In this document: positions 1 to 64,000 of the stretch, one piece after another
Layout: each line of letters begins with the position of its first letter
How positions within the stretch are numbered: the stretch's first letter is position 1
Source: Escherichia coli
Lineage (GTDB): Bacteria > Pseudomonadota > Gammaproteobacteria > Enterobacterales > Enterobacteriaceae
Direction: 5' to 3' (one strand)
Assembly (NCBI RefSeq): GCF_016026235.1
Contig: NZ_CP065613.1
Length of the DNA stretch: 64,000 nucleotides
Translations under genes and position numbers: made by a program
Notes under the pieces: model-generated
What the model saw: only the letters and a program-made list of their open reading frames with translations
Told to the model about the DNA's origin: nothing
Databases searched by the model: none

Positions 1-705
1 TCGCCGACGCCGGACGAACCGGGCCATACTCTGGGCGGCTACTCACAACAGATCGTCGTTCATGAGCGATATGTTCTGCGTATTCGTCACCCGCAAGAGC
101 AGCTGGCGGCGGTGGCTCCTTTGTTGTGTGCAGGGATCACCACGTATTCGCCGCTACGTCACTGGCAGGCCGGGCCGGGTAAAAAAGTGGGCGTGGTCGG
201 CATCGGCGGTCTGGGACATATGGGGATCAAGCTGGCCCACGCGATGGGGGCGCATGTGGTGGCATTTACCACTTCTGAGGCAAAACGCGAAGCGGCAAAA
301 GCCCTGGGGGCCGATGAAGTTGTTAACTCACGCAATGCCGATGAGATGGCGGCTCATCTGAAGAGTTTCGATTTCATTTTGAATACAGTAGCTGCGCCAC
401 ATAATCTCGACGATTTTACCACCTTGCTGAAGCGTGATGGCACCATGACGCTGGTTGGTGCGCCTGCGACACCGCATAAATCGCCGGAAGTTTTCAACCT
501 GATCATGAAACGCCGTGCGATAGCCGGTTCTATGATTGGCGGCATTCCAGAAACTCAGGAGATGCTCGATTTTTGCGCCGAACATGGCATCGTGGCTGAT
601 ATAGAGATGATTCGGGCCGATCAAATTAATGAAGCCTATGAGCGAATGCTGCGTGGTGATGTGAAATATCGTTTTGTTATCGATAATCGCACACTAACAG
701 ACTGA
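1..705 (+). CDS. yahK: Zn-dependent alcohol/aldehyde dehydrogenase (MDR family), C-terminal part; 5-prime end lies outside the window
   Basis: Frame is open from base 1 to the stop at 703-705; Rossmann motif GVVGIGGLGHMG; conserved position upstream of yahL. Confidence 0.85.
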   Translation, partial: SPTPDEPGHTLGGYSQQIVVHERYVLRIRHPQEQLAAVAPLLCAGITTYSPLRHWQAGPGKKVGVVGIGGLGHMGIKLAHAMGAHVVAFTTSEAKREAAKALGADEVVNSRNADEMAAHLKSFDFILNTVAAPHNLDDFTTLLKRDGTMTLVGAPATPHKSPEVFNLIMKRRAIAGSMIGGIPETQEMLDFCAEHGIVADIEMIRADQINEAYERMLRGDVKYRFVIDNRTLTD

Positions 706-947
706 AAAAATTAATAAATACGCTGTGGTTTAACATATTAACTTCGCTCTCCACTTAACTTTTTAGTTAAGGAGAGCGAAATAATATCAAAGTAGCAGTA
801 AAACCTATAACGTAAATTCAAATTGTTAAATTAACTCCCTCCAGTACACAATACTTCACACGTTAGTTATGAGCGATTTCTGATAGTGCCTGGTTTAATC
901 AGCGCTTTATTATCTGCGACGTTTATTTTTATTTAAGAGAGATCGCG

Positions 948-1763
948 ATGATATCATTAAAAGCTCCGCACAATAATTTGATGCCATATACGCAACAAAG
1001 CATACTTAATACGGTTAAAAACAATCAGTTACCAGAGGATATCAAAAGCTCCCTGGTTTCCTGTGTCGATATATTCAAGGTTTTGATTAAACAATATTAT
1101 GATTATCCTTATGATTGTCGTGATGATTTAGTCGATGACGACAAACTCATTCATCTCATGGCTGCCGTACGAGACTGTGAGTGGTCAGACGATAACGCAC
1201 TCACCATAAATGTGCAGTTTAATGATTTCCCAGGATTTTATGACTGGATGGATTACCCTGATCACCCGGTTAAGTTTGTTTTTCGCATACTTGAAAATCA
1301 AAAAGGGACAGTTTGGGTATATGACCAGGATGATGCGTTTCTTGATATTAAAGCAAATGTGCAGGCTGGACGCTTTACCGGGCTTAAGAAATTAGTGCAG
1401 TTTATCAATTCAGTGCGAACAGATTGCAAATGTATTCTTCTTGAACGCCATATGCCTTTGCTGAGACTTTTCCCTAAAGGGAAAGAGTGTATCCATGTGG
1501 AAAAATGGCTTCGCGAAATGTCGTCTATGCCGGAGACAGACGCGCCCATTAAGCAGGCGCTTGCGCATGGATTATTATTACACTTAAAAAATATCTACCC
1601 TGTTTTTCCTGAATCACTGGTGATGTTATTGCTCTCTGTTCTGGACGTAAAAACATACAGAGATGATGCGCGATTAAATCAATGGATAACTAATAGAGTG
1701 CAGGAATTAGGTGACAGATATTATCCTGTAAATAAGCACGTTAAAATCCGCTACACTCTTTAG
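948..1763 (+). CDS. yahL: Hypothetical protein YahL (271 aa), no recognisable domain
   Basis: 271-aa ORF in a markedly AT-rich segment, preceded by an AT-rich leader; size and position match yahL. Confidence 0.75.
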   Translation: MISLKAPHNNLMPYTQQSILNTVKNNQLPEDIKSSLVSCVDIFKVLIKQYYDYPYDCRDDLVDDDKLIHLMAAVRDCEWSDDNALTINVQFNDFPGFYDWMDYPDHPVKFVFRILENQKGTVWVYDQDDAFLDIKANVQAGRFTGLKKLVQFINSVRTDCKCILLERHMPLLRLFPKGKECIHVEKWLREMSSMPETDAPIKQALAHGLLLHLKNIYPVFPESLVMLLLSVLDVKTYRDDARLNQWITNRVQELGDRYYPVNKHVKIRYTL

Positions 1764-1989
1764 TTCAGAAAGGGTTCCACCTGCAAGTTGTTATTCCACC
1801 AGAGAGTGAATCGCAATGCAGGTAATCATTTCATCTGTATATCTGTATGCCAACTGGCATTCCATCTCTTTTTTCGCCGATATTTTGTTGTGATCGGCGA
1901 CACTTCGCTTAAAAAAACACCAGCAGTGGTTTCGCAGCTATGCGGTGTATAAAAAATGATCTTATGCAGATGTTTTGTGAATGTGTGGG

Positions 1990-2017
1990 TTGACATTCAT
2001 ATGAAAAAAATCATAAT
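1990..2017 (+). promoter_or_regulatory. Candidate sigma-70 promoter (TTGACA, 16-bp spacer, CATAAT) upstream of yahM
   Basis: TTGACA at 1990-1995 and CATAAT at 2012-2017 read directly from the sequence; not tested. Confidence 0.3.
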
Positions 2018-2175
2018 TCCATCATGTTTGTGTGGGGTCTTTTCTGTATCTTACGCATCGCACTCAAGCCTGACAGAAAATATGCTGTAAGGCTCATATC
2101 AAAAACCGCCATTAGCTCATCAGGAAGAGCAGACGACAACCAGGATTGTTGTATGGTACGGGGTTCGAGGCCTCG

Positions 2176-2421
2176 ATGGCGGTCCAACTTTTCAAAACTC
2201 TTCTGAATCAGATCCCCTTATTATCATCCCTGCAAAGTGGAACATTGCCATTGTTTGGCTATTCAGGACGGGTCAGACCAATGAAAAAAGCCCACACAGG
2301 GGAGAGTGGGCTGAAATGGGAAGCTAAAGACTCAAGTAAACTTATCGGAAATAAGGACCACGCATTACGGGGGCTATCATCGCCGATGGTCGGGATTCGG
2401 CAAATCAGGTTGATTACGTAG
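2176..2421 (+). CDS. yahM: Small hypothetical protein YahM (81 aa)
   Basis: ORF 2146-2421 with an internal ATG at 2176 giving the 81-aa product MAVQLFKTLLNQ...; start choice uncertain. Confidence 0.5.
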   Translation: MAVQLFKTLLNQIPLLSSLQSGTLPLFGYSGRVRPMKKAHTGESGLKWEAKDSSKLIGNKDHALRGLSSPMVGIRQIRLIT

Positions 2422-2437
2422 AGAGTAAATTATCTGC

Positions 2438-3109
2438 TCACCGCTGCGTCACCCCTTCGTAAATCAGGCGTAGCGCGAATACACCAATAATTGCACCAAT
2501 AACCCGACTGGCAACGCGTTGCATACGCCCATAAGCACGACGCACAGCGGGCAAAGAAAACGCCTGACTAAGAAAGACTCGCCAGATAATTGATGCGAGT
2601 ACAATCCCCGCCCAGGCCATTAAACGTGCCCATGTTGGTGTTTCGGCATTTAATGTTACTGAGAAAATACTAATAAAAAATAAAACGGTTTGCGGGTTAG
2701 AGAGATCGGTAATTAATCCGCGGCGAAAAAAGACATACCAGGGGGCGTTAATCGGTTGTTGTAGTGTGCTCATTTGCGGTGTTGACTGGCGGCGCATGCT
2801 GCACCACGCAAACCATAAGAGATAAGCGCCGCCGACGATTCTGATAAGCGAAAAAATCTCCTCACACTGCGTAATTAGTGTTGCAAGACCAAACAAACCC
2901 AACCCGGAATAAAATGCATCGCCCAGCGCCACGCCCAGCCCGGTCAGCACCCCTGCGCGTCGACCGGAAGCCAGGCTGGTTTGTACTACCACAAAGAGAT
3001 TGGCTCCCGGATTAAAAAAAGTAATCACGAACAGTCCTACGGTCAGGTAAACGGCGTGCAAAGGATCCATAGTGATTTCATCCATAAATAAGTGAACTAA
3101 CTTCATCAT
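2438..3109 (-). CDS. yahN: LysE/RhtB-family amino-acid exporter (223 aa)
   Basis: 223-aa hydrophobic multi-helix ORF; conserved position between yahM and yahO. Confidence 0.85.
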   Translation of the reverse strand: MMKLVHLFMDEITMDPLHAVYLTVGLFVITFFNPGANLFVVVQTSLASGRRAGVLTGLGVALGDAFYSGLGLFGLATLITQCEEIFSLIRIVGGAYLLWFAWCSMRRQSTPQMSTLQQPINAPWYVFFRRGLITDLSNPQTVLFFISIFSVTLNAETPTWARLMAWAGIVLASIIWRVFLSQAFSLPAVRRAYGRMQRVASRVIGAIIGVFALRLIYEGVTQR

Positions 3110-3255
3110 ATTTCTACCAAAAATAATCGGGTGCGAGAGAGATCACAAAGTGTCTTATTTCCGGTTACTGGCGTTTATGCCCTGACTGAACTAATTATTA
3201 ATCAACCCAATAATGTCGGTGGGTGATAGTGTGATAACAACTCTGGAGCCGTAAT

Positions 3256-3531
3256 ATGAAAATAATCTCTAAAATGTTAGTCGGTGCGTTAGCGTTTGCC
3301 GTTACCAATGTCTATGCCGCTGAATTGATGACCAAAGCGGAATTTGAAAAAGTTGAATCGCAGTATGAAAAAATAGGTGATATTTCAACCAGCAATGAAA
3401 TGTCGACTGCAGATGCAAAAGAAGATTTGATCAAAAAAGCGGATGAAAAAGGGGCTGATGTGTTGGTACTGACCTCCGGTCAAACTGACAATAAGATCCA
3501 CGGCACGGCAAATATTTATAAGAAGAAGTAA
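3256..3531 (+). CDS. yahO: Small periplasmic DUF1471-family protein (91 aa) with signal peptide
   Basis: N-terminal signal peptide [21 protein letters not shown]; 91 aa. Confidence 0.85.
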
Positions 3532-3628
3532 TTCTGAATCCTATGTAAACATCTCCGATGCGTAAGTTTATCGGTGATCATCTATTGAAATTTATGCCGG
3601 ATAAAGCGTTCGCGCTGCATTCGGCAGT

Positions 3629-5212
3629 TCAGCTTTTCAGCCGCCGCCAGAACGTCGTCCGGCTGATGCCTAAATAATTCGCCGCTGCTGTTTTATCGCC
3701 ATTAAATTTCTCCAGTGCCTGTTGTGGTGTCAGTAAGCGTGGAGCGGGAGTTTTCGCCGACTCGCGCGCCAGTTCCGGCAGTAGCAGCTGCAAAAATTGC
3801 GGCGTTAAATCCGGCGTCGGTTCCACACTTAAAAATAGCGCCAGTCGCTCCATCATATTGCGCAGTTCACGAATATTGCCCGGCCAGTCGTAGTGCACCA
3901 GCACGGTTTCGCTTGCCTGTAATCCCTGGCGTAATGCGGCAGAAAACGGGGCGGAGAGCGCCGCCAGAGACACTTTTAAAAAGCTTTCCGCCAGCGGCAG
4001 AATATCCGCCACCCGCTCGCGCAGTGGTGGCAATTGCAGACGCAAAATACTCAGCCGATAAAACAGATCACGGCGAAAACGTCCTTGCCGCATATCTTCT
4101 TCCAGATTGCAGTGAGTGGCGCTAATGACCCGTACATCTACCGGAACAGGCTGATGCCCGCCGACGCGGGTGACCTCTTTTTCTTCCAGCACCCGCAGCA
4201 GCCGGGTCTGCAACGGCAGCGGCATTTCGCCTATCTCGTCAAGAAACAGCGTGCCACCGTGGGCAATTTCGAACAGCCCGGCGCGACCTCCGCGTCGCGA
4301 GCCGGTAAACGCCCCTTCCTCATAGCCAAACAGTTCTGCTTCCAGCAGCGATTCGGCTATCGCCCCGCAGTTGACGGCAACAAACGGATGCGACTTTTTG
4401 CCCTGTCGCGCATCGTGGCGGGCAAAATATTCCCGATGAATCGCCTGGGCCGCCAGCTCTTTACCCGTCCCCGTTTCCCCCTCAATCAACACCGCTGCAC
4501 TGGAGCGGGCATACAGCAAAATAGTCTGCCGTACTTGTTGCATCTGTGGTGATTGACCGAGCATATCGCCCAGCACGTAACGAGTTCTCAGGGCGTTGCG
4601 GGTGGCATCGTGAGTGTTATGGCGTAACGACATGCGCGTCATATCCAGCGCATCGCTGAACGCCTGGCGCACGGTGGCGGCGGAATAGATAAAAATTCCG
4701 GTCATTCCGGCTTCTTCTGCCAAATCGGTAATCAGCCCTGCGCCGACCACCGCTTCGGTGCCGTTAGCTTTTAGCTCGTTAATCTGCCCGCGTGCGTCTT
4801 CCTCGGTAATGTAGCTACGTTGGTCGAGGCGCAAATTAAAGGTTTTTTGAAACGCCACCAGCGCTGGAATGGTTTCCTGATAGGTGACAACGCCGATAGA
4901 AGAGGTGAGTTTTCCGGCTTTTGCCAGTGCCTGTAACACATCGTAGCCGCTCGGTTTAATCAAAATAACTGGCACTGACAGGCGGCTTTTCAGGTACGCG
5001 CCGTTAGAGCCAGCAGCGATGATGGCGTCACAGCGTTCGTTTGCCAGTTTCTTGCGGATGTAGGTCACTGCTTTTTCAAAGCCAAGCTGAATAGGGGTAA
5101 TGTTCGCCAGGTGATCAAACTCGAGGCTGATATCGCGAAACAGCTCGAACAGGCGCGTTACAGATACCGTCCAGATAACCGGTTTGTCGTCATTAAGCCG
5201 TGGTGGATGTGC
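3629..5212 (-). CDS. prpR: Sigma-54-dependent transcriptional activator of propionate catabolism (528 aa)
   Basis: AAA+ sigma-54 activator motifs GETGTGKE and GAFTGS, C-terminal HTH; divergent from prpB; start taken at MAHPPRL (the ORF track extends 4 codons further upstream). Confidence 0.9.
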
Positions 5213-5391
5213 CATAGCGCACCGCAAAGTTAAGAAACCGAATATTGGGTTTAGTCTTGTTTCATAATTGTTGCAATGAAACGCGGTGAAACATTGCCTG
5301 AAACGTTAACTGAAACGCATATTTGCGGATTAGTTCATGACGTTATCTCTAACAAATTGAAATTAAACATTTAATTTTATTAAGGCAATTG

Positions 5392-5406
5392 TGGCACACC
5401 CCTTGC
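5392..5406 (+). promoter_or_regulatory. Sigma-54 (-24/-12) promoter for prpBCDE
   Basis: TGGCAC-N5-TTGC read at 5392-5406, about 45 bp upstream of the prpB start, facing prpR. Confidence 0.8.
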
Positions 5407-5452
5407 TTTGTTTTATTAACGAAAATAACAAGTTGATAACAAAGGATGGGCT

Positions 5453-6343
5453 ATGTCTCTACACTCTCCAGGTAAAGCGTTTCGCGCTGCACTGACTAAA
5501 GAAAATCCATTGCAGATTGTTGGCACCATCAACGCTAATCATGCGCTGTTGGCGCAGCGTGCCGGATATCAGGCAATTTATCTCTCCGGCGGTGGCGTGG
5601 CGGCAGGGTCGCTGGGGCTGCCCGATCTCGGTATTTCTACTCTTGATGACGTGCTGACAGATATTCGCCGTATCACCGACGTTTGTTCGCTGCCGCTGCT
5701 GGTGGATGCGGATATCGGTTTTGGTTCTTCTGCTTTTAACGTTGCGCGTACGGTGAAATCGATGATTAAAGCCGGTGCGGCGGGATTGCATATTGAAGAT
5801 CAGGTTGGTGCAAAACGCTGTGGTCATCGCCCGAACAAAGCGATCGTCTCGAAAGAGGAGATGGTGGATCGGATCCGCGCGGCGGTGGATGCGAAAACCG
5901 ATCCTGATTTTGTGATCATGGCGCGCACCGATGCGCTGGCGGTTGAAGGACTGGATGCGGCGATCGAGCGTGCGCAGGCCTATGTTGAAGCTGGTGCCGA
6001 GATGTTGTTCCCGGAGGCGATTACCGAACTCGCCATGTACCGCCAGTTTGCCGATGCGGTGCAGGTGCCGATCCTCGCCAATATTACCGAATTTGGCGCA
6101 ACGCCGCTGTTTACCACCGACGAATTACGCAGCGCCCATGTCGCAATGGCGCTGTACCCGCTTTCAGCGTTCCGCGCCATGAACCGCGCCGCTGAACATG
6201 TCTACAACGTCCTGCGTCAGGAAGGCACGCAGAAAAGTGTCATCGACACCATGCAGACCCGCAACGAGCTGTACGAAAGCATCAACTACTACCAGTACGA
6301 AGAGAAGCTCGACGATCTGTTTGCCCGTAGCCAGGTGAAATAA
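5453..6343 (+). CDS. prpB: 2-methylisocitrate lyase (296 aa)
   Basis: Isocitrate-lyase/PEP-mutase family sequence including KRCGH motif; first gene of the prp operon. Confidence 0.95.
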
Positions 6344-6384
6344 AAAACGCCCGTTGGTTGTATTCGACAACCGATGCCTGATGC

Positions 6385-6470
6385 GCCGCTGACGCGACTT
6401 ATCAGGCCTACGGGTGTACTGAACTGTAGGTCGGATAAGACGCATGGCGTCGCATCCGACAACAATCCCG
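6385..6470. repeat. BIME made of two inverted REP elements in the prpB-prpC spacer
   Basis: gcctgatgcg...cttatcaggcctac and gtaggtcggataag...gcatccgac palindromic units. Confidence 0.7.
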
Positions 6471-6502
6471 ACCCTACAAATGATAACAATGACGAGGACA
6501 AC

Positions 6503-7672
6503 ATGAGCGACACAACGATCCTGCAAAACAGTACCCATGTCATTAAACCGAAAAAATCTGTGGCGCTTTCTGGCGTTTCGGCGGGCAATACGGCGCTCTG
6601 CACCGTGGGTAAAAGTGGCAATGACTTGCATTACCGTAGTTACGATATTCTTGATCTGGCGGAACATTGCGAATTTGAAGAAGTGGCGCATCTGCTGATC
6701 CACGGCAAACTGCCGACCCGTGACGAACTCGCCGCTTACAAAACGAAACTGAAAGCCCTGCGCGGTTTACCGGCTAATGTGCGTACTGTGCTGGAAGCCT
6801 TACCGGCGGCGTCGCACCCGATGGATGTTATGCGCACCGGCGTTTCCGCGCTCGGCTGCACGCTGCCAGAAAAAGAGGGGCATACCGTCTCCGGCGCGCG
6901 GGATATTGCCGACAAACTGTTGGCGTCGCTGAGCTCGATTCTTCTCTACTGGTATCACTACAGCCATAACGGCGAACGCATCCAGCCGGAAACCGATGAC
7001 GACTCAATAGGCGGTCACTTCCTGCATCTGCTGCACGGCGAAAAGCCATCGCAAAGCTGGGAAAAGGCGATGCATATTTCGCTAGTGCTGTACGCCGAAC
7101 ACGAGTTTAACGCCTCCACCTTTACCAGTCGGGTGATTGCGGGCACCGGCTCTGATATGTATTCCGCGATTATTGGCGCGATTGGCGCACTGCGCGGGCC
7201 GAAGCACGGCGGGGCGAATGAAGTGTCGCTGGAGATCCAGCAACGCTACGAAACGCCAGACGAAGCCGAAGCCGATATCCGCAAGCGGGTGGAAAACAAA
7301 GAAGTGGTCATTGGTTTTGGTCATCCGGTTTATACCATCGCCGACCCGCGCCACCAGGTGATTAAACGTGTGGCGAAGCAGCTCTCGCAGGAAGGCGGCT
7401 CGCTGAAGATGTACAACATCGCCGATCGTCTGGAAACGGTGATGTGGGAGAGCAAAAAGATGTTCCCCAATCTCGACTGGTTCTCCGCTGTTTCCTACAA
7501 CATGATGGGCGTTCCCACCGAGATGTTCACACCACTGTTTGTTATCGCCCGCGTCACCGGCTGGGCGGCGCACATTATCGAACAACGTCAGGACAACAAA
7601 ATTATCCGTCCTTCCGCCAATTATGTTGGACCGGAAGACCGCCAGTTTGTCGCGCTGGATAAGCGCCAGTAA
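6503..7672 (+). CDS. prpC: 2-methylcitrate synthase (389 aa)
   Basis: Citrate-synthase family; start set at MSDTTILQN, because the longer ORF from 6374 reads through the REP element. Confidence 0.93.
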
Positions 7673-7705
7673 ACCTCTACGAATAACAATAAGGAAACGT
7701 ACCCA

Positions 7706-9157
7706 ATGTCAGCTCAAATCAACAACATCCGCCCGGAATTTGATCGTGAAATCGTTGATATCGTCGATTACGTGATGAACTACGAAATCAGCTCCAAAGT
7801 GGCCTACGACACCGCACATTACTGCCTGCTCGACACGCTCGGCTGCGGTCTTGAAGCTCTCGAATACCCAGCCTGTAAAAAACTGCTGGGGCCAATTGTC
7901 CCCGGCACCGTCGTACCAAACGGCGTGCGCGTCCCCGGAACTCAGTTCCAGCTCGACCCCGTCCAGGCGGCATTTAACATCGGCGCGATGATCCGTTGGC
8001 TCGATTTCAACGATACCTGGCTGGCGGCGGAGTGGGGCCATCCTTCCGACAACCTCGGCGGCATTCTGGCAACGGCAGACTGGCTTTCGCGCAACGCGGT
8101 CGCCAGCGGCAAAGCGCCGTTGACCATGAAACAGGTGCTGACCGCAATGATCAAAGCCCATGAAATTCAGGGCTGCATCGCGCTGGAAAACTCCTTTAAC
8201 CGCGTCGGCCTCGACCACGTTCTGTTAGTGAAAGTGGCTTCCACCGCCGTGGTCGCCGAAATGCTTGGCCTGACCCGCGAGGAAATTCTCAACGCTGTTT
8301 CGCTGGCGTGGGTGGACGGTCAGTCGCTGCGCACCTATCGCCATGCGCCGAACACCGGCACGCGTAAATCCTGGGCGGCGGGCGATGCCACTTCCCGCGC
8401 GGTACGTCTGGCACTGATGGCGAAAACGAGCGAAATGGGTTACCCGTCAGCCCTGACTGCGCCGGTGTGGGGCTTCTACGACGTCTCCTTTAAAGGTGAA
8501 TCGTTCCGCTTCCAGCGCCCGTACGGTTCCTACGTTATGGAAAATGTGCTGTTCAAAATCTCCTTCCCGGCGGAGTTCCACTCCCAGACGGCAGTTGAAG
8601 CAGCGATGACGCTCTATGAACAGATGCAGGCAGCAGGCAAAACGGCGGCGGATATCGAAAAAGTGACCATTCGCACCCACGAAGCCTGTATTCGCATCAT
8701 CGACAAAAAAGGGCCGCTCAATAACCCGGCAGACCGCGATCACTGCATTCAGTACATGGTGGCGATCCCGCTGCTATTCGGGCGCTTAACGGCGGCAGAT
8801 TATGAGGACAACGTTGCGCAAGATAAACGCATTGACGCCCTGCGCGAGAAGATCAATTGCTTTGAAGATCCGGCATTTACCGCTGACTACCACGACCCGG
8901 AAAAACGCGCCATCGCCAATGCCATTACCCTTGAGTTCACCGACGGCACACGATTTGAAGAAGTGGTGGTGGAGTACCCCATTGGTCATGCTCGCCGCCG
9001 TCAGGATGGTATTCCGAAACTGGTCGATAAATTCAAAATCAATCTCGCGCGCCAGTTCCCGACTCGCCAACAGCAGCGCATTCTGGAGGTTTCTCTCGAC
9101 AGAACTCGCCTGGAACAGATGCCGGTCAATGAGTATCTCGACCTGTACGTCATTTAA
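7706..9157 (+). CDS. prpD: 2-methylcitrate dehydratase (483 aa)
   Basis: MmgE/PrpD family, 483 aa, operon position. Confidence 0.95.
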
Positions 9158-9196
9158 GTAAACGGCGGTAAGGCGTAAGTTCAACAGGAGAGCATT

Positions 9197-11044
9197 ATGT
9201 CTTTTAGCGAATTTTATCAGCGTTCGATTAACGAACCGGAGCAGTTCTGGGCCGAGCAGGCCCGGCGTATTGACTGGCAGACGCCCTTTACGCAAACGCT
9301 CGACCACAGCAATCCGCCGTTTGCCCGTTGGTTTTGTGAAGGCCGAACCAATTTGTGCCACAACGCTATCGACCGCTGGCTGGAGAAACAGCCAGAGGCA
9401 CTGGCATTGATTGCCGTCTCTTCGGAAACAGAAGAAGAGCGCACCTTTACCTTTCGCCAGCTGCATGACGAAGTGAACGCGGTGGCCTCAATGTTGCGCT
9501 CACTGGGCGTGCAGCGCGGCGATCGGGTGCTGGTGTATATGCCGATGATTGCCGAAGTGCATATTACTCTGCTGGCCTGCGCGCGCATTGGTGCTATTCA
9601 TTCGGTGGTATTTGGTGGTTTTGCCTCGCACAGCGTGGCGGCGCGAATTGATGACGCTAAACCGGTGCTGATTGTCTCGGCTGATGCCGGAGCGCGCGGT
9701 GGCAAAATCATTCCCTATAAAAAATTGCTCGACGATGCGATAAGTCAGGCGCAGCACCAGCCACGCCATGTTTTGCTGGTGGATCGCGGGTTGGCGAAAA
9801 TGGCGCGCGTCAGCGGGCGGGATGTCGATTTCGCGTCGTTGCGCCATCAACACATCGGCGCGCGGGTACCGGTGGCGTGGCTGGAATCCAACGAAACCTC
9901 CTGCATTCTCTACACTTCCGGCACGACCGGCAAACCTAAAGGCGTGCAGCGTGACGTCGGCGGATATGCGGTGGCGCTGGCGACCTCGATGGACACCATT
10001 TTTGGCGGCAAAGCGGGCAGCGTGTTCTTTTGCGCATCGGATATCGGCTGGGTGGTGGGGCATTCGTATATCGTTTACGCGCCGCTGCTGGCGGGGATGG
10101 CGACTATCGTTTACGAAGGATTGCCGACCTGGCCGGACTGCGGCGTGTGGTGGAAAATCGTCGAGAAATATCAGGTTAGCCGGATGTTCTCAGCGCCGAC
10201 CGCCATTCGCGTGCTGAAAAAATTCCCTACCGCTGAAATTCGCAAACACGATCTCTCGTCGCTGGAAGTGCTCTATCTGGCTGGAGAACCGCTGGACGAG
10301 CCGACCGCCAGTTGGGTGAGCAATACGCTGGATGTGCCGGTCATCGACAACTACTGGCAGACCGAATCCGGCTGGCCGATTATGGCGATTGCTCGCGGTC
10401 TGGACGACAGGCCGACGCGTCTGGGAAGCCCCGGCGTGCCGATGTATGGCTATAACGTGCAGTTGCTTAATGAAGTCACCGGCGAACCGTGTGGCGTCAA
10501 CGAGAAAGGGATGCTGGTGGTGGAAGGGCCGCTGCCGCCGGGGTGTATTCAGACCATCTGGGGCGACGACGACCGCTTTGTGAAGACTTACTGGTCGCTG
10601 TTTTCCCGCCCGGTGTACGCCACCTTTGACTGGGGCATCCGTGACGCTGACGGTTATCACTTTATTCTCGGGCGCACTGACGATGTAATTAACGTTGCCG
10701 GGCATCGGCTGGGCACGCGCGAGATTGAAGAGAGTATCTCCAGTCATCCGGGCGTTGCCGAAGTGGCGGTGGCGTTTGTCATTCCGAAAGAGAGCGACAG
10801 TCTGGAAGATCGTGATGTGGCGCATTCGCAAGAGAAGGCGATTATGGCGCTGGTGGACAGCCAGATTGGCAACTTTGGCCGCCCGGCGCACGTCTGGTTT
10901 GTCTCGCAATTGCCAAAAACGCGATCCGGAAAAATGCTGCGGCGCACGATCCAGGCGATTTGCGAAGGACGCGATCCTGGGGATCTGACGACCATTGATG
11001 ATCCTGCGTCGTTGGATCAGATCCGCCAGGCGATGGAAGAGTAA
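9197..11044 (+). CDS. prpE: Propionyl-CoA synthetase (ANL-family acyl-CoA synthetase), 615 aa; appears to carry an in-frame internal deletion near the C-terminal domain
   Basis: AMP-binding motif YTSGTTGKPKG and C-terminal PKTRSGK; the protein reads ...HPGVAEVAVAFVIPKE..., lacking the expected VVGxxDxxKGQ segment. Confidence 0.9.
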   Translation: MSFSEFYQRSINEPEQFWAEQARRIDWQTPFTQTLDHSNPPFARWFCEGRTNLCHNAIDRWLEKQPEALALIAVSSETEEERTFTFRQLHDEVNAVASMLRSLGVQRGDRVLVYMPMIAEVHITLLACARIGAIHSVVFGGFASHSVAARIDDAKPVLIVSADAGARGGKIIPYKKLLDDAISQAQHQPRHVLLVDRGLAKMARVSGRDVDFASLRHQHIGARVPVAWLESNETSCILYTSGTTGKPKGVQRDVGGYAVALATSMDTIFGGKAGSVFFCASDIGWVVGHSYIVYAPLLAGMATIVYEGLPTWPDCGVWWKIVEKYQVSRMFSAPTAIRVLKKFPTAEIRKHDLSSLEVLYLAGEPLDEPTASWVSNTLDVPVIDNYWQTESGWPIMAIARGLDDRPTRLGSPGVPMYGYNVQLLNEVTGEPCGVNEKGMLVVEGPLPPGCIQTIWGDDDRFVKTYWSLFSRPVYATFDWGIRDADGYHFILGRTDDVINVAGHRLGTREIEESISSHPGVAEVAVAFVIPKESDSLEDRDVAHSQEKAIMALVDSQIGNFGRPAHVWFVSQLPKTRSGKMLRRTIQAICEGRDPGDLTTIDDPASLDQIRQAMEE

Positions 11045-11045
11045 G

Positions 11046-11693
11046 GTATTGTCGGATGCGTCGCGTGGCGCATCCGACACCATGCGCCGATGCCTGATGC
11101 GACGCAGACGCGTCTTATCATGCCTACAGGCCTGAACCGTAGGTCGGATAAGGCGCTCGCGTCGCATCCGACACCCCGCGCCGATGCCTGATGCGACGCT
11201 GGCGCGTCTTATCATGCCTACAGGTCTGAACCGTAGGTCGGATAAGGCGCTCGCGCCGCATCCGACACCGTGCGCCGATGCCTGATGCGACGCAGACGCG
11301 TCTTATCATGCCTACAGGTCTGAACCGTAGGTCGGATAAGGCGCTCGCGCCGCATCCGACACCATGCGCCGATGCCTGATGCGACGCAGGCGCGTCTTAT
11401 CATGCCTACAGGCCTGAACCGTAGGTCGGATAAGGCGCTCGCGCCGCATCCGACACCGTGTGCCGATGCCTGATGCGACGCTGATGCGTCTTATCATGCC
11501 TACAGGCCTGAACCGTAGGTCGGATAAGGCGCTCGCGCCGCATTCGACACCATGCGCCGATGCCTGATGCGACGCAGGCGCGTCTTATCATGCCTACAGG
11601 CCTGAACCGTAGGTCGGATAAGGCGCTCGCGCCGCATCCGACACCGTGCGCAGTTGCCTGATGCGACGCTTACCGCGTCTTATCATGCCTGCC
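11046..11693. repeat. Tandem BIME/REP array, about 7 copies of a 94-bp unit
   Basis: Unit cgcatccgacacc...gtaggtcggataaggcgctcgcg recurs at 11069, 11163 and then every 94 bp; this produces four spurious 61-aa ORFs. Confidence 0.85.
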
Positions 11694-11844
11694 CACTGTT
11701 TTTACACCGATAATTTTTCCCCCACCTTTTTGCACTCATTCATATAAAAAATATATTTCCCCACGAAAACGATTGCTTTTTATCTTCAGATGAATAGAAT
11801 GCGGCGGATTTTTTGGGTTTCAAACAGCAAAAAGGGGGAATTTC

Positions 11845-13104
11845 GTGTCGCAAGATAACAACTTTAGCCAGGGGCCAGTCCCGCAGTCGGCGCGGAAAGG
11901 GGTATTGGCATTGACGTTCGTCATGCTGGGATTAACCTTCTTTTCCGCCAGTATGTGGACCGGCGGCACTCTCGGAACCGGTCTTAGCTATCATGATTTC
12001 TTCCTCGCAGTTCTCATCGGTAATCTTCTCCTCGGTATTTACACTTCATTTCTCGGTTACATTGGCGCAAAAACCGGCCTGACCACTCATCTTCTTGCTC
12101 GCTTCTCGTTTGGTGTTAAAGGCTCATGGCTGCCTTCACTGCTACTGGGCGGAACTCAGGTTGGCTGGTTTGGCGTCGGTGTGGCGATGTTTGCCATTCC
12201 GGTGGGTAAGGCAACCGGGCTGGATATTAATTTGCTGATTGCCGTTTCCGGTTTACTGATGACCGTCACCGTCTTTTTTGGCATTTCGGCGCTGACGGTT
12301 CTTTCGGTGATTGCGGTTCCGGCTATCGCCTGCCTGGGCGGTTATTCCGTGTGGCTGGCTGTTAACGGCATGGGCGGCCTGGACGCATTAAAAGCGGTCG
12401 TTCCCGCACAACCGTTAGATTTCAATGTCGCGCTGGCGCTGGTTGTGGGGTCATTTATCAGTGCGGGTACGCTCACCGCTGACTTTGTCCGGTTTGGTCG
12501 CAATGCCAAACTGGCGGTGCTGGTGGCGATGGTGGCCTTTTTCCTCGGCAACTCGTTGATGTTTATTTTCGGTGCAGCGGGCGCTGCGGCACTGGGCATG
12601 GCGGATATCTCTGATGTGATGATTGCTCAGGGCCTGCTGCTGCCTGCGATTGTGGTGCTGGGGCTGAATATCTGGACCACCAACGATAACGCACTCTATG
12701 CGTCGGGTTTAGGTTTCGCCAACATTACCGGTATGTCGAGCAAAACCCTTTCGGTGATTAACGGTATTATCGGTACGGTCTGCGCATTATGGCTGTATAA
12801 CAATTTTGTCGGCTGGTTGACCTTCCTTTCGGCAGCTATTCCTCCGGTAGGTGGCGTGATCATTGCCGACTATCTGATGAACCGTCGCCGCTATGAGCAC
12901 TTTGCGACCACGCGTATGATGAGTGTCAATTGGGTGGCGATTCTGGCGGTCGCGCTGGGGATTGCCGCAGGCCACTGGTTACCGGGAATTGTTCCGGTCA
13001 ACGCGGTATTAGGTGGCGCGCTGAGCTATCTGATCCTTAACCCGATTTTGAATCGTAAAACGACAGCAGCAATGACGCATGTGGAGGTTAACAGTGTCGA
13101 ATAA
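11845..13104 (+). CDS. codB: Cytosine permease (NCS1 family), 419 aa, GTG start
   Basis: 12-TM transporter, 419 aa, immediately upstream of and overlapping codA. Confidence 0.9.
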
Positions 13105-14377
13105 CGCTTTACAAACAATTATTAACGCCCGGTTACCAGGCAAAGAGGGGCTGTGGCAGATTCATCTGCAGGACGGAAAAATCAGCGCCATTGATGCGCA
13201 ATCCGGCGTGATGCCCATAACTGAAAACAGCCTGGATGCCGAACAAGGTTTAGTTATACCGCCGTTTGTGGAGCCGCATATTCACCTGGACACCACGCAA
13301 ACCGCCGGACAACCGAACTGGAATCAGTCCGGCACGCTGTTTGAAGGCATTGAACGCTGGGCCGAGCGCAAAGCGTTATTAACCCATGACGATGTGAAAC
13401 AACGCGCCTGGCAAACGCTGAAATGGCAGATTGCCAACGGCATTCAGCATGTGCGTACCCATGTCGATGTTTCGGATGCAACGCTAACTGCGCTGAAAGC
13501 AATGCTGGAAGTGAAGCAGGAAGTCGCGCCGTGGATTGATCTGCAAATTGTCGCCTTCCCTCAGGAAGGGATTTTGTCGTATCCCAACGGTGAAGCGTTG
13601 CTGGAAGAGGCGTTACGCTTAGGGGCAGATGTAGTGGGGGCGATTCCGCATTTTGAATTTACCCGTGAATACGGCGTGGAGTCGCTGCATAAAACCTTCG
13701 CCCTGGCGCAAAAATACGACCGTCTCATCGACGTTCACTGTGATGAGAGCGATGACGAGCAGTCGCGCTTTGTCGAAACCGTTGCTGCCCTGGCGCACCG
13801 TGAAGGCATGGGCGCGCGAGTCACCGCCAGCCACACCACGGCAATGCACTCCTATAACGGGGCGTATACCTCACGCCTGTTCCGCTTGCTGAAAATGTCC
13901 GGTATTAACTTTGTCGCCAACCCGCTGGTCAATATTCATCTGCAAGGACGTTTCGATACGTATCCAAAACGTCGCGGCATCACGCGCGTTAAAGAGATGC
14001 TGGAGTCCGGCATTAACGTCTGCTTTGGTCACGATGATGTCTTCGATCCGTGGTATCCGCTGGGAGCGGCGAATATGCTGCAAGTGCTGCATATGGGGCT
14101 GCATGTTTGCCAGTTGATGGGCTACGGGCAGATTAACGATGGCCTGAATTTAATCACCCACCACAGCGCAAGGACGTTGAATTTGCAGGATTACGGCATT
14201 GCCGCCGGAAACAGCGCCAACCTGATTATCCTGCCGGCTGAAAATGGGTTTGATGCGCTGCGCCGTCAGGTTCCGGTACGTTATTCGGTACGTGGCGGCA
14301 AGGTGATTGCCAGCACACAACCAGCACAAACCACCGTATATCTGGAGCAGCCAGAAGCCATCGATTACAAACGGTGA
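13094..14377 (+). CDS. codA: Cytosine deaminase (amidohydrolase superfamily), 427 aa, GTG start
   Basis: Metal-binding HIHLD motif; start placed at VSNNALQ, overlapping the codB end by 11 nt. Confidence 0.9.
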
Positions 14378-14420
14378 TCGGCTGGGCTGTGTGTTGACAA
14401 AGCGAGCGTAGTTTATGCCG

Positions 14421-14496
14421 GATGCGGCGTGAACGCCTTATCCGGCCTACGTAGAGCACTGAACTCGTAGGCCTGATAAGCGTAGCGCATCAGGCA
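14421..14496. repeat. REP pair (BIME) downstream of codA
   Basis: gccggatgcggcgtgaacgccttatccggcctacg and its inverted partner. Confidence 0.7.
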
Positions 14497-14509
14497 ATTG
14501 TGTCAGTGG

Positions 14510-15409
14510 TTACCGCGATTCATTTCCGCCAACAACCGCGCATTTATCCAACGCCATGTGCAAAAATGCCTTCGCAGCGGCAGTCTGCCAGCTATTTTTC
14601 CGCCGCAACAAAACCGCCGTTCTCTCCAGTAGTGGCGGGGCAAGAGAAATAGCTTTAAGCCCGTCATGTTGTGTGGCAATCGCTGCTGGTAACAATGTGG
14701 AAAGGGAAGTGCGGCGAATCAGCTCCAGAACCGCGCTAATTGAGTTCGCCTCAATGACCACCTGTGGATGCAGCCCCGCTTTCTCGCAGTAGTGGTCAAT
14801 TTGCTCTCTGGTGGCAAATTCCGCGCTGAGCAGGACCAGTTTTTCATCATGCAAGCGACTCAACGCCACCTGTTCATGGGCGGCCAGCGGATGATGTTGC
14901 GCCACGACTAACGCTAAACTTTCTGTCAGTAAAGGAATTGCCTCCAGCTCCGGCGAATGCACAGGCGCGAAGGCAATCCCAACATCCAGCTCGTCGCGAC
15001 AAAGCATATCTTCGATTTTCTCCTGCGACATTTCCTGTAGCTGGAGCGTGATGCCGGGGTAGCGCGCATAGAAATCCGCCATTAAAGGGCCGATAAAGTA
15101 GCTTGTAAAGGTGGGGGTGACGGCGATACGCAGCGATCCTCGCGTCAGATCGGCAACATCATGAATCGCCCGTTTACCCGCTCCCAGTTCCTGTAACGCC
15201 CGGCTTGCGTACTGTCGCCAGACTTCTCCTGCATCGGTGAGACGAATCGTTCGCCCGCTACGGTCAAACAGCGGCACGCCTAAACTCTCCTCTAACTGGC
15301 GAATCTGCTGGGAAAGCGCAGGCTGAGAGACGTGCAACGCACTGGCGGCACGGGTGAAGCTGCCATGTTCAGCCACGGCAAGAAAATAATTGATATGTCG
15401 AGAGAGCAT
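14510..15409 (-). CDS. cynR: LysR-family regulator of the cyn operon (299 aa)
   Basis: LysR HTH ([23 protein letters not shown]); divergent from cynT. Confidence 0.9.
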
Positions 15410-15518
15410 TCGCCAACCTATAAGTAAATCCAATAGAACTAATCATAAATGAGACTTTTACCTTATGACAATCGGCGAGTAGTCTGCCTCTCATTCCAGA
15501 GACAGACAGAGGTTAACG

Positions 15519-16178
15519 GTGAAAGAGATTATTGATGGATTCCTTAAATTCCAGCGCGAGGCATTTCCGAAGCGGGAAGCCTTGTTTAAACAGCTGGCGA
15601 CACAGCAAAGCCCGCGCACACTTTTTATCTCCTGCTCCGACAGCCGTCTGGTCCCTGAGCTGGTGACGCAACGTGAGCCTGGCGATCTGTTCGTTATTCG
15701 CAACGCGGGCAATATCGTCCCTTCCTACGGGCCGGAACCCGGTGGCGTTTCTGCTTCGGTGGAGTATGCCGTCGCTGCGCTTCGGGTATCTGACATTGTG
15801 ATTTGTGGTCATTCCAACTGTGGCGCGATGACCGCCATTGCCAGCTGTCAGTGCATGGACCATATGCCTGCCGTCTCCCACTGGCTGCGTTATGCCGATT
15901 CAGCCCGCGTCGTTAATGAGGCGCGCCCGCATTCCGATTTACCGTCAAAAGCTGCGGCGATGGTACGTGAAAACGTCATTGCTCAGTTGGCTAATTTGCA
16001 AACTCATCCATCGGTGCGCCTGGCGCTCGAAGAGGGGCGGATCGCCCTGCACGGCTGGGTCTACGACATTGAAAGCGGCAGCATCGCAGCTTTTGACGGC
16101 GCAACCCGCCAGTTTGAGCCACTGGCCGCTAATCCTCGCGTTTGTGCCATACCGCTACGCCAACCTACCGCAGCGTAA
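15519..16178 (+). CDS. cynT: Beta-class carbonic anhydrase (219 aa)
   Basis: CSDSR and HSNCG zinc-ligand motifs. Confidence 0.93.
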
Positions 16179-16190
16179 CCTTATTTTTAA

Positions 16191-16679
<489 letters not shown>

Positions 16680-16711
16680 CAGCCATGCGCAATCATCAAA
16701 AGACGTTCACG

Positions 16712-17866
16712 ATGCTGCTGGTTCTGGTGCTGATTGGTCTTAATATGCGACCACTGCTCACCTCCGTCGGGCCACTGCTACCGCAATTGCGCCAGGCGAG
16801 CGGAATGAGCTTTAGCGTGGCTGCCCTGTTGACCGCTCTTCCGGTGGTCACCATGGGCGGGCTGGCGCTGGCCGGAAGCTGGCTTCATCAGCATGTCAGC
16901 GAACGTCGCAGTGTCGCCATCAGTCTGTTGCTGATTGCCGTCGGTGCATTGATGCGTGAGCTTTACCCCCAAAGTGCGCTGCTGCTTAGCAGCGCACTGC
17001 TTGGTGGGGTGGGGATCGGCATCATTCAGGCGGTGATGCCTTCGGTGATTAAACGGCGGTTTCAGCAGCGCACGCCACTGGTGATGGGGCTGTGGTCCGC
17101 GGCTCTGATGGGCGGCGGTGGACTTGGTGCCGCCATAACGCCCTGGTTAGTTCAACATAGCGAAACCTGGTATCAAACACTCGCCTGGTGGGCGCTGCCT
17201 GCCGTTGTTGCGCTCTTTGCCTGGTGGTGGCAAAGCACCCGCGAGGTCGCCTCTTCCCACAAGACAACAACCACTCCGGTTCGCGTGGTTTTCACTCCTC
17301 GCGCGTGGACGCTGGGTGTTTACTTTGGTCTGATTAACGGTGGTTACGCCAGCCTGATTGCCTGGTTACCCGCCTTCTATATTGAGATTGGTGCCAGCGC
17401 GCAGTACAGCGGTTCCTTGCTGGCATTGATGACGCTTGGGCAAGCCGCAGGAGCTTTGCTGATGCCTGCTATGGCTCGCCATCAGGATCGGCGCAAACTG
17501 TTAATGCTGGCGCTGGTGTTACAACTGGTGGGGTTCTGCGGCTTTATCTGGCTGCCGATGCAATTGCCGGTATTGTGGGCGATGGTGTGTGGATTAGGTC
17601 TGGGCGGCGCGTTTCCGCTCTGTTTGCTGCTGGCGCTCGATCACTCTGCGCAACCGGCTATTGCTGGCAAGCTGGTGGCGTTTATGCAGGGGATCGGTTT
17701 TATCATCGCCGGGCTTGCCCCGTGGTTTTCTGGCGTGCTGCGTAGTATCAGCGGCAATTACCTGATGGACTGGGCGTTTCATGCGCTGTGCGTCGTTGGG
17801 CTGATGATCATAACCCTGCGTTTTGCACCAGCACGTTTTCCGCAGCTGTGGGTCAAAGAGGCATGA
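16712..17866 (+). CDS. cynX: MFS cyanate transporter (384 aa)
   Basis: 12-TM MFS protein; start taken at MLLVLVLIG, 9 codons inside the ORF-track start. Confidence 0.85.
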   Translation: MLLVLVLIGLNMRPLLTSVGPLLPQLRQASGMSFSVAALLTALPVVTMGGLALAGSWLHQHVSERRSVAISLLLIAVGALMRELYPQSALLLSSALLGGVGIGIIQAVMPSVIKRRFQQRTPLVMGLWSAALMGGGGLGAAITPWLVQHSETWYQTLAWWALPAVVALFAWWWQSTREVASSHKTTTTPVRVVFTPRAWTLGVYFGLINGGYASLIAWLPAFYIEIGASAQYSGSLLALMTLGQAAGALLMPAMARHQDRRKLLMLALVLQLVGFCGFIWLPMQLPVLWAMVCGLGLGGAFPLCLLLALDHSAQPAIAGKLVAFMQGIGFIIAGLAPWFSGVLRSISGNYLMDWAFHALCVVGLMIITLRFAPARFPQLWVKEA

Positions 17867-17897
17867 TGCGACGCTTGTTCCTGCGCTTTGTTCATGC

Positions 17898-17962
17898 CGG
17901 ATGCGGCTAATGTAGATCGCTGAACTTGTAGGCCTGATAAGCGCAGCGTATCAGGCAATTTT
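17898..17962. repeat. REP element between cynX and lacA
   Basis: gccggatgcggc...gtaggcctgataagcgcagcgtatcaggc. Confidence 0.65.
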
Positions 17963-17968
17963 TATAAT

Positions 17969-18580
17969 TTAAACTGACGATTCAACTTTATAATCTTTGA
18001 AATAATATTGCTTATCCCGGTCGTTTATTTCGCGAATAACCCGACAAGGAACGCCAGCCGCCACGACGTTTGGTGGAATGTCTTTTGTGACGATACTACC
18101 CGCGCCAATAACAGAATTATCCCCGATGGTGACGCCTGGATTAATAACCACATGACTTCCGATCCAGACGTTATTGCCAATCGTTATCGGAAAAGAGTAC
18201 ATCTCGCCGTTTTTTCTCAATTCATGGTGTACAGGGTGTCCCGTAACAGAAAGAGTAACGTTGGGTGCAATCAGTACGTTATCACCGATTGTTACCGTGT
18301 AGTCATCGACAATGGTTAAATTGAAATTTGCATAAAAATTGCGGCCTATATGGATGTTGGAACCGTAAGAGAAATAGACAGGTGGTTCTATCCAGGCGTT
18401 TTCCCCTACCGTGGCAAACATTTCTTTAAGCAGGCTTTCCCTTTTTTCAACTTCTGATGGATGCGAGTGATTAAACTCATACATTAACGTTTTCCCACGA
18501 AGTCTTTTTTCAGGTAAGCCTTCGCACATATCGGTAAATAGCTTGCCTGCTTTTATTCTTTCTGTCATCGACATGTTCAT
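17969..18580 (-). CDS. lacA: Galactoside O-acetyltransferase (hexapeptide-repeat family), 203 aa
   Basis: Left-handed beta-helix hexapeptide repeats; start at MNMSMTERIK (the ORF track extends upstream into a REP). Confidence 0.9.
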   Translation of the reverse strand: MNMSMTERIKAGKLFTDMCEGLPEKRLRGKTLMYEFNHSHPSEVEKRESLLKEMFATVGENAWIEPPVYFSYGSNIHIGRNFYANFNLTIVDDYTVTIGDNVLIAPNVTLSVTGHPVHHELRKNGEMYSFPITIGNNVWIGSHVVINPGVTIGDNSVIGAGSIVTKDIPPNVVAAGVPCRVIREINDRDKQYYFKDYKVESSV

Positions 18581-18584
18581 TGCG

Positions 18585-18640
18585 ATCATTCCGTCCTGAT
18601 ATGTTGGTCGGATAAGGCGCTCGCGCCGCATCCGACATTG
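18585..18640. repeat. REP element in the lacY-lacA spacer
   Basis: gtcggataaggcgctcgcgccgcatccgac. Confidence 0.6.
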
Positions 18641-18645
18641 ATTGC

Positions 18646-19944
<1,299 letters not shown>

Positions 19945-19950
19945 TTATTA

Positions 19951-23063
<3,113 letters not shown>

Positions 23064-23069
23064 TCACAC

Positions 23070-23099
23070 AACATACGAGCCGGACGCATAAAGTGTAAA
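23070..23099 (-). promoter_or_regulatory. lac promoter: -10 TATGTT, 18-bp spacer, -35 TTTACA
   Basis: Reverse complements read at 23070-23075 and 23094-23099. Confidence 0.9.
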
Positions 23100-23112
23100 G
23101 CCTGGGGTGCCT

Positions 23113-23134
23113 AATGAGTGAGCTGACTCACATT
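23113..23134 (-). promoter_or_regulatory. CRP (CAP) binding site of the lac promoter
   Basis: TGTGA-N6-TCACT palindrome: AATGTGAGTCAGCTCACTCATT. Confidence 0.9.
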
Positions 23135-23147
23135 AATTGCGTTGCGC

Positions 23148-24230
23148 TCACTGCCCGCTTTCCAGTCGGGAAACTTGTCGTGCCAGCTGCATTAATGAAT
23201 CGGCCAACGCGCGGGGAGAGGCGGTTTGCGTCTTGGGCGCCAGGGTGGTTTTTCTTTTCACCAGAGAGACGGGCAAAAGCTGATTGCCCTTCACCGCCTG
23301 GCCCTGAGAGAGTTGCAGCAAGCGGTCCACGCTGGTTTGCCCCAGCAGGCGAAAATCCTGTTTGATGGTGGTTAACGGCGGGATATAACACGAGCTGTCT
23401 TCGGTATCGTCGTATCCCACTATCGAGATATCCGCACCAACGCGCAACCCGGACTCGGTAATGGCGCGCATTGCGCCCAGCGCCATCTGATCGTTGGCAA
23501 CCAGCATCGCAGTGGGAACGATGCCCTCATTTAGCATTTGCATGGTTTGTTGAAAACCGGACATGGCACTCCAGTCGCCCTCCCGTTCCGCTATCGGCTG
23601 AATTTGATTGCGAGTGAGATATTTATGCCAGCCCGCCAGACGCAGACGCGCCGAGACAGAACTTAATGGGCCCGCTAACAGCGCGATTTGCTGGTGACCC
23701 AATGCGACCAGATGCTCCACGCCCAGTCGCGTACCGTCTTCATGGGAGAAAATAATACTGTTGATGGGAGTCTGGTCAGAGACATCAAGAAATAACGCCG
23801 GAACATTAGCGCAGGCTGCTTCCACAGCAATGGCATCCTGGTCATCCAGCGGATAGTTAATGATCAGTCCACTGACGCGTTGCGCGAGAAGATTGTGCAC
23901 CGCCGCTTTACAGGCTTCGACGCCGCTTCGTTCTACCATCGACACCACCACGCTGGCACCCAGTTGATCGGCGCGAGATTTAATCGCCGCGACAATTTGC
24001 GACGGCGCGTGCAGGGCCAGACTGGAGGTGGCAACGCCAATCAGCAACGACTGTTTGCCCGCCAGTTGTTGTGCCACGCGGTTGGGAATGTAATTCAGCT
24101 CCGCCATTGCCGCTTCCACTTTTTCCCGCGTTTTCGCAGAAACGTGGCTGGCCTGGTTCACCACGCGGGAAACGGTCTGATAAGAGACACCGGCATACTC
24201 TGCGACATCGTATAGCGTTACTGGTTTCAC
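23148..24230 (-). CDS. lacI: Lactose repressor (LacI/GalR family), 360 aa, GTG start
   Basis: VKPVTLYDVAEYAGVSYQTVSRVVNQ HTH; ends ...RLESGQ immediately before the CAP site. Confidence 0.96.
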   Translation of the reverse strand: MKPVTLYDVAEYAGVSYQTVSRVVNQASHVSAKTREKVEAAMAELNYIPNRVAQQLAGKQSLLIGVATSSLALHAPSQIVAAIKSRADQLGASVVVSMVERSGVEACKAAVHNLLAQRVSGLIINYPLDDQDAIAVEAACANVPALFLDVSDQTPINSIIFSHEDGTRLGVEHLVALGHQQIALLAGPLSSVSARLRLAGWHKYLTRNQIQPIAEREGDWSAMSGFQQTMQMLNEGIVPTAMLVANDQMALGAMRAITESGLRVGADISIVGYDDTEDSSCYIPPLTTIKQDFRLLGQTSVDRLLQLSQGQAVKGNQLLPVSLVKRKTTLAPKTQTASPRALADSLMQLARQVSRLESGQ

Positions 24231-24265
24231 ATTCACCACCCTGAATTGACTCTCTTCCGAGCGCT

Positions 24266-24294
24266 ATCATGCCATACCGCGAAAGGTTTTGCGC
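24266..24294 (-). promoter_or_regulatory. lacI promoter (-35 GCGCAA, 17-bp spacer, -10 CATGAT), wild-type, not the Iq allele
   Basis: Reverse complement reads gcgcaaaacctttcgcggtatggcatgat; overlaps the stop codon of the upstream AraC-type gene. Confidence 0.8.
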
Positions 24295-25220
24295 CATTCG
24301 GCGGGGCTGACGCCGAAGTGAGATTTAAAATGCTGACGCCAGGTCACAGGTGAGAGAAAACCCACCTCAGCCGCTATCCGCTCAACGGGCAACTGACTGG
24401 ATCCCAACAGTTCCTGGCTACGGCGTAAGCGTTCAGTAATGAGCCATTCGGCGATACTCGAACCGGTCGCTTTCATAAAATGGCGAGTTAATGTGCGGCG
24501 ACTCATCATTACTCGCTGCGCCAGCGAGTCGAGATCATGCTGTTGCGCAATGTTTTGCCGCAGGTAATCCAGCAGGAGGTTTATGCGTTCATCATGGGTA
24601 TTTTTCGGCACCGGTTGCTCAATAAACTGCGCCTGACCGCCAGTGCGATATGGCGGTACGACCATCCGTCGGGCAATATGGTTAGCATAGTCGCTGCCAA
24701 AATGTTGCCGAACAATATACAAACAGCAATCCAGCGCCGCGGCAGTACCGGCAGAGGTAATAATGCCGTCATCGTCTACGTACAACGCGTTAATATCCAG
24801 ATGTGTTTGTGGAAAACGTGCCTGAAATTCACGCTCGAACTCCCAGTGTGTGGCGGCACGCTTATTTTTCAGTAAACCTGCATAGCCGAGCACAAACGTG
24901 CCCAGGCAAAGCCCGACAATCTGTGCGCCGTTATCCCGTGCGGTCGTTAAGGCTTCCAGCAGTTTTTGTGGCGGTTTTTGTGTAATGGTTCCCCAGTAAG
25001 GAATTATCACAATATCTGCCTGGATGACTGCGGTATAGTCATGGGGGGCGGTTACGGAAAACCCATCGGCAGAGTCCACGTTTCCCGGCTTTTCAGCGCA
25101 GATAATTACGTGAAAGTGTTTTTTCTCCGCCATTTTTTCGCTAAATACGATAAACGGTACGGAAAGGTGAAAAGGACTAAAACCGGCAACGGCGATAATG
25201 GCAACAGTTAGCGGGCGCAT
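24267..25220 (-). CDS. AraC-family transcriptional regulator with N-terminal DJ-1/PfpI (GlxA-like) domain, 317 aa
   Basis: C-terminal AraC HTH (RRTLTRHFMKATGSSIAEWLITERLRRSQELL ... WRQHFKSHFGVSPAEWRK); N-terminal class-I glutamine-amidotransferase-like fold. Confidence 0.75.
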   Translation of the reverse strand: MRPLTVAIIAVAGFSPFHLSVPFIVFSEKMAEKKHFHVIICAEKPGNVDSADGFSVTAPHDYTAVIQADIVIIPYWGTITQKPPQKLLEALTTARDNGAQIVGLCLGTFVLGYAGLLKNKRAATHWEFEREFQARFPQTHLDINALYVDDDGIITSAGTAAALDCCLYIVRQHFGSDYANHIARRMVVPPYRTGGQAQFIEQPVPKNTHDERINLLLDYLRQNIAQQHDLDSLAQRVMMSRRTLTRHFMKATGSSIAEWLITERLRRSQELLGSSQLPVERIAAEVGFLSPVTWRQHFKSHFGVSPAEWRKTFRGMA

Positions 25221-25239
25221 AACACTCTTTATCTCCGAA

Positions 25240-26028
25240 TTAGAATGTCAACGTTTCACCATCTTCTGGTACGTTCACAAATTCGATAATTTGATTATCT
25301 CTGGCGTATTCCTTGAGCGCATCACGCGTCAGCAAACAGTGGTTTACGGCCTCCATATGTGTCGCGACAATTTGCGCTTCTGGCAGGGTAAAATGTGTTT
25401 TGAGAATATCTTCTGCTCCCATAATTATCGCGCCATGCCCCAGAACATGCGCAAATCCGGCATTCAACACAACCACTTCTGGTTGGAAAGTTAGCATTGT
25501 AACCTCGACGTCGTCACGCCAGAGGGTATCGCCAGCCAGATAGAGCGTTTTCTCTGTCGGGTGCTGGAAAACAACGCCGCAGGCTGCGCCTAAACGCTTC
25601 GCCATAGCCGGGTCGGCATAGGTGCGATCGGAGCCGTGCTGCCCTGTCGTTTTATGCAGAGTAATATCGCCAAATTTAGTCTCGTCGGTAAGTACGGTAA
25701 GATGCGTAAATCCTTGTTTATTCAGTGATTCAGCATCTTGCTCATTTTGCACATAAATCAGTTTATCTTTAGGGACGACGCGGGAGGCTGTTTCGTCCCA
25801 GTGATCTTCATGCAAATGGGTCACGATTAGGGCGTCAACGTTGAGTAACGTTGTTAAATCGCACGGTAATTCTACCGTTGGATTGCGGATTTCTGCGCGT
25901 GCCGTTCCGGCAAAACCCGGATAACTTCCTTTAGGCGCGAGTAACGGGTCGATAAGAAATGTTTTGCCAGCGTATTGGATAATTTGGGTGGCATTACGAA
26001 TTTGCGTAATTTTCATGATTTGCTCCAC
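25240..26028 (-). CDS. MBL-fold (metallo-beta-lactamase superfamily) Zn-dependent hydrolase, 262 aa, substrate unknown
   Basis: HxHxDH motif (VTHLHEDHWDE) plus downstream His/Asp ligands; lies 19 bp upstream of the AraC-type gene on the same strand. Confidence 0.75.
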   Translation of the reverse strand: MEQIMKITQIRNATQIIQYAGKTFLIDPLLAPKGSYPGFAGTARAEIRNPTVELPCDLTTLLNVDALIVTHLHEDHWDETASRVVPKDKLIYVQNEQDAESLNKQGFTHLTVLTDETKFGDITLHKTTGQHGSDRTYADPAMAKRLGAACGVVFQHPTEKTLYLAGDTLWRDDVEVTMLTFQPEVVVLNAGFAHVLGHGAIIMGAEDILKTHFTLPEAQIVATHMEAVNHCLLTRDALKEYARDNQIIEFVNVPEDGETLTF

Positions 26029-26130
26029 ATCACAGTATTGATGTCATTAGCGTAGCGTGCAGCCCGTGCTGTGCATGTGGGCAAATGGGCGAATAACGAT
26101 GAGAATGGGCCAAATTACACATTGGCGTAA

Positions 26131-26964
26131 CTAGCGTAAATGCACGCCGCTTCGCCGTCCGGCCACCAGAATAGCCTGCGATTCAACCCCTTCTTCGATC
26201 TGTTTTGCTACCCGTTGTAGTGCCGGAAGATGCTTTTCCGCTGCCTGTTCGATGGTCATTGCGCTCGCCATATACACCAGATTCAGACAGCCAATCACCC
26301 GTTGTTCACTGCGCAGCGGTACGGCGATAGAGGTGATCTTCTCCTCCTGATCCCAGCCGCGGTAGTTCTGTCCGTAACCCTCTTTGCGCGCGCGCGCCAG
26401 AATGGCTTCCAGCTTTAACGGTTCTCGTGCCAGTTGATAGTCATCACCGGGGCGGGAGGCTAACATCTCGATTAATTCCTTGCGTTCTTGTTCCGGGCAA
26501 AAGGCCAGCCAGGTCAGGCCCGAGGCGGTTTTCAGAAGCGGTAAACGTCGCCCGACCATTGCCCAGTGAAAGGATAAGCGGCTGAAACGGTGAGTGGTTT
26601 CGCGTACCACCATTGCATCAACATCCAGCGTGGACACATCTGTCGGCCATACTACTTCGCGCAACAGATCGCCCAGCAGTGGGGCCGCCAGTGCAGAAAT
26701 CCACTGTTCGTCACGAAATCCTTCGCTTAATTGCCGCACTTTGATGGTCAGACGAAAACTATCATCGGAGGGACTACGCCGGACATATCCCTCTTCCTGC
26801 AGCGTCTCCAGCAGTCGCCGCACAGTGGTGCGATGCAGGCCGCTGAGTTCCGCCAGCAGCCCGACGCTGGCACCGCCGTCAAGTTTATTTAACATATTTA
26901 ATAACATTAGACCGCGGGTTAAGCCGCGCACGGTTTTGTATTCCGTCTGCTCATTGTTCTGCAT
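26131..26964 (-). CDS. mhpR: IclR-family activator of the mhp operon (277 aa)
   Basis: IclR HTH and effector domain; start at MQNNEQTEYK; divergent from mhpA. Confidence 0.9.
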   Translation of the reverse strand: MQNNEQTEYKTVRGLTRGLMLLNMLNKLDGGASVGLLAELSGLHRTTVRRLLETLQEEGYVRRSPSDDSFRLTIKVRQLSEGFRDEQWISALAAPLLGDLLREVVWPTDVSTLDVDAMVVRETTHRFSRLSFHWAMVGRRLPLLKTASGLTWLAFCPEQERKELIEMLASRPGDDYQLAREPLKLEAILARARKEGYGQNYRGWDQEEKITSIAVPLRSEQRVIGCLNLVYMASAMTIEQAAEKHLPALQRVAKQIEEGVESQAILVAGRRSGVHLR

Positions 26965-26996
26965 ATTAATTGACATTTCTATAGTTAAAACAACGT

Positions 26997-27013
26997 TGTG
27001 CACCTAGTGCACA
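26997..27013. promoter_or_regulatory. Candidate MhpR operator palindrome in the mhpR-mhpA intergenic region
   Basis: tgtgcac-cta-gtgcaca inverted repeat. Confidence 0.5.
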
Positions 27014-27154
27014 TTCGGGCATGTTTTGATTGTAGCCGAAAACACCCTTCCTATACTGAGCGCACAATAAAAAATCATTTACATGTTTTTAACAAAATAA
27101 GTTGCGCTGTACTGTGCGCGCAACGGCATTTTGTCCGAGTCGTGAGGTACTGAA

Positions 27155-28819
27155 ATGGCAATACAACACCCTGACATCCAGCCTGCTGTTAACCATAGCG
27201 TTCAGGTGGCGATCGCTGGTACCGGTCCGGTCGGGCTGATGATGGCGAACTATCTCGGCCAGATGGGCATTGACGTGCTGGTGGTGGAGAAACTCGATAA
27301 GTTGATCGACTACCCGCGTGCGATTGGTATTGATGACGAGGCGCTGCGCACCATGCAGTCGGTCGGCCTGGTCGATGATGTTCTGCCGCACACTACGCCG
27401 TGGCACGCGATGCGTTTTCTCACCCCGAAAGGCCGCTGTTTTGCTGATATTCAGCCAATGACCGATGAATTTGGCTGGCCGCGCCGTAACGCCTTTATTC
27501 AGCCTCAGGTCGATGCGGTGATGCTGGAAGGGTTGTCGCGTTTTCCGAATGTGCGCTGCTTGTTTTCCCGCGAGCTGGAGGCCTTCAGCCAGCAAAATGA
27601 CGAAGTGACCTTGCACCTGAAAACGGCAGAAGGGCAGCGGGAAACGGTCAAAGCCCAGTGGCTGGTAGCCTGTGACGGTGGAGCAAGTTTTGTCCGTCGC
27701 ACTCTGAATGTGCCGTTTGAAGGTAAAACTGCGCCAAATCAGTGGATTGTGGTAGATATCGCCAACGATCCGTTAAGTACGCCGCATATCTATTTGTGTT
27801 GCGATCCGGTGCGCCCGTATGTTTCTGCCGCGCTGCCTCATGCGGTACGTCGCTTTGAATTTATGGTGATGCCGGGAGAAACCGAAGAGCAGCTGCGTGA
27901 GCCGCAAAATATGCGCAAGCTGTTAAGCAAAGTGCTGCCTAATCCGGACAATGTTGAATTGATTCGCCAGCGTGTCTACACCCATAACGCGCGACTGGCG
28001 CAACGTTTCCGTATTGATCGCGTACTGCTGGCGGGCGATGCCGCGCACATCATGCCGGTGTGGCAGGGGCAGGGCTATAACAGTGGTATGCGCGACGCCT
28101 TTAACCTCGCCTGGAAACTGGCGTTGGTTATCCAGGGGAAAGCCCGCGATGCGCTGCTCGATACCTATCAACAAGAACGTCGCGATCACGCCAAAGCGAT
28201 GATTGACCTGTCCGTGACGGCGGGCAACGTGCTGGCTCCGCCGAAACGCTGGCAGGGTACGTTACGTGACGGCGTTTCCTGGCTGTTGAATTATCTGCCG
28301 CCAGTAAAACGCTATTTCCTCGAAATGCGCTTCAAGCCGATGCCGCAATATTACGGCGGTGCGCTGGTGCGTGAGGGCGAAGCGAAGCACTCTCCGGTCG
28401 GCAAGATGTTTATTCAGCCGAAAGTCACGCTGGAAAACGGTGACGTGACGCTGCTCGATAACGCGATTGGCGCGAACTTCGCGGTAATTGGCTGGGGATG
28501 CAATCCACTGTGGGGGATGAGCGACGAGCAAATCCAGCAGTGGCGCGCGTTGGGCACACGCTTCATTCAGGTGGTGCCGGAAGTGCAAATTCATACCGCA
28601 CAGGATAACCACGACGGCGTGCTACGCGTGGGCGATACGCAAGGTCGTCTGCGTAGCTGGTTCGCGCAACACAATGCTTCGCTGGTGGTGATGCGCCCGG
28701 ATCGCTTTGTTGCCGCCACCGCCATTCCGCAAACCCTGGGCAAGACCCTGAATAAACTGGCGTCGGTGATGACGCTGACCCGCCCTGATGCCGACGTTTC
28801 TGTCGAAAAGGTAGCCTGA
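27155..28819 (+). CDS. mhpA: 3-(3-hydroxyphenyl)propionate hydroxylase (FAD monooxygenase), 554 aa
   Basis: FAD-binding GxGxxG ([14 protein letters not shown]); first gene of mhpABCDFE. Confidence 0.95.
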
Positions 28820-28820
28820 T

Positions 28821-29765
28821 ATGCACGCTTATCTTCACTGTCTTTCCCACTCGCCGTTGGTGGGGTATGTCGACCCGGCGCAAGAGGTGCTCGATGAGGT
28901 CGATGGCGTGATTGCCAGCGCCCGCGAGCGTATTGCGGCTTTCTCCCCTGAACTGGTGGTGCTGTTTGCGCCAGATCACTACAACGGCTTTTTCTATGAC
29001 GTGATGCCACCGTTCTGTTTAGGCGTTGGAGCGACGGCAATTGGTGATTTCGGCAGTGCGGCAGGAGAGCTGCCCGTGCCTGTGGAGCTGGCGGAGGCCT
29101 GTGCGCATGCCGTCATGAAGAGCGGGATCGATCTTGCCGTTTCTTACTGTATGCAGGTGGACCACGGGTTCGCCCAGCCACTGGAGTTCCTGCTCGGCGG
29201 GCTGGATAAGGTGCCAGTTCTGCCTGTGTTCATCAACGGTGTCGCCACGCCGCTGCCCGGTTTCCAGCGTACCCGCATGTTGGGTGAAGCCATTGGACGT
29301 TTCACCAGCACTCTCAATAAACGCGTGCTGTTCCTGGGTTCCGGTGGGCTTTCCCATCAGCCGCCGGTGCCCGAACTGGCGAAAGCCGATGCCCATATGC
29401 GCGACCGTCTGTTGGGGAGCGGGAAAGATTTACCCGCCAGTGAGCGCGAATTGCGTCAGCAACGGGTGATTAGCGCCGCTGAGAAGTTTGTTGAGGATCA
29501 GAGAACTCTGCATCCGCTCAACCCGATTTGGGATAACCAGTTCATGACTTTGCTGGAGCAGGGACGCATACAGGAACTGGATGCCGTCAGTAACGAAGAG
29601 CTTTCCGCCATTGCCGGAAAGTCGACACATGAAATCAAAACCTGGGTCGCCGCTTTTGCCGCTATTTCTGCATTTGGCAACTGGCGTAGCGAAGGGCGTT
29701 ATTACCGCCCAATCCCGGAGTGGATTGCCGGATTTGGCTCGTTAAGCGCCAGAACAGAGAACTGA
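28821..29765 (+). CDS. mhpB: 2,3-dihydroxyphenylpropionate 1,2-dioxygenase (extradiol), 314 aa
   Basis: LigB-type extradiol dioxygenase sequence; operon position. Confidence 0.95.
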
Positions 29766-29782
29766 ATATGCAGGAGAAGATG

Positions 29783-30649
29783 ATGAGTTATCAGCCACAA
29801 ACCGAAGCCGCCACCAGCCGTTTTCTGAATGTAGAAGAAGCGGGTAAAACGCTGCGCATCCATTTTAATGACTGCGGACAAGGCGACGAAACCGTTGTCC
29901 TGCTGCATGGTTCCGGCCCGGGTGCTACTGGCTGGGCGAACTTCAGCCGCAATATCGATCCGCTGGTAGAGGCGGGCTATCGGGTGATCCTGCTGGATTG
30001 TCCGGGTTGGGGCAAGAGCGATTCGATCGTTAATAGTGGTTCGCGATCGGATCTTAATGCACGAATCCTGAAAAGCGTGGTGGATCAACTGGATATCGCC
30101 AAAATCCACCTGCTGGGCAACTCGATGGGGGGCCATAGTTCTGTGGCGTTCACCCTTAACTGGCCGGAGCGCGTCGGCAAACTGGTGCTGATGGGCGGCG
30201 GTACGGGCGGCATGAGTTTGTTTACGCCGATGCCAACCGAAGGTATTAAGCGACTGAATCAGCTTTATCGTCAGCCGACTATCGAAAACCTGAAGCTGAT
30301 GATGGATATCTTCGTTTTTGATACCAGCGATTTGACCGACGCCCTGTTTGAAGCGCGCCTGAATAATATGCTGTCGCGCCGCGATCACCTGGAAAATTTC
30401 GTTAAGAGCCTGGAAGCTAATCCGAAACAGTTCCCGGATTTTGGCCCACGTCTGGCGGAAATCAAAGCGCAAACCCTGATTGTCTGGGGGCGCAACGACC
30501 GCTTTGTGCCGATGGATGCGGGGCTGCGTCTACTGTCCGGCATTGCTGGTTCTGAACTGCATATCTTCCGCGACTGTGGTCACTGGGCGCAGTGGGAACA
30601 TGCCGACGCTTTCAATCAACTGGTGCTGAATTTCCTCGCACGTGCTTAA
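29783..30649 (+). CDS. mhpC: 2-hydroxy-6-ketonona-2,4-dienedioate hydrolase (alpha/beta hydrolase), 288 aa
   Basis: Nucleophile elbow GNSMGG; start taken at MSYQPQTE, with alternative in-frame starts upstream at 29768 and 29720. Confidence 0.88.
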
Positions 30650-32411
<1,762 letters not shown>

Positions 32412-32415
<4 letters not shown>

Positions 32416-33425
32416 ACGGTAAAAAACTTTATATCTCGGACGTCACATTGCGTGACGGTATGCACGCCATTCGTCATCAGTATTCGCTGGAAAACGTTCG
32501 CCAGATTGCCAAAGCACTGGACGATGCCCGCGTGGATTCGATTGAAGTGGCCCACGGCGACGGTTTGCAAGGTTCCAGCTTTAACTATGGTTTCGGCGCA
32601 CATAGCGACCTTGAATGGATTGAAGCGGCGGCGGATGTGGTGAAGCACGCCAAAATCGCGACGTTGTTGCTGCCAGGAATCGGCACTATTCACGATCTGA
32701 AAAATGCCTGGCAGGCTGGCGCGCGGGTGGTTCGTGTGGTAACGCACTGTACCGAAGCTGATGTTTCCGCCCAGCATATTCAGTATGCCCGCGAGCTCGG
32801 AATGGACACCGTTGGTTTTCTGATGATGAGCCATATGACCACGCCGGAGAATCTCGCCAAGCAGGCAAAGCTGATGGAAGGCTACGGTGCGACCTGTATT
32901 TATGTGGTGGATTCTGGCGGTGCGATGAACATGAGCGATATCCGTGACCGTTTCCGCGCCCTGAAAGCAGTGTTGAAACCAGAAACGCAAACCGGCATGC
33001 ACGCTCACCATAACCTGAGTCTTGGCGTGGCGAACTCTATCGCGGCGGTGGAAGAGGGCTGCGACCGAATCGACGCCAGCCTCGCGGGAATGGGCGCGGG
33101 CGCAGGTAACGCACCGCTGGAAGTGTTTATTGCCGCCGCGGATAAACTGGGCTGGCAGCATGGGACCGATCTCTATGCGTTAATGGATGCCGCCGACGAC
33201 CTGGTGCGTCCGTTGCAGGATCGTCCGGTACGAGTCGATCGCGAAACGCTGGCGCTGGGATACGCTGGTGTTTACTCGAGCTTCCTGCGTCACTGTGAAA
33301 CGGCGGCGGCGCATTATGGCTTAAGTGCGGTGGATATTCTCGTTGAGCTGGGCAAACGCCGGATGGTTGGCGGCCAGGAGGATATGATCGTCGACGTGGC
33401 GCTGGATCTGCGCAACAACAAATAA
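32412..33425 (+). CDS. mhpE: 4-hydroxy-2-oxovalerate aldolase, 337 aa
   Basis: HMGL-like TIM-barrel aldolase; 4-nt overlap with mhpF. Confidence 0.95.
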
Positions 33426-33470
33426 TGATGACTGCCGATAACGTGCATTTTGTATGCCCATCCCAGCACG

Positions 33471-33920
<450 letters not shown>

Positions 33921-34004
33921 GTAGGCAGTCATTAAATGGTTCTGATTACGCGGCTGGCAATGTATCAGTCGCGATTCACCTGCACTCGCAACGAGGTTCA
34001 TCTT

Positions 34005-35216
34005 ATGTCGACTCGTACCCCTTCATCATCTTCATCCCGCCTGATGCTGACCATCGGGCTTTGTTTTTTGGTCGCTCTGATGGAAGGGCTGGATCTTCAG
34101 GCGGCTGGCATTGCGGCGGGTGGCATCGCCCAGGCTTTCGCACTCGATAAAATGCAAATGGGCTGGATATTCAGCGCCGGAATACTCGGTTTGCTACCCG
34201 GCGCGTTGGTTGGCGGAATGCTGGCGGACCGTTATGGTCGCAAGCGCATTTTGATTGGCTCAGTTGCGCTGTTTGGTTTGTTCTCGCTGGCAACGGCGAT
34301 TGCCTGGGATTTCCCCTCACTGGTCTTTGCGCGGCTGATGACCGGTGTCGGGCTGGGGGCGGCGTTGCTGAATCTTATCGCCCTGACGTCTGAAGCCGCG
34401 GGTCCACGTTTTCGTGGGACGGCAGTGAGCCTGATGTATTGCGGTGTTCCCATTGGCGCGGCGCTGGCGGCGACACTGGGTTTCGCGGGGGCAAACTTAG
34501 CATGGCAAACGGTGTTTTGGGTAGGTGGTGTGGTGCCGTTGATTCTGGTGCCGCTATTAATGCGCTGGCTGCCGGAGTCGGCGGTTTTCGCTGGCGAAAA
34601 ACAGGCTGCGCCACCACTGCGTGCGTTATTTGCGCCAGAAACGGCAACCGCGACGCTGCTGCTGTGGTTGTGTTATTTCTTCACTCTGCTGGTGGTCTAC
34701 ATGTTGATCAACTGGCTACCGCTGCTTTTGGTGGAGCAAGGATTCCAGCCATCGCAGGCGGCAGGGGTGATGTTTGCACTGCAAATGGGTGCGGCGAGCG
34801 GGACGTTAATGTTGGGCGCATTGATGGATAAGCTGCGTCCAGTAACCATGTCGCTACTGATTTATAGCGGCATGTTAGCTTCGCTGCTGGCGCTGGGAAC
34901 GGTGTCGTCATTTAACGGTATGTTGCTGGCGGGATTTGTCGCGGGGTTGTTTGCGACAGGTGGGCAAAGCGTTTTGTATGCCCTGGCACCGTTGTTTTAC
35001 AGTTCGCAGATCCGCGCAACAGGTGTGGGAACAGCCGTGGCGGTAGGGCGTCTGGGGGCTATGAGCGGTCCGTTACTGGCCGGGAAAATGCTGGCATTAG
35101 GCACTGGCACGGTCGGCGTAATGGCCGCTTCTGCACCGGGTATTCTTGTTGCTGGGTTGGCGGTGTTTATTTTGATGAGTCGGAGATCAAGAATGCAGCC
35201 GTGTGCCGATGCCTGA
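34005..35216 (+). CDS. mhpT: MFS transporter for 3-hydroxyphenylpropionate, 403 aa
   Basis: 12-TM MFS; start at MSTRTPSSSSSRLML (the ORF-track start at 33936 lies inside the REP array). Confidence 0.85.
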   Translation: MSTRTPSSSSSRLMLTIGLCFLVALMEGLDLQAAGIAAGGIAQAFALDKMQMGWIFSAGILGLLPGALVGGMLADRYGRKRILIGSVALFGLFSLATAIAWDFPSLVFARLMTGVGLGAALLNLIALTSEAAGPRFRGTAVSLMYCGVPIGAALAATLGFAGANLAWQTVFWVGGVVPLILVPLLMRWLPESAVFAGEKQAAPPLRALFAPETATATLLLWLCYFFTLLVVYMLINWLPLLLVEQGFQPSQAAGVMFALQMGAASGTLMLGALMDKLRPVTMSLLIYSGMLASLLALGTVSSFNGMLLAGFVAGLFATGGQSVLYALAPLFYSSQIRATGVGTAVAVGRLGAMSGPLLAGKMLALGTGTVGVMAASAPGILVAGLAVFILMSRRSRMQPCADA

Positions 35217-35317
35217 CGCGCCTTATTAAGCAGGGGCGAAAGGGACTTGCCCCCAATACACCCACGGCGTTTACAGGTATACTCGCTAAAAATTATTCAG
35301 CGGGTTTGGAAACAAAG

Positions 35318-35857
35318 ATGGCAAAACTTACCTTACAAGAGCAGTTGCTCAAAGCAGGATTAGTCACCAGCAAAAAAGCGGCGAAGGTCGAGAGAACGGC
35401 GAAAAAATCGCGTGTTCAGGCGCGTGAAGCTCGGGCGGCGGTAGAAGAAAATAAAAAGGCACAGCTTGAGCGTGATAAACAGCTTAGCGAACAGCAAAAA
35501 CAAGCGGCGTTGGCGAAAGAATATAAAGCTCAGGTGAAGCAGCTTATTGAAATGAACCGGATCACCATTGCCAATGGCGATATTGGTTTTAACTTCACTG
35601 ACGGCAATCTGATTAAGAAGATTTTTGTCGATAAGCTCACACAGGCGCAGTTGATTAATGGTCGTCTGGCGATTGCCCGCTTGTTGGTCGATAACAATAG
35701 CGAAGGTGAATACGCAATTATTCCCGCCAGCGTTGCCGATAAAATTGCTCAGCGTGATGCCAGCAGTATTGTGTTGCACAGCGCGCTCAGTGCCGAAGAG
35801 CAGGATGAAGACGACCCGTATGCCGACTTCAAAGTGCCTGATGATTTGATGTGGTAA
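35318..35857 (+). CDS. yaiL: DUF2058-family protein, 179 aa
   Basis: Start at MAKLTLQEQLL; lysine/glutamate-rich N-terminal region. Confidence 0.8.
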   Translation: MAKLTLQEQLLKAGLVTSKKAAKVERTAKKSRVQAREARAAVEENKKAQLERDKQLSEQQKQAALAKEYKAQVKQLIEMNRITIANGDIGFNFTDGNLIKKIFVDKLTQAQLINGRLAIARLLVDNNSEGEYAIIPASVADKIAQRDASSIVLHSALSAEEQDEDDPYADFKVPDDLMW

Positions 35858-35877
35858 ACATAGATAAGTCGTGCGCA

Positions 35878-35970
35878 GATGCCTGATGCGACGCTTACGC
35901 GTCTTATCATGCCTACGGCTCATGGGCGAAATGTAGGCCGGATAAGGCGTTCACGCCGCATCCGGCAGTT
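35878..35970. repeat. REP pair (BIME) between yaiL and frmB
   Basis: gcctgatgcgacgc...cttatcatgcctac and gtaggccggataaggcg...gcatccggc. Confidence 0.7.
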
Positions 35971-35981
35971 GTGCACTATTA

Positions 35982-36815
35982 TCAACGCATATTCAGTTTA
36001 TTGGCGTGGTAGGCAATATGCTCGCCAATAAAACTGGAGACAAAATAATAGCTGTGGTCGTAACCCTCGTGATAACGGATTAACGTCTTGATATTCATCT
36101 CCTGGCAGATCTTTTCAAGATTTGGAGTCCGCAGCTGTTCCGCGTAAAAATCATCACTCAACCCCTGATCAACCATGATTTCCGCAACGCGTTGACCTTG
36201 TGAAATAAGACTCACCGGGTCGTAATACAACCAGGCATCTTTATTTTCACCAAGATATGCAGCAAAGGCTTGCTGTCCCCACGGTACTTGCGATGGGGAG
36301 ACAATGGGCGAAAACGCCGAGACGCTGGCATATTCATCTGGGTTACGTAACGCCAGCACCAGCGCGCCCAGCCCGCCCATAGAATGACCAGAGATAGACT
36401 TTTTGGCCGTTGCCGGAAAATGATGCATCACTAAATCCGGCAGCTCGTTGCGGATATAGTCATACATTTTGTAATGTTCATTCCACGGCGCTTGCGTCGC
36501 GTTCAGGTAAAACCCGGCACCTTGCCCGAGATCGTAACGGTCGGCATCTGCGACATGACTGCCTCGCGGACTGGTGTCCGGCGCAACAACAATAATGTTG
36601 TGCTCAGCCGCGTAACGCTGCATCCCCGATTTAGTAATGAAATTCTGCTCGTTGCAGGTCAGGCCTGAAAGCCAGTACAGCACCGGCAATTTTTCATTCG
36701 CGGCTTTTGGTGGGAGATAGACGCCGACATTCATTTCACATTTCAGTGATGCGGAATAATGCCGATACACATTTTGCCAGCCGCCAAAGCTGGCATGTTT
36801 TTCAATGAGTTCCAT
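35982..36815 (-). CDS. frmB: S-formylglutathione hydrolase (esterase D family), 277 aa
   Basis: GHSMGG nucleophile elbow; last gene of frmRAB. Confidence 0.95.
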   Translation of the reverse strand: MELIEKHASFGGWQNVYRHYSASLKCEMNVGVYLPPKAANEKLPVLYWLSGLTCNEQNFITKSGMQRYAAEHNIIVVAPDTSPRGSHVADADRYDLGQGAGFYLNATQAPWNEHYKMYDYIRNELPDLVMHHFPATAKKSISGHSMGGLGALVLALRNPDEYASVSAFSPIVSPSQVPWGQQAFAAYLGENKDAWLYYDPVSLISQGQRVAEIMVDQGLSDDFYAEQLRTPNLEKICQEMNIKTLIRYHEGYDHSYYFVSSFIGEHIAYHANKLNMR

Positions 36816-36907
36816 CAGTCATTATCTCACGGTTAATCCCCCGGACGGCTGCCCGGGGAGAGTATTAAGAACCCCGTCTGAAGTGGACGGGGTAAACCAG
36901 CGGGAAA

Positions 36908-38047
<1,140 letters not shown>

Positions 38048-38051
38048 TCAG

Positions 38052-38327
38052 CTATTTAAGATAGGCACGAACCAGTTCAATAGTGTCGTCAACGGATTGG
38101 CTGACTTCGCGGCTGTAGCAGTCATTTCGGTCAAACGTTTCCCGGATATGGCTTTCAAGCACTTCTGCCATCAGCCCATTAGCCGCGCCCCGAACGGCAG
38201 CGATCTGTTGGAGTATGGCACGGCATTCGGCATCACCCTCCAGCGACCGTTCCAGAGCATCAATCTGCCCTCGAATACGACGAACTCGAGTAAGGACCTT
38301 TTTCTTCTCTTCCGGAGTACTGGGCAT
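38052..38327 (-). CDS. frmR: Formaldehyde-responsive repressor (CsoR/RcnR family), 91 aa
   Basis: Start at [10 protein letters not shown]; small all-helical repressor. Confidence 0.9.
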
Positions 38328-38353
38328 TTCGCACCTCATCATCTGCACGCAAT

Positions 38354-38402
38354 ATACTATAGGGGGGTATGCTATATGTCAATACATACCCCCCTATAGT
38401 AT
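38354..38402. promoter_or_regulatory. Candidate FrmR operator: two perfect 17-bp inverted repeats with G6/C6 tracts
   Basis: ATACTATAGGGGGGTAT at 38354-38370 and ATACCCCCCTATAGTAT at 38386-38402, immediately upstream of frmR. Confidence 0.7.
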
Positions 38403-38445
38403 ATAACACTGGAGAATAATTGTTGTCCGAAGCCTAACCAGGTGA

Positions 38446-38473
38446 ACGGTCCCTCAAGACAGATGGGGACCGT
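38446..38473. other. Hairpin acggtccc/gggaccgt immediately downstream of afuC; possible transcriptional insulator between the afu cluster and the frmR promoter
   Basis: 8-bp stem with 12-nt loop; no clear U-tract on the afu strand. Confidence 0.3.
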
Positions 38474-38486
38474 TTATGTGCTATTT

Positions 38487-39533
38487 TTATGCCGCATCCG
38501 CTAAAACAAACATCCCGTAAGGATGGATTTCGAGGTAATAGTGCTCACCAATATCGGGCTGTAAACGGGTGGCGTTTACTTGTAATAAAATCTCCTGTCC
38601 ATGCCACTCTACGGTCACTTCGTACTGCGGCCCCATGTAGGCGACATGGCGAATAACACAACGCTGACTCTCTTCGCCGTGATTGCTTAAGGTGATGGCT
38701 TCCGGGCGAACGCCGACGGTGCCGCTACCTTGCGCCGGGAAATGCGCCGCGCGCGGCAGGCGATAACCGTAGATATCGACATACTCTTCGCTAAAGTTCG
38801 CCGGGAACAGGTTGGCGTCGCCCATAAAACTTGCCATAAAGCGGGAGGCTGGCTGACGATAGAGCTCCTGCGGTGAGCCAATCTGCATGATGTGACCTTT
38901 ATTCATCACCAGCACAGTGTCGGACACCGCGAAAGCTTCACTTTGATCGTGAGTGACGTAGAGCGACGTGATATTAAACTGCTTTTGCAGCTCGCGGATC
39001 TTATCGCGCATACTGCGGCGCAGGTTGGCATCGAGGTTACTTAACGGCTCATCAAACAGCAGCACCTTTGGCTTGAGGATCAACGCGCGGGCCAGTGCCA
39101 CTCGCTGTTGCTGACCACCGGAAATCTGATCGACATAGCGGTCCTCGAAGCCTTCCAGATCCACCATTGCCAGCGCCTCCTTCACCCGCTGTTTCACTTC
39201 GCTACGCGAGACGCCAAGCATCTTCAGCCCGTAGCCAACGTTTTCACCCAGCGACATATGCGGGAACAGAGCGTATGACTGAAACACCATGCAGATATCG
39301 CGCTGTTGAATGGAACGATGCGTGACATCTTCGCCATCAATAAAAATTTGCCCTTCGCTCGGTTTTTCCAGCCCGGCAACCAGACGCAAAATGGTGGTTT
39401 TGCCACAGCCGGAAGGACCGAGCAGCGTCACCATTTGCCCTTGTGGAATGGTGAGATTGATATTGTCGATAACCGTATTACTGCCGAATCGTTTAGTGAC
39501 GTTGCGCAGTTCAACAAAATTTTTCTGACTCAT
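38487..39533 (-). CDS. afuC: ABC transporter ATP-binding subunit (AfuC/FbpC-type), about 348 aa
   Basis: Walker [13 protein letters not shown] signature [12 protein letters not shown], Walker B LLFDEP; start at MSQKNF, with an alternative ATG at 39545 overlapping the afuB stop. Confidence 0.85.
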
Positions 39534-39544
39534 ATTGCGCTCCA

Positions 39545-41623
39545 TTACGCCTGGTTTTTGGCTTTAGAACGGGAGATACGAGCTTCTCCGATCAGCCAGT
39601 CAAAGAGGAAAATAATCGCCAGCATCACCACGATCAGAATCGAACCATAGGCGATGGCTACGCCATATTCGCCGTCTTCAACGCGGTTAAGAATGTAGGC
39701 GGTTGCCACGCGGGTGTCCGGCGTGACGAGAAAGACGATGGCGCTGACCGTCGTGATGGCCCGCACAAAGCTGTAGATCAGGGCCGAGAGAATGGCCGGA
39801 CGCAGCAGCGGCAGTAAAATGTGGGTTATGGTTCGCAAGGAACCCGCGCGCAGGCTGAGTGAGGCTTCATCCAGCGATTTGTCGATCTGCCCCAGACCCG
39901 CAATCCCGGCGCGAATACCCACCGGAACGTTACGCATCACCATCGAGATAATCACAATTGCCGCCGTTCCGGTGAGATAAACCGGAGCGCTGTTAAAGGC
40001 AAGAATATACGAAACGCCCGCCACCGTACCCGGTACGGCAAAGCACAGCATGGTGGTGAACTCGATGGTCTTTTTGCCTTTGAATTGTTGACGCACCACC
40101 ACCCAGGCGATGAGCAGGCCAAAGATAGCGGTAATGGGAGCGGCAATCCCGGCGTAGAGCAGGGTATCCAGCAGTGAAGGCCACGCGCCGTCGCTCATTC
40201 CCTGACCAAATAGCTTGATAAAGTTATCCAGCGTCAGGGTGTAGTCCACGCCCCAGTTCACCGTGAAGCTGCCGTAGAAAATGCTGCCGTAGAGCAGGGC
40301 GTTAAAGGCAATCCATATCGCAAGTATGGCGACCACGCTCCACACCAGGGTGACCGGTAGCGGCTGGACGTCGCCACGGTAGGATTTGCCGGAAACCGTG
40401 ACGTAAGAGCGTTTACCAATCCACATATACTGGATGCAGAACACCAGCAGCGAGAACAGCAGCAGGAAAGCGCCAAGGGTGCTGGCGGCCTGATAATCCA
40501 GCTGCGAGCCGGTAATATAGAAGTAAATTTGCGTCGCCAGTACGTCGAAGTTACCGCCAAGTACCAGCGGGTTACTGAAATCAGCCAGTGACTGTACCAC
40601 GACGATTAAAAAGGCATTGGCGAGTGCGGGCTTCAACAACGGCACAAACACGCCGTTAAAGGTTTGCCAGCGGCTGGCGCGCAGGGTGTAGGAGGCCTCT
40701 TCCAGCGAGGGATGAATGGTTTTAATGGCCCCGTCGAGGATCATAAATGCCATTGGCGTGAATGCCAGAACCTGTGCCAGCCAGATCCCGGTAAAACCGT
40801 ACAGCCAGTTGGTGTTGGTCAGCCCAAACCACTCCACCATAAATTCCGTAACATAGCCGGAGCGCCCCATCATGAGCGTCACGCCTAAGCCGACCACAAA
40901 CGGTGGCGTAACGATGGGCAAAATGGAAAAGATGCGACCAATAATGGCGCTGCGTTTAGCGATGCGCGTGGTATAAATCGCCAGCACCAGGCCGAAGAAA
41001 GTACAGCCTATCCCCACCGCTATCGACAAGACGATAGAGTTGACGATCACCTGAACAATATGTGCCTGCGAGAGCACGGTCATAAACGCCAGCGGGGCGA
41101 ACTCTCCCGCGTCGTTGGTGAACATCGGGATAAAAATGGCGATGCTCGGCCAGACGATAAAAATGCCAATCAGCGCCACAATCGCAATCAGTGAGCCGAT
41201 CACGAAGCGGTCGCCACCCAGCCATTCGAGGCGGGTTAAGGCCAGCGTCATAATCGCGCCTAGTTCGACAAACAGCACGATGGCGGCGTAGCCTAAACCG
41301 CGTCCAACCACGGTGGCGCTGATGACGATAAACGCCATACAGAGCAATGCCCAGCCGGCATCGAAATAATGACGGCTACGTTGTTCGCGCGTGGCCTCAC
41401 TAAACGGGCGGACCAGCAACAGGCTCGGGAGTAAATACCACAGCCAGCTGATATTAAAATGCGACCAGCCGTACGCCCCGAGGATCTCATCACTCGTGGA
41501 CTCCAGCAGGCCATAATCGAGGCTCCAGCTCGGCAACAGTATAAATGCCAGCCAGCCCAGCAAAACCCAAAGGAAAATCGCATCCCGCTTTTTCACGGGA
41601 TGGAGTGCAAGTGTCTGTGACAT
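39545..41623 (-). CDS. afuB: ABC transporter permease, fused two-domain type (AfuB/FbpB-like), 692 aa
   Basis: 692-aa polytopic membrane protein with duplicated permease domains; lies between afuA and afuC. Confidence 0.85.
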
Positions 41624-41691
41624 AGCAGTTCCGGTATGGTTGGCCGGGGCAGGCGTTTGTGCTGCACCCGGAAAATACGCCTAATGCGGGT

Positions 41692-42723
41692 TTATTTACC
41701 CATCTTCACTTCGCTGACCCATTTATTAATCAATGCCTTACGAACATCCGTGGAACCATATTTATCCATGTCGTAGTTGATTAATTTCAGGTCGTCGAGC
41801 TTCAGTGAATTTGGCGACGTTTCGGCGGTGGTATTGGTCAGGATCTGATAAGACTTCCCTTTCTTCCACGCCAGTTCCTGAGCTTCTTTTGATAATACCC
41901 AGTCCACAAACAGTTTGGCGTTGTCGAGGTTGCGCGCGCCTTTCAGAATGCTGACGCCGCCAATTTCGTAGCCTGTACCTTCACACGGGGAAATCAACTC
42001 CAGCGGCGCGCCCTGTTCTTTTTCCAGCGAGTAGTCATGCAGGAAGCCAATACCAATCGCCGTTTCGCCACGGGCGGCGTTACGTGCCGGGGCTATGCCT
42101 GATTTGGTGTACTGAGAGACGTTGGCGTTCAGTTGTTTTAGATAATCAAAGGCCTGATCTTCCCCCCACAGCTGCGCAAAAGTAGCCAGGGCGGTGTAGG
42201 CAGTACCGGAACTTTGCGGATCGGCAATTTGAATTTCGCCTTTATATTCCGGTTTGGTGAGATCTTTCCAGCACTTCGGCACCGGCAGGTTTTTCTCTTT
42301 CAGACGATCGGTGTTTACGCCAAAACCGAGGATCCCCACATAAACGGCAGAGGACAGATTCCCTTTCACTTTTGCCGGATCGCGGAATTTCTCCATGATC
42401 TGCTCAAGGTTAGGGGATTTATACGCCTGTAGCAGGCCCATCTCGCCAGCCTGCGATTGTGGGTCTAAAGTGCCGCCGTACCAGACGTCAGCCTGGGGGT
42501 TTTTCTTTTCAGCATCGACTTTTGCCAGGGTGCTTCCGGAACCGTTGCGGATAAACGAGGTTTTTACATCATATTTCTCGCCAAACGCTTTGGTTTCGGC
42601 CTCACACATTTCATTGGTGGCGCTGCAATAGACCACCAGCCGGCCTTTTGCCTGCGCGGCACCCGTTAAAGTCGCCAGCGCAACGGCAGAAGCAATCAGA
42701 GTAGAGGTAAAGGTCATTTTCAT
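41692..42723 (-). CDS. afuA: Periplasmic substrate-binding protein (AfuA/FbpA-like), 343 aa
   Basis: Signal peptide MKMTFTSTLIASAVALATLTGAAQA; start at 42723, overlapping the stop of the upstream MFS gene by 2 nt. Confidence 0.8.
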   Translation of the reverse strand: MKMTFTSTLIASAVALATLTGAAQAKGRLVVYCSATNEMCEAETKAFGEKYDVKTSFIRNGSGSTLAKVDAEKKNPQADVWYGGTLDPQSQAGEMGLLQAYKSPNLEQIMEKFRDPAKVKGNLSSAVYVGILGFGVNTDRLKEKNLPVPKCWKDLTKPEYKGEIQIADPQSSGTAYTALATFAQLWGEDQAFDYLKQLNANVSQYTKSGIAPARNAARGETAIGIGFLHDYSLEKEQGAPLELISPCEGTGYEIGGVSILKGARNLDNAKLFVDWVLSKEAQELAWKKGKSYQILTNTTAETSPNSLKLDDLKLINYDMDKYGSTDVRKALINKWVSEVKMGK

Positions 42724-44036
42724 TGTTTTATCCTTCGAGCGTGAGTGGTGGTGATGCCCGCCATCAGTAACGGCATCAGCAGTAAACCCATAAGTACTGC
42801 GGCGACCGAGAGTAAACTGAACATTCCCGGCCAGCCGTAGCGTTCGATGACCAGCGACAGCGGCCAGCCTGCCAGCGCTGCGCCAAGGTAAGCGAACAGG
42901 CCGAGAAATCCGGTGATTGAACCCGCCGCAGCTTTGTGCCCACACTCCACCGCCGCAAGTCCAATCAGCATTTGTGGGCCAAAGACGAAAAAGCCCACGG
43001 TAAAAAAGCACACTGCCAGCAGAGCGTAGTGATGAACCGGTGCCAGCCACAGTGCGGCGACTGACACCATCAACCCCAACGTGAACAGCAAAATCATTGG
43101 CGCTCGTTGCCCGCTAAACAGCAAATCCGATCCCCATCCGGCAAATAACGCGCCGAGTAAGCCGCCCACTTCAAACAGCATTACCGTGGCGTTGGCGCTG
43201 AGCAGGTTGACACCGTGGCTTTCCGTCAGCCAGATATTGCCCCAGTCGTTAAGCGCAATCCGGATCACATAAACCAGTACATAAGAGACGCCCAGTAGCC
43301 AGATCAGCGGATTTTGCAGCATGGTGGTGCGCAACATTTGCCACAGCCCCATCGGCGGACTTTGTTGTTCCTGACGTAACTCCAGCGGATCGTGACGCCA
43401 GTGACCAACTGTCGGTAATCCCTCTTCCTGGGGCGTGCCTTTGAGTTGTAGCGTTAACCAGATCCCTAATGCCATGCTGATTATCCCCGGTGTCAGCATC
43501 GCGGCCTGCCAGCCCCACCAGTGGGCGGCAAAGGCGCTAATCAGCGGAATAATCGCTCCGCCAATGTTGATCGACATATTCCAGCAGCCCCACCAGAAAC
43601 CGCGCTCATTGCGTGAGTACCAGTGGGTCAGCAAGCGGGCACACGGTGGCCATCCCCAGCCCTGAAAAAAACCGTTCAGTGTCCAGACCACAAGCAGAAG
43701 CGTAAGTGATTCGCCAAAGGCAAACACCACGTTCAATAACCCGGTGGCGAACAAGCCGACGCCCATAAAACCGCGTTGTCCGTGGCTGTCATGCCACAGT
43801 CCGGCGGTAAATTTCGACAATCCGTAGCTGAGATAAAACAGCGAACCCAGCAGGCCAATGTCGCCTTTATCCAGTCCGAGGTCGGTTTGTAGCGCCGGAA
43901 GGACGTAATTCACGCTTTTTCGCGTCAGATAAAATGCGGCGTAGCCAATAATCATGCACATCAGCAATCGCGGACGTAATGTCCGGTAGCATTGATCAAT
44001 TTCTCTCGCTGAACGCGCGTGCATGGTTGTCTCCAT
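42720..44036 (-). CDS. UhpC-like MFS sugar-phosphate sensor/transporter, 438 aa
   Basis: MFS organophosphate:phosphate antiporter family; UhpC-like blocks FFQGWGWPPCARLLTHWYSRNERGFWW and FFVFGPQMLIGLAAVECGHKAAAGSITGF. Confidence 0.8.
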   Translation of the reverse strand: METTMHARSAREIDQCYRTLRPRLLMCMIIGYAAFYLTRKSVNYVLPALQTDLGLDKGDIGLLGSLFYLSYGLSKFTAGLWHDSHGQRGFMGVGLFATGLLNVVFAFGESLTLLLVVWTLNGFFQGWGWPPCARLLTHWYSRNERGFWWGCWNMSINIGGAIIPLISAFAAHWWGWQAAMLTPGIISMALGIWLTLQLKGTPQEEGLPTVGHWRHDPLELRQEQQSPPMGLWQMLRTTMLQNPLIWLLGVSYVLVYVIRIALNDWGNIWLTESHGVNLLSANATVMLFEVGGLLGALFAGWGSDLLFSGQRAPMILLFTLGLMVSVAALWLAPVHHYALLAVCFFTVGFFVFGPQMLIGLAAVECGHKAAAGSITGFLGLFAYLGAALAGWPLSLVIERYGWPGMFSLLSVAAVLMGLLLMPLLMAGITTTHARRIKQ

Positions 44037-44108
44037 GTTGCTGACTATATGAAAATGAAAGTGAAAGGGGATGAGAGAAAATCCGGGATACCTAAGACTT
44101 TTTCCTGG

Positions 44109-45650
44109 TTATCCGGCGATTTGTTGCAAAAATGTGGGCAAGTTAACAATTACCCGCGTGCCGTGCTGTTTTTCGAGCGTTAAGTCGCCGCCCAGGGCGC
44201 TGACGCGCTCACGCATCCCCTGAATGCCAAATCCGGCCATTTTCCCGCTGGCGATCCCCACACCGTTGTCGCTGACTTCCAGATGCAATACCTCTCCCTG
44301 CTGGCGCAGGATAATCGTCACTTCGCTGGCTTCGGCGTGTTTACAGATGTTATTGAGCAACTCCTGCAATAACCGATACAAGGTAAAGCGCACCGTTTCG
44401 TTTTCTGGTGTGGAGTTCAGTTGATAGGCAAACTGGCAATGAATGCCGCGTTCACTAAAGGCAAATTCATTAATCAGATGCAGCAACGCTTCGCGAAATG
44501 TCAGTTCATCAAGCGCGGGAGGCCGCAACTGGCGCAGCAATTGGCGGGTGGAGAGATGAATGCGGCGGGCGAGCTCATTGATTTGGCTGGCTGCGGATTG
44601 AATTTGCGCCGGATCACGCGCCCGCTTCACCAGTTGCGACTGGATCTGAATGGCGGTGATGTTCTGACCGATTTCGTCGTGCAGCTCTCGCGCCAGGTTT
44701 TTTCGCGTGTCCTCCTCGGTGTGGATCAGCTTTTCCGCCAATGCCCGCCGCGCTGCCAGCTCGGCCTCCAGCCGTTGTCGGTAATGGTGCAGGTTTAGCG
44801 CCAGATGTTGCTGGCGACTGATGGCAATGCCCAGGCCAATTCCCAGCAAGGCCTGGGTCGCGAGGAAAATCTCCAGCTCCACCAGGTTACTAAAGCCCAC
44901 GCCAATCTGGCGGGCGATGGTGATCATCATGCTGCCCAAAAGCCCGGAGAGTACGCCACCTTGCCAGCCAAATTTCCACGCCATCACCACATTGGGCAAA
45001 AAGACCACGATCAACAGCAGACGTTCAATTTCAGGTGACAGCACCATCTGAGTGCCGATACCAATAATAAAAAACAGGCTACACCAGATGATTAAAGAGG
45101 TACGCAAGGGGGGATTATGCGTATCGAGTCCCAGGAGCTGGTAGCGATGCTGCTGGCGCAGAAACTCAAAGATAAGATAGACAAACGGCGTCAGTAATAC
45201 GCCGCCGGTAAATGAGGTCAAACCCGGCAGCATTATTGGGCCTGACATAAAAGGGGAGAGCAGGGCGGTATTCAACAATGAAGCTGCCGTGACAGTGGCT
45301 AACAGCAACGTCAGACGCTGCCAGTAAAGTGGAAAACGGTGCCAGAAGTTTTGCGCGAGGAGGACAGGAAACAGGCTAATAACCGGCGTTGCCAGCATGA
45401 GATAACCGTTCAATAGCTGTTCACTATGGAGCCAGAACATCATCAGCAAAGGGGGGAGCACCAACGCAGGCCAGTAGCGGCGAGAGAGCAAAATAACAAG
45501 GGCGAGATAAACTCCCTGCGGGAGAAACAACACCGCCTGTTGACCGTTATTGGTCAGATAAAAGCTGAGCGTCCACAGCATCAGCCAGCCGGTTCCCCAG
45601 GCCAGCACAATAAACAGCGAAATCACCCAATGACGAAGATTGCGCGACAT
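44109..45650 (-). CDS. UhpB-like sensor histidine kinase (polytopic N-terminal domain, HisKA_3, HATPase), 513 aa
   Basis: H-box LARELHDEIGQ, C-terminal ATPase (EVSDNGVGI ... GFGIQGMRERV), about 8 TM helices. Confidence 0.8.
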   Translation of the reverse strand: MSRNLRHWVISLFIVLAWGTGWLMLWTLSFYLTNNGQQAVLFLPQGVYLALVILLSRRYWPALVLPPLLMMFWLHSEQLLNGYLMLATPVISLFPVLLAQNFWHRFPLYWQRLTLLLATVTAASLLNTALLSPFMSGPIMLPGLTSFTGGVLLTPFVYLIFEFLRQQHRYQLLGLDTHNPPLRTSLIIWCSLFFIIGIGTQMVLSPEIERLLLIVVFLPNVVMAWKFGWQGGVLSGLLGSMMITIARQIGVGFSNLVELEIFLATQALLGIGLGIAISRQQHLALNLHHYRQRLEAELAARRALAEKLIHTEEDTRKNLARELHDEIGQNITAIQIQSQLVKRARDPAQIQSAASQINELARRIHLSTRQLLRQLRPPALDELTFREALLHLINEFAFSERGIHCQFAYQLNSTPENETVRFTLYRLLQELLNNICKHAEASEVTIILRQQGEVLHLEVSDNGVGIASGKMAGFGIQGMRERVSALGGDLTLEKQHGTRVIVNLPTFLQQIAG

Positions 45651-46279
45651 TAATGCCCCGCCAGCAGATGGTGGTCGAGCGCAAAATGTACCAGTTCAAT
45701 GGTGCTATGGCAGTTCAGTTTTCCCAGCACATTGGCGCGATGCACATGTACCGTTTTATGACTGAGTTCGAGTTTAAAGGCGATCTCTTTAACGCTGTCT
45801 CCTTTGACCAGTAAATCAAACACTTCACGTTCTCGTGGGGTGAGAATTTCCAGCGCCTGGGCGGGTTGCCCGCCGCCGCGTAAAGCCCGAATCGCATCGG
45901 CACAGAGATAATGCCCGCCCAGCCCGACCGAGCGCACCGCCTGCACTAACTCTTCCGGCCCACAGCGTTTGGTTAAATACCCGCTGGCACCGGCATCCAG
46001 CGCGCTTTGCACAAAGGTTGGCGCGTCATAAATGCTAAGAATAATGGCGCGAAATTGCGGTTTTTGTGCACGCAGGCGCTTAAGCAAACTGAGGCCGTTT
46101 TCGTCCGGCATGGCAATATCAATGACGGCAACATTGACGTCATCACGGATTAATGCCGACCATGCCTGCGCGGCACTACTGTACTGACCAATGACCTCCA
46201 GATCGTCTTCCAGAGAGAGTAATTGTGCGAAGCCAGAGCGCACCACCACATGGTCATCCACCAGCACTACCCGAATCAT
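45650..46279 (-). CDS. UhpA-like response regulator (NarL/FixJ family, LuxR-type HTH), 209 aa
   Basis: Receiver domain VVLVDDHVVVRSGF ... DIAMPDENG; C-terminal LTPREREVF ... SHKTVHVHRANVLGKL. Confidence 0.85.
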   Translation of the reverse strand: MIRVVLVDDHVVVRSGFAQLLSLEDDLEVIGQYSSAAQAWSALIRDDVNVAVIDIAMPDENGLSLLKRLRAQKPQFRAIILSIYDAPTFVQSALDAGASGYLTKRCGPEELVQAVRSVGLGGHYLCADAIRALRGGGQPAQALEILTPREREVFDLLVKGDSVKEIAFKLELSHKTVHVHRANVLGKLNCHSTIELVHFALDHHLLAGH

Positions 46280-46581
46280 ACTTTTCTTCTCTTATTATCT
46301 AATTCTCCTATCATGCATCACGGCGCGGCGCTGGCAATCAACCAGCGACAGATATGGAATGGATGTAACAAAATGGCAATAATTTGCCGGAGCGCGCACA
46401 TCTTATCTGGCTTGTGAACCGGCGGGATACGTTCGCCAAAACCGCAAAATGCGCAAACTCGCTAACCATTGCCGATTTTTTTCTAAAAACGCTTTGTTCT
46501 TAACAAGACCTTTTAATTCCTTTATCAAACTGACCCGCAACGAAATACTGCTCCCATAACAAGACAGGGGAGCAGACAATC

Positions 46582-47544
46582 ATGGCAATTTCATCGCGTA
46601 ACACACTTCTTGCCGCACTGGCATTCATCGCTTTTCAGGCACAGGCGGTGAACGTCACCGTGGCGTATCAAACCTCAGCCGAACCGGCGAAAGTGGCTCA
46701 GGCCGACAACACCTTTGCTAAAGAAAGCGGAGCAACCGTGGACTGGCGTAAGTTTGACAGCGGAGCCAGCATCGTGCGGGCGCTGGCTTCAGGCGACGTG
46801 CAAATCGGCAACCTCGGTTCCAGCCCGTTAGCGGTTGCAGCCAGCCAACAGGTGCCGATTGAAGTCTTCTTGCTGGCGTCAAAACTGGGTAACTCCGAAG
46901 CGCTGGTGGTAAAGAAAACTATCAGCAAACCGGAAGATCTGATTGGCAAACGCATCGCCGTACCGTTTATCTCCACCACCCACTACAGCCTGCTGGCGGC
47001 GCTGAAACACTGGGGCATTAAACCCGGGCAAGTGGAGATTGTGAACCTGCAGCCGCCCGCGATTATCGCTGCCTGGCAGCGGGGAGACATTGATGGTGCT
47101 TATGTCTGGGCACCGGCGGTTAACGCCCTGGAAAAAGACGGCAAGGTGCTGACCGATTCTGAACAGGTCGGGCAGTGGGGCGCGCCAACGCTGGACGTTT
47201 GGGTGGTGCGCAAAGATTTTGCCGAGAAACATCCTGAGGTCGTGAAAGCGTTCGCTAAAAGCGCCATCGATGCTCAGCAACCGTACATTGCTAACCCAGA
47301 CGTGTGGCTGAAACAGCCGGAAAACATCAGCAAACTGGCGCGTTTAAGCGGCGTGCCTGAAGGTGACGTTCCGGGGCTGGTGAAGGGGAATACCTATCTG
47401 ACGCCGCAGCAACAAACGGCAGAACTGACCGGACCGGTGAACAAAGCGATTATCGACACCGCGCAGTTTTTGAAAGAGCAGGGCAAGGTCCCGGCTGTAG
47501 CGAATGATTACAGCCAGTACGTTACCTCGCGCTTCGTGCAATAA
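46582..47544 (+). CDS. tauA: Taurine-binding periplasmic protein, 320 aa
   Basis: Signal peptide, NMT1/SsuA-like binding protein; first gene of tauABCD. Confidence 0.95.
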   Translation: MAISSRNTLLAALAFIAFQAQAVNVTVAYQTSAEPAKVAQADNTFAKESGATVDWRKFDSGASIVRALASGDVQIGNLGSSPLAVAASQQVPIEVFLLASKLGNSEALVVKKTISKPEDLIGKRIAVPFISTTHYSLLAALKHWGIKPGQVEIVNLQPPAIIAAWQRGDIDGAYVWAPAVNALEKDGKVLTDSEQVGQWGAPTLDVWVVRKDFAEKHPEVVKAFAKSAIDAQQPYIANPDVWLKQPENISKLARLSGVPEGDVPGLVKGNTYLTPQQQTAELTGPVNKAIIDTAQFLKEQGKVPAVANDYSQYVTSRFVQ

Positions 47545-47556
47545 AAGGAGGCGCAG

Positions 47557-48324
47557 ATGCTGCAAATCTCTCATCTTTACGCCGATTATGGCGGCAAACC
47601 GGCACTGGAAGATATCAACCTGACGCTGGAAAGCGGCGAACTACTGGTGGTGCTGGGGCCGTCCGGCTGCGGTAAAACCACCCTGCTGAATCTGATTGCC
47701 GGTTTTGTGCCTTATCAGCATGGCAGCATTCAACTGGCGGGTAAGCGTATTGAGGGACCGGGAGCAGAGCGTGGCGTAGTTTTTCAGAATGAAGGGCTAC
47801 TACCGTGGCGCAATGTACAGGACAACGTGGCGTTCGGCCTGCAATTGGCAGGTATAGAGAAAATGCAGCGACTGGAAATCGCGCACCAGATGCTGAAAAA
47901 AGTGGGGCTGGAAGGCGCAGAAAAACGCTACATCTGGCAGCTTTCCGGCGGTCAACGTCAGCGGGTGGGCATTGCCCGCGCGCTGGCGGCGAATCCCCAG
48001 CTGTTATTACTCGACGAACCGTTTGGTGCGCTGGACGCCTTCACCCGCGACCAGATGCAAACCCTGCTGCTGAAACTCTGGCAGGAGACGGGCAAGCAGG
48101 TGCTGTTGATTACCCACGATATAGAAGAAGCGGTGTTTATGGCGACTGAACTGGTTCTGCTTTCATCCGGCCCTGGACGTGTGCTGGAGCGGCTGCCGCT
48201 CAACTTTGCTCGCCGCTTTGTTGCGGGAGAGTCGAGCCGCAGCATCAAGTCCGATCCACAATTCATCGCCATGCGCGAATATGTTTTAAGCCGCGTATTT
48301 GAGCAACGGGAGGCGTTCTCATGA
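47557..48324 (+). CDS. tauB: Taurine ABC transporter ATP-binding protein, 255 aa
   Basis: Walker [10 protein letters not shown], signature LSGGQRQRV. Confidence 0.95.
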
Positions 48325-49148
48325 GTGTGCTCATTAATGAAAAACTGCATTCGCGGCGGCTGAAATGGCGCTGGCCGCTCTCGCGTCAGGTGACCTTAAG
48401 CATTGGCACGTTAGCGGTTTTACTCACTGTATGGTGGACGGTGGCGGCGCCGCAACTGATTAGCCCGCTGTTTTTGCCGCCGCCGCAACAAGTACTGGCA
48501 AAACTGCTCACCATTGCCGGACCGCAGGGATTTATGGACGCCACGCTGTGGCAGCATCTGGCAGCCAGCCTGACGCGCATTGTGCTGGCGCTACTCGCGG
48601 CGGTGTTGATCGGCATTCCGGTCGGGATCGCCATGGGGCTAAGCCCGACGGTGCGCGGCATTCTGGATCCGGTAATCGAACTTTATCGTCCGGTGCCGCC
48701 GCTGGCTTATTTACCACTGATGGTGATCTGGTTTGGTATTGGCGAAACCTCGAAGATCTTACTGATCTATTTAGCGATTTTTGCGCCGGTGGCGATGTCG
48801 GCGCTGGCAGGGGTGAAAAGCGCGCAGCAGGTTCGCATTCGTGCCGCCCAGTCGCTGGGTGCCAGCCGTGCGCAGGTGCTGTGGTTTGTCATTTTGCCCG
48901 GCGCGCTGCCGGAAATCCTCACCGGATTACGCATTGGTCTGGGGGTGGGCTGGTCTACCCTGGTAGCGGCGGAGCTGATTGCCGCGACGCGCGGTTTAGG
49001 ATTTATGGTTCAGTCAGCGGGTGAATTTCTCGCGACTGACGTGGTGCTGGCGGGGATCGCGGTGATTGCGATTATCGCCTTTCTTTTAGAACTGGGTTTG
49101 CGCGCGTTACAGCGCCGACTGACGCCCTGGCATGGAGAAGTACAATGA
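48321..49148 (+). CDS. tauC: Taurine ABC transporter permease, 275 aa
   Basis: 6-TM BPD permease; 4-nt overlap with tauB. Confidence 0.95.
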
Positions 49149-49996
49149 GTGAACGTCTGAGCATTACCCCGCTGGGGCCGTATATTGGCGCACAAATTTC
49201 GGGTGCCGACCTGACGCGCCCGTTAAGCGATAATCAGTTTGAACAGCTTTACCATGCGGTGCTGCGCCATCAGGTGGTGTTTCTGCGCGATCAAGCTATT
49301 ACACCGCTGCAGCAACGCGCGCTGGCCCAGCGTTTTGGCGAACTGCATATTCACCCTGTTTACCCTCATGCCGAAGGGGTTGACGAGATCATCGTGCTGG
49401 ATACCCATAACGATAATCCGCCAGATAACGACAACTGGCATACCGATGTGACATTTATTGAAACGCCACCCGCAGGGGCGATTCTGGCAGCGAAAGAGTT
49501 ACCTTCGACCGGCGGCGATACGCTCTGGACCAGCGGTATTGCGGCCTATGAGGCGCTCTCTGTTCCCTTCCGCCAACTGCTGAGCGGGCTGCGTGCGGAG
49601 CATGATTTTCGTAAATCGTTCCCGGAATACAAATACCGCAAAACAGAGGAGGAACATCAACCCTGGCGCGAGGCGGTCGCGAAAAACCCGCCGTTGCTAC
49701 ATCCGGTGGTGCGAACGCATCCGGTGAGCGGTAAACAGGCGCTGTTTGTGAATGAAGGCTTTACTACGCGAATTGTTGATGTGAGCGAGAAAGAGAGCGA
49801 AGCCTTGTTAAGTTTTTTGTTTGCCCATATCACCAAACCGGAGTTTCAGGTGCGCTGGCGCTGGCAACCAAATGATATTGCGATTTGGGATAACCGCGTG
49901 ACCCAGCACTATGCCAATGCCGATTACCTGCCACAGCGACGGATTATGCATCGGGCGACGATTCTTGGGGATAAACCGTTTTATCGGGCGGGGTAA
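49145..49996 (+). CDS. tauD: Taurine dioxygenase (Fe/2-oxoglutarate dependent), 283 aa
   Basis: TauD/TfdA family HxD...H triad (WHTDVTF). Confidence 0.95.
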
Positions 49997-50001
49997 TACG
50001 A

Positions 50002-50126
50002 GAGTGGACGGTCCCCTTGAGCGGCGAAAGAACGTTGATATAGATGAAGCGAGTGCGGACGGTCCACTCAAGCGGCGAAAGAACGGTGATATAGATGAAA
50101 CGAGTGCGGACGGTCCCCTCGCCCCC
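50002..50126. repeat. Tandem direct repeat, about 2.5 copies of a 49-51 bp unit, in the tauD-hemB convergent spacer
   Basis: gagtg(c)ggacggtcc..tcaagcggcgaaagaacg.tgatatagatgaa.c at 50002, 50051 and 50102. Confidence 0.8.
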
Positions 50127-50141
50127 TTGGGGTTAGGGTGA

Positions 50142-50180
50142 GGGGGAGTTCACTGTACTTTCAATAGGTTAACTCCCCCC
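50142..50180. terminator. GC-rich hairpin (GGGGGAGTT / AACTCCCCC) between convergent tauD and hemB; candidate bidirectional terminator
   Basis: 9-bp perfect stem with a 20-nt loop. Confidence 0.4.
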
Positions 50181-50199
50181 ATCGGAAGGCGTAAAAGTA

Positions 50200-51174
50200 T
50201 TAACGCAGAATCTTCTTCTCAGCCAGATCCAGCGCAAAGTAGCTGAAAATCAGATCCGCACCTGCACGCTTAATCGAACCTAAGCTTTCGAGCACCACTT
50301 TCTCTTCATCTATAGCACCCGCCAGCGCGGCGAACTTAATCATCGCGTACTCACCGCTCACCTGATACGCGCCAATCGGCAATTCAGTACGTTCACGCAG
50401 CTCACGCACGATGTCGAGGTACGCTCCAGCAGGTTTAACCATCAGGCAGTCTGCGCCCTGGGCTTCATCCAGCAGTGACTCACGAATCGCCTCACGACGG
50501 TTCATTGGGTTCATCTGATAGCTTTTGCGGTCGCCTTTTAATGCGCTTCCGGCAGCTTCACGGAACGGGCCATAAAAGGAGGAGGCGAACTTGGTCGAAT
50601 ACGACATAATCGCCGTATCTTTAAAGCCCGCAGCGTCCAGCGCCTGGCGAATTGCCTGTACCTGGCCGTCCATCGCGGCGGAAGGGGCGATGAAGTCTGC
50701 GCCTGCAGCAGCTGCAACCACGGCTTGCTTGCCTAAATTTTCCAGAGTCGCGTCGTTGTCGACGCCATGCTCGCACAGCACACCGCAGTGACCGTGAGAA
50801 GTGTATTCACAGAAACAAGTGTCTGACATGACGATCATTTCTGGCACAGTCTGCTTGCAGATGCGCGACATACGCGCCACCAGTCCATCTTCCCGCCAGG
50901 CGTCGCTGCCGGTTTCATCGGTATGGTGAGAGATGCCGAAAGTCATCACGGAACGAATACCGGCGTTGGCGATGCGTTCAATTTCGCGTGCCAGATGTTT
51001 CTCTGGAATGCGCATCACGCCTGGCATGGCTTCAACGGCTTTGTAGTCGTCAATTTCTTCTTCAACAAAGATCGGCAACACCAGGTCGTTAAGGCTAAGT
51101 GTTGTCTCTTCAAACATAGCGCGCAGCGCAGGAGATTTGCGCAGGCGACGAGGGCGTTGGATTAAGTCTGTCAT
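50200..51174 (-). CDS. hemB: Porphobilinogen synthase (delta-aminolevulinate dehydratase), 324 aa
   Basis: Start at [13 protein letters not shown]; ALAD family. Confidence 0.95.
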
Positions 51175-51699
51175 GGTCTGCCTGATGTTTGTGGAATTAA
51201 GGTGCACAGTATACCTGAAGCGGGGCAGGAGTGTTTTACGAAAGTTGTCGTGATGTTGACAAGAAGAGAATGAAAGAGAGACCAGGACATCTTTGTAATA
51301 GAAATAGCAATAATTTCATATTCACTGAAAATATTTTTAATTTTTATTTATAGCCATAGATTATTGTTTTTGGGGATTTGGTGACGTTTTCAAAAAGTGA
51401 ATAACTTAAAGTTCATTGCTTATTGATACATTATTTGTCTGTTTTAGTTGTTTTATATTTTCATGGTCTATGTTTTAAAATTAACGCTTTCATTAACGTA
51501 TTGAAATATTGTGTTTTTGTTATTTATTTCTGTGTGTGTGTTCACGTGCTTTATATATGTCCGCAATCGGACTTAGGGGAAAGAATAATTGAACCATTCC
51601 TCTATAACGCCGCATAATCGTCAACGCGAAACATAATATGTTTTCTATGCATTGATAATTGATGGATCAACTTATTACGTCCCTGAGGAGGGATGACAA

Positions 51700-54645
<2,946 letters not shown>

Positions 54646-54646
54646 A

Positions 54647-55335
<689 letters not shown>

Positions 55336-56493
55336 TCAGGATGCGGGGATAACCAACGGTTTATTCCCGCTTAGCTCGGTCACCAGGTCATTGATGCCAT
55401 CGCTCATATTTTTAAAGCGCGTCAACGGCGAACGAGTGACCACCACAAACGCGCCAATATTCTTCTGCGGGATCATCGCCATATAGGTAATGAAACCGCC
55501 ACCACCGCCTGTCTTCTGAATAATCCCCGGACGCCCCTCTTTCGGGGCCATATATACCCAGCCTAAACCAAGCGCATCCGCTTTGCCGGGGACATCCATA
55601 CCAATCACTTTCGTAAACTGCGCGCGCTGATAAATCAACGTCTGCATGCGATCAGCCTGGTTACTGCGCTGATAAAAATCAGATGACAAATACTGCTGCA
55701 TCCAGCGCATCATATCGCCAGGCGTGGAATAGACGCCGCCGCTGCCAATTGCCGCCAGCGTGTTATTGCATGGACTGGCACCGCGCTCTGCAACCATTAA
55801 ACGGCGGCACTGATCCGGTGAGGGGGTGTAGGTGGTGTCTTTCATCCCCAATGGACGGGTAATCTGCTCTTCAAACAACTGGGTATAAGGCTTGCCGGAC
55901 GCATTCGCCAGTGCATCTGCCAGCAGGTCGAACGCAAGGTTAGAGTACGCCGCCTGACTGCCTGGCGCGGCTTTCAGCTTCGCCGTAGAAAGGTATTTCC
56001 AGCGTTGCTCGCGCGTTGGCCAGACAAACACCGGACGATGTGCCGCGCCACCGGGCTGTTCACGGGGCAGGGCGCTGGTATGGGTTGCCAGATTGACCAG
56101 CGTAATGGGCGTCCCATTGTAGGTTGGCACGCGTGCGCCTGGCGGAGCATATTTACTTAGCGGATCGTTTAACTTCACGGTCCCCTGGTCGAGCAATTTC
56201 ACCAGCATCTCACTGGTCATTAGCTTGGTGAGGGAAGCAATACGCACGACCGAATCCAGTTGCGGGCGAACGTTATTACCAGGTCGCGTTTCGCCATAAC
56301 TGCGAAAGACGCGCTGGTTACCGTCGATAACAACCAGCGCCATCCCCGTGGCACCGCTGCCGTAAAAAATATGATCGGCATAACGATCGACAATATCAGA
56401 GGCAAACTCCGGTTCAGTGATCGGCTGCGCCGCATGGACGGAGGTCAATGACGCCGCACACAGCACGGCAGAAAAAAGCAGACTACGTTTCAA
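55336..56493 (-). CDS. ampH: Penicillin-binding protein AmpH (class C beta-lactamase-like DD-peptidase), 385 aa
   Basis: Signal peptide; SxxK active-site motif (ASLTK). Confidence 0.95.
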   Translation of the reverse strand: MKRSLLFSAVLCAASLTSVHAAQPITEPEFASDIVDRYADHIFYGSGATGMALVVIDGNQRVFRSYGETRPGNNVRPQLDSVVRIASLTKLMTSEMLVKLLDQGTVKLNDPLSKYAPPGARVPTYNGTPITLVNLATHTSALPREQPGGAAHRPVFVWPTREQRWKYLSTAKLKAAPGSQAAYSNLAFDLLADALANASGKPYTQLFEEQITRPLGMKDTTYTPSPDQCRRLMVAERGASPCNNTLAAIGSGGVYSTPGDMMRWMQQYLSSDFYQRSNQADRMQTLIYQRAQFTKVIGMDVPGKADALGLGWVYMAPKEGRPGIIQKTGGGGGFITYMAMIPQKNIGAFVVVTRSPLTRFKNMSDGINDLVTELSGNKPLVIPAS

Positions 56494-56844
56494 CGGTGGT
56501 GTCCATAAATTGAATGAAGGTAACTGAGCGTATTTATACTACTCATTGATGGATTGCAAAGGGCGAATTAGTGCAATAATAGTGTTAAAAACGTAACGGC
56601 GCGTAAACACGATCTTTTTCCTGCTCACCAATGCCTGCATTTGTGATCCTGCGCGTGTTAATCCGCTTATGTAAACAATCTTTGGTTTGTGAAATCCGTC
56701 GAAACAATTCTTATGGCCAGGCTGGCGAACTAAGCGCCTTGCTATGGGTCACAATGGGCGGTTTCATTTGGCTGACGCTTTGTAGCGGTCATGCGGTTAA
56801 TACACAGCAGTTGTTAAAACGATAAGAAGTTAGCAGGAGTGCAT

Positions 56845-58065
56845 ATGTTTAAGTCTTTTTTCCCAAAGCCGGGAGCGTTTTTTCTCTCGGCCTTTGTTTG
56901 GGCATTGATTGCCGTTATCTTCTGGCAAGCCGGTGGGGGTGACTGGGTGGCGCGTATCACCGGCGCTTCCGGGCAGATCCCGATTAGCGCCGCGCGTTTC
57001 TGGTCGTTGGATTTCCTGATTTTTTACGCTTACTACATTGTTTGCGTAGGACTTTTTGCATTGTTCTGGTTTATCTACAGCCCGCACCGTTGGCAATACT
57101 GGTCAATACTCGGTACTGCACTGATCATCTTCGTCACCTGGTTTTTGGTGGAAGTCGGGGTTGCCGTCAACGCCTGGTATGCACCGTTCTATGATCTGAT
57201 TCAAACCGCGCTAAGTTCGCCGCATAAAGTCACTATCGAACAATTTTACCGCGAAGTGGGCGTCTTTCTGGGGATTGCGCTGATCGCGGTAGTGATCAGT
57301 GTGCTGAATAACTTCTTTGTCAGTCACTACGTGTTCCGCTGGCGTACGGCGATGAACGAATATTACATGGCGAACTGGCAACAACTGCGTCATATCGAAG
57401 GCGCCGCACAGCGTGTGCAGGAAGACACCATGCGTTTTGCTTCAACGCTGGAGAATATGGGGGTCAGTTTTATCAACGCCATCATGACGTTGATCGCCTT
57501 CCTGCCGGTGCTGGTAACGCTCTCCGCGCATGTGCCGGAGCTGCCGATTATCGGGCACATTCCGTATGGTCTGGTGATTGCCGCTATCGTCTGGTCGCTG
57601 ATGGGGACCGGATTGCTGGCAGTGGTAGGGATCAAACTGCCGGGGCTGGAGTTTAAAAACCAGCGAGTAGAGGCTGCCTACCGTAAAGAGCTGGTTTATG
57701 GTGAAGACGATGCCACGCGCGCGACGCCGCCTACGGTACGCGAGCTGTTTAGCGCCGTACGGAAAAACTATTTCCGCCTCTATTTTCACTATATGTATTT
57801 CAACATCGCCCGCATTCTCTATTTGCAGGTCGATAACGTTTTCGGTTTGTTCTTGCTGTTTCCGTCAATTGTTGCCGGTACGATTACGCTCGGCCTGATG
57901 ACGCAGATTACCAACGTTTTTGGTCAGGTTCGCGGTGCTTTCCAGTACCTGATTAACTCATGGACCACACTGGTTGAGTTGATGTCTATCTACAAACGTC
58001 TGCGCAGCTTTGAACATGAGCTGGATGGTGACAAAATTCAGGAAGTAACCCATACCTTGAGCTAA
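56845..58065 (+). CDS. sbmA: Peptide antibiotic / microcin transporter SbmA, 406 aa
   Basis: Start at [13 protein letters not shown]; SbmA/BacA family membrane protein. Confidence 0.95.
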
Positions 58066-58077
58066 AAAGGAGAAGTA

Positions 58078-59172
58078 ATGTCGCGCGTCAATCCTCTATC
58101 TTCGCTGTCATTGTTGGCGGTTCTGGTTTTAGCGGGGTGCAGTAGTCAGGCTCCGCAACCGTTGAAAAAGGGCGAAAAAGCGATAGATGTAGCGAGCGTC
58201 GTGCGGCAGAAGATGCCTGCGAGCGTGAAAGACCGCGATGCCTGGGCGAAAGATCTCGCCACCACCTTTGAAAGTCAGGGGCTGGCACCGACGCTGGAAA
58301 ACGTCTGCTCGGTGCTGGCGGTGGCGCAGCAGGAGTCAAATTATCAGGCAGATCCGGCCGTTCCGGGCTTAAGCAAAATCGCCTGGCAAGAGATTGACCG
58401 TCGTGCTGAACGGATGCACATTCCTCCTTTTCTGGTTCATACCGCGCTAAAAATCAAATCGCCAAACGGCAAAAGTTATAGCGAACGGTTAGATTCGGTG
58501 CGTACAGAAAAGCAATTGAGCGCGATTTTTGACGATCTGATCAGCATGGTGCCAATGGGGCAGACGCTGTTTGGTTCGCTTAATCCGGTGCGCACCGGTG
58601 GGCCGATGCAGGTCAGCATTGCTTTTGCCGAACAGCATACCAAAGGGTATCCGTGGAAAATGGACGGTACAGTCCGTCAGGAAGTCTTTAGTCGCCGCGG
58701 CGGGTTGTGGTTTGGTACTTACCATTTACTGAATTATCCCGCCAGTTATAGCGCACCGATATACCGTTTTGCTGATTTTAACGCTGGCTGGTACGCCAGC
58801 CGTAATGCCGCGTTTCAGAACGCGGTCACTAAGGCCAGCGGCGTGAAGCTGGCACTGGACGGTGATTTAATTCGTTACGACAGTAAAGAACCCGGGAAAA
58901 CCGAACTGGCAACGCGCAAACTGGCGGCAAAACTGGGGATGAGCGACAGCGAAATTCGTCGTCAGCTAGAGAAAGGTGACAGCTTCTCTTTTGAGGAGAC
59001 GGCGCTGTACAAGAAAGTTTATCAACTTGCCGAAGCGAAAACGGGTAAATCACTCCCCCGCGAAATGTTGCCTGGCATTCAACTGGAAAGCCCGAAAATC
59101 ACCCGCAACCTGACTACGGCCTGGTTTGCGAAGCGCGTAGACGAACGGCGGGCGCGTTGTATGAAACAGTGA
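58078..59172 (+). CDS. yaiW: Outer-membrane lipoprotein YaiW, 364 aa
   Basis: Lipobox LAGCSS after the signal peptide; 13 bp downstream of sbmA. Confidence 0.9.
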   Translation: MSRVNPLSSLSLLAVLVLAGCSSQAPQPLKKGEKAIDVASVVRQKMPASVKDRDAWAKDLATTFESQGLAPTLENVCSVLAVAQQESNYQADPAVPGLSKIAWQEIDRRAERMHIPPFLVHTALKIKSPNGKSYSERLDSVRTEKQLSAIFDDLISMVPMGQTLFGSLNPVRTGGPMQVSIAFAEQHTKGYPWKMDGTVRQEVFSRRGGLWFGTYHLLNYPASYSAPIYRFADFNAGWYASRNAAFQNAVTKASGVKLALDGDLIRYDSKEPGKTELATRKLAAKLGMSDSEIRRQLEKGDSFSFEETALYKKVYQLAEAKTGKSLPREMLPGIQLESPKITRNLTTAWFAKRVDERRARCMKQ

Positions 59173-59230
59173 TCAAACAGGAATGTCATGCCAGATAAGG
59201 CGTTTTAGGCCGTATCTGGCAACGTAAATC

Positions 59231-59539
59231 TTACTGGCGGCGATGTCGCCAGTGCAGCCATAGCGCCACCACTGCAAAAATGAGGCAGCCTACTAAAAAC
59301 GGGATCAGCCCGAAAATGGTGCCGACACCTAAACCAATTTCCACCCGTGGGCGACCTGTTTCCTGGACCTGCATTAAACGCTCATAGACGCCGGGCGCAT
59401 GCACTAACAGGTTCAGCAATTGCGCCCCAGCCCAAAAGCAAAACAGCACAAACAACGCATAGGCAATGTTGCCAGGCGTTGAAGAGGCATTGCGATATTT
59501 TCCGCTAAACAGCGATTTTGACAGGGTGAAATCAGCCAT
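59231..59539 (-). CDS. yaiY: Small inner-membrane protein YaiY (DUF2755), 102 aa
   Basis: Two hydrophobic helices; conserved position. Confidence 0.85.
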
Positions 59540-59798
59540 AAAAACCTCCGGAAGTCATCTGCTTCTCTTCTGGTGTGATACCAGCGGCTTATGGCAAGTC
59601 TGACAGGTCATTTAGATTGTCAATATCAGAATCATGGTAAATTGATGTTGGGAATATTCCCGAAGCGTGAATCTTCGTTGCGAGTCACAAAATGGCAATC
59701 TTAAGTTAAATTTATTAACAATTATAAAAATGTTGTCTACACCACAGACGGTTGTTGCAGAATATGCAAGGATGTTGTTTTTCGTTAACGGAGCAGCC

Positions 59799-60011
59799 AT
59801 GAATCTGCCTGTAAAAATCCGCCGTGACTGGCACTACTATGCGTTCGCCATTGGCCTTATATTCATTCTTAATGGCGTGGTGGGGTTACTGGGATTTGAA
59901 GCAAAAGGTTGGCAGACCTATGCCGTCGGTCTGGTGACGTGGGTGATTAGTTTCTGGCTGGCGGGGTTGATTATTCGTCGTCGCGATGAAGAAACTGAAA
60001 ACGCCCAATAA
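59799..60011 (+). CDS. yaiZ: Small membrane protein YaiZ, 70 aa
   Basis: Start at MNLPVKIRRDWHYY; two predicted TM helices. Confidence 0.7.
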   Translation: MNLPVKIRRDWHYYAFAIGLIFILNGVVGLLGFEAKGWQTYAVGLVTWVISFWLAGLIIRRRDEETENAQ

Positions 60012-60034
60012 GAATATTATCGGGCGTTAAAATA

Positions 60035-61129
60035 TTACATTGTGGTTTTCAATGCGTTATCCGCAGCGTGACGCTCCAGCGCCAGCTCAATCAAACGTGT
60101 GATCAGATCGGTGTAACCCAGACCGCTGGCTTGCCACAGCTTCGGATACATACTGATGTTGGTGAAGCCAGGCAGTGTGTTGATCTCGTTGATCACCACT
60201 TCGTTCTCTGGGGTTAAAAACACGTCTACACGCGCCATGCCTGCGCATCCCAACGTCTGATAAGCCTGAACGGCAATCGCCCGGATCTTATCGTTGATTT
60301 CTGGCGCAATGGCTGCCGGAACTACCACTTTCGCGCCATCTTCGTCAATGTACTTGGTGTCGTAGGCATAGAAATCGCTGGTGAGTACGATCTCGCCACA
60401 GGTGCTGGCTTGCGGATTGTCGTTGCCCAGAACTGCGCATTCGATCTCACGACCTTTGATCCCTTGCTCAACGATCACTTTATGATCGAACTCGAACGCC
60501 AGATCGACGGCAATTGCGTACTGTTCTTCACTGGTTACTTTGCTGACACCAACAGAAGAGCCCTGATTAGCCGGTTTTACAAACAGTGGTAACCCCAGTT
60601 TAGACTCCACTTCGGCAAAACTGATGTTGTGACGATTAGCGCGCGTCAGGGTAATAAATGGCGCAATGTTCAGCCCGGCATCGCGCAGCAGACGTTTGGT
60701 GACATCTTTATCCATACAGGCTGCTGAAGCCAGAACATCAGAACCTACAAACGGTAAATTGGCGACCCGCAGCATTCCCTGCAAGGAACCATCTTCGCCC
60801 AGCGTACCGTGGACAATCGGGAAAATGACATCCACCGTCGGCAACGGCTGACCGTTTTGCGCGTCGATAAGCTGATGCTCATGTTTACCTGGCACCTGCG
60901 CAAGGCTGGTCGCCGAAGGGCGCAACGCAATATGGGCAGGATCGTCTGCATTTAGCAGATAATTGCTGGCATCGCTGACGTGCCATTGCCCTTGTTTATC
61001 AATGCCCAGCAGCACAACGTCGAAGCGACTTTTATCAATGGCATCGACAATGTTTTTTGCCGATTGCAGAGACACTTCATGTTCCGCTGATTTACCACCA
61101 AAAACGATTCCTACCCGCAGTTTTTCCAT
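60035..61129 (-). CDS. ddlA: D-alanine--D-alanine ligase A (ATP-grasp), 364 aa
   Basis: N-terminus [27 protein letters not shown]; ATP-grasp fold. Confidence 0.95.
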
Positions 61130-61592
61130 CTTAAAAACCTATCCCGTCTAACACAAAGTGCATACATTACCACGACAAAACGGGGGATTCGCGGCCTTCT
61201 GAAAGATTGTTGCAATCTTCTGCTGACAAAGCGTGCAACGTACTGGTGAAGAAAGTGCGTTATCTCAAAGATGTGCGCAAGATCACAAAAATGATGAACG
61301 GGAAGCTAATTTATTCCTGGCTTAAATGGCCATGCGGTGAGTTTTTTTTCTCTTAATTATAAGTTAACGAAGAGAATATATTTCATAACTTTTATTTATA
61401 ATAAAGGTTGATAATTAAAAGCCTATATTTTGTGTGGGTAATTATTTAAATAAGAGAAACGTTTCGCTGGTAATCAAACAAAAAATATTTGCGCAAAGTA
61501 TTTCCTTTGTCATAAAAATAATACTTCCAGACACTATGAAGTTGTGAAACATAATGTTAACTTCTCCATACTTTGGATAAGGAAATACAGAC

Positions 61593-61853
61593 ATGAAAAA
61601 TCTCATTGCTGAGTTGTTATTTAAGCTTGCCCAAAAAGAAGAAGAGTCGAAAGAACTGTGTGCGCAGGTAGAAGCTTTGGAGATTATCGTCACTGCAATG
61701 CTTCGCAATATGGCGCAAAATGACCAACAACGGTTGATTGATCAGGTAGAGGGGGCGCTGTACGCGGTAAAGCCCGATGCCAGCATTCCTGACGACGATA
61801 CGGAGCTGCTGCGCGATTACGTAAAGAAGTTATTGAAGCATCCTCGTCAGTAA
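61593..61853 (+). CDS. iraP: Anti-adaptor protein IraP, 86 aa
   Basis: 86-aa coiled-coil ORF upstream of phoA. Confidence 0.9.
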
Positions 61854-61873
61854 AAAGTTAATCTTTTCAACAG

Positions 61874-61908
61874 CTGTCATAAAGTTGTAACGGCCGAGAC
61901 TTATAGTC
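61874..61908 (+). promoter_or_regulatory. phoA promoter: Pho box (ctgtcataaagttgtaac) and -10 TATAGT
   Basis: PhoB-box-like direct repeats CTGTCATA.A.TTGT at 61874-61891; TATAGT at 61903-61908. Confidence 0.8.
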
Positions 61909-61953
61909 GCTTTGTTTTTATTTTTTTATGTATTTGTACATGGAGAAAATAAA

Positions 61954-63369
61954 GTGAAACAAAGCACTATTGCACTGGCACTCTTACCGTTACTGTTTAC
62001 CCCTGTGACAAAAGCCCGGACACCAGAAATGCCTGTTCTGGAAAACCGGGCTGCTCAGGGCGATATTACTGCACCCGGCGGTGCTCGCCGTTTAACGGGT
62101 GATCAGACCGCCGCTCTGCGTGATTCTCTTAGCGATAAACCTGCAAAAAATATTATTTTGCTGATTGGCGATGGGATGGGGGACTCGGAAATTACTGCCG
62201 CACGCAATTATGCCGAAGGTGCGGGCGGCTTTTTTAAAGGTATAGATGCCTTACCGCTTACCGGGCAATACACTCACTATGCGCTGAATAAAAAAACCGG
62301 CAAACCGGACTACGTCACCGATTCGGCTGCATCAGCAACCGCCTGGTCAACCGGTGTCAAAACCTATAACGGCGCGCTGGGCGTCGATATTCACGAAAAA
62401 GATCACCCAACGATTCTGGAAATGGCAAAAGCCGCAGGTCTGGCGACCGGTAACGTTTCTACCGCAGAGTTGCAGGATGCCACGCCCGCTGCGCTGGTGG
62501 CGCATGTGACCTCGCGCAAATGCTACGGTCCGGGCGCGACCAGTGAAAAATGTCCGGGTAACGCTCTGGAAAAAGGCGGAAAAGGATCGATTACCGAACA
62601 GCTGCTTAACGCTCGTGCCGACGTTACGCTTGGCGGCGGCGCAAAAACCTTTGCTGAAACGGCAACCGCTGGTGAATGGCAGGGAAAAACGCTGCGTGAA
62701 CAGGCACAGGCGCGTGGTTATCAGTTGGTGAGCGATGCTGCCTCACTGAATTCGGTGACGGAAGCGAATCAGCAAAAACCCCTGCTTGGCCTGTTTGCTG
62801 ACGGCAATATGCCAGTGCGCTGGCTAGGACCGAAAGCAACGTACCACGGTAATATCGATAAGCCCGCAGTCACCTGTACGCCTAATCCGCAACGTAATGA
62901 CAGTGTACCGACCCTGGCACAGATGACCGACAAAGCCATTGAATTGTTGAGTAAAAATGAGAAAGGCTTTTTCCTGCAAGTTGAAGGTGCGTCAATCGAT
63001 AAACAGGATCATGCTGCGAATCCTTGTGGGCAAATTGGCGAGACGGTCGATCTCGATGAAGCCGTACAACGGGCGCTGGAATTCGCCAAAAAGGATGGTA
63101 ACACGCTGGTCATAGTCACCGCTGATCACGCCCACGCCAGCCAGATTGTTGCGCCGGATACCAAAGCTCCGGGCCTCACCCAGGCGCTAAATACCAAAGA
63201 TGGCGCAGTGATGGTGATGAGTTACGGGAACTCCGAAGAGGATTCACAAGAACATACCGGCAGTCAGTTGCGTATTGCGGCGTATGGCCCGCATGCCGCC
63301 AATGTCGTTGGACTGACCGACCAGACCGATCTCTTCTACACCATGAAAGCCGCTCTGGGGCTGAAATAA
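61954..63369 (+). CDS. phoA: Alkaline phosphatase, 471 aa, GTG start
   Basis: Start at [21 protein letters not shown] (signal peptide); active-site DSAASATAW. Confidence 0.96.
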
Positions 63370-63373
63370 AACC

Positions 63374-63412
63374 GCGCCCGGCAGTGAATTTTCGCTGCCG
63401 GGTGGTTTTTTT
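63374..63412 (+). terminator. Rho-independent terminator after phoA
   Basis: Stem cccggcag/ctgccggg followed by a T7 tract. Confidence 0.8.
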
Positions 63413-63487
63413 GCTGTTAGCAACCAGACTTAATGGCAGATCACGGGCGCATACGCTCATGGTTAAAACATGAAGAGGGATGGTGCT

Positions 63488-63808
63488 ATGAAAATTACAT
63501 TACTGGTTACCTTGCTTTTCGGTCTGGTTTTTTTAACCACCGTCGGCGCTGCCGAGAGAACCTTAACCCCACAACAACAGCGTATGACCTCCTGTAATCA
63601 GCAGGCGACGGCACAGGCGTTGAAAGGGGATGCTCGTAAGACCTACATGAGTGATTGCCTGAAGAACAGCAAGTCTGCGCCTGGTGAAAAAAGTTTGACG
63701 CCACAGCAGCAAAAGATGCGCGAATGTAATAATCAAGCAACGCAACAATCACTGAAAGGTGATGATCGTAATAAGTTTATGAGCGCCTGCCTCAAGAAAG
63801 CCGCCTGA
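63488..63808 (+). CDS. psiF: Phosphate-starvation-inducible protein PsiF, 106 aa
   Basis: Signal peptide; internally duplicated TPQQQ.M..CN.QAT...LKGD.R motif. Confidence 0.9.
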   Translation: MKITLLVTLLFGLVFLTTVGAAERTLTPQQQRMTSCNQQATAQALKGDARKTYMSDCLKNSKSAPGEKSLTPQQQKMRECNNQATQQSLKGDDRNKFMSACLKKAA

Positions 63809-63824
63809 TACCTGATAGTGCTAA

Positions 63825-63860
63825 CGGGTGAGCTACTAAAATGGCTCACCCGAAATTTCA
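63825..63860 (+). terminator. Hairpin after psiF (cgggtgagc/gctcacccg) with a weak T-tract
   Basis: 9-bp perfect stem, 10-nt loop. Confidence 0.55.
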
Positions 63861-64000
63861 TACTTCTGCCTTTAGCCCCGTCTCTATAATTTGGGAAAAT
63901 TGTTTCTGAATGTTCCCAAAAATAATGAATGATGAAAACTTTTTCAAAAAAGCGGCGGCGCACGGGGAGGAACCTCCTTTAACTCCTCAAAACGAACATC

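Follow-up and report, generated by a model that had tools for sequence, protein, structure and literature searches.

The AT-rich tract between yahK and yahN in Escherichia coli raises the question of whether it is a single old insert, acquired horizontally together with two genes, yahL and yahM, as a preliminary description had proposed, or whether its parts have separate histories. We addressed this question in a 64,000-nt stretch of E. coli DNA (contig NZ_CP065613.1 of assembly GCF_016026235.1), hereafter referred to as the window, in which the tract occupies positions 706-2437. The features discussed below are collected in Table 1.

Table 1. Features of the yahK-yahN interval and its right flank (window coordinates)
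Feature	Position	Strand	Description and basis
Imperfect hairpin	743-780	+	Long, 38 nt past the yahK stop; TTCGCTCTCC..GGAGAGCGAA; 16 pairs, 2-nt bulge
yahL cassette	800-1940 (approximate)	+	39.2% GC; BLAST and alignments against loci L006, L014, L015 and L012
Presence/absence polymorphism	942-1776		Exactly 835 bp; yahL lost from 6 bp 5′ of the ATG to 13 bp 3′ of the stop
yahL	948-1763	+	CDS, 271 aa, orphan; RefSeq annotation
Sigma-70 promoter	1990-2017	+	Near-consensus, TTGACA-16-CATAAT; 11/12 consensus positions
xtpA	2024-2206	+	ORF of 60 aa, 5′ part of leaderless transcript; K-12 b4845
tRNA-like element	2106-2186	+	81 nt; acceptor stem, D arm, T arm, U73 and CCA kept; homology to the phage argN slot
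Annotated yahM	2176-2421	+	ORF of 81 aa; ATG within the 3′ acceptor strand of the tRNA-like element
yahN intrinsic terminator	2283-2312	-	Stem GCCCAC/GUGGGC, then UUUUUU; minus-strand fold
yahN	2438-3109	-	LysE-family exporter, conserved right flank; Pfam LysE, E 6e-60

Base composition and gene content

Compared with its neighbours the tract is indeed AT-rich: positions 706-2437 have a GC content of 40.0%, against 52.5% for the window as a whole, and a value this low is reached by only 0.4% of sliding 1732-bp windows, while the narrower interval 948-2437 is likewise far from the window average (0.412 versus 0.525). By part, GC content rises from 32.6% in the intergenic segment 706-947 to 39.2% in yahL, 42.2% in 1764-2175 and 46.7% in yahM, with 49.0% in yahN and 53.9% in the yahK fragment. 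Of the 49 window ORFs that reach 150 aa, yahL has both the lowest GC content (z ~ -3.2) and the lowest GC3 (39%, z ~ -2.7), which bears out the earlier remark on its codon usage, and the deviation in composition and codon usage is of the kind seen in genomic islands and acquired inserts. Gene names and coordinates agree with the RefSeq annotation of E. coli; over window positions 1-3700, identity is 99.9% to strain FDAARGOS_943 and 99.0% to K-12. The AT-rich tract extends past 2437, with yahO at 38.8% GC and a comparable yahN-yahO spacer, in a gene order (yahN-yahO-prpR) that is kept in Salmonella bongori and Citrobacter. Because yahO and the spacer are equally AT-rich, yet conserved outside Escherichia, low GC by itself is no proof of recent acquisition.

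The hairpin that had been placed at 745-778 proved slightly longer and corresponds to the inverted repeats I9 and I10. Its predicted fold has a free energy of -22.4 kcal/mol (z = -7.9), a stability that none of the shuffled sequences reached, and it occurs once in the window, where none would be expected by chance. It does not qualify as an intrinsic terminator: neither strand has a U tract 3′ of the stem, which is followed by AAUAAUAUC, and a terminator scan of 600-3700 returned no candidates. The hairpin lies outside the yahL cassette and persists, 3′ of the gene to its left, in lineages without yahL; its basal stem follows yahK in Escherichia sp. E1V33 and yahJ in E. albertii.

A leaderless transcript with an invariant tRNA-like element

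The promoter noted in the preliminary description is present, is the only site in 600-3700 that matches the sigma-70 consensus at more than 9 of 12 positions, and varies in only two of its 28 columns across four Escherichia lineages. The transcription start predicted from it, 7 nt past the -10 hexamer, is the A of the ATG at 2024, and K-12 xtpA (345252-345434) maps exactly onto the ORF that begins there, with identical length. What had been taken for intergenic DNA with a stray promoter is in fact an annotated and published unit, a leaderless mRNA with a tRNA-like sequence: the coordinates are the same, and the promoter geometry predicts the leaderless start. According to a preprint, the yahM promoter is active and is repressed by IHF. 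A possible pairing of the 5′ end of the transcript (2029-2044) with 2283-2298 (inverted repeat I1) was dismissed as chance, as it is not kept in the divergent lineage when aligned by eye.

Codons 28-54 of xtpA coincide with the tRNA-like element, which ARAGORN calls as tRNA-Ser(gga). Its minimum-energy fold is a cloverleaf, as in a canonical tRNA, made up of the acceptor stem, the D arm, a central arm and the T arm, and the CCA is encoded. The anticodon arm departs from the canonical form (a 5-bp stem and a 7-nt loop with U33 and a purine at 37), having a 7-bp stem and a 6-nt loop, CCAGGA (in the ARAGORN register, the loop CAGGAUU with an A at position 33), and there are four extra nucleotides after the D stem, where a canonical tRNA has a single nucleotide before the anticodon stem. 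The Rfam tRNA covariance model has no match in 600-3700 at E values up to 10, RefSeq annotates no tRNA at this position in K-12, and no other tRNA was found in the window. Measured against shuffled sequences, the cloverleaf shows no marked gain in stability (z -1.9), and an element that does not vary offers no covariation to count.

It is this invariance that sets the element apart from its surroundings. Across the Escherichia lineages compared, none of its 81 columns is variable, whereas 24 of the 77 leader columns and 61 of the 95 downstream ones are; at the rate of the leader, 81 invariant columns would arise by chance with a probability of ~7e-14. In these lineages the third codon positions of the adjacent yahN are only 60-65% identical (dS ~0.7). 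Of 120 metagenome contigs, all of which resemble the ordinary Escherichia chromosomal locus, 115 carry the element unchanged, and a 90-nt query made up of the element and nine flanking nucleotides is matched without a difference by ~92% of E. coli genome records.

The peptide has a different pattern of conservation. Each of the six E. coli sequences inspected has an intact xtpA ORF of 57-60 aa, as do 107 of 118 metagenome contigs; in 8 of the 118 a leader indel puts the start one base out of register. Among the six lineages the ORF is broken in four, three (E. albertii among them) having TAG at codon 4 and the fourth AAG in place of the ATG, so that it is not conserved as a protein-coding gene in related species. 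The N-terminal 27 residues, which precede the element, differ at nine positions between E. coli and E1V33.

The title of Muto et al. (2022), as given in the RegulonDB reference list, states that the peptide regulates GcvB expression, and on the strength of that title XtpA may well be functional in K-12. An explanation in which the peptide is the functional product, the tRNA-like sequence being conserved for its coding capacity or for mRNA stability, can draw on this title, on the K-12 annotation, and on the integrity of the ORF within E. coli. We regard it as rather unlikely, since the absence of any synonymous change over 27 codons goes beyond coding constraint at a locus where yahN has accumulated a dS of ~0.7, and since the RNA element stays identical or nearly so in the four lineages in which the ORF is broken, where its conservation would remain unexplained; the substitutions in the N-terminal part of XtpA point the same way. 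Our comparative data favour the RNA element over the peptide as the conserved unit. The invariance of the element argues for a function at the RNA level, a suggestion made from sequence comparison.

Phage relatives of the tRNA-like element

A blastn search with positions 1961-2440 yielded matches in 32 phage records, all restricted to query positions 135-231 (window ~2095-2191), with E values down to 2e-17 (phiP27); among plasmid or prophage records the same query reached 2e-19 (pHX138). Homology to phages is thus confined to ~90 nt. The matched phage element is the middle member of an ileZ-X-argO cluster located upstream of stx, and both blastn and alignment show the chromosomal element to be homologous to it. 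The counterparts in this slot are argN, as in phage PA8, and an element that is left without annotation or labelled “tRNA-OTHER”; those compared include the copies of phiP27 and of a prophage-like region of pHX138.261ft_1. The phiP27 element (NC_003356, 17240-17321) is 85-86% identical to the chromosomal one, and the two types have in common a 4-nt insertion in the D arm and the AGACGACA...TTGTTG arms. True argN is 75% identical to the chromosomal element, with an identical acceptor stem, U73 and CCA, a common D arm, and a nearly identical T arm that differs by one loop base. The central loop is CCAGGA in the chromosomal element and CGAUAACAGGG in the phage type.

The two also differ in context. 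Phage argN is part of the ileZ-argN-argO cluster, lying between ileZ and argO, downstream of Q or a DNA methylase gene and upstream of stx or lysis genes, whereas the chromosomal element is solitary, has a sigma-70 promoter of its own and occupies a fixed site beside yahN, with yahL as its other neighbour. In IMG/VR, all 14 contigs that share the 5′ half carry the phage type in the same ileZ-X-argO context, and a search of 2.9 million viral contigs gave no match to the chromosomal type. The transfer would have run from phage to chromosome. A MAFFT alignment had hinted that 2024-2105 and 2187-2300 might be decayed remnants of ileZ and argO; local alignments of these segments were no better than those of 500 dinucleotide shuffles, the best relic score being reached by 3 of 500, which does not stand up across 32 tests.

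The yahL cassette

The view that YahL lacks a recognizable domain was upheld, as it belongs to no Pfam, NCBIfam, PHROG or PADLOC family. Weak Pfam matches to SDH_protease (E 0.0018) and DUF2931 are far under the curated cut-offs, and kinship with DUF2686 (YjfZ/YjiC), a signature orphan of similar size, received an hhalign probability of only 0.1%. Among 1.84 billion representative sequences, the only relatives of YahL are those of the E. coli type and one 26%-identical paralogue, which is full-length, has a gene GC content of 31.5% and belongs to another accessory island, that of an E. coli strain in which it lies next to the invasin/T3SS (type III secretion) island. An apparent 48%-identical homologue (P0010) turned out to be an artefact, its contig being a noisy assembly of ordinary E. 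coli with 96% DNA identity and many indels. The AlphaFold2 model (pLDDT 66, pTM 0.65) predicts an alpha/beta domain and a helical domain, and no specific fold match was obtained with it.

Between E. coli and the divergent Escherichia lineage that also carries it (CP057162.1, SCPM-O-B-8794), yahL has diverged under purifying selection, with a dN/dS of 0.18 (0.178), a dS of 0.63, 80% amino-acid identity and no indels over 816 nt, as expected of a protein-coding gene. On this sequence evidence YahL is a real protein under purifying selection, and a true orphan. It could be asked whether yahL is a de novo gene that formed out of non-coding, AT-rich sequence in the E. coli ancestor, as might be suspected of an orphan with intergenic-like composition (GC3 39%), no match to any family or fold, and no mobility signatures in its vicinity. 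Such an origin appears improbable for a gene of 271 codons with a predicted two-domain fold and a dN/dS this low, the more so as the ~100-bp spacer of yahL-less lineages has no ORF remnant and as a full-length paralogue sits in another accessory island. The existence of that paralogue implies an older family circulating on mobile DNA.

Besides E. coli and the divergent lineage, the cassette was found in no other Escherichia compared: it is missing at this locus in E. albertii, E1V33, L035 and L037, and yahL is also absent here from S. bongori and Citrobacter. In E1V33 its place is taken by ~55 bp of unrelated sequence. Within E. coli, yahL is subject to a presence/absence polymorphism, with breakpoints at window positions 941 and 1777 in comparison with strain AVS0754 (BLAST, alignment checked by eye). 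The deletion junction is present in 1073 of 5426 complete E. coli genomes, nearly always at 99% identity or above; the B2 strain CFT073 lacks yahL, as do 17 of 100 evaluable metagenome contigs.

yahM and the yahN terminator

The second gene of the proposed insert did not withstand comparison. The annotated yahM overlies, on the opposite strand, the terminator and 3′ UTR of yahN, and is frameshifted in AVS0754, CFT073, DETEC-P793 and AB_24_S34, CFT073-type strains among them, so that an intact copy is confined to non-B2 E. coli. The open stretch shrinks to 11-31 codons in the four other lineages compared, and outside E. coli there is no ORF. Being maintained across neither strains nor species, and in view of its length distribution in metagenomes, yahM is probably not a conserved protein gene. 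The yahN terminator is 98% identical in the divergent lineage, and a sub-threshold Rfam match to “Betaproteobacteria toxic sRNA” reflects nothing more than this terminator-shaped region.

Further to the right, past yahO, a sub-threshold Rfam match to naRNA4 (3595-3668) has the appearance of a REP-type repeat.

Distribution among lineages and origin of the tract

The promoter and the tRNA-like element form a module that was found beside yahN in six Escherichia lineages, only two of which have the yahL cassette; none of the loci compared was recognized as that of E. fergusonii or of the named species E. marmotae and E. ruysiae. The order is yahK, hairpin, ~100 bp and module in E1V33, and yahJ, hairpin and module in E. 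albertii, while in two further lineages the module stands between Zorya-like genes and yahN. It is absent from the yahN-yahO-prpR locus of S. bongori and Citrobacter. Both cassette and module are thus patchily distributed, with an empty site in relatives, as is typical of islands. Positions 600-3700 contain no integrase, transposase or other mobility ORFs, and only short repeats at the level of chance; no attachment-site or direct repeats were found flanking either piece. The tRNA-like element has homologues on phages, whereas yahL has no PHROG match and only the 26%-identical paralogue in another E. coli accessory island.

The proposal of an old horizontally acquired insert survives in part. 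Foreign composition, the lineage-restricted yahL and the partly phage ancestry speak for it; a single insert containing yahL and yahM is not supported. That 706-2437 entered as one island with these two genes is very unlikely: the whole stretch is AT-rich and RefSeq annotates both genes, but cassette and module occur independently across lineages (E1V33, E. albertii and L035 have the module without yahL), yahL is all that the 835-bp deletion takes out, yahM is no conserved ORF, and neither an integrase nor flanking repeats were found. We give as little credence to the opposite view, that no horizontal transfer took place and that the low GC content marks long-resident regulatory DNA and weakly expressed genes similar to yahO. 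AT-richness is normal for intergenic DNA, and yahO with its spacer is a conserved example from S. bongori and Citrobacter, but yahL is missing at the locus in four Escherichia lineages and in both other genera and has no homologues elsewhere, and the tRNA-like element has clear phage relatives. Finally, it is exceedingly doubtful that the element is conserved as a DNA site (an attachment site or a bidirectional yahN terminator) and not for its RNA, since, although its neighbours differ by lineage (yahL cassette, Zorya-like genes, yahK present or absent) and its complement on the yahN strand ends in ATGGCGG-TTTTT, no integrase was found, nor a duplicated 3′ tRNA fragment that would mark an integration, variation in the adjoining DNA is concentrated on the 5′ (promoter) side and not at the 3′ end usual for integrases, 81 invariant bases are more than a terminator needs, and a strong conserved promoter transcribes the element.

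We conclude that the AT-rich tract is likely a patchwork of at least two separately acquired pieces, set between conserved yahK/yahJ and yahN, and not one island. The older piece would be a small transcription unit, known to date from Escherichia alone, in which the sigma-70 promoter fires a transcript starting at the ATG at 2024, with the tRNA-like element ~80 nt downstream. This element and the argN tRNA of Stx-type lambdoid phages would go back to one stock, its closest relatives being those in the argN slot of phiP27 and similar prophages; it has the features needed for L-shape folding and processing, but its anticodon arm is not usable. The RNA itself may be the selected product, a processed and stable pseudo-tRNA that some tRNA-binding factor would recognize as a decoy or ligand. 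The yahL cassette, ~1.1 kb of AT-rich DNA, would be the younger piece, placed between the post-yahK hairpin and the promoter, and yahL would later have been lost through one clean 835-bp deletion that is now present in ~20% of E. coli. With E. albertii as the outgroup, parsimony suggests that the cassette was gained rather than lost, and similarly that TAG is the ancestral state of codon 4 in xtpA. The xtpA ORF would then be a younger addition restricted to E. coli, and yahM largely an annotation laid over the yahN terminator and 3′ UTR.

As to the core of the tract, our reading is tentative and, in our own estimate, falls slightly short of being evenly balanced: a phage-derived pseudo-tRNA may have been domesticated early in Escherichia under a strong promoter of its own and kept unchanged ever since, with XtpA arising as a young de novo ORF when the ancestral TAG at codon 4 became TGG, and with yahM as a by-product.

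Significance

Pseudo-tRNAs and tRNA-like regulators are known, including tRNA-Other of Bacillus cereus and the tRNA-like domain of tmRNA. These likewise retain a tRNA core for folding and processing without normal decoding, and bear no sequence relation to the element described here. In its low GC content, restricted distribution and lack of homologues, yahL resembles other AT-rich orphan genes of enterobacteria, which as xenogeneic DNA are typically silenced by H-NS. In genomic SELEX, RNA polymerase holoenzymes with three minor sigma factors gave peaks at the yahK-yahL-yahM entry.

YahL has been published as a “conserved signature protein” of E. coli and Shigella (PMC11057252), and yahL has been promoted as an all-E. 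coli marker for water-quality qPCR. It departs from the AT-rich orphans in that it is not universal in E. coli, as the deletion counts given above attest, and it has no mobility genes alongside. An assay based on yahL would undercount the deletion lineage, which includes the uropathogen CFT073, because a fifth of complete genomes lack the gene.

The genes of the locus were already known and the region is mostly ordinary; the phage ancestry of the tRNA-like element and its conservation at the RNA level add a modest new angle. Both xtpA and yahM look young or spurious, which bears on how the reported link between XtpA and GcvB is dissected and on the place of yahM in gene lists. A tRNA-like sequence that is as invariant across Escherichia as a true tRNA, and that shares ancestry with the argN tRNA of Stx-type phages, suggests a host RNA function; if this is true, the locus would provide a clean example of a phage tRNA turned into a host RNA gene, with a leaderless peptide born on top of it.

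Composition and layout of the yahK-yahN interval

The first 5 kb of the window correspond to the E. coli locus yahK-yahL-yahM-yahN-yahO-prpR, and over window 1-3700 the identity is 99.9% with strain FDAARGOS_943 and 99.0% with K-12, in the annotation of which an additional gene, xtpA (b4845), lies between yahL and yahN. The preliminary description had regarded 706-2437 as one AT-rich insert, acquired horizontally long ago and carrying yahL and yahM, and its factual statements were all borne out. GC content is 40.0% in 706-2437 and 41.2% in 948-2437 versus 52.5% for the window, and only 0.4% of equal-sized sliding windows are as poor in GC as 706-2437; yahL has an atypical codon composition (39.2% GC, GC3 39%), being the most AT-rich of 49 ORFs of at least 150 aa, and its product has no recognisable domain, as no Pfam, NCBIfam, PHROG or PADLOC family was matched. 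The hairpin, which we place at 743-780, has a folding energy of -22.4 kcal/mol (z = -7.9), and the sigma-70 promoter at 1990-2017 (TTGACA-16 nt-CATAAT, 11/12 positions) is the sole strong match within 600-3700.

The proposed origin stood only in part: low GC and the phage ancestry of one component speak for acquisition, and what fails is the single insert, which is replaced by a mosaic. Low GC alone is no proof of recent import, because yahO and the yahN-yahO spacer are equally AT-rich, and yahN-yahO-prpR is kept in place in Salmonella bongori and Citrobacter. Promiscuous polymerase binding is typical of AT-rich DNA. A genomic SELEX study (PMC5493296) reported peaks of RNA polymerase holoenzyme with three minor sigma factors at the yahK-yahL-yahM entry (K-12 coordinate 343660), a site that, going by the coordinate given, is placed inside yahL. 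The window has a second low-GC area (50650-55335), and a REP-like palindromic element follows yahO at 3595-3668, where Rfam naRNA4 scores below threshold (28.6 bits versus a gathering score of 59.5).

Features of the yah locus, of the second low-GC area and of related loci (positions in the window unless a locus is named)
Feature	Position	Strand	Remark
yahK (3′ part)	1-705		
yahL	948-1763		
xtpA (b4845)	equivalent of 2024-2206		K-12 annotation
yahM	2176-2421		
yahN intrinsic terminator	2312-2283	minus	
yahN	2438-3109	minus	
yahO	3256-3531		
prpR	3629-5227	minus	
974-aa autotransporter	51700-54624		46.8% GC; in 50650-55335 area
222-aa winged-helix protein	54667-55335		40.8% GC; in 50650-55335 area
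EH_Signature/SNF2 helicase (Zorya-like) gene context in L035 and L036	1231-3867 and 4955-8633		

Two components with different distributions

Related loci, gathered in several ways, represent six Escherichia lineages, Salmonella bongori and Citrobacter. A divergent lineage deposited as E. coli (CP057162.1, SCPM-O-B-8794), 83-88% identical in yahK, yahL and yahN, retains the order yahK, yahL, downstream region, yahN. In Escherichia sp. E1V33, yahK is followed by the same hairpin, a spacer of ~100 bp and then, from the equivalent of 1968, the promoter region, without yahL; in E. albertii, yahJ precedes the hairpin and the promoter region, and both yahK and yahL are missing. In two further Escherichia lineages (loci L035/L036 and L037) the promoter region directly adjoins genes that resemble a Zorya defence system in having EH_Signature and SNF2 helicase domains. 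The module at ~1968-2195 is thus common to six Escherichia lineages and the yahL cassette of ~1.1 kb (~800-1940, 39.2% GC) is found in only two, and therefore the segment is not one insert. Our data show a mosaic, in which an RNA module of phage ancestry is the older piece, at the level of the genus, and the cassette with the orphan gene probably the younger one.

The locus is an insertion hotspot: in L035, L036 and L037 the tRNA-like module lies between yahN and the Zorya-like genes, and yahO is separated from yahN by an inserted autotransporter gene. In Salmonella bongori and Citrobacter, unrelated genes begin 57-80 nt after yahN. The left flank is variable too, yahK being preceded by a sugar ABC transporter operon in the closest strain to the window (L002, 1-1970) and in the divergent lineage, and by yahI and yahJ in K-12 and CFT073.

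A conserved tRNA-like element within the xtpA transcript

The promoter at 1990-2017 belongs to xtpA: since its -10 hexamer ends at 2017, transcription is expected to start at 2024, the A of the ATG that forms xtpA codon 1. In the entire window ARAGORN called a single tRNA-like gene, tRNA-Ser(gga), at 2106-2186; the Rfam tRNA model gave no match to it. In its minimum-energy fold, a cloverleaf, the acceptor stem has 7 bp, the loop of the D arm contains GG and that of the T arm reads UUCGAGG; U73 and an encoded CCA are present, and the central arm is composed of a 7-bp helix and a 6-nt loop, with extra nucleotides before the helix.

Across four lineages, none of the 81 columns of the element varies, versus 24 of 77 in the leader (2024-2100) and 61 in the following 95 nt; third codon positions of the adjacent yahN are only 60-65% identical. 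At the rate of the leader, 81 invariant columns have a probability of ~7e-14. The L035 element is identical as well, and that of L037, from an assembly in which many genes are broken, has one extra C in its 3′ tail. When a 90-nt query (the element with 9 flanking nt) is compared with E. coli genome records, about 92% match it exactly, and 115 of 120 metagenome contigs carry an identical element; the terminal CCA or its spacing is altered in three of four listed single-copy metagenome variants and in one genome variant.

The overlapping reading frames are unstable. Two lineages begin xtpA with ATG TTT GCG TAG, E. albertii begins it with ATG TTT ACA TAG, and L037 has AAG in place of the ATG; the ORF is open only in E. 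coli and E1V33, where codon 4 (window 2033-2035) is TGG and AAG, respectively. Among 118 E. coli metagenome contigs, 8 have a leader (2024-2105) whose beginning is one base off the register of the xtpA ATG, the common variants being a 1-nt leader deletion, CCTTACGCATCG to CCTTAGCATCG; such a deletion would frameshift xtpA and leave the tRNA-like element intact. The yahM ATG lies within the 3′ acceptor strand of the element, and yahM, which overlies the yahN intrinsic terminator and the conserved yahN 3′ UTR, has an 81-codon open frame only in E. coli, with 11-31 open codons in four other lineages compared and a frameshift in CFT073-type strains. According to a preprint, the yahM promoter is active and is repressed by IHF. 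Because the RNA is conserved while the ORFs are not, we infer that selection acts on the RNA element as the product, and the peptide ORF would be a later addition, in E. coli and, independently, in E1V33 only. With the core and CCA intact and the anticodon arm unusable, the most plausible activity would be that of a processed pseudo-tRNA binding some tRNA-recognising factor.

On the yahN strand, the complement of the element (2101-2186, minus) closes with ATGGCGG and then TTTTT; it could serve as the yahN terminator in L035 and L037, in which the separate terminator hairpin is absent.

Phage relatives of the element

A blastn search of 1961-2440 against 50,697 phage records matched the element alone, in 32 lambdoid and Stx-converting phages, and prophage-like plasmid regions were matched as well; in every record inspected, the match was the middle member of the ileZ-argN-argO cluster preceding stx. 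The true argN of phage PA8 has the same acceptor stem as the chromosomal element and a near-identical T arm. The phiP27 element and that of pHX138.261ft_1, the latter labelled “tRNA-OTHER” by PGAP, also have in common with it the AGACGACA...TTGTTG arm and an insertion of 4 nt in the D arm, the central loop being the sole difference. All 14 IMG/VR contigs with the shared 5′ half carried the phage type in an ileZ-X-argO context. The chromosomal type was found in no viral contig searched, and in 120 metagenome contigs occurred only at what look like Escherichia chromosomal loci; its flanks have no significant similarity to ileZ or argO. These likenesses indicate that the element and the phage tRNA are of common ancestry, and transfer from phage to chromosome is favoured because the phage variant fills the argN slot, the reverse direction being possible.

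yahL, an orphan gene deleted in part of E. coli

yahL is a real protein-coding gene under relaxed yet clear purifying selection: comparison with the divergent lineage shows no indels in 816 nt, with dS 0.63, dN 0.11 and dN/dS 0.18, versus 0.014 to 0.045 for its neighbours. A word-indexed search of 5.8 billion proteins found nothing beyond E. coli-type sequences. When 1.84 billion representatives were searched exhaustively with HMMER, the sole addition was a distant relative, P0027 (26% identity, E 1e-10, full length); YahL remains an orphan. The P0027 gene (8001-8828 of locus L030; GCA_009799345.1, WTUQ01000002.1; 31.5% GC) belongs to an accessory island of an E. coli strain, with iadA/yjiG-type genes on one side and an invasin plus a type III translocon gene on the other; on that side the island adjoins an invasin-like protein of 1350 aa, a chaperone of TPR type and the translocon gene, which is SseC-like. 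The AlphaFold2 model of YahL is moderate (pLDDT 66, pTM 0.65), with a predicted long helix, five-strand sheet and helical C-terminal half.

Only 4020 of 5178 complete genomes with a match covered at least 80% of the query 600-2500. Strain AVS0754 lacks exactly 942-1776 (835 bp), from 6 bp before the yahL ATG to 13 bp after the stop, and a 120-nt junction probe gave full-length matches in 1073 of 5426 complete genomes, nearly always with at least 99% identity, which points to a single deletion event. The B2 uropathogen CFT073 has this deletion (NC_004431.1, about 434,430-435,052), and yahL is missing from 17 of 100 evaluable gut-metagenome contigs. As the divergent lineage has yahL, its absence within E. 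coli is a secondary loss. YahL has been described as restricted to E. coli and Shigella, and yahL put forward for qPCR as a marker that all E. coli would share (PMC11057252), a use that the deletion frequency contradicts. In the divergent lineage a 121-bp insertion directly follows the yahL stop (L006 6819-6957, after window 1766), within a few bases of the right breakpoint of the deletion (1776/1777), suggesting a fragile junction.

Implications for xtpA

The genes yahL, yahM and xtpA are already annotated, and the finding as first posed is known and ordinary. The tRNA-like sequence in xtpA is published as well, and a 2022 paper (Muto et al., cited in PMC10767902) reportedly describes a leaderless xtpA mRNA and a peptide that regulates GcvB expression. 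In the searchable literature we found neither the phage argN relation of the element, nor its strict invariance as RNA versus the unstable ORFs, nor the frequency of the yahL deletion. The xtpA ORF looks like a derived feature of a transcript older than itself and may be an example of de novo gene birth; the peptide function published for K-12 is compatible with this history, in which it may have been added recently to an older RNA.

Follow-up and report, generated by a model that had tools for sequence, protein, structure and literature searches.

A natural 39-bp in-frame deletion at a short direct repeat in Escherichia coli prpE, with predicted disruption of the C-terminal domain of propionate--CoA ligase

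The prpE gene in the stretch of Escherichia coli DNA analysed here (the window, 64,000 nucleotides in all) carries a real 39-bp deletion, which removes 13 codons in frame from the gene for propionate--CoA ligase. We think it probable that this is a recent, natural, repeat-mediated event, that the C-terminal domain of the product is misfolded as a consequence, and that the result is a null or severely hypomorphic allele that the cell tolerates. The features of the window that bear on this are as follows, in window coordinates.

3629–9157: the rest of the propionate locus, apparently intact, comprising prpR (− strand, open reading frame 3629–5227), prpB (5453–6343), prpC (open reading frame 6374–7672) and prpD (7706–9157).
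9197–11044, + strand: the prpE deletion allele (propionate--CoA ligase), an open reading frame encoding 615 aa as compared to 628 aa.
9557–9559, + strand: codon 121, GCC to GTC (A121V), a second lineage-specific change, at an alanine that is invariant in the family.
10721–10933, + strand: the shortened AMP-binding_C domain, residues 509–579, from which the greater part of one beta-strand, the turn and the beginning of the following strand are missing.
10763–10772, + strand: the deletion junction, where one copy of the 10-bp direct repeat GTGGCGGTGG remains of the two that full-length alleles have.
10913–10933, + strand: the A10 motif PKTRSGK, intact in the translation, with the catalytic/acylatable lysine K579 (K592 in full-length numbering).

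The identification of this gene as prpE, made in an earlier sequence-only reading of the window, is borne out by the open reading frame, by its identity to the prpE genes of FDAARGOS_943 and K-12 DH1, by its Pfam domains, and by its position in the locus. In both of these strains prpE is 1887 bp long and encodes 628 aa, and DNA alignment of the window gene with either gives a single clean gap of 39 bp and no other indels, with 99.8% identity to FDAARGOS_943 and 98.7% identity to K-12 DH1 outside the gap. Where the two full-length proteins read ...HPGVAEVAVVGVKDALKGQVAVAFV..., the translated window protein reads ...SSHPGVAEVAVAFVIPKESDS..., with ...ISSHPGVAEVAVAFVIPKESDS... around 10750–10790, and the missing 13 codons specify VAVVGVKDALKGQ, K-12 residues 523–535. 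The sequence-only reading had given the length of K-12 PrpE as 628 aa and its sequence here as VAVVGVKDALKGQ, and had proposed a 39-bp in-frame deletion with an intact downstream frame and PKTRSGK motif; the alignment with K-12 prpE agrees with all of this, and the size of the deletion is exact. Pfam recognizes three domains in the shortened protein, ACAS_N (PF16177, 81 bits), AMP-binding (PF00501, 255 bits) and AMP-binding_C, of which the last is considered below. The A3 P-loop YTSGTTGKPKG is retained at residues 239–249, and the A8 hinge region GRTDDVINVAGHRLGTREIE and the A10 motif are both identical to those of K-12.

The gene is the last of prpBCDE, with prpR divergently transcribed and codBA downstream, and this organization is collinear with that of FDAARGOS_943, DH1 and AF14. 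The window is ~99.9% identical to FDAARGOS_943 over at least 48 kb, and positions 1–10772 align with four mismatches and no gaps, the prp genes of that genome being annotated as intact. General decay of the neighbourhood is ruled out, in that prpR, prpBCD, lacY, tauA and a glxA-like gene are all intact; the last three of these are pseudogenes in the closest complete genome. Relative to the PrpE proteins of K-12 and Salmonella enterica (AMP-forming enzymes of the ANL superfamily), the window protein has the same prpR-prpBCDE-codBA setting, shares 99–100% of aligned residues, and has the same domains and motifs, but it lacks residues 523–535 and carries the A121V substitution. Alanine 121 is kept in 24/24 PrpE homologues, with valine in the window lineage, and a 37-mer containing the A121V T has no match in any of the 5,426 complete E. 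coli genomes. This substitution fits a relaxation of constraint, though it is one change only.

The segment that is missing from the window is a well-conserved part of the family. A homologue search covered about 5.8 billion proteins, and 24 diverse PrpE homologues were then aligned with the window protein. Homologue lengths are 628–636 aa, in genera including Kluyvera, Salmonella, Pseudocitrobacter, Shimwellia, Pluralibacter, Xenorhabdus, Photorhabdus, Collimonas, Herbaspirillum and Noviherbaspirillum, which disposes of the possibility, raised in the sequence-only reading, that reference PrpE proteins of the Enterobacteriaceae are also about 615 aa and lack the segment. The 13 residues are kept in 24/24 homologues, down to 69% identity, and the window protein is the only gapped row in the alignment. 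The pattern VAV[VI]G[VI]xDxxKGQ is retained in all of the homologues, those of beta-proteobacteria included, and the V, A, V, G, D, K, G and Q residues of the segment are each conserved in at least 90% of the aligned rows. Within E. coli, among 5,226 records with prpE, the longer form is seen in the best matches and in 30/30 evenly sampled records, where the 1848-bp query matches in two pieces that span 1886–1887 bp. The 24 homologues and the longer E. coli records thus rule out that the short form is the ancestral or normal one for the family, and because the segment is present in all homologues and outgroup genera, and the nearest relatives of both known deletion alleles (see below) are full length, the short PrpE is derived.

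The position of the junction points to how the deletion may have formed. In full-length alleles GTGGCGGTGG is located at gene positions 1567 and 1606, a spacing of 39 bp, and the DNA lost from prpE amounts to one copy of the repeat together with the 29-bp spacer, the usual outcome when short direct repeats misalign. The sequence-only reading had taken the junction to be one copy of a short direct repeat, which is correct (the repeat is 10 bp), but had placed it at 10764–10773, one base too high; its suggestion of slippage is in keeping with two parental copies, a product with one copy, and the loss of exactly 39 bp. The junction in the protein is seamless because the repeat begins at a codon boundary (V-A-V-), and because the number of lost bases is divisible by 3, translation continues in frame and the product is still annotated as 'propionate--CoA ligase'.

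The site is prone to slippage. The 1887-bp prpE has only three pairs of direct repeats of at least 10 bp whose copies are no more than about 105 bp apart (873/909, 999/1104 and 1567/1606), and three ten-mers are repeated within 100 bp, as compared to a mean of 0.38 in codon-shuffled versions. The junctions predicted for the other two pairs were searched for as controls; that of the 999/1104 repeat (a 105-bp deletion) is present in one complete genome, H9Ecoli, and that of the 11-bp pair 873/909 (a 36-bp deletion) is found in none of the complete E. coli genomes. The 873/909 repeat is equally good and yet has no deletion allele, and repeat content alone is therefore no predictor of the deletions that are seen. 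Secondary structure in the spacer is an optional enhancer of such deletions; folding of the 69-nt DNA region gives z-scores of −0.47 for the + strand and +0.45 for the − strand, and we have rejected hairpin-assisted slippage because the spacer folds no better than shuffled sequence.

A plausible pathway is one in which misalignment independent of RecA would join the two copies of GTGGCGGTGG 39 bp apart, either through replication slippage or through template switching in a post-replication gap, such that one repeat copy and the 29 bp between the copies would be removed with the frame preserved. We infer the RecA independence from the 10-bp length of the repeat alone, and the misalignment itself from the structure of the junction. 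RecA-independent deletion between short direct repeats is a general phenomenon that has been described previously (PMC7145654), and the prpE event resembles it in having closely spaced direct copies, of which the window product keeps exactly one with loss of the spacer; however, the prpE repeat is 10 bp in length and the repeats in that assay are 101 bp.

The exact 615-aa protein is represented elsewhere in the public record (e.g. EHD3361470.1, HAI2283782.1, HBD0229795.1, HGF4609707.1 and UniParc UPI00057020BA) and is encoded on 14–17 public contigs, one of them 5.07 Mb long, and two draft assemblies match the window over 5–8 kb with sequences that are identical or nearly so. A one-residue variant of the 615-aa PrpE (P0012) is also on record. 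Because the identical protein is present on many contigs from independent assemblies, the allele is in circulation and assembly error is excluded as its source. For an estimate of frequency we used the complete E. coli genomes, of which 5,224/5,426 contain prpE by megablast and about 4% have no prpE match. A 37-mer centred on the junction (10752–10788; junction k-mer GGGCGTTGCCGAAGTGGCGGTGGCGTTTGTCATTCC) was searched in all 5,426, in a search that needs a 28-base exact word, such that full-length alleles cannot match. Only two genomes contain it (2/5,426, or two of about 5,224 with prpE); these are AF10 and AF14, both blood-culture isolates from the United Kingdom, and the deletion protein of the AF type is found on 16 contigs.

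The window and AF alleles share a junction on different prpE backgrounds. Their prpE genes have 49 nucleotide differences, and the SNPs nearest to the junction lie 49 bp away on its upstream side and 47 bp away on its downstream side. The window prpE differs by 3 nt from the full-length allele of FDAARGOS_943, and the AF10/AF14 allele, apart from the 39 bp, matches the full-length prpE of strain MS 21-1 with 100% identity. Since each deletion allele nests in its own full-length background, the same deletion has had at least two independent origins. A single origin followed by spread through recombination is unlikely, as the SNPs 49 and 47 bp away flank the junction and any shared recombination tract would thus have to be shorter than 96 bp. 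An identical junction on two independent genetic backgrounds is a feature of a mutational hotspot.

In the AlphaFold model of the full-length protein, residues 523–535 form most of the first strand of a hairpin together with the turn and the two residues that begin the second strand, such that the loss takes a beta-strand and turn from the core of the C-terminal domain and spares the A8 and A10 catalytic motifs. The best solved matches of the window PrpE are Dinoroseobacter shibae PrpE (5GXD, E 7.7e-157) and S. enterica acetyl-CoA synthetase (1PG4/2P2F, about 1e-129); both have the segment (AVIGVSDTLKGQ in 5GXD and AAVVGIPHAIKGQ in 1PG4/2P2F), whereas the window PrpE has no counterpart, and the HMMER alignment forces the remaining window residues across the hairpin segment of these relatives. 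Pfam still detects AMP-binding_C (PF13193) from end to end in the window protein, with a score of 43.0 bits as compared to 85.0 bits for the full-length form. A complete C-terminal domain includes the VAV[VI]G[VI]xDxxKGQ hairpin, from which the window protein departs by the 13 absent residues. The full-length and 615-aa proteins were both modelled on the same 25-sequence alignment, and the models differ as listed here, with the provisos that they are modest (mean pLDDT about 70, from a shallow alignment) and that AlphaFold is no predictor of mutational stability.

Hairpin strands: residues 520–530 and 534–543 in the full-length model; 520–524 and 527–530, at lower confidence, in the 615-aa model.
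Next strand: residues 578–581 in the full-length model; no counterpart in the 615-aa model, which has a two-residue bridge at 567–568.
C-terminal domain pLDDT, in 10-residue blocks: about 68–84 (mean about 78) in the full-length model; about 49–79 (mean about 60) in the 615-aa model.
N-terminal domain: essentially unchanged in the 615-aa model, with the full-length model as the baseline.

Foldseek comparison with the PDB returns the same top hits for both models (5GXD PrpE and the Acs structures, TM about 0.7), but this is because the N-terminal domain dominates, and the comparison is uninformative as to the lesion. The remaining VAE-VAVAFVIPK sequence is unable to supply both strands, and misfolding or instability of the C-terminal domain is therefore the most likely outcome.

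In ANL enzymes the C-terminal domain adopts two orientations, one for each half-reaction, and is needed in both (PMC3438747), and modification of K592 in S. enterica PrpE abolishes activity (table in PMC6640162). With the central strand pair gone from a domain that is used in both half-reactions, both steps are expected to be lost or strongly reduced; a misfolded domain would lose, or carry out only weakly, both adenylation (which involves the A10 lysine) and the thioester step, and the outcome would be a null or severely hypomorphic prpE allele. The sequence-only reading had suggested that the lesion may impair thioester formation, which seems too specific; a general loss of C-terminal domain integrity is the likelier effect, because the lost residues do not belong to the A8 or A10 motifs and the domain serves both half-reactions. 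Sequence and models together suggest impaired propionyl-CoA synthetase activity, and we infer that the C-terminal domain is destabilised and that PrpE function is lost.

Such an allele would be tolerated by the cell, in that Acs and Pta-AckA-type routes also make propionyl-CoA, and propionate catabolism is conditional. This redundancy of propionate activation, by acetyl-CoA synthetase and by Pta-AckA-type routes, has been described (PMC9765439). Other natural E. coli PrpE proteins also have in-frame deletions, lacking residues 226–258, 262–301, 263–310, 471–574 or 104–248. The first of these (P0007) lacks YTSGTTGKPKG and is found on nine contigs, and from the residues that they have lost, deletions such as this one must, by prediction, be null. 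Horswill and Escalante-Semerena reportedly found in Salmonella that mutants lacking prpE alone can still use propionate for growth, and that they fail to do so once acs is inactivated as well. A null allele is thus tolerable, given the redundant activation, the other null in-frame deletions, and the ~4% of genomes that have no prpE at all. Like the window allele, these other deletions, and the 105-bp repeat-mediated deletion of H9Ecoli with them, shorten prpE in frame and leave a product that is still called a propionate--CoA ligase or AMP-binding protein; the window allele differs in that the others remove N-domain catalytic motifs or far larger blocks. The window deletion is the smallest of them and spares every named catalytic motif, and its effect is therefore less obvious than that of any of the others.

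An alternative is that the C-terminal domain re-packs without the hairpin, that the 615-aa enzyme makes useful amounts of propionyl-CoA, and that the allele drifts as a neutral and functional length polymorphism. Retention of the frame and of YTSGTTGKPKG, GRTDDVINVAGHRLGTREIE and PKTRSGK is compatible with this, as are the end-to-end Pfam match, the intactness of the remaining prp operon, and the persistence of the allele in at least two clones that have both been sampled repeatedly (about 16–17 contigs per clone). However, clearly null in-frame prpE deletions persist at similar frequencies, and persistence is therefore no evidence of function. A working enzyme is also difficult to reconcile with a segment that is nearly invariant in 24/24 homologues down to 69% identity, with a profile score that is halved and models that lose both the hairpin and confidence in the domain, and with the great rarity of the allele (two of the roughly 5,224 complete genomes that contain prpE), and we regard this alternative as unlikely. 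An error of sequencing or assembly is scarcely credible, and the same is true of an ancestral short form with 39 bp inserted elsewhere. Short repeats can in principle confuse assemblers, but a 10-bp repeat is far below read length, and the recovery of the same protein on ~17 contigs from multiple independent assemblies and read sets, together with the same junction in two complete genomes, rules out an artefact; an insertion elsewhere is at odds with the presence of the 13 residues in all outgroup genera and with the full-length nearest relatives of both deletion alleles.

If, as we favor, the allele is a loss of function, its recurrence could reflect either mutation or selection. Loss of PrpE could be advantageous in some niches (extraintestinal infection, or a gut rich in propionate) by lessening propionyl-CoA or 2-methylcitrate toxicity or CoA trapping, and the independent appearance of the identical deletion on two divergent backgrounds, the blood-culture origin of AF10 and AF14, and the many other in-frame prpE deletions in E. 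coli are all in accord with this. But a mutational hotspot alone predicts the recurrence and explains it equally well, the overall frequency of the allele is tiny, and prpBCD, which would detoxify propionyl-CoA, is intact; positive selection for PrpE loss thus seems highly improbable. We attach just as little credence to the specific forms that a selected recurrence might take, in which PrpE is abolished with protection of pathogenic or clinical clones from propionyl-CoA or 2-methylcitrate toxicity, or in which the half-reactions are uncoupled so that propionyl-AMP is made without CoA ligation. Were either of these correct, prpE would be a gene that adaptation inactivates repeatedly in E. coli.

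The gene, the ANL family and the kind of mutation are all familiar, and the allele has already been deposited, although without remark; our literature search found no description of this allele or of prpE pseudogenisation in E. coli. The window allele is a natural lesion of an ordinary kind, in a gene that is dispensable under some conditions, and it neither represents a new system nor opens a long-standing question. It does illustrate a blind spot in annotation, as with an in-frame loss of this type metabolic reconstructions and pan-genome analyses count prpE as present and functional, and it provides a clean natural example of one short-repeat deletion arising twice. The recurrent deletion and the other in-frame prpE deletions suggest that prpE is dispensable in many lineages of E. 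coli, as the redundancy of propionate activation predicts.

Many further PrpE variants with in-frame deletions are present among Escherichia coli and Salmonella records, with segments of 33 (P0007), 40 (P0011), 48 (P0021), 59 (P0008), 45 (P0070), 104 (P0026) and 145 aa (P0046) missing from the public proteins so designated, and some of these have lost the ATP-binding P-loop. The prpE gene of genome H9Ecoli (NZ_CP029180.1) has a 105-bp deletion between a pair of 11-bp repeats, which lie at positions 999 and 1104 of the gene. In every one of these deletion variants the annotation remains propionate--CoA ligase or AMP-binding protein.

Three IS insertions, comprising four IS elements, of FDAARGOS_943, the closest complete relative, are missing from the window, where the corresponding sites are uninterrupted:

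~17711-17721: site of ISEc60 in cynX
~52188-52194: site of IS2 in an autotransporter gene
~55345-55355: site of ISEc60 plus IS5 between ampH and iprA

The window also contains two REP-type tandem arrays:

11069-11690: REP/BIME-like array, 94-bp unit, 6.6 copies, 93% matches
33466-33911: second array, 101-bp unit, 4.4 copies, 97% matches

The 94-bp array fills the prpE-codB intergenic region, which is about 800 bp long in both the window and FDAARGOS_943. The same region is much shorter in K-12 DH1 (about 330 bp) and in AF14 (about 237 bp). The 101-bp array sits between mhpT and mhpE, and the window has one copy more than FDAARGOS_943. In AF10 and AF14, the other lineage carrying the prpE deletion, an IS3-family element is inserted between yahN and yahO (3489-4643 in L003, the AF14 record), and an IS1-mediated deletion (19223-21367 in L003) has removed lacZ and lacI together with part of lacY and the beginning of the mhp cluster.

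We considered whether the prpE lesion is part of a general gene decay in the region. Three genes that are interrupted by internal stops in FDAARGOS_943, and annotated there as pseudogenes, have intact reading frames in the window:

18646-19899, minus strand: lacY
24267-25220, minus strand: glxA-family regulator gene
46582-47544, plus strand: tauA

On this evidence the prpE lesion does not belong to a general decay of genes in the region.

The window's PrpE additionally carries a substitution, A121V:

9557-9559: codon GCC to GTC, SNP at 9558

Alanine is kept at residue 121 in all 24 homologues examined, and the valine variant is private to the window's lineage, because none of the 5,426 complete E. 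coli genomes searched contains the 37-mer with the window's base at this position. A121V may reflect relaxed constraint following the prpE deletion.

What the first reader, a model, noticed from the sequence alone, without database searches (positions are those of the whole stretch)
11046..11693. Seven-copy tandem array of a 94-bp REP/BIME unit between prpE and codB
About 650 bp of near-identical 94-bp units, each made of two inverted REP palindromes. The array is long enough to create four phased spurious 61-aa ORFs. Arrays of this kind vary in copy number between strains and can act as transcript stabilisers or terminators between convergent and tandem operons. It could be mistaken for a CRISPR array, but the unit and spacer repeat together.
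Basis: seen in the sequence. Interest (0 to 1): 0.3.

Follow-up and report, generated by a model that had tools for sequence, protein, structure and literature searches.

The report
Ordinary REP/BIME-2 repeat array after prpE
The 650-bp stretch between the E. coli genes prpE and codB really is seven near-identical copies of a pair of small palindromes, but it belongs to a long-known class of bacterial repeat (BIME-2) whose copy number is known to differ between strains, so the finding is correct and ordinary.

Summary
Tandem Repeats Finder gives 11069-11690, period 94, 6.6 copies and no indels. The full units are 93.6-98.9% identical to each other. The flanking genes are prpE and codB.

Each unit is a Y-type REP with a GTAG foot, a 12-nt linker, an inverted Z2-type REP with a CTAC foot, and a 17-nt spacer. 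That is the published definition of a BIME-2 array. Six Y-Z2 pairs pass the Rfam gathering score for RF02564 (naRNA4, the unit of REP325).

The array begins with an atypical perfect hairpin 5 nt after the prpE stop codon. This hairpin is conserved, including in an Escherichia species that has no array.

In 114 sampled complete E. coli genomes the locus holds 0 to 8 internal units, always in whole 94-bp steps. K-12 has 1 and this window has 6. Three O157:H7 states were seen: 2, 4 and 7 units.

By analogy with REP325, which has been studied experimentally, the array most likely protects the prpBCDE transcript's 3' end and attenuates read-through towards codBA. This function is inferred, not shown. 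A neutral expansion is a serious rival.

It is not a CRISPR array, and the 61-aa ORFs are artefacts. Novelty: already known.

The parts
11050..11693 (+). Whole BIME-2 array: an anchor hairpin and a Z2 REP, followed by six canonical Y-Z2 pairs, giving 14 palindromic units with a 94-bp period
   Evidence: TRF 11069-11690, period 94, 6.6 copies; unit dissection; RNA fold z-score -9.3
11050..11079 (+). Anchor hairpin: perfect palindrome TGTCGGATGCG-N8-CGCATCCGACA starting 5 nt after the prpE TAA. Its 3' arm is identical to the 3' half of the Y REPs. It has GTAT instead of GTAG and no stem mismatch.
   Evidence: Sequence; fold -25.1 kcal/mol, z -4.6; the 24-nt left segment is present, with 0-4 substitutions, in all 12 non-B2 E. 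coli genomes inspected; present without any array in Escherichia sp. MOD1-EC7003
11092..11127 (+). First Z2-type REP (CTAC-foot orientation). Paired with the anchor hairpin it forms an atypical first unit.
   Evidence: 33/37 identical to the published Z2 sequence; Rfam naRNA4 44.7 bits for 11050-11124, below the gathering score of 59.5
11142..11218 (+). Canonical Y-linker-Z2 pair 1 (naRNA4-like unit)
   Evidence: Rfam RF02564 66.5 bits, gathering score 59.5
11236..11312 (+). Canonical Y-linker-Z2 pair 2
   Evidence: Rfam RF02564 68.3 bits
11330..11406 (+). Canonical Y-linker-Z2 pair 3
   Evidence: Rfam RF02564 68.9 bits
11424..11500 (+). Canonical Y-linker-Z2 pair 4
   Evidence: Rfam RF02564 70.4 bits; the alignment shows two hairpins
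11518..11594 (+). Canonical Y-linker-Z2 pair 5
   Evidence: Rfam RF02564 65.2 bits
11612..11689 (+). Canonical Y-linker-Z2 pair 6. Its Z2 is the terminal Z2 kept in all strains; here the loop is TTACC and the foot is CTGC.
   Evidence: Rfam RF02564 66.8 bits; cross-strain comparison
11124..11591 (-). Four phased 61-aa ORFs (11124-11309, 11218-11403, 11312-11497, 11406-11591). These are repeat artefacts, not genes.
   Evidence: ORF list; starts 94 nt apart, so successive ORFs read the same DNA in different frames; no Pfam match; no CDS annotated there in any RefSeq genome inspected
9197..11044 (+). Context: prpE, last gene of prpBCDE, upstream of the array. This copy carries a 39-bp in-frame deletion.
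11729..11757 (+). Context: promoter-like site (TTTGCA-17-TATATT) in the 151-bp AT-rich segment between the array and codB. codB (11845-13104) therefore has its own upstream region beyond the array.
   Evidence: a consensus match only; this segment is recognisably conserved in all strains compared, whatever the array length

Best explanation
The feature is a BIME-2 array, a tandem amplification of an E. coli Y-type REP and an inverted Z2-type REP. It sits in the 3' untranslated region of prpE, upstream of the codBA promoter region.

Shown here: the architecture; membership of the REP/BIME-2 sequence family and of Rfam RF02564; predicted hairpin-forming capacity (thermodynamic folds, not experiment); and whole-unit copy-number change between strains.

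Inferred from the experimentally studied sister array REP325 and the older REP literature: when prpBCDE is transcribed, the run of 14 stable RNA hairpins (a) blocks 3'-to-5' exonucleases and so protects the upstream prp message, and (b) attenuates read-through, partly through Rho, so that propionate-induced transcription does not run into codBA. The first hairpin starts 5 nt after the prpE stop codon. That is within the 15-nt distance at which REPs stall terminating ribosomes, so it may also lower PrpE output. At the DNA level the Y REPs are likely gyrase sites.

The array grows and shrinks by in-register unequal recombination or slippage between 94-bp units, possibly helped by the REP-associated transposase TnpAREP.

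My confidence is about 0.97 in the identity and about 0.5 that the local terminator/stabiliser role operates at this locus.
For: Architecture: each unit reads GTAG-Y REP (30/35 identical to the published Y), a 12-nt linker, a Z2 REP (33-35/37 identical to the published Z2) ending in CTAC, and a 17-nt spacer. This matches the BIME-2 definition in PMC3333891.

Six pairs score 65-70 bits against Rfam naRNA4, above the gathering score of 59.5, with the two-hairpin consensus structure.

Hairpins: the Y REP folds at -16.1, the Z2 at -14.8 and the anchor at -25.1 kcal/mol. The whole array folds at -349 kcal/mol with z = -9.3. Across 28 distinct units, 95% of stem cells pair.

Variation is concentrated in loops and the linker (15 of 23 columns variable) rather than in stems (9 of 48); Fisher p = 3e-4. 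The locus Y differs from the canonical Y by a paired C-G to T-A change.

The motif is dispersed: 31 matches in the window against 0.63 expected, and there is a second array at 33466-33911.

Copy number in 114 sampled genomes is 0 to 8 internal units, and every length falls within 0.09 of a whole unit. Unit-allele strings show in-register losses and gains: O157 RSTFSUV versus WSTV versus RX, and MINF_7C YZaabcad versus HSP60 YZabcae.

Mechanism by analogy: deleting REP325 (12 Y/Z2 units between the tandem genes yjdM and yjdN) raised the downstream gene about 8-10-fold and lowered the upstream mRNA. Attenuation was partly Rho-dependent, and transcripts formed a hairpin ladder. [quoted passage not shown] REPs within 15 nt of a stop codon stall ribosomes (Liang 2015, cited through). 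Gyrase cleaves BIME-2, mainly at Y REPs.

No intrinsic terminator was found on the + strand between prpE and codB, so the array is the only structured 3' element.
Against: No expression, RNA 3'-end or gyrase data for this locus were available; a literature search for prpE, codB and intergenic found nothing relevant.

78% of sampled genomes have only 0 or 1 internal unit, and clonal O157:H7 strains differ (2, 4 and 7 units). The extra copies are therefore clearly dispensable.

No compensatory base changes occur within the locus, so covariation neither supports nor contradicts the structure.

The 2026 preprint itself stresses that REP effects depend on context and that REPs do not lengthen mRNA half-lives globally.

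The thermodynamic optimum of one unit is a long Y-to-Z2 duplex (-37.1 kcal/mol) and not two separate hairpins.
Confidence: 0.6

Rival explanations
1. Neutral or selfish expansion. The locus needs at most the anchor hairpin and one Z2 REP. The six extra 94-bp units would then be a by-product of slippage, unequal recombination or TnpAREP activity, with no selected effect on prp or cod expression.
For: Of 114 sampled genomes, 34 have no internal unit and 55 have one. Only 12 have five or more. O157:H7 strains with identical PrpE and CodB proteins carry 2, 4 or 7 units. Flanks 99.6-99.9% identical to the window carry 0, 1, 2 or 6 units. Amplification of BIME-2 by TnpAREP strand transfer has been proposed from in vitro work.
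Against: REP325 of similar size has measurable effects on both neighbouring genes. Stems are much less variable than loops and linkers, although concerted evolution within arrays could produce the same pattern. Long arrays in different lineages share unit variants, E with ET350 and F with O157, so long arrays persist.
Confidence: 0.3
2. DNA-level role. The array would be mainly a cluster of strong gyrase sites, a topological insulator that absorbs transcription-induced supercoiling between prpBCDE and codBA, independent of its RNA.
For: Gyrase cleavage sites are over-represented in BIME-2, mainly at Y REPs, and persist when transcription is blocked. BIME-2 sites lie mostly at borders between supercoiling regions. 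The array carries six canonical Y REPs.
Against: Only a subset of BIME-2 loci houses gyrase cleavage sites, and this locus is not named there. This role is compatible with the RNA-level role and does not replace it.
Confidence: 0.3
3. Source of nucleoid-associated RNAs. The six naRNA4-like units would be processed into about 77-nt RNAs that, together with HU, bridge REP cruciforms and condense the chromosome.
For: Six units pass the Rfam naRNA4 gathering score on the prpE sense strand.
Against: The 2026 follow-up, co-authored by the senior author of the 2015 study, found no effect on nucleoid volume from REP325 deletion or overexpression, no stable HU-cruciform-RNA complex, and no REP-REP Hi-C contacts. 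The Rfam match reflects shared REP sequence, not function. prpBCDE is transcribed only when induced (established knowledge).
Confidence: 0.04
4. CRISPR array or protein-coding genes. The palindromic repeats would be CRISPR repeats, or the phased 61-aa ORFs would be real small genes.
For: There are regularly spaced palindromes, and four ORFs of identical length.
Against: The 'spacers' are as repeated as the 'repeats': the whole 94-bp unit is 94-99% identical. The palindromes match REP consensus sequences. The ORFs start 94 nt apart, so they read the same DNA in shifted frames. They have no Pfam match and are never annotated by PGAP.
Confidence: 0.01

Closest known systems
REP325 of E. coli K-12 (the yjdM-yjdN BIME-2 array; source of naRNA4, Rfam RF02564)
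   Same: Both are alternating Y and Z2 palindromes in tandem units, lying between two same-strand genes. Six units here pass the family's covariance model on the sense strand of the upstream gene. The size is similar: 12 palindromic units in REP325 against 14 here.
   Different: The locus is different, the period is 94 bp, and the Y (GTCGGAT...ATCCGAC) and Z2 (ATCATGCC) carry locus-specific variants, so scores are lower (65-70 bits, against 85-89 bits for the mhp array in the same window). The array starts with an atypical perfect hairpin abutting the stop codon. Downstream lies a separately promoted operon rather than a gene of the same operon. No experiments exist for this locus.
BIME-2 family (Gilson, Bachellier and Hofnung classification, as summarised by Ton-Hoang et al. 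2012, PMC3333891)
   Same: Y and Z2 REPs in inverse orientation, GTAG/CTAC feet, a stem mismatch, short variable linkers, multiple tandem copies well conserved within a locus, and a copy number that varies between strains.
   Different: Nothing essential differs. In this strain the array has 14 palindromic units, and up to 18 in MINF_7C, slightly above the 1-12 units quoted for K-12 REP annotations.
Second BIME-2 array in the same window (33466-33911)
   Same: Same Y/Z2 family, tandem, and passing the naRNA4 gathering score.
   Different: Period 101 bp, 4.4 copies, canonical Y (GCCGGATGCGGCG), and the opposite orientation relative to its flanking + strand ORFs.
Intrinsic (Rho-independent) terminators
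   Same: GC-rich hairpins directly after the last gene of an operon.
   Different: In E. coli no hairpin of the array is followed by a U-tract, and the scan found none on the + strand. Only in Escherichia sp. MOD1-EC7003 is the anchor hairpin followed by TTTATGT.

Membership tests
E. coli REP (Y and Z2 types) | 30-40-nt imperfect palindrome matching the Y or Z2 consensus | tested here: met
   Z2 copies are 33-35/37 identical to GCCTGATGCGACGCTGGCGCGTCTTATCAGGCCTACG. Y copies are 29-30/35 identical to TGCCGGATGCGGCGTAAACGCCTTATCCGGCCTAC, with two of the five differences forming a compensatory C-G to T-A pair. Each folds as a hairpin.
E. coli REP (Y and Z2 types) | Conserved GTAG tetranucleotide at the foot (CTAC on the inverted copy) and a mismatch in the stem | tested here: met
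   All six Y copies have GTAG immediately before GTCGGAT. Six of seven Z2 copies end in CTAC; the last ends in CTGC. The AA/GC internal mismatch is present in Y. The anchor hairpin 11050-11079 fails both tests (GTAT, perfect stem).
E. coli REP (Y and Z2 types) | Extragenic and dispersed in many copies | tested here: met
   The array lies between the prpE stop and the codB start. There are 31 motif matches at 10 or more sites in the 64-kb window against 0.63 expected. The array sequence matches a median of 16 places per E. coli genome.
BIME-2 | Y and Z2 REPs alternating in inverse orientation with short linkers | tested here: met
   The unit is Y (GTAG orientation), 12 nt, Z2 (CTAC orientation), 17 nt. 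Definition.
BIME-2 | Multiple tandem copies, well conserved within a locus | tested here: met
   6.6 copies with 93.6-98.9% pairwise identity.
BIME-2 | [quoted passage not shown] | tested here: met
   Internal units 0:34, 1:55, 2:11, 3:1, 4:1, 5:2, 6:1, 7:7, 8:2 in 114 sampled genomes.
BIME-2 | Bound and cleaved by DNA gyrase | not testable with these tools
   Known for a subset of BIME-2 loci. No data for this locus or strain.
Rfam RF02564 naRNA4 | Covariance-model score at or above the gathering threshold (59.5 bits) | tested here: met
   Six + strand hits of 65.2-70.4 bits. The first, atypical unit scores 44.7 bits and fails.
Rfam RF02564 naRNA4 | Expressed as a discrete HU-binding RNA | not testable with these tools
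   No expression data are available. The functional claim is itself disputed.
CRISPR array | Identical repeats separated by unique spacers, usually with a leader and cas genes | tested here: not met
   The inter-palindrome segments repeat along with the palindromes, and the whole 94-bp unit is conserved.
Intrinsic terminator | GC-rich hairpin followed at once by a U-tract | tested here: not met
   No + strand terminator-like site in 10900-11900. The T-run at 11698-11702 lies about 10 nt beyond the last stem.

The most novel reading that the evidence does not exclude
The prpE-codB array may be a fast-mutating length 'rheostat'. Its copy number ranges from 0 to 8 units and changes even within O157:H7. 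Under this reading, copy number heritably sets how much PrpE is made and how well propionate-induced transcription is insulated from the cytosine-salvage operon, giving E. coli lineages a contingency-like switch built from REPs.
Probability: 0.08. Interest if true: 0.5.

Novelty: already known. Interest (0 to 1): 0.13.

Why it matters
The practical value lies mainly in annotation. Arrays like this produce phased false ORFs and a 341-aa antisense ORF, and they can be mistaken for CRISPR. They are also places where short-read assemblies may collapse.

The locus is a clean natural series for testing the recent proposal that REP arrays are tunable 3'-UTR terminator/stabilisers. It offers 0 to 8 identical-register units with the same flanks. 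It is also a recurrent landing site for IS621, the bridge-RNA recombinase. None of this changes what is known about BIME-2 elements.

Tried and rejected
- **Covariation:** I tested for covariation within the locus using 28 distinct units from 14 arrays. There are no compensatory pairs because the stems hardly vary, so the test neither supports nor contradicts the structure.
- **Pfam:** a scan of the 61-aa ORFs found nothing. An earlier attempt to translate the whole array failed on stop codons.
- **Literature on this locus:** a search for prpE, codB and intergenic found nothing relevant. Liang et al. 2015 is not held, so I cite it through PMC12306157. One review that was searched did not contain the passage. 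The Ton-Hoang supplements are not held.
- **Outgroups:** a genome-contig scan with the anchor-hairpin pattern returned a single outgroup locus. This is too few to date the array. The exact pattern probably missed divergent species and the B2-type E. coli representative, which has an ordinary Y REP at that position.
- **Terminator scan:** it found no intrinsic terminator on the + strand.
- **CRISPR and coding readings:** both rejected from the sequence.
- **naRNA4/HU chromosome-condensation role:** considered and set aside after reading the 2026 preprint.

Full report
**1. The observation**

Tandem Repeats Finder reports one array at 11069-11690 with period 94, 6.6 copies, 93% matches, no indels and score 1095. 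An independent repeat search finds the same 94-bp register. The six full units are 93.6-98.9% identical pairwise, mean 95.7%.

The flanking ORFs are prpE (9197-11044, +) and codB (11845-13104, +). RefSeq genomes matching the region carry exactly those annotations. The four phased 61-aa ORFs are present on the minus strand, together with a truncated fifth ORF and a 341-aa ORF that starts in the array and runs antisense through prpE. The closest complete genome, E. coli FDAARGOS_943, is 99.9% identical in the flanks and has the same array with a single base difference. The array is therefore unlikely to be an assembly artefact of the window.

**2. Anatomy**

On the + strand each 94-bp unit reads as follows:
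- GTAG followed by a Y-type palindrome, GTCGGAT-AA-GGCG-loop-CGCC-GC-ATCCGAC;
- a 12-nt linker;
- a Z2-type palindrome, GCCTGATG-C-GACGC-loop-GCGTC-T-TATCATGC, ending in CTAC;
- a 17-nt spacer.

The Z2 copies are 33-35/37 identical to the published Z2 sequence. The Y copies are 29-30/35 identical to the published Y sequence. Two of the five Y differences are the two sides of one base pair (C-G to T-A), so the hairpin is preserved.

Single palindromes fold as hairpins at -16.1 kcal/mol (Y) and -14.8 kcal/mol (Z2). The whole array folds far better than shuffled controls, at -349 kcal/mol with z = -9.3. The thermodynamic optimum of one unit is a long Y-to-Z2 duplex at -37.1 kcal/mol. Two local hairpins and one long hairpin are thus competing states; co-transcriptional folding would favour the local ones, which is my inference.

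The array does not begin with an ordinary REP. Five nucleotides after the prpE TAA lies a perfect palindrome, TGTCGGATGCG-N8-CGCATCCGACA (11050-11079; -25.1 kcal/mol, z = -4.6). Its 3' arm is identical to the 3' half of the Y REPs, and the usual linker and Z2 follow it. It has GTAT instead of GTAG and no stem mismatch. Both features are required for binding by the REP-associated transposase in vitro.

In total there are 7 Z2 REPs, 6 Y REPs and this anchor hairpin, which makes 14 palindromic units.

**3. Family membership**

Ton-Hoang et al. define BIME-2 by four features: Y and Z2 REPs in inverse orientation with short linkers; occurrence as multiple tandem copies; good conservation within a locus; and variable number between strains. 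All four were tested here and met.

Rfam gives an independent check. The six canonical pairs score 65.2-70.4 bits against RF02564 (naRNA4), whose gathering score is 59.5 bits, with the two-hairpin consensus structure. The atypical first pair scores 44.7 bits.

The REP motif occurs 31 times in the window against 0.63 expected. A second BIME-2 array lies at 33466-33911, with period 101 and 4.4 copies. The array sequence matches a median of 16 places per E. coli genome.

It is not a CRISPR array, because the inter-palindrome segments repeat with the unit. It is not coding either. Because 94 = 3x31+1, successive ORFs read the same DNA in shifted frames. They have no Pfam match, and PGAP annotates no CDS there in any of the 13 RefSeq E. 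coli genomes inspected at this locus.

**4. Copy number across strains**

I searched all complete E. coli RefSeq genomes with queries made only of the two flanks. The array length was read from the distance between the matches. Rows were sampled evenly down the ranking in two searches.

5,230 of 5,426 genomes have the locus. Among 114 sampled genomes the number of internal 94-bp units is:

| Internal units | Genomes | Note |
|---|---|---|
| 0 | 34 | |
| 1 | 55 | K-12 |
| 2 | 11 | |
| 3 | 1 | |
| 4 | 1 | |
| 5 | 2 | |
| 6 | 1 | the window's state |
| 7 | 7 | |
| 8 | 2 | |

Every length falls within 0.09 of a whole unit. The minimal state is the anchor hairpin plus one Z2 (strain A12). The window is therefore in the upper tail: 10.5% of sampled genomes have five or more units.

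Writing each distinct unit as a letter shows in-register gains and losses:
- O157:H7 BB24-1 is RSTFSUV, SS17 is WSTV and 6535NalR is RX. All three encode the same PrpE and CodB protein accessions.
- MINF_7C is YZaabcad and HSP60 is YZabcae.
- The window (ABCDEF) shares unit E with ET350 and unit F with O157.

Two caveats apply. The sample is systematic, not phylogenetically independent. Some older assemblies could have collapsed repeats.

**5. Pattern of variation**

Among 28 distinct units from 14 arrays, 15 of 23 loop and linker columns vary, against 9 of 48 stem columns (Fisher p = 3e-4). 95% of stem cells form standard pairs, but there is no compensatory change within the locus. Covariation therefore neither supports nor contradicts the structure. 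The concentration of variation in linkers agrees with the literature.

**6. How it most likely works**

None of what follows was measured at this locus.

The closest studied element is REP325, an array of 12 Y/Z2 units between the tandem genes yjdM and yjdN. A 2026 preprint co-authored by the senior author of the 2015 nucleoid-condensation study reports the following:
- REP325 does not compact the nucleoid.
- Deleting it raises the downstream gene about 8-10-fold and lowers the upstream mRNA.
- Attenuation is partly Rho-dependent.
- The array is expressed as a ladder of hairpin-terminated species.

The present array has the same composition. It has the same orientation relative to the upstream gene, since the Rfam hits are on the prpE sense strand. 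It has a similar size and a tandem gene context. It is also the only structured element between prpE and the codB upstream region, because no intrinsic terminator was found.

I therefore infer that it protects the 3' end of the prpBCDE transcript and limits read-through towards codBA. codBA keeps its own promoter-like region, 11694-11844, in all strains whatever the array length.

The first hairpin starts 5 nt after the stop codon. In B2 strains a Y REP starts at the stop itself, and the TAG is part of its GTAG foot. REPs within 15 nt of a stop codon are reported to stall terminating ribosomes and lower translation (Liang 2015), so PrpE output may be affected.

At the DNA level, gyrase cleaves BIME-2 preferentially at Y REPs, and BIME-2 sites lie at supercoiling borders. 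This role is compatible with the RNA-level role and was not tested.

The main rival is that the extra units are neutral products of slippage or TnpAREP-type amplification. Most strains manage with 0 or 1 unit, and clonal strains differ.

**7. Outgroup**

An exact-pattern scan of one genome per species found the anchor hairpin in Escherichia sp. MOD1-EC7003. There prpE's stop is followed by the same perfect hairpin, then by TTTATGT and the convergent lacA. There are no Y/Z2 units and no codBA-cyn genes.

This suggests that the hairpin is the older, locus-specific 3' element and that the Y/Z2 units were added beside it in E. coli. A deletion in that lineage is equally possible, and a single outgroup cannot decide between them.

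**8. Verdict**

The element is a textbook BIME-2 array, and its copy-number variability is a known family property. It is an already known kind of feature. Its modest value is as a natural 0-to-8-unit series for testing the terminator/stabiliser model, and as a caution for annotation.

Noticed in passing
window 10762/10763 (within prpE, 9197-11044): prpE carries a 39-bp in-frame deletion lying exactly between two GTGGCGGTGG direct repeats. It removes 13 residues (VAVVGVKDALKGQ), giving an ORF of 615 aa rather than 628 aa. The nearest genome (FDAARGOS_943, 99.9% identical) and all 114 sampled genomes have the 39 bp, and so do the eight best matches to the junction. It looks like a slippage deletion private to this strain and may impair propionyl-CoA synthetase.
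   Followed up: partly
window 33466-33911: A second BIME-2 array with period 101 and 4.4 copies at 97% identity, using canonical Y and Z2 REPs. It lies between + strand ORFs 32412-33425 and 33936-35216. Its four units score 85-89 bits against Rfam naRNA4 on the minus strand.
   Followed up: partly
L010 (E. coli C21) and L016 (E. coli TK3046); equivalent to window ~11680-11693: IS621, the bridge-RNA recombinase element, is inserted in the last Z2 REP of this array at ATCAGGC|CT|AC, its published natural target. It occurs in 2 of 59 sampled genomes, and the difference between the two searches in how many records had both flanks joined suggests roughly 5% overall. In TK3046 the gene order is lacA-IS621-codB, so the codBA-cyn segment appears inverted next to an IS621 copy. 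All seven Z2 copies in the window read ATCATGCCTAC or ATCATGCCTGC, one or two mismatches from that target.
   Followed up: partly
L013 5876-5906 (Escherichia sp. MOD1-EC7003): In this non-coli Escherichia the prpE stop codon is followed by the same perfect hairpin, then TTTATGT and the convergent lacA. The Y/Z2 units and the whole codBA-cynRTSX block are absent.
   Followed up: partly
L014 (E. coli UM146, phylogroup B2), first 20 nt after prpE: B2 strains lack the perfect anchor hairpin. An ordinary Y REP begins directly at the prpE stop codon, and the TAG stop forms part of the REP's conserved GTAG foot.
   Followed up: no
window 49998-50120: A 51-bp tandem repeat (2.4 copies, 87% matches) lies in the gap between convergent ORFs 49145-49996 (+) and 50200-51207 (-). 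It is not a REP and was not identified.
   Followed up: no
window 6376-6460, 14417, 17861-17950, 18624, 20384, 21176, 35881-35966: Further single or paired REPs are scattered through the window. One pair lies in the gap between the second and third ORFs of the prp operon, and a Z1-like REP lies just before the end of lacA.
   Followed up: no

Follow-up and report, generated by a model that had tools for sequence, protein, structure and literature searches.

Organization of the lacI–mhpR interval

The window, a 64-kb stretch of Escherichia coli DNA (64,000 nucleotides), carries two co-oriented minus-strand genes between lacI and mhpR. In agreement with the original prediction, these encode an MBL-fold hydrolase and, 19 nt further on (25221–25239), a regulator in which a DJ-1/PfpI domain is joined to an AraC domain. 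The features of this interval are listed below, with the support for each in brackets.

23148–24230 (annotated start), minus strand: lacI, downstream flank
24266–24294, minus strand: presumed lacI promoter hexamers, inside the last 10 ovrA codons (sequence)
24267–25220, minus strand: ovrA, z0442 orthologue, GlxA-type regulator of 317 aa (Pfam, EDL933 comparison, RefSeq name)
24295–24303, plus strand: left copy of an imperfect direct repeat, CATTCGGCG, deletion boundary (sequence)
24301–26134, no strand: segment of 1834 bp absent from K-12, which has ATGGTGTCAA (10 nt) there instead (alignment to the K-12 spacer)
25221–25239, minus strand: inter-gene spacer of 19 nt, purine-rich, RBS-like (sequence, terminator scan)
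25240–26016, minus strand: saxA-like MBL-fold hydrolase gene, z0443 orthologue, 258 aa (homology, AF2 model, metal ligands)
26017–26130, minus strand: mhpR–hydrolase intergenic region of 114 nt (sequence)
26077–26113, minus strand: conserved bipartite element TTGGCCCATTCTCATCGTTATTCGCCCATTTGCCCAC, candidate operator (conservation across loci)
26120–26127, plus strand: right copy of the imperfect direct repeat, CATTGGCG, deletion boundary (sequence)
26131–26964, minus strand: mhpR, upstream flank

A terminator scan of the minus strand returned no terminator in the 19-nt spacer between the hydrolase gene and ovrA, so the two genes are likely to be co-transcribed. The GC content of the islet lies slightly below that of its flanks (0.46–0.53 versus 0.53–0.58). 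The islet holds only two ORFs, and an integrase, a tRNA, IS elements and further mobility features are all missing; there is no LEE within the 64-kb window. The mhpR stop codon is TAG in the window and TGA in K-12.

The islet is O island 19 (OI-19) of EHEC O157:H7, described as an 1834-bp segment with z0442 (ovrA) and z0443 (PMC8565820), and its regulator has been published as the LEE activator OvrA. Segment 24301–26134 has the same length, lies at the same lacI–mhpR position and contains two ORFs. With the island and its regulator already in the EHEC literature, the finding as first written is not a discovery.

The hydrolase

The minus-strand ORF of the hydrolase (25240–26028) gives 262 residues from a GTG at 26028, the length first assigned to it. 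An ATG at 26016, giving 258 residues, follows GGAG and is the start called by RefSeq; all homologues and PDB 6BRM begin at the corresponding position. This ATG is the likely start and the GTG an ORF-finder extension lying four codons early, which corrects the length to 258 residues. The protein matches EDL933 Z0443 at 256 of 258 positions (two amino acid differences). Pfam assigns it to Lactamase_B_2 (4.9e-11), and some of its homologues carry the JGI label ‘UlaG’. The HxHxDH motif is intact as HLHEDH, as first described, and residues H67, H69, D71, H72, H127, D163 and H220, numbered on the 258-aa protein, do not vary across the 12 sequences of a family alignment. No signal peptide was detected.

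The closest structural relative is 6BRM (E 6e-88, 54% identity over 259 columns), a crystal structure titled ‘isothiocyanate hydrolase from Delia radicum gut bacteria’. An AF2 model of the hydrolase (pLDDT 93) superimposes on 6BRM_A with a TM of 0.97 and an rmsd of 1.2 Å; the next MBL structures in the comparison are unrelated and at most 21% identical. The hydrolase is also 51% identical to P. syringae-group SaxA, which bears the UniRef name ‘Aliphatic isothioc...’, and 46% identical to 3RPC, a close homologue from the oral/gut anaerobe Veillonella parvula. Readings of the enzyme as a β-lactamase, a lactonase or UlaG were rejected because its only close sequence and structural matches are isothiocyanate (ITC) hydrolases (ITCases).

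Active ITCases have been reported in all five SaxA clusters, with divergence down to 44.9% identity (PMC7036374), and a fungal SaxA that is only 20% identical hydrolyses ITCs. The 51–54% identity between the E. coli hydrolase and ITCases falls within the internal range of the SaxA family (~45% between active clusters). Sequence and predicted fold place the z0443-type protein close to the bacterial isothiocyanate (mustard-oil) hydrolases, and the E. coli enzyme may convert ITCs to amine and COS. The earlier statement that the sequence allows no assignment of a substrate is wrong, since the hydrolase is closely homologous over its full length to isothiocyanate hydrolases that have been characterised.

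In EDL933, Z0443 is well expressed and 10-fold RpoS-dependent (PMC2907692). Reviews of EHEC describe its deletion as having no virulence phenotype and list the gene as unknown (PMC8565820, PMC10877973). Our literature search returned nothing relevant that ties saxA or isothiocyanate hydrolase to E. coli O157 or z0443.

The regulator

The 317-residue regulator matches DJ-1_PfpI (1.6e-11) in its N-terminal part and HTH_18 (3.4e-19) in its C-terminal part, which, together with the Lactamase_B_2 match of the hydrolase, bears out the domain assignments first made for the pair. It is identical to EDL933 OvrA at 315 of 317 positions, and its RefSeq names are ‘OI-19-encoded virulence regulator OvrA’ and ‘GlxA family transcriptional regulator’. 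OvrA is 44% identical over its full length to the regulator beside P. syringae-group saxA and only 28% identical to a neighbouring GlxA paralogue. This pattern points to membership of a SaxC orthologue group. FtrA and GbdR were considered as identities and rejected, the scores lying below the curated cut-offs (325 versus 425 bits for the FtrA equivalog NF006902, and 125 versus 480 bits for GbdR).

Across 66 saxA-linked OvrA homologues, residues C105, H18, H125, W126, D164 and C165 are invariant. Cys105 was weighed as evidence for ITC sensing, but the nucleophile-elbow Cys also occurs in a GlxA paralogue that is not linked to saxA and is therefore not specific evidence for such a role.

OvrA is described as binding the LEE1 promoter, activating ler and promoting colonisation (Liu et al. 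2020, as relayed by PMC8565820 and PMC10877973). The published LEE1 footprint, GACATTTAATGATAATG, is unlike the conserved 37-nt element and has no match within three mismatches near the islet; its sole occurrences in the window are two 3-mismatch matches at 2645–2661 and 22632–22648, the latter inside lacZ.

A conserved upstream element and the linkage of the pair

The 37-nt element, which starts 97 nt ahead of the hydrolase start codon, is unique in the 64-kb window, where the chance expectation is 0. In 43 of 94 loci its first half has a single exact occurrence, located ~80–150 nt upstream of the start of the hydrolase match and on its strand (80 species loci of the scan, L006/L007), and at the window position in six E. 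coli loci. The full element is present in 29 of 88 loci, including the saxC–saxA intergenic region of the P. syringae group, with one off-target match in 890 kb. From Pseudomonas and Pectobacterium through E. coli its position relative to the start codon is roughly −93 to −120. The element is a candidate operator of an OvrA/SaxC-type regulator.

The 114-nt intergenic region also contains a possible −10 sequence, TACGCT, and a palindrome, ACATCA-N6-TGATGT (26027–26044), adjoining the RBS. A minus-strand promoter scan gave no consensus sigma-70 promoter for the hydrolase gene; this null result says little about a promoter that depends on an activator.

In 61 of 80 species-representative loci the hydrolase has an OvrA-type gene no more than 800 bp away, downstream and co-oriented in 49 and divergent in 12. 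This recurrent pairing and the conserved upstream element fit the enzyme-plus-regulator module that had been proposed from one locus, and both pair and element are conserved across dozens of genera without LEE. A P. syringae-group locus (L095) has the order regulator, divergent from SaxA, followed by isochorismatase, which fits saxCAB; by the published cluster name and its position, the divergent regulator would be SaxC. In P. viridiflava, ITC did not induce saxC and had only a weak inducing effect on saxA (PMC12903958).

Distribution, loss and ancestry

The islet is absent from most E. coli: 435 of 5426 complete genomes carry it in full, and it is gone from ~92%. It is found in O157:H7, O55:H7 and O145 genomes. 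Both ORFs are intact in the window and in a further five E. coli genomes that were sampled (ESDR8, Z0117EC0005, O145 RM12522-C8, EDL933 and 88COLEC). In FDAARGOS_943, the genome nearest to that of the window, ovrA is interrupted by a nonsense codon (S254*).

K-12 lacks the islet, as first stated, and its lacI–mhpR spacer (DH5alpha) is 76 nt long. Alignment of this spacer shows that the final 10 codons of ovrA and the stop (EWRKTFRGMA*) are still present in K-12, and the Citrobacter arrangement is the same as that in the window; on this comparative evidence K-12 lost the islet by deletion, as first suggested. The retained codons hold CATGAT (24266–24271, overlapping the ovrA stop codon) and GCGCAA (24289–24294), which we take to be the lacI promoter hexamers. 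B2-type strains keep 99 nt. Junction variants of equal length occur among islet-less strains. A simple repeat-mediated deletion fits the K-12 junction in length, but the sequence departs from the window type at 8 of the 10 junction nucleotides, and this route was rejected for K-12; a rarer junction (OkiPb01682, 504838) fits repeat-mediated deletion far better.

C. rodentium has the order saxA-ovrA-lacI-lacZ-lacY, and other Citrobacter species have mhpR upstream too (mhpR...saxA-ovrA...lacI-lacZ); in C. amalonaticus ovrA is frameshifted. Values of dN against C. rodentium are alike for ovrA, the hydrolase gene and lacI (0.16–0.19). With dN/dS of 0.05–0.2, and 22 synonymous against 4 non-synonymous changes in ovrA, the islet is under purifying selection. 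The 3′ ends of ovrA are truncated differently in K-12-type and B2-type genomes, which indicates that the gene was there first. The two ORFs alone, the mild drop in GC, the Citrobacter synteny and the remnants in islet-less E. coli do not have the character of a horizontally acquired island. By these genomic comparisons, the pair is ancestral to the mhp–lac neighbourhood and not an O157 acquisition.

Proposed function and alternative explanations

OI-19 is, in our view, probably best read as a two-gene sax-type electrophile-detoxification module. The first gene would encode a cytoplasmic zinc-dependent SaxA-family hydrolase, with R-N=C=S + H2O -> R-NH2 + COS as its most likely reaction, and ovrA a SaxC-type regulator in which a DJ-1/PfpI-like sensor domain is fused to an AraC DNA-binding domain. 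OvrA most likely binds the 37-nt element, which ends near −35, and would activate the hydrolase–ovrA transcript when given its ligand, with expression that is RpoS-dependent as well. In LEE-positive strains, OvrA may have been co-opted for the activation of LEE1/ler. The module would be ancestral to a mhp–lac neighbourhood common with Citrobacter, lost from most E. coli through a 1.8-kb deletion bounded by short repeats and from B2-type strains through a larger one. We infer the control of the hydrolase by OvrA through the conserved element, the identity of the ligand and the inducibility of the system.

The same module could act on another substrate, a gut electrophile or metabolite such as a heterocumulene, thiocarbamate, lactone or ester, with ITC hydrolysis as a side activity and OvrA sensing some other compound. 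The family is widespread in Enterobacterales that are not plant-associated, whose members, in the words of the SaxA authors, ‘may serve additional purposes’ (PMC7036374). The oral/gut origin of 3RPC, and a hydrolase gene under RpoS control rather than known to be ITC-induced, would also suit such a role. All the cited members that were tested, from the five clusters to the distant fungal SaxA, nevertheless hydrolyse ITCs, and the E. coli hydrolase is 51–54% identical to tested or near-tested members. A sax-type regulator and its candidate operator are, moreover, both conserved, and we regard a different principal substrate as rather unlikely.

The view of the EHEC literature, in which OI-19 was horizontally acquired in the O157 lineage for virulence regulation by OvrA and the hydrolase is a passenger, draws on the LEE1 and ler activity and the colonisation role of OvrA and on the z0443 deletion without virulence effect (PMC8565820 and PMC10877973). 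The presence of the islet in O157:H7, O55:H7 and O145 genomes and its slightly lower GC are in line with this account. It seems very improbable beside the absence of mobility features, the differently truncated ovrA ends, the Citrobacter gene order, a divergence from Citrobacter equal to that of lacI, and the retention of the pair with its element in dozens of LEE-less genera. We give equally little credence to the pair being a decaying relic that E. coli is in the course of losing, devoid of present function in the window strain. Its loss from ~92% of complete genomes through at least two kinds of deletion, the S254* codon in FDAARGOS_943 and the frameshift in C. amalonaticus are what decay would leave behind; intact ORFs in six E. 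coli genomes, the window included, the dominance of synonymous changes, the good expression of Z0443 in EDL933 and the OvrA activity measured by others are not.

Within the detoxification reading, a further proposal is possible but doubtful. OvrA may be a SaxC-type electrophile sensor whose native job is to switch on the ITC hydrolase, perhaps via a pocket with the invariant Cys105 and His125, and which became wired to LEE1 in the EHEC/EPEC lineages that kept the ancestral module. Dietary ITCs, from crucifers or from brassica forage of cattle, would then be both detoxified and able to modulate type III secretion and colonisation. As a corollary, the classical K-12 lacI promoter would sit in the stump of ovrA.

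Three points of annotation appear to be absent from the papers searched: that z0443 encodes a homologue of SaxA-type isothiocyanate hydrolases, that OvrA probably falls in the SaxC orthologue group with a deeply conserved candidate operator, and that OI-19 is an ancestral piece of the mhp–lac region deleted by K-12. Should the enzyme and sensor work as proposed, they would provide a testable link from dietary glucosinolate products to EHEC fitness and LEE regulation, along with a cleaner account of the origin of the K-12 lacI upstream region.

Comparison with known systems

OI-19 of EDL933 occupies the same locus and has the same extent relative to K-12, and its two proteins are nearly identical to those of the window (OvrA 315/317, hydrolase 256/258). 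The window strain, however, falls outside O157, matching FDAARGOS_943 best (99.9%) and O157 at 99.2%. Whereas the EHEC literature treats OI-19 as O157-specific and z0443 as unknown, our comparisons show an ancestral islet with a SaxA-like hydrolase.

SaxA from P. syringae, Pectobacterium and 6BRM is homologous to the E. coli hydrolase over the full length of the MBL fold (51–54% identity) and has the same metal ligands, and the fold predicted for the E. coli protein is nearly superimposable. Pseudomonas SaxA homologues possess a signal peptide, unlike the E. coli hydrolase. Those SaxA genes come from plant pathogens or an insect-gut plasmid, whereas the E. coli gene for the predicted ITCase is chromosomal and belongs to an animal-gut species. 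In saxCAB of P. syringae, the regulator in the SaxC position has the DJ-1_PfpI and HTH_18 domains of OvrA, is 44% identical to it and likewise lies beside the hydrolase gene, and the 37-nt upstream element is common to the Pseudomonas and E. coli loci. The arrangement differs, with the regulator downstream and co-oriented in E. coli but divergent upstream in Pseudomonas, and E. coli has no saxB.

GlxA/FtrA-type (GATase1-like) AraC regulators such as GbdR have the same domain architecture as OvrA, which, in contrast, scores below the curated FtrA and GbdR cut-offs and groups with its own saxA-linked orthologues. The N-terminal domain of OvrA also resembles isonitrile hydratase InhA, a DJ-1/PfpI protein (E 3e-12), and keeps the nucleophile-elbow Cys (GLCLG, C105). 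Unlike the DJ-1/PfpI enzymes, OvrA is fused to a DNA-binding domain and has His at residue 18, the position at which DJ-1 carries an acidic residue.

Layout and identity of the islet

Both genes that the original prediction placed between lacI and mhpR were found there, co-oriented on the minus strand, with 19 nt between their open reading frames (ORFs):

23148-24230, minus strand, lacI, downstream flank of the islet
24267-25220, minus strand, regulator ORF (ovrA)
25240-26028, minus strand, hydrolase ORF, called at 262 aa
26113-26077, minus strand, 37-nt bipartite element TTGGCCCATTCTCATCGTTATTCGCCCATTTGCCCAC, beginning 97 nt upstream of the hydrolase ATG
26131-26964, minus strand, mhpR, upstream flank of the islet

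The proposed Pfam search identified Lactamase_B_2 in the hydrolase and DJ-1_PfpI plus HTH_18 in the regulator. The predicted HxHxDH zinc motif is intact (HLHEDH), and the further ligands H127, D163 and H220 are invariant in a 12-member alignment. The predicted length of 262 aa needs revision. The most probable start codon is the ATG at 26016, for a protein of 258 aa, since GGAG lies upstream and RefSeq, all homologues and the crystallised relative share this start; the longer call would thus be an ORF-finder extension. Directly upstream of the ribosome-binding site lies a perfect palindrome, ACATCA-N6-TGATGT (26027-26044). One of its arms carries a substitution in strain Z0117EC0005, and it is absent from the Citrobacter and Enterobacter loci compared.

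The islet is already in the literature as O island 19 (OI-19), which two reviews describe as 1834 bp long and carrying z0442 (ovrA) and z0443 (PMC8565820, PMC10877973). The segment missing from K-12 (24301-26134) is exactly 1834 bp by alignment, and the two proteins each differ from those of EDL933 by two residues; the islet is therefore OI-19, here in a non-O157 strain. The regulator is entered in one RefSeq record as 'ovrA: OI-19-encoded virulence regulator OvrA'. Its described actions are binding to a 17-bp motif of the LEE1 promoter, activation of ler and promotion of adherence and colonisation (PMC8565820, PMC10877973).

The distribution survey that had been suggested covered 5426 complete E. 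coli genomes. The full islet is present in 435, including O157:H7 (with EDL933), O55:H7 and O145; in 487 no more than a short 3′ piece of the regulator gene remains, about 4465 have the flanks joined in K-12 fashion, and 39 gave no match. The genome closest to the window is FDAARGOS_943 (99.9%; O157, 99.2%). In that strain (L001/L097), ovrA carries a nonsense codon (S254*), lacY has an internal stop and cynX is split by ISEc60, whereas the window has intact copies of all three (compared over 16685-19899 and 24267-25220).

Membership of the hydrolase in the SaxA family

A PDB sequence search matched the hydrolase full-length to 6BRM, titled 'isothiocyanate hydrolase from Delia radicum gut bacteria / SaxA' (E 6e-88, 54% identity), and at 46% to 3RPC, an uncharacterised Veillonella protein. 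Superposition of its AlphaFold model (pLDDT 93) on 6BRM_A gives a TM score of 0.97 and an rmsd of 1.2 Å; in the structure search with this model, all other MBL structures were at most 21% identical. Identity to a P. syringae-group protein with the UniRef label 'Aliphatic isothioc...' is 51%.

SaxA converts R-N=C=S to an amine and carbonyl sulfide (COS), and the family is reportedly widespread in Enterobacterales, with activity in all five clusters despite divergence down to 44.9% identity (PMC7036374, PMC7303113). Because its identity falls inside this range and all ligands are kept, the E. coli hydrolase is, by sequence and modelled fold, a SaxA-family member with predicted isothiocyanate (ITC) hydrolase activity. 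This full-length homology overturns the earlier view that no substrate could be assigned from sequence. Against this prediction, the SaxA authors allow for roles other than ITC hydrolysis outside plant-associated bacteria (PMC7036374).

Ancestry and loss of the islet

The absence of both genes from K-12, where the spacer is only 76 nt, and their loss by deletion had been anticipated, and both hold. K-12 keeps 24231-24300, a stretch that includes the ovrA stop and last 10 codons (EWRKTFRGMA*), and the proposed spacer alignment shows 24301-26134 replaced by 10 unrelated nt, ATGGTGTCAA, which include the mhpR stop TGA and are followed by mhpR. In B2-type genomes, 99 nt remain of the ovrA 3′ end and the genes from mhpR through mhpT are gone, a deletion larger than and independent of that in K-12. 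Their stump adjoins lacI and is joined directly to yaiL (n=487 complete genomes; L002, strain JCM 20135, 5168-5340).

Copies of the imperfect direct repeat CATT(C)GGCG border the islet on either side (24295-24303 and 26120-26127). Among strains without the islet, at least two junctions occur that differ in sequence but not in length. The K-12-type junction, ATGGTGTCAA, is the majority form (L003, K-12, 2170-2235), and the rare one, GCGGCATTAA, occurs in strains OkiPb01682 (L099, 262-341) and 504838. Only the rare junction resembles the product expected from recombination at the repeat, agreeing at 13/16 positions.

The boundary of the K-12 deletion lies 6 nt upstream of the lacI -35 hexamer. 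The classical lacI hexamers, which we take to be GCGCAA (-35) and CATGAT (-10), fall within the last 10 codons of ovrA, the -10 overlapping its stop (24266-24300, minus). The K-12 lacI upstream region is thus an ovrA stump fused to the mhpR end. The C. rodentium ovrA end is similar in sequence to this promoter stretch.

C. rodentium has hydrolase-ovrA-lacI-lacZ-lacY in the order and orientation of the window, and eight more Citrobacter species loci (L011-L018) place the pair beside lac genes, with lacI in 7/8, lacZ in 7/8 and mhpR upstream in 3/8. The ovrA-lacI gap holds about 0.75 kb extra in 5/8 of these (L011, L012, L014, L016, L017) and is only about 0.14 kb in L015; L013 lacks lacI. About 2 kb separates mhpR from the hydrolase gene in the Citrobacter loci, and in C. 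amalonaticus (L019) ovrA is frameshifted and lacI absent. Values of dN against C. rodentium are alike for ovrA (0.19), the hydrolase (0.17) and lacI (0.16), with dN/dS of 0.05-0.2. No mobility genes were found at the islet, and its GC content is only mildly below that of the flanks.

The usual reading of an O island is that it was acquired. Here the K-12 and B2 remnants, Citrobacter synteny, lacI-like dN and lack of mobility genes reverse it: on these comparisons, the hydrolase-ovrA block is ancestral to the E. coli/Citrobacter mhp-lac neighbourhood and was lost repeatedly. No Escherichia record appears among the best 80 of at least 594 loci matching the hydrolase (all 49-80% identical); evidently, none of the scanned Escherichia species representatives has a close copy.

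Regulator pairing and a candidate operator

Hydrolase relatives were scanned in one genome per species, and these best 80 of at least 594 matches were kept. An OvrA-type gene with both domains lies immediately downstream and co-oriented in 49/80 loci (Enterobacterales, Aeromonas, Marinomonas, Salinivibrio, Geomonas). It is divergent upstream in 12 (divergent pairing occurs in Pseudomonas, Stutzerimonas and others) and divergent at about 1.4-2.4 kb in 4. One locus (C. amalonaticus) has a frameshifted copy, 5 are truncated and 9 lack an OvrA-type gene.

In Citrobacter, Enterobacter, Klebsiella, Pectobacterium and a P. syringae-group locus (L095), near-identical copies of the 37-nt element are found about 93-120 nt ahead of the hydrolase start codon. 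The proteins of the other Pseudomonas loci have a signal peptide, and the offset there, -203 to -212, was therefore counted from the point where the aligned mature protein begins. The 64-kb window holds a single copy of the element, whose full pattern has one off-target match in 890 kb. In 43/94 loci the first half of the element is present exactly once; for the 80 species loci and L006/L007, this copy is on the same strand as the hydrolase gene, about 80-150 nt upstream of where the match begins, and the six E. coli loci have it at the window's position. The 3′ end of the element abuts the expected -35 location, a placement that fits an AraC-type class II activator, and we infer a candidate operator.

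Against this reading, the published LEE1 footprint motif of OvrA, GACATTTAATGATAATG, is unlike the conserved element and has no match near the islet in a window search. Its only two matches in the window, each with 3 mismatches, are at 2645-2661 (+) and 22632-22648 (-, in lacZ), against 0.13 expected by chance.

OvrA is 44% identical, full-length, to the saxA-adjacent regulator of the P. syringae group; its identity to a second, neighbouring GlxA paralogue is only 28%. Taken together, the conserved pairing, regulator identity and conserved upstream element assign OvrA, at sequence level, to the SaxC orthologue group and make it very likely that the two genes form a regulator-enzyme module, giving the module of the original prediction good comparative support.

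Across 66 saxA-linked regulators, C105, H18, H125, W126, D164 and C165 are invariant, C105 lying in GLCLG, the DJ-1 nucleophile elbow. The sensor domain resembles isonitrile hydratase, and OvrA may plausibly sense an electrophile, covalently or in a pocket. The elbow cysteine is also kept in the unlinked GlxA paralogue and is therefore not specific evidence for such sensing.

Proposed mechanism and relation to known systems

The 258-aa enzyme would catalyse Zn-dependent ITC hydrolysis, as strong homology and the activity of relatives suggest. Its gene and ovrA are probably co-transcribed, given the 19-nt gap and a terminator scan that found none between them. Comparative genomics suggests that OvrA would activate the hydrolase gene through the conserved element, and the ligand might, speculatively, be an ITC or related electrophile. 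COS, the by-product of ITC hydrolysis, is hydrolysed by carbonic anhydrases; cynT (carbonic anhydrase), cynS and cynX lie at 15519-17866, on the far side of the lac operon, and a functional tie between this carbonic anhydrase and ITC hydrolysis is pure speculation. RpoS dependence is a further step, shown in EDL933, where Z0443 is well expressed and RpoS-dependent 10-fold (PMC2907692). The last step, in which OvrA activates LEE1, has been demonstrated in published work. Against ITC-responsive regulation, P. viridiflava saxC is not ITC-induced (PMC12903958); against a module role, the islet is absent from most E. coli genomes.

Our analysis adds to the known island an annotation-level link that takes in z0443 as SaxA-type, OvrA as SaxC-type, a conserved candidate operator and an ancestral origin. 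This link was not found in the searchable literature. The significance is modest as a discovery, and would be higher if a link between diet, ITCs and virulence were true.

Pseudomonas SaxA homologues (L066, L078, L080, L082, L086, L088, L090, L095) have a signal peptide of about 35 aa at the N terminus; enterobacterial homologues, including that of E. coli, have none, which implies periplasmic versus cytoplasmic detoxification. At the P. syringae-group locus, where a second, distantly related GlxA-type regulator adjoins the SaxC-type one, the latter is divergent from SaxA, which is followed by an isochorismatase, an order that matches the published saxCAB cluster.

Follow-up and report, generated by a model that had tools for sequence, protein, structure and literature searches.

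The bases that make up the classical lacI promoter lie, in this Escherichia coli strain, inside the 3' end of an intact upstream gene, ovrA (z0442), and the lacI promoter of K-12 is very probably the 3' stump of a deleted copy of that gene, with O-island 19 (OI-19) as the ancestral state and K-12 as a lineage that deleted it. In the window, i.e., the whole 64-kb stretch of DNA that was analysed, a direct read of the minus strand from 24294 to 24266 gives gcgcaaaacctttcgcggtatggcatgat (also written GCGCAAaacctttcgcggtatggCATGAT). The -35 hexamer GCGCAA (24289–24294, minus strand) is the same as in K-12 and spans the third base of the W309 codon, the whole of R310 and the first two bases of K311, three residues that are invariant in 13 orthologues. 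A spacer of 17 nt (24288–24272) separates it from the -10 hexamer CATGAT (24266–24271, minus strand), and the TGg at 24274–24272 just before this hexamer resembles an extended -10 element. The promoter bases also encode W309–A317 and the TGA stop codon of a 317-aa GlxA/AraC-type regulator, whose open reading frame (24267–25220, minus strand) has the C-terminal end ...SPAEWRKTFRGMA, the residues S-P-A-E-W-R-K-T-F-R-G-M-A preceding the TGA; the stop codon (24269–24267) constitutes bases 3–5 of CATGAT. The initial annotation had placed the lacI promoter inside the AraC-type frame and the stop codon inside the -10 hexamer, and both placements stand. It was also checked whether the frame ends upstream of the hexamers; it runs through to 24267.

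Chance resemblance to the lacI promoter is ruled out by the expected frequencies: the 29-mer occurs once in the window against 0 expected, and the bare hexamer pair has 0.03 expected occurrences in 64 kb. All 29 bases equal those of the K-12 record NC_000913.3, and the position relative to lacI is unchanged, with 35 nt between the -10 hexamer and the GTG start codon. A generic sigma-70 scan misses the promoter, whose agreement with the consensus (6 of 12 positions) is too poor, and so speaks neither for nor against it; a match of this kind fits the description of the lacI promoter as low-level. From identity to K-12, lacI transcription is predicted to start at 24258 (minus strand), the first G of GGAAGAGAG and 8 nt past the -10, and a start at this position implies a 5' UTR of 28 nt (24258–24231). 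In PMC7049694, the K-12 promoter and start are drawn from Calos 1978, Steege 1977 and Farabaugh 1978, and an A-to-C substitution is described whose NheI site overlaps the lacI -10, which fits CATGAT followed by AGC. The promoter status of the hexamers rests on these K-12 experiments, and activity in the present strain is predicted from the shared bases. According to a preprint, the lacI promoter has a CRP site between -6 and +22, downstream of the ovrA stop codon.

The genes of the locus are arranged on the minus strand in the order mhpR, MBL-fold metallo-hydrolase gene, ovrA, lacI, followed by lacZ, lacY and lacA. The lacI coding sequence (23148–24230) starts with the GTG at 24230, encodes LacI and Peripla_BP_3 domains and has the length of K-12 b0345. 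ovrA occupies 24267–25220 and is identified as an intact gene from its domains and PGAP names; its product combines an N-terminal DJ-1/PfpI-like domain (PF01965, 1.2e-11) with a C-terminal AraC-type double helix-turn-helix (HTH_18, PF12833, 1.5e-19; HTH_AraC, PF00165, 6e-12). PGAP labels it 'GlxA family transcriptional regulator' and, in newer records, 'ovrA: OI-19-encoded virulence regulator OvrA', and it is orthologous to O157:H7 z0442, with 99.1–99.2% nucleotide identity and the same neighbours. The z0443-like MBL gene (25240–26016 by PGAP coordinates, Lactamase_B_2 domain) ends 19 nt upstream of ovrA, and the pair probably forms one operon. The co-directional mhpR (26131–26964) lies 114 nt upstream of the MBL gene. 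The dN/dS ratio is 0.04–0.09 for ovrA, indicating purifying selection, and 0.09–0.2 for the MBL gene, while ovrA dS is 0.03–0.11 among E. coli alleles and saturated, at about 2, against Citrobacter. With such a dN/dS, and with dS values as high as 0.11 within the species, ovrA counts as a live gene.

The lacI upstream sequence in NC_000913.3 is gacaccatcgaatggcgcaaaacctttcgcggtatggcatgatagcgcc, exactly as given in the initial annotation, which had also claimed that K-12 keeps the ovrA tail; the K-12 alignment bears this out with 34/34 identity from cgaatgg to the stop codon and confirms homology to 24266–24300. Between cgaatggcgc and the lacI start codon there is one difference, gcgcTcgg in the window and gcgcCcgg in K-12, at 24260 (position -2). 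In K-12 MG1655, lacI directly follows mhpR at a distance of 76 nt, and the alignment leaves 1834 nt of the window (24301–26134, minus strand) without a K-12 counterpart. This missing segment corresponds to OI-19, and its length equals that given for OI-19 in PMC8565820. That review and PMC10877973 give OI-19 of EDL933 a length of 1834 bp and two open reading frames, z0442 and z0443; they present z0442 (ovrA) as an activator of the AraC type, with binding to the LEE1 promoter and activation of ler, and z0443 as having no known function.

The K-12 junction can be read in finer detail from other alleles. It is catttacgtTGAcaccatcgaatgg in K-12, ...cgtTAA(t/c)gccgccgaatgg in O121:H19 and the cryptic Escherichia clades, and ggcgtcagccccgccgaatgg where ovrA is intact; the spacing is identical in all alleles, and the sequences make a graded series from intact ovrA to K-12. 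Compared with the ovrA bases tcagccccgc, a 10-nt patch next to the junction has 7/10 matches in the cryptic-clade allele (ttaacgccgc) and 4/10 in K-12 (ttgacaccat), and it is on these intermediate alleles that the homology of the K-12 patch rests. The ovrA part surviving in K-12-type genomes would thus comprise about 44 nt (24267–24310, minus strand) with a diverged distal 10 nt, and the K-12 fossil probably reaches 10 nt further upstream than the initial annotation had supposed. On the simplest reading, a single deletion of 1824 nt (24311–26134) took place at a junction where two bases, 'cg', are shared as microhomology; a model based on CGCC(G)AATG instead gave a worse fit to the cryptic-clade allele, with 5 mismatches vs 3 for the 'cg' junction. 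The deletion would have put ovrA 'tcag...' behind the last Arg codon of mhpR, and the mhpR stop codon would then have arisen there. As a separate observation, the 10-nt patch, at about -37 to -46, has diverged much faster than its flanks.

Three arrangements account for 5384 of the 5387 E. coli genomes with lacI. The K-12-type junction, with its stump of about 44 nt, is found in 4462 of 5426 complete E. coli genomes, an intact OI-19, always chromosomal and in single copy, in 435 (O157:H7, O145 and others), and a B2-type stump of 99 nt (24267–24365, minus strand) in 487; the collection is biased to clinical strains, and these figures are counts and not population frequencies. The B2 strains (Nissle, UM146, NC101) do not contain the mhp cluster, and their 99-nt ovrA stump, which PGAP annotates as a partial GlxA-family pseudogene 'missing N-terminus', is fused to the yaiL side. 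Furthermore, lacI follows about 86 nt of ovrA tail (24267–24352) in 1320 plasmid records, 1156 of them from Klebsiella, and this stump carries a frame-breaking 1-nt deletion; in Leclercia NCTC13032 the plasmid-type lac module adjoins TraG-like genes. Shorter remnants were detected in Citrobacter koseri (about 40 nt), Budvicia (about 36 nt) and, at 19–25 nt, in Serratia, Salmonella arizonae and diarizonae, Pseudocitrobacter and Pseudenterobacter, all with p ≤ 0.006 in a shuffle test on the 40 nt upstream of the -10, the -10 itself being left out.

Orthologues of 316–328 aa from Citrobacter, Leclercia, Enterobacter and Huaxiibacter carry the same C-terminal tail. In all 13 of them the tail FGVSPAEWRKTFR (also given as FGVSPAEWRKTF) is invariant; it is followed by R in 12 of 13, and the residues after TFR vary. 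Leclercia adecarboxylata has the MBL-ovrA pair but no lacI after it, the next gene being a convergent one for an ATPase; the tail ...gagtggcgcaaaacgttccgt... is retained there. The -35 hexamer and spacer are accordingly native coding sequence of the ovrA family, because the tail is invariant also where no lacI follows. A survey of outgroups with a LacI query, one genome per species and subsequent tblastn of the flanks, identified the order mhpR-MBL-ovrA-lacI in Citrobacter sedlakii, where ovrA ends in ...cgcggtatggcatga 39 nt before lacI. ovrA also abuts lacI in two C. amalonaticus genomes and in a Citrobacter metagenome-assembled genome, with a -10 of CATCAT and a TAG stop immediately after it. 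On a rough neighbour-joining LacI tree, Escherichia and Citrobacter clades alike include loci with ovrA intact and abutting lacI. In the C. freundii complex, an intact ovrA tail is followed by a convergent methyltransferase gene and then by a decayed second tail copy (e.g., aaatgacgaaaaacctttcatggtgtggcatgat) before lacI. For this locus, a simple insertion would not yield two tail copies, and a clean duplication could not be reconstructed, the two tails giving local scores of only 8–11.

The invariant tail in the absence of lacI, the gene order in Citrobacter, the nested stumps and the purifying selection on ovrA are the reasons for regarding OI-19 as ancestral. The ancestral order would have been mhpR - z0443 - ovrA - lacI - lacZYA on one strand, with a weak sigma-70 promoter for lacI within the last ten codons of ovrA, its -35 supplied by the invariant W-R-K codons and its TG-preceded -10 by the last codon and the TGA stop. 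In most E. coli, K-12 among them, z0443 and nearly all of ovrA were then probably lost through illegitimate recombination, in a deletion of about 1.82 kb that joined mhpR to the terminal ~44 nt of ovrA; the stump so left would be the textbook lacI promoter. Other lineages would have truncated ovrA independently (99 nt in B2, ~86 nt on Klebsiella plasmids, ~40 nt in C. koseri), at least the -10 being kept each time. The overlap, the homology, the distribution and the direction of the change are demonstrated by the sequences, and activity of the promoter in this strain and read-through from the upstream genes are predicted. The proposal in the initial annotation that the K-12 promoter is the fossil 3' end of a deleted gene is thereby supported by the tail, the outgroup order and the nested stumps, with one refinement: only the -35 and the spacer are certainly ovrA codons, and the -10 may be lacI's own.

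This refinement corresponds to a composite origin, in which an extended -10 belonging to lacI predates the adjacency of ovrA and the ovrA frame ran into it, acquiring the G-M-A-stop ending, such that the -35 and spacer alone are fossil. We regard this as a serious possibility, although less probable than its converse. The sequence TGnCAT(G/C)AT is found upstream of lacI in 38 of 39 orthologue loci, the exception being a Leclercia locus with CGTGAT, and a TG-preceded -10-like hexamer is present in 39/39, including Kluyvera, Klebsiella spallanzanii and the basal Tatumella, which have no detectable ovrA-derived sequence. Where an intact ovrA lies apart from lacI, as in the C. freundii complex and Leclercia, the last residues before the stop are GAA, GV, GD or MRS and there is no -10; the residues past TFR vary among orthologues. 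On the other hand, the -10 bases are read as ovrA codons in every strain in which ovrA abuts lacI, the LacI tree nests Kluyvera and K. spallanzanii among fossil-bearing lineages, next to C. koseri and C. amalonaticus, so that their lack of the fossil looks secondary, and Tatumella may equally have lost it. Synonymous-site constraint on the ovrA tail gave no separation over 11 codons (0.70–0.78 where ovrA abuts lacI vs 0.45–1.00 where it does not). The -35 differs considerably from genus to genus (GCGCAA, GCGAAA, AGGAAA, ACCCCA and others), which would fit a promoter that depends on its extended -10. A composite origin refines the derivation of the K-12 promoter from ovrA rather than competing with it.

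With respect to expression of lacI in strains that carry ovrA, a terminator scan of the minus strand combined with folding (z of -0.12 and +0.31) detected no terminator in the gaps between mhpR, z0443, ovrA and lacI (114, 19 and 36 nt). Read-through from z0443/ovrA into lacI, as put forward in the initial annotation, is therefore plausible on the basis of the gene layout, and Rho-dependent termination may intervene between the upstream genes and lacI. It is conceivable, if rather unlikely, that the dosage of LacI in natural E. coli is not simply 'constitutive' but coupled to the activity of mhpR/z0443/ovrA through read-through and promoter occlusion, that the deletion now fixed in most E. coli rewired this coupling, and that the 10-nt patch records compensatory retuning; for occlusion, the promoter could lie under terminating ribosomes and elongating polymerases. 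Another reading, which we consider improbable, holds that the embedded hexamers are mostly silent in ovrA-bearing strains, lacI being expressed mainly as the distal gene of a mhpR/z0443/ovrA read-through transcript and the promoter mattering only after the deletion. The missing terminator, the consensus match of just 6/12 and the unusually fast evolution of the patch upstream of the -35 after the deletion, which could reflect retuning, speak for this reading, but the promoter sequence is identical in both contexts and should be recognised equally by RNA polymerase, and the conservation of TG and -10 across genera in every arrangement implies use.

Within the segment there are two ordinary open reading frames only, with no mobility gene, integrase or tRNA; its edges show only chance-level short matches in a search for direct repeats, and no IS element. 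Its GC content is 0.48–0.52 vs 0.54–0.58 in the flanks, close to the E. coli genome average, and composition is not diagnostic here. Mobility genes, repeats, odd composition and absence from outgroups, by which a horizontally acquired island would be recognized, are thus all lacking. Horizontal acquisition of OI-19 by O157-like lineages, with its frame ending by chance in a resident lacI promoter and K-12 representing the ancestral state, is accordingly very improbable: the EHEC literature does count OI-19 among the islands 'unique' to O157:H7 relative to K-12 (PMC8565820, PMC10877973), and the K-12 state is the majority one and occurs also in cryptic Escherichia clades, but the overlapping bases encode the family-invariant AEWRKTFR tail that Leclercia retains without lacI, C. 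sedlakii has the same four-gene order, the 99- and ~86-nt remnants are independent, the within-E. coli dS is that of a long-resident, core-like gene, and a recent import from E. coli into C. sedlakii or C. amalonaticus is countered by the saturated dS.

The overlap of the promoter with ovrA has consequences for both genes. Deletion of the whole ovrA frame takes away the -35 and -10 of lacI, and, conversely, up-mutations of the -35 are missense mutations in OvrA. The lacIq up-mutation changes GCGCAA to GTGCAA, and in the context of the window it is therefore R310C as well, at an invariant OvrA residue. If the coupling outlined above holds, EHEC virulence studies that knock out the whole ovrA frame would at the same time change the expression of lacI. 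The lacI promoter fragment carried on vectors (gacaccatcgaatggcgcaaaacc...) would be the C-terminal stump of a regulator gene, which assigns an origin to a widely used DNA part, and the same origin may explain the poor consensus match of the lacI promoter. O-island 19 of O157:H7 would change from an 'island' into an ancestral segment lost by K-12. Furthermore, the lac module has spread among genera and plasmids with the stump attached, making the stump a useful marker of the history of the module.

Several elements of this picture are already known: K-12 is known to lack OI-19, OvrA has a described function, PGAP annotates the B2 stump, and promoters inside upstream reading frames and gene stumps are familiar in general. 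The primary OvrA study is reportedly that of Liu et al. 2020 in J Infect Dis, on EHEC O157:H7 O-island 19. In the full-text literature searched, with older subscription papers outside its coverage, no paper was found that ties ovrA/z0442 to the lacI promoter or calls the K-12 promoter a gene remnant, and the passages on 'OvrA' and 'OI-19' in PMC8565820 and PMC10877973 contain no mention of lacI.

Compared with OI-19 of O157:H7, the window has both genes in common at 99.1% nucleotide identity; the two reviews treat the segment as an O157 'island', whereas in the window it is an apparently ancestral segment that is shared with Citrobacter and carries the lacI promoter in its last codons. The classical K-12 lacI promoter and the window agree in the 29 nt, the distance to the GTG and the leader apart from one SNP, and differ in that the K-12 promoter is intergenic and the window copy doubles as coding sequence for the OvrA C-terminus. 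In PMC8674286, a figure that reproduces the EcoCyc view carries in its legend the K-12 operon label 'mhpR-lacI', which is in line with read-through into lacI. The window resembles this operon in having a co-directional regulator gene upstream of lacI with no terminator, and differs from it by the two extra genes in between and by the lack of the mhpR junction. The layout also resembles known cases in which a promoter overlaps the 3' end of the co-directional coding sequence that precedes its gene, with no terminator between the two genes. What distinguishes the lacI case from known gene stumps is that it concerns the textbook promoter of the best-studied bacterial repressor, and that over 1300 plasmids carry this stump together with the lac module.

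In the C. freundii complex, a Citrobacter lineage, the tail of the GlxA/AraC-type regulator gene ovrA (z0442; window 24267-25220, minus strand) occurs twice at the locus: the intact copy lacks the -10 hexamer of the lacI promoter, and a decayed copy that carries the -10 adjoins lacI. A convergent methyltransferase gene separates ovrA from lacI in this complex (locus L003, 5954-6744), with equivalents of the region in loci L013-L015, L017, L019-L021, L023, L025, L033, L041 and L042. The locus from C. freundii CP056644.1 (L005, 6744-10832) holds a natural lacI-lacZ open reading frame of 1362 aa, fused in frame. Compared with L003 7787-8000, a 214-nt deletion bounded by two TGGCACGTC repeats has removed the 3' end of lacI and the 5' end of lacZ, along with the lac promoter and operator.

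Upstream of lacI in Escherichia sp. MOD1-EC7003 (locus L011, 818-1136), only broken pieces of ovrA are present, recovered as tblastn fragments of 43-95% identity, and this looks like a route of pseudogenisation other than clean deletions.

E. coli lacI is also found at 92-99% identity in assemblies of unrelated taxa, i.e., a Lamprocystis purpurea DSM 4197 scaffold (L008), a SAR11 PRT-SC02 contig (L053) and Mangrovicoccus ximenensis (L060). These most likely reflect contamination by cloning vector or E. coli; the junction in L008 is vector-style (...cccggacaccatcgaatggcgc). In the Nissle 1917 record CP171242, two pseudogene fragments, one of a nucleotidyltransferase and one of a hypothetical protein, replace lacZ (L002, 8331-8864), and the record appears to represent an engineered derivative.

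Within the window, lacI starts at 24230 in the annotation, as in K-12. A GTG in frame with lacI lies 9 nt 5' of this canonical GTG (24239-24237), and LacI is therefore listed with 363 aa among the mechanically called open reading frames.

Directly upstream of the lacI -35, the 10-nt patch (window-equivalent 24301-24310) was compared at the K-12-type junction, where mhpR is fused to the ovrA tail, in loci L001, L064-L067, L007, L010 and L012. K-12 ttgacaccat differs from cryptic-clade ttaacgccgc at four positions, all transitions, whereas the flanking sequence shows, by inspection, far fewer differences in the same alignment.

Follow-up and report, generated by a model that had tools for sequence, protein, structure and literature searches.

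A mirror-image pair of type 1 CsoR/RcnR-family sites is very probably the operator-promoter of frmRAB in Escherichia coli

FrmR is a well-studied formaldehyde sensor, and its tandem type I sites in E. coli K-12 have previously been described as a large inverted repeat (Denby et al. 2016, PMC5146963, Fig. 6a). In that study FrmR bound a frm promoter fragment with a Kd of ~220 nM, versus ~3600 nM on control DNA, and formaldehyde treatment abolished the binding, as measured by bio-layer interferometry (Denby 2016, PMC5146963). In vitro transcription of frmRAB was inhibited by FrmR and this inhibition was reversed by formaldehyde, and a mechanism based on Pro2-Cys35 methylene bridges was described (Denby 2016, PMC5146963). 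The centres of the two FrmR sites were placed 31 bp apart, far wider than the spacing of RcnR sites (Denby 2016, PMC5146963). Binding of FrmR to the promoter fragment, repression and its release by formaldehyde have thus been shown in the literature, and the frm double operator and its reading are already known. Biosensors for formaldehyde and methanol, as well as work on synthetic methylotrophy, already make use of the frm operator-promoter.

A related system is that of Salmonella, whose promoter has been aligned with that of E. coli and whose FrmR data fit two tetramers per 33-bp site (Osman et al., PMC4528141, PMC5016687). Mutation of one T/A-rich arm of the Salmonella site led to loss of binding (Osman 2016, PMC5016687). 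In a 2024 study, two ATAC-N9-GTAT sites were placed around the -35 and -10 of the constitutive promoter J23100 (PMC11127321), and with both sites in place and FrmR overexpressed this promoter showed FrmR-dependent repression and a 40-fold induction. The same study described a plasmid reporter carrying the native frm promoter that was not induced by methylglyoxal, and loss of repression when the frm promoter was cut off just upstream of the sites (PMC11127321). Given the behaviour of these reporters, the two FrmR sites may not be the whole story. Sort-seq of Pfrm by Rohlhill and colleagues reportedly located two repressor sites of 19 bp each, of which one lies upstream of the -35 and the other overlaps the -10. 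According to the reviews that cite Rohlhill et al. 2017, critical repressor binding sites were found by this sort-seq and mutations in the palindrome alter promoter strength.

Here, we examined the corresponding locus in a 64,000-nucleotide stretch of E. coli DNA, referred to as the window, whose positions 38000-38800 (801 nt) are 100% identical to sequence of E. coli O145:H28 strain RM12761. The original prediction had claimed a 17-mer and its exact reverse complement, separated by 15 nt, upstream of frmR, and our results agree with this, since ATACTATAGGGGGGTAT lies at 38354-38370 and its exact reverse complement at 38386-38402. The symmetry is as perfect as had been proposed, but the arms are longer than claimed, with 20 nt each (38352-38371 and 38385-38404) and 13 nt in between. 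A G6/C6 tract had been noted in each arm, and both tracts are present, G6 at 38362-38367 and C6 at 38389-38394. The two site centres, at 38362 and 38394, are separated by 32 bp, and the repeat as a whole is centred at 38378. The elements of the operon and of its promoter region are as follows:

35982-36815, minus strand: frmB/fghA, S-formylglutathione hydrolase, operon gene 3
36908-38017, minus strand: frmA, S-(hydroxymethyl)glutathione dehydrogenase, operon gene 2
38052-38327, minus strand: frmR, autoregulated CsoR/RcnR-family formaldehyde sensor
38334-38337, minus strand: Shine-Dalgarno GAGG, 6 nt ahead of the frmR ATG, read from the sequence
38346-38350, minus strand: predicted transcription start region, placed from the -10 position
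38352-38371, minus strand: frmR-proximal arm, including the -10; its core FrmR site, 38354-38370, is ATACCCCCCTATAGTAT on the frmR-sense strand
38354-38359, minus strand: -10 hexamer TAGTAT from the promoter scan, inside the proximal FrmR site
38372-38384, minus strand: asymmetric spacer, holding the -35 TTGACA (38382-38377, minus strand)
38385-38404, minus strand: frmR-distal arm, immediately upstream of the -35; its core FrmR site, 38386-38402, is ATACTATAGGGGGGTAT on the frmR-sense strand

The repeat stands out clearly from the rest of the window. With up to three mismatches allowed, the 17-mer ATACTATAGGGGGGTAT matches just two places in the 64 kb, which are the two arms, against a chance expectation of 0.05 matches, and two matches were reached in none of 100 shuffles. 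The pattern ATAC-N9-GTAT likewise matches only 38354-38370 and 38386-38402 in the whole window. A scan for perfect inverted repeats with spacers of up to 40 nt returned the frm repeat as the longest, followed by repeats with 13-nt arms, and the maximum in 30 composition-preserving shuffles was 12 nt.

Two of these shorter repeats can be described briefly. Second in length among the perfect inverted repeats is the one at 23036-23070, with 13-nt arms (TGTGTGAAATTGT...ACAATTTCACACA). It presumably encloses the lac operator O1 (TTGTTATCCGCTCACAA), and its flank appears to be one base off the K-12 sequence, a difference that renders the arms perfect in the window. At 54665-54694, two perfect 13-nt arms enclose a 4-nt loop (TAATGCCCGTCAA ggat TTGACGGGCATTA) and are followed on the minus strand by TTTAGATT; this inverted repeat looks like a putative terminator of a minus-strand gene.

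The position of the repeat upstream of frmR was also predicted correctly, as the frmR coding sequence occupies 38327-38052 on the minus strand and its product passes the FrmR equivalog score, with 189.2 bits against NCBIfam model NF008464 (cut-off 133). The same protein reaches 68 bits against the RcnR model, below its cut-off of 138, and along its full length it matches E. coli FrmR of known crystal structure (PDB 5LBM) with an E value of 4e-55. The sensory residues Pro2 and Cys35 are present in the translation, as is His60. In the list of open reading frames, the frame of frmR opens with a GTG at 38348, within the promoter/5' UTR (38328-38348). This start is disfavoured because it would extend into the promoter, and the annotated ATG at 38327, with GAGG 6 nt before it, is the plausible frmR start.

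On the frmR-sense (minus) strand the layout reads ATAT-ACTATAGGGGGGTAT-G-TATTGACATATAG-C-ATACCCCCCTATAGTAT-ATTGCGTGCAGATGATGAGGTGCGAA-ATG. The only sigma-70-like match in 38000-38700 consists of TTGACA, a 17-nt spacer and TAGTAT, agreeing at 10 of the 12 hexamer positions, and the promoter scan returns an identical promoter for K-12. An alternative -10, TATAGT at 38361-38356, likewise lies within the proximal FrmR site. The -35 thus sits between the two sites and the -10 within the proximal one, so that the operator overlaps the core promoter, as expected of a type 1 operator, and the central G/C tracts fall in the range of 3-8 bp that defines type 1 sites of the CsoR/RcnR family (definition from Denby 2016). 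The predicted start region is consistent with the report of Denby et al., who placed the repeat centre at -29 relative to the predicted start, given a repeat centre at 38378 here. Since the arms are mirror images of each other, the spacer alone sets the direction of the promoter.

Conservation across species was surveyed with one genome per species, in 80 loci encoding FrmR relatives. ATAC-N9-GTAT was found within 160 nt upstream of the frmR homologue in 65 of the 80 loci, of which 47 have one site and 18 have two, and it occurred elsewhere in the 80 loci 3 times in 242,588 nt. Conservation upstream of orthologous repressor genes, another hallmark of type 1 operators, is therefore present in 65/80 species loci. 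The homologue of the proximal site lies ~45 nt ahead of the start codon in most frmR-homologue loci. The consensus of this start-proximal site is ATAC-T-CCCC-TAT-A-GTAT, which has the TACT-N7-AGTA frame of the RcnR site and includes TATAGT, so the overlap between operator and -10 is inherent in the motif. The second site, mostly mirrored, is found in 18/80 loci; a single-site operator is therefore the widespread form, and the double, mirrored layout an elaboration of it in a minority of species.

A distal site followed by TTGAC and a proximal site with TATAGT was found in nine gammaproteobacterial genera (Escherichia, Pantoea, Edwardsiella, Enterobacter, Providencia, Aeromonas, Serratia, Morganella and Erwinia), with site centres spaced by 32-35 bp. 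In Erwinia endophytica both sites are in direct rather than mirrored orientation. Across the genera the mirror complementarity between paired sites ranges from 0 to 7 mismatches and the motif itself is retained. A motif that is kept while complementarity varies fits a protein-binding site, not a selected hairpin.

Some of the surveyed frm upstream regions are near-identical to each other. This applies to a Citrobacter MAG, Klebsiella grimontii and Maribrevibacterium, despite the distance between these hosts, and also to an Edwardsiella plasmid, Enterobacter and Morganella, where one copy is plasmid-borne. These similarities suggest that the frm cassette may travel on mobile DNA together with its operator. 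In the group formed by the Citrobacter MAG, K. grimontii and Maribrevibacterium, the core of the distal site has 10 nt instead of 9 (ATAC-N10-GTAT).

Within E. coli, the 92-bp promoter was found in 5415 of 5426 complete genomes, presence being defined as at least 80% aligned at a minimum of 90% identity in each genome. An identity of 99% or more to the window across these 92 bp is reached by just 126 records. Among ten Escherichia sequences compared, the distal arm is unchanged in all ten and the proximal arm in nine, E. albertii carrying one C>T. TTGACA is retained in 9/10 aligned sequences, the exception being FJ_Ec_21, and the adjacent spacer bases carry SNPs. The length of the perfect arms depends on the allele, with 19 nt in K-12, 20 nt in the window and 21 nt in strain 504237.

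In 10 records the promoter region is 90-95% identical to that of the window, and FJ_Ec_21 (NZ_CP143627.1), the sole one inspected, has a 15-bp spacer that is exactly inverted relative to the K-12-type allele (~344-358, corresponding to 38371-38385 of the window). On its frmR-sense strand, TAT-TCTATATGTCAATGC-ATAC stands in place of TAT-GCATTGACATATAGA-ATAC, which puts the -35 TTGACA on the other strand. Given the mirror symmetry of the arms, this inversion would yield an equivalent promoter facing away from frmR, with the frm -35 lost. The inversion is either a rare palindrome-mediated event or an assembly error. As a population-level switch it was rejected, since it is a singleton among 5415 genomes.

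The site had also been predicted to abut a sugar-phosphate island, and it does, as homology to island-free E. coli stops at ~38419-38429, 15-25 bp past the distal arm. Two further features belong to this junction:

38419-38429, no strand assigned: core/variable breakpoint; for island-free genomes, megablast homology runs out at query position 420 (38419), and alignments with K-12 and other Escherichia agree
38445-38474, no strand assigned: GC-rich hairpin with 9-nt perfect arms (AACGGTCCC / GGGACCGTT), between the fbpC/afuC stop (38487) and the frm promoter

The operator-promoter lies wholly on the core side of the breakpoint. To the right of the breakpoint is the OI-20 island, which has fbpC/afuC, afuB and afuA, a gene resembling uhpC, and genes for a sensor kinase and its paired response regulator; OI-20 carries the AfuABC sugar-phosphate transporter and FusKR (PMC4546632). 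Sequence beyond the junction is shared by 450 of 5415 genomes. The point ~92-103 nt upstream of the frmR ATG (window 38419-38430) is a recurrent breakpoint in Escherichia, where yaiO is found in K-12 and E. whittamii and OI-20 in the window strain. E. albertii and two further Escherichia lineages are, past this breakpoint, similar to neither the window nor K-12.

It had further been suggested that read-through from the island could interact with frm regulation, which is speculation. The terminator scan did not report the 38445-38474 hairpin on either strand. This hairpin has no U-tract on the fbpC-sense strand and its T-rich tail is on the plus strand, antisense to fbpC. Judged from these letters it would resemble no efficient terminator for the island operon, and its role is uncertain. 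Leaky termination is conceivable from the missing U-tract on the fbpC-sense strand. Any such read-through would not be specific to the island, because K-12 has the co-directional yaiO upstream and the terminator scan is also negative there. A polymerase reading through would be expected to encounter operator-bound FrmR and to transcribe the 20-bp hairpin. Our search found no literature that connects frm transcription to OI-20 or afuC, and the promoter goes unmentioned in a 2026 paper on how uropathogens resist formaldehyde.

The original prediction had read the repeat as a CsoR/RcnR-type operator, and both the published work on the E. coli promoter and our cross-species motif survey support this. 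We are highly confident that this palindrome serves frmRAB, an autoregulated operon, as its operator-promoter and is made of two mirror-image type 1 CsoR/RcnR-family sites. Without formaldehyde, FrmR tetramers would sit on both sites, most likely one tetramer per site, and RNA polymerase would be excluded from the promoter. Formaldehyde would then form Pro2-Cys35 methylene bridges between FrmR subunits and remodel the DNA-binding face, upon which FrmR would be released and frmR, frmA and frmB transcribed. A search of the literature and the PDB for an FrmR footprint, EMSA or DNA co-structure returned no base-level footprint and no FrmR-DNA structure, and the PDB matches 5LBM and 5LCY are listed as FrmR protein only, not as DNA complexes. 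The assignment of the E. coli sites rests on motif logic, whole-fragment binding, mutagenesis, sort-seq and site transplant. The present analysis establishes the anatomy of the element, how well it is conserved and that the regulator is FrmR; base-level contacts, stoichiometry at the E. coli sites and the exact transcription start are inferred.

A different stoichiometry is conceivable, in which a single FrmR tetramer bridges both sites by its opposite faces and bends or loops the 32 bp between their centres. This idea was raised by Denby et al. (PMC5146963) on the grounds that the FrmR centres are much wider apart than those of RcnR sites, and the mirrored orientation would suit the opposite faces of one disc-shaped tetramer. 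However, the single site of Salmonella already fits two tetramers (PMC4528141, PMC5016687), 32 bp is very short for a loop, and the variation in spacing among genera (32-35 bp), together with the direct orientation in Erwinia, speaks against a strict geometry, so we consider a bridging tetramer rather unlikely. A role of the palindrome chiefly as nucleic-acid structure, either as a hairpin in RNA, ending or stabilising transcripts of the upstream gene, or as a DNA cruciform, draws on strong predicted folding. The transcript of a read-through event would form a hairpin of ~20 bp, the 161-nt RNA 38330-38490 folds at -64.5 kcal/mol (z = -5.8), the 65-nt region as single-stranded DNA folds at -19.4 kcal/mol (z = -7.0), and the upstream gene (fbpC/afuC here, yaiO in K-12) is co-directional and has no canonical terminator after it. 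But the stem is without a U-tract on either strand, and the predicted frm transcript begins downstream of the palindrome, which would thus be absent from the operon mRNA. Across genera the motif is kept while complementarity of the arms decays (4-7 mismatches) and becomes a direct repeat in Erwinia, and in most species a single site gives no long hairpin, all of which makes a chiefly structural role highly improbable. An intrinsic terminator in particular was rejected, since the loop has 13 nt, no T-run follows the stem on either strand and the terminator scan was negative.

Given the proximity of the island, the repeat could also be a target for recombination or integration connected with the insertion of OI-20, or, given its G tract, a site for another regulator such as RcnR; taken together, we regard these two options as close to negligible. 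For the former, the variable region starts only 15-25 bp away and several upstream contexts join at about the same point in Escherichia, yet the repeat is essentially identical in 5415/5426 E. coli genomes, both in the 450 that carry the island and in those that do not. Its position is on the core side of the breakpoint, and it also precedes frmR homologues whose genomic surroundings are unrelated. Its presence independently of the island excludes an integration site, and the data already suggest that island junctions in other species do not coincide with an frm operator. The TACT-N7-AGTA frame and the G6 tract are common to RcnR sites, but the latter differ in N7 content, orientation and spacing, and an RcnR-type tandem operator does not describe sites that are mirrored, 32 bp apart and have their G tract offset by ATA/TAT. 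Two further readings are conceivable. By analogy with what was proposed for RcnR, full repression by FrmR may need non-specific contact with, or wrapping of, the DNA upstream of the distal site, as hinted by the lost repression of the truncated frm promoter (PMC11127321), possibly with coupling to the island. In the other, the mirror arms may render the -35 spacer invertible and flip the direction of the promoter, as seen in FJ_Ec_21. We consider these two readings jointly to be quite improbable. If the former were true, EHEC-type strains might set basal frmRAB expression differently from K-12, with the OI-20 junction only 15-25 bp from the distal site, or frmRAB might become coupled to sugar-phosphate/fucose signals via afu read-through into the FrmR-bound operator.

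Two FrmR sites overlapping the core promoter of frmRAB remain our preferred reading of the repeat. As a textbook-level operator, the element is of little weight as a discovery. This case does show that a real regulatory site can be recognised from sequence alone.

Comparison with described systems places the locus closest to K-12 Pfrm, which is the same locus, identical in its -35, its -10 and the 17-mer core of either FrmR site, without insertions or deletions. Three SNPs separate it from the window: those at 38371 and 38384 fall in the spacer and that at 38348 downstream of the -10. Through them the perfect arms grow from 19 nt in K-12 to 20 nt in the window. Beyond ~38420 the two differ in content, with OI-20 in the window strain versus yaiO in K-12. 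The frmRA operator of Salmonella Typhimurium is alike in being a type 1 site with a C6 tract in a T/A-rich inverted repeat at the promoter of an autoregulated frmR operon, and its binding needs the flanking repeat and is weakened by formaldehyde (PMC4528141, PMC5016687). It is described as having a single C6 site, studied with a 33-bp probe, whereas in E. coli a mirrored pair is spaced by 32 bp, and unlike that of E. coli the Salmonella frm operon is without frmB (PMC5016687).

The rcnR-rcnA operators of E. coli are bound by a repressor of the same family and likewise come as two sites per promoter, with a G6 tract and the TACT-N7-AGTA frame. By our own count, the centres of the K-12 RcnR sites are 20 bp apart (146-160 and 166-180 of the K-12 locus sequence), and 19 bp is the spacing attributed to RcnR operators in the literature (Iwig and Chivers 2009, as cited in PMC5146963). 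The RcnR sites (TACT-G6-N-AGTA) are direct repeats, in contrast to the FrmR sites, which are mirror images with the -35 between them. The N7 is filled by C4-6 and then TAT in FrmR sites and by G6-7 in RcnR sites, and the effector is formaldehyde for FrmR but Ni/Co for RcnR.
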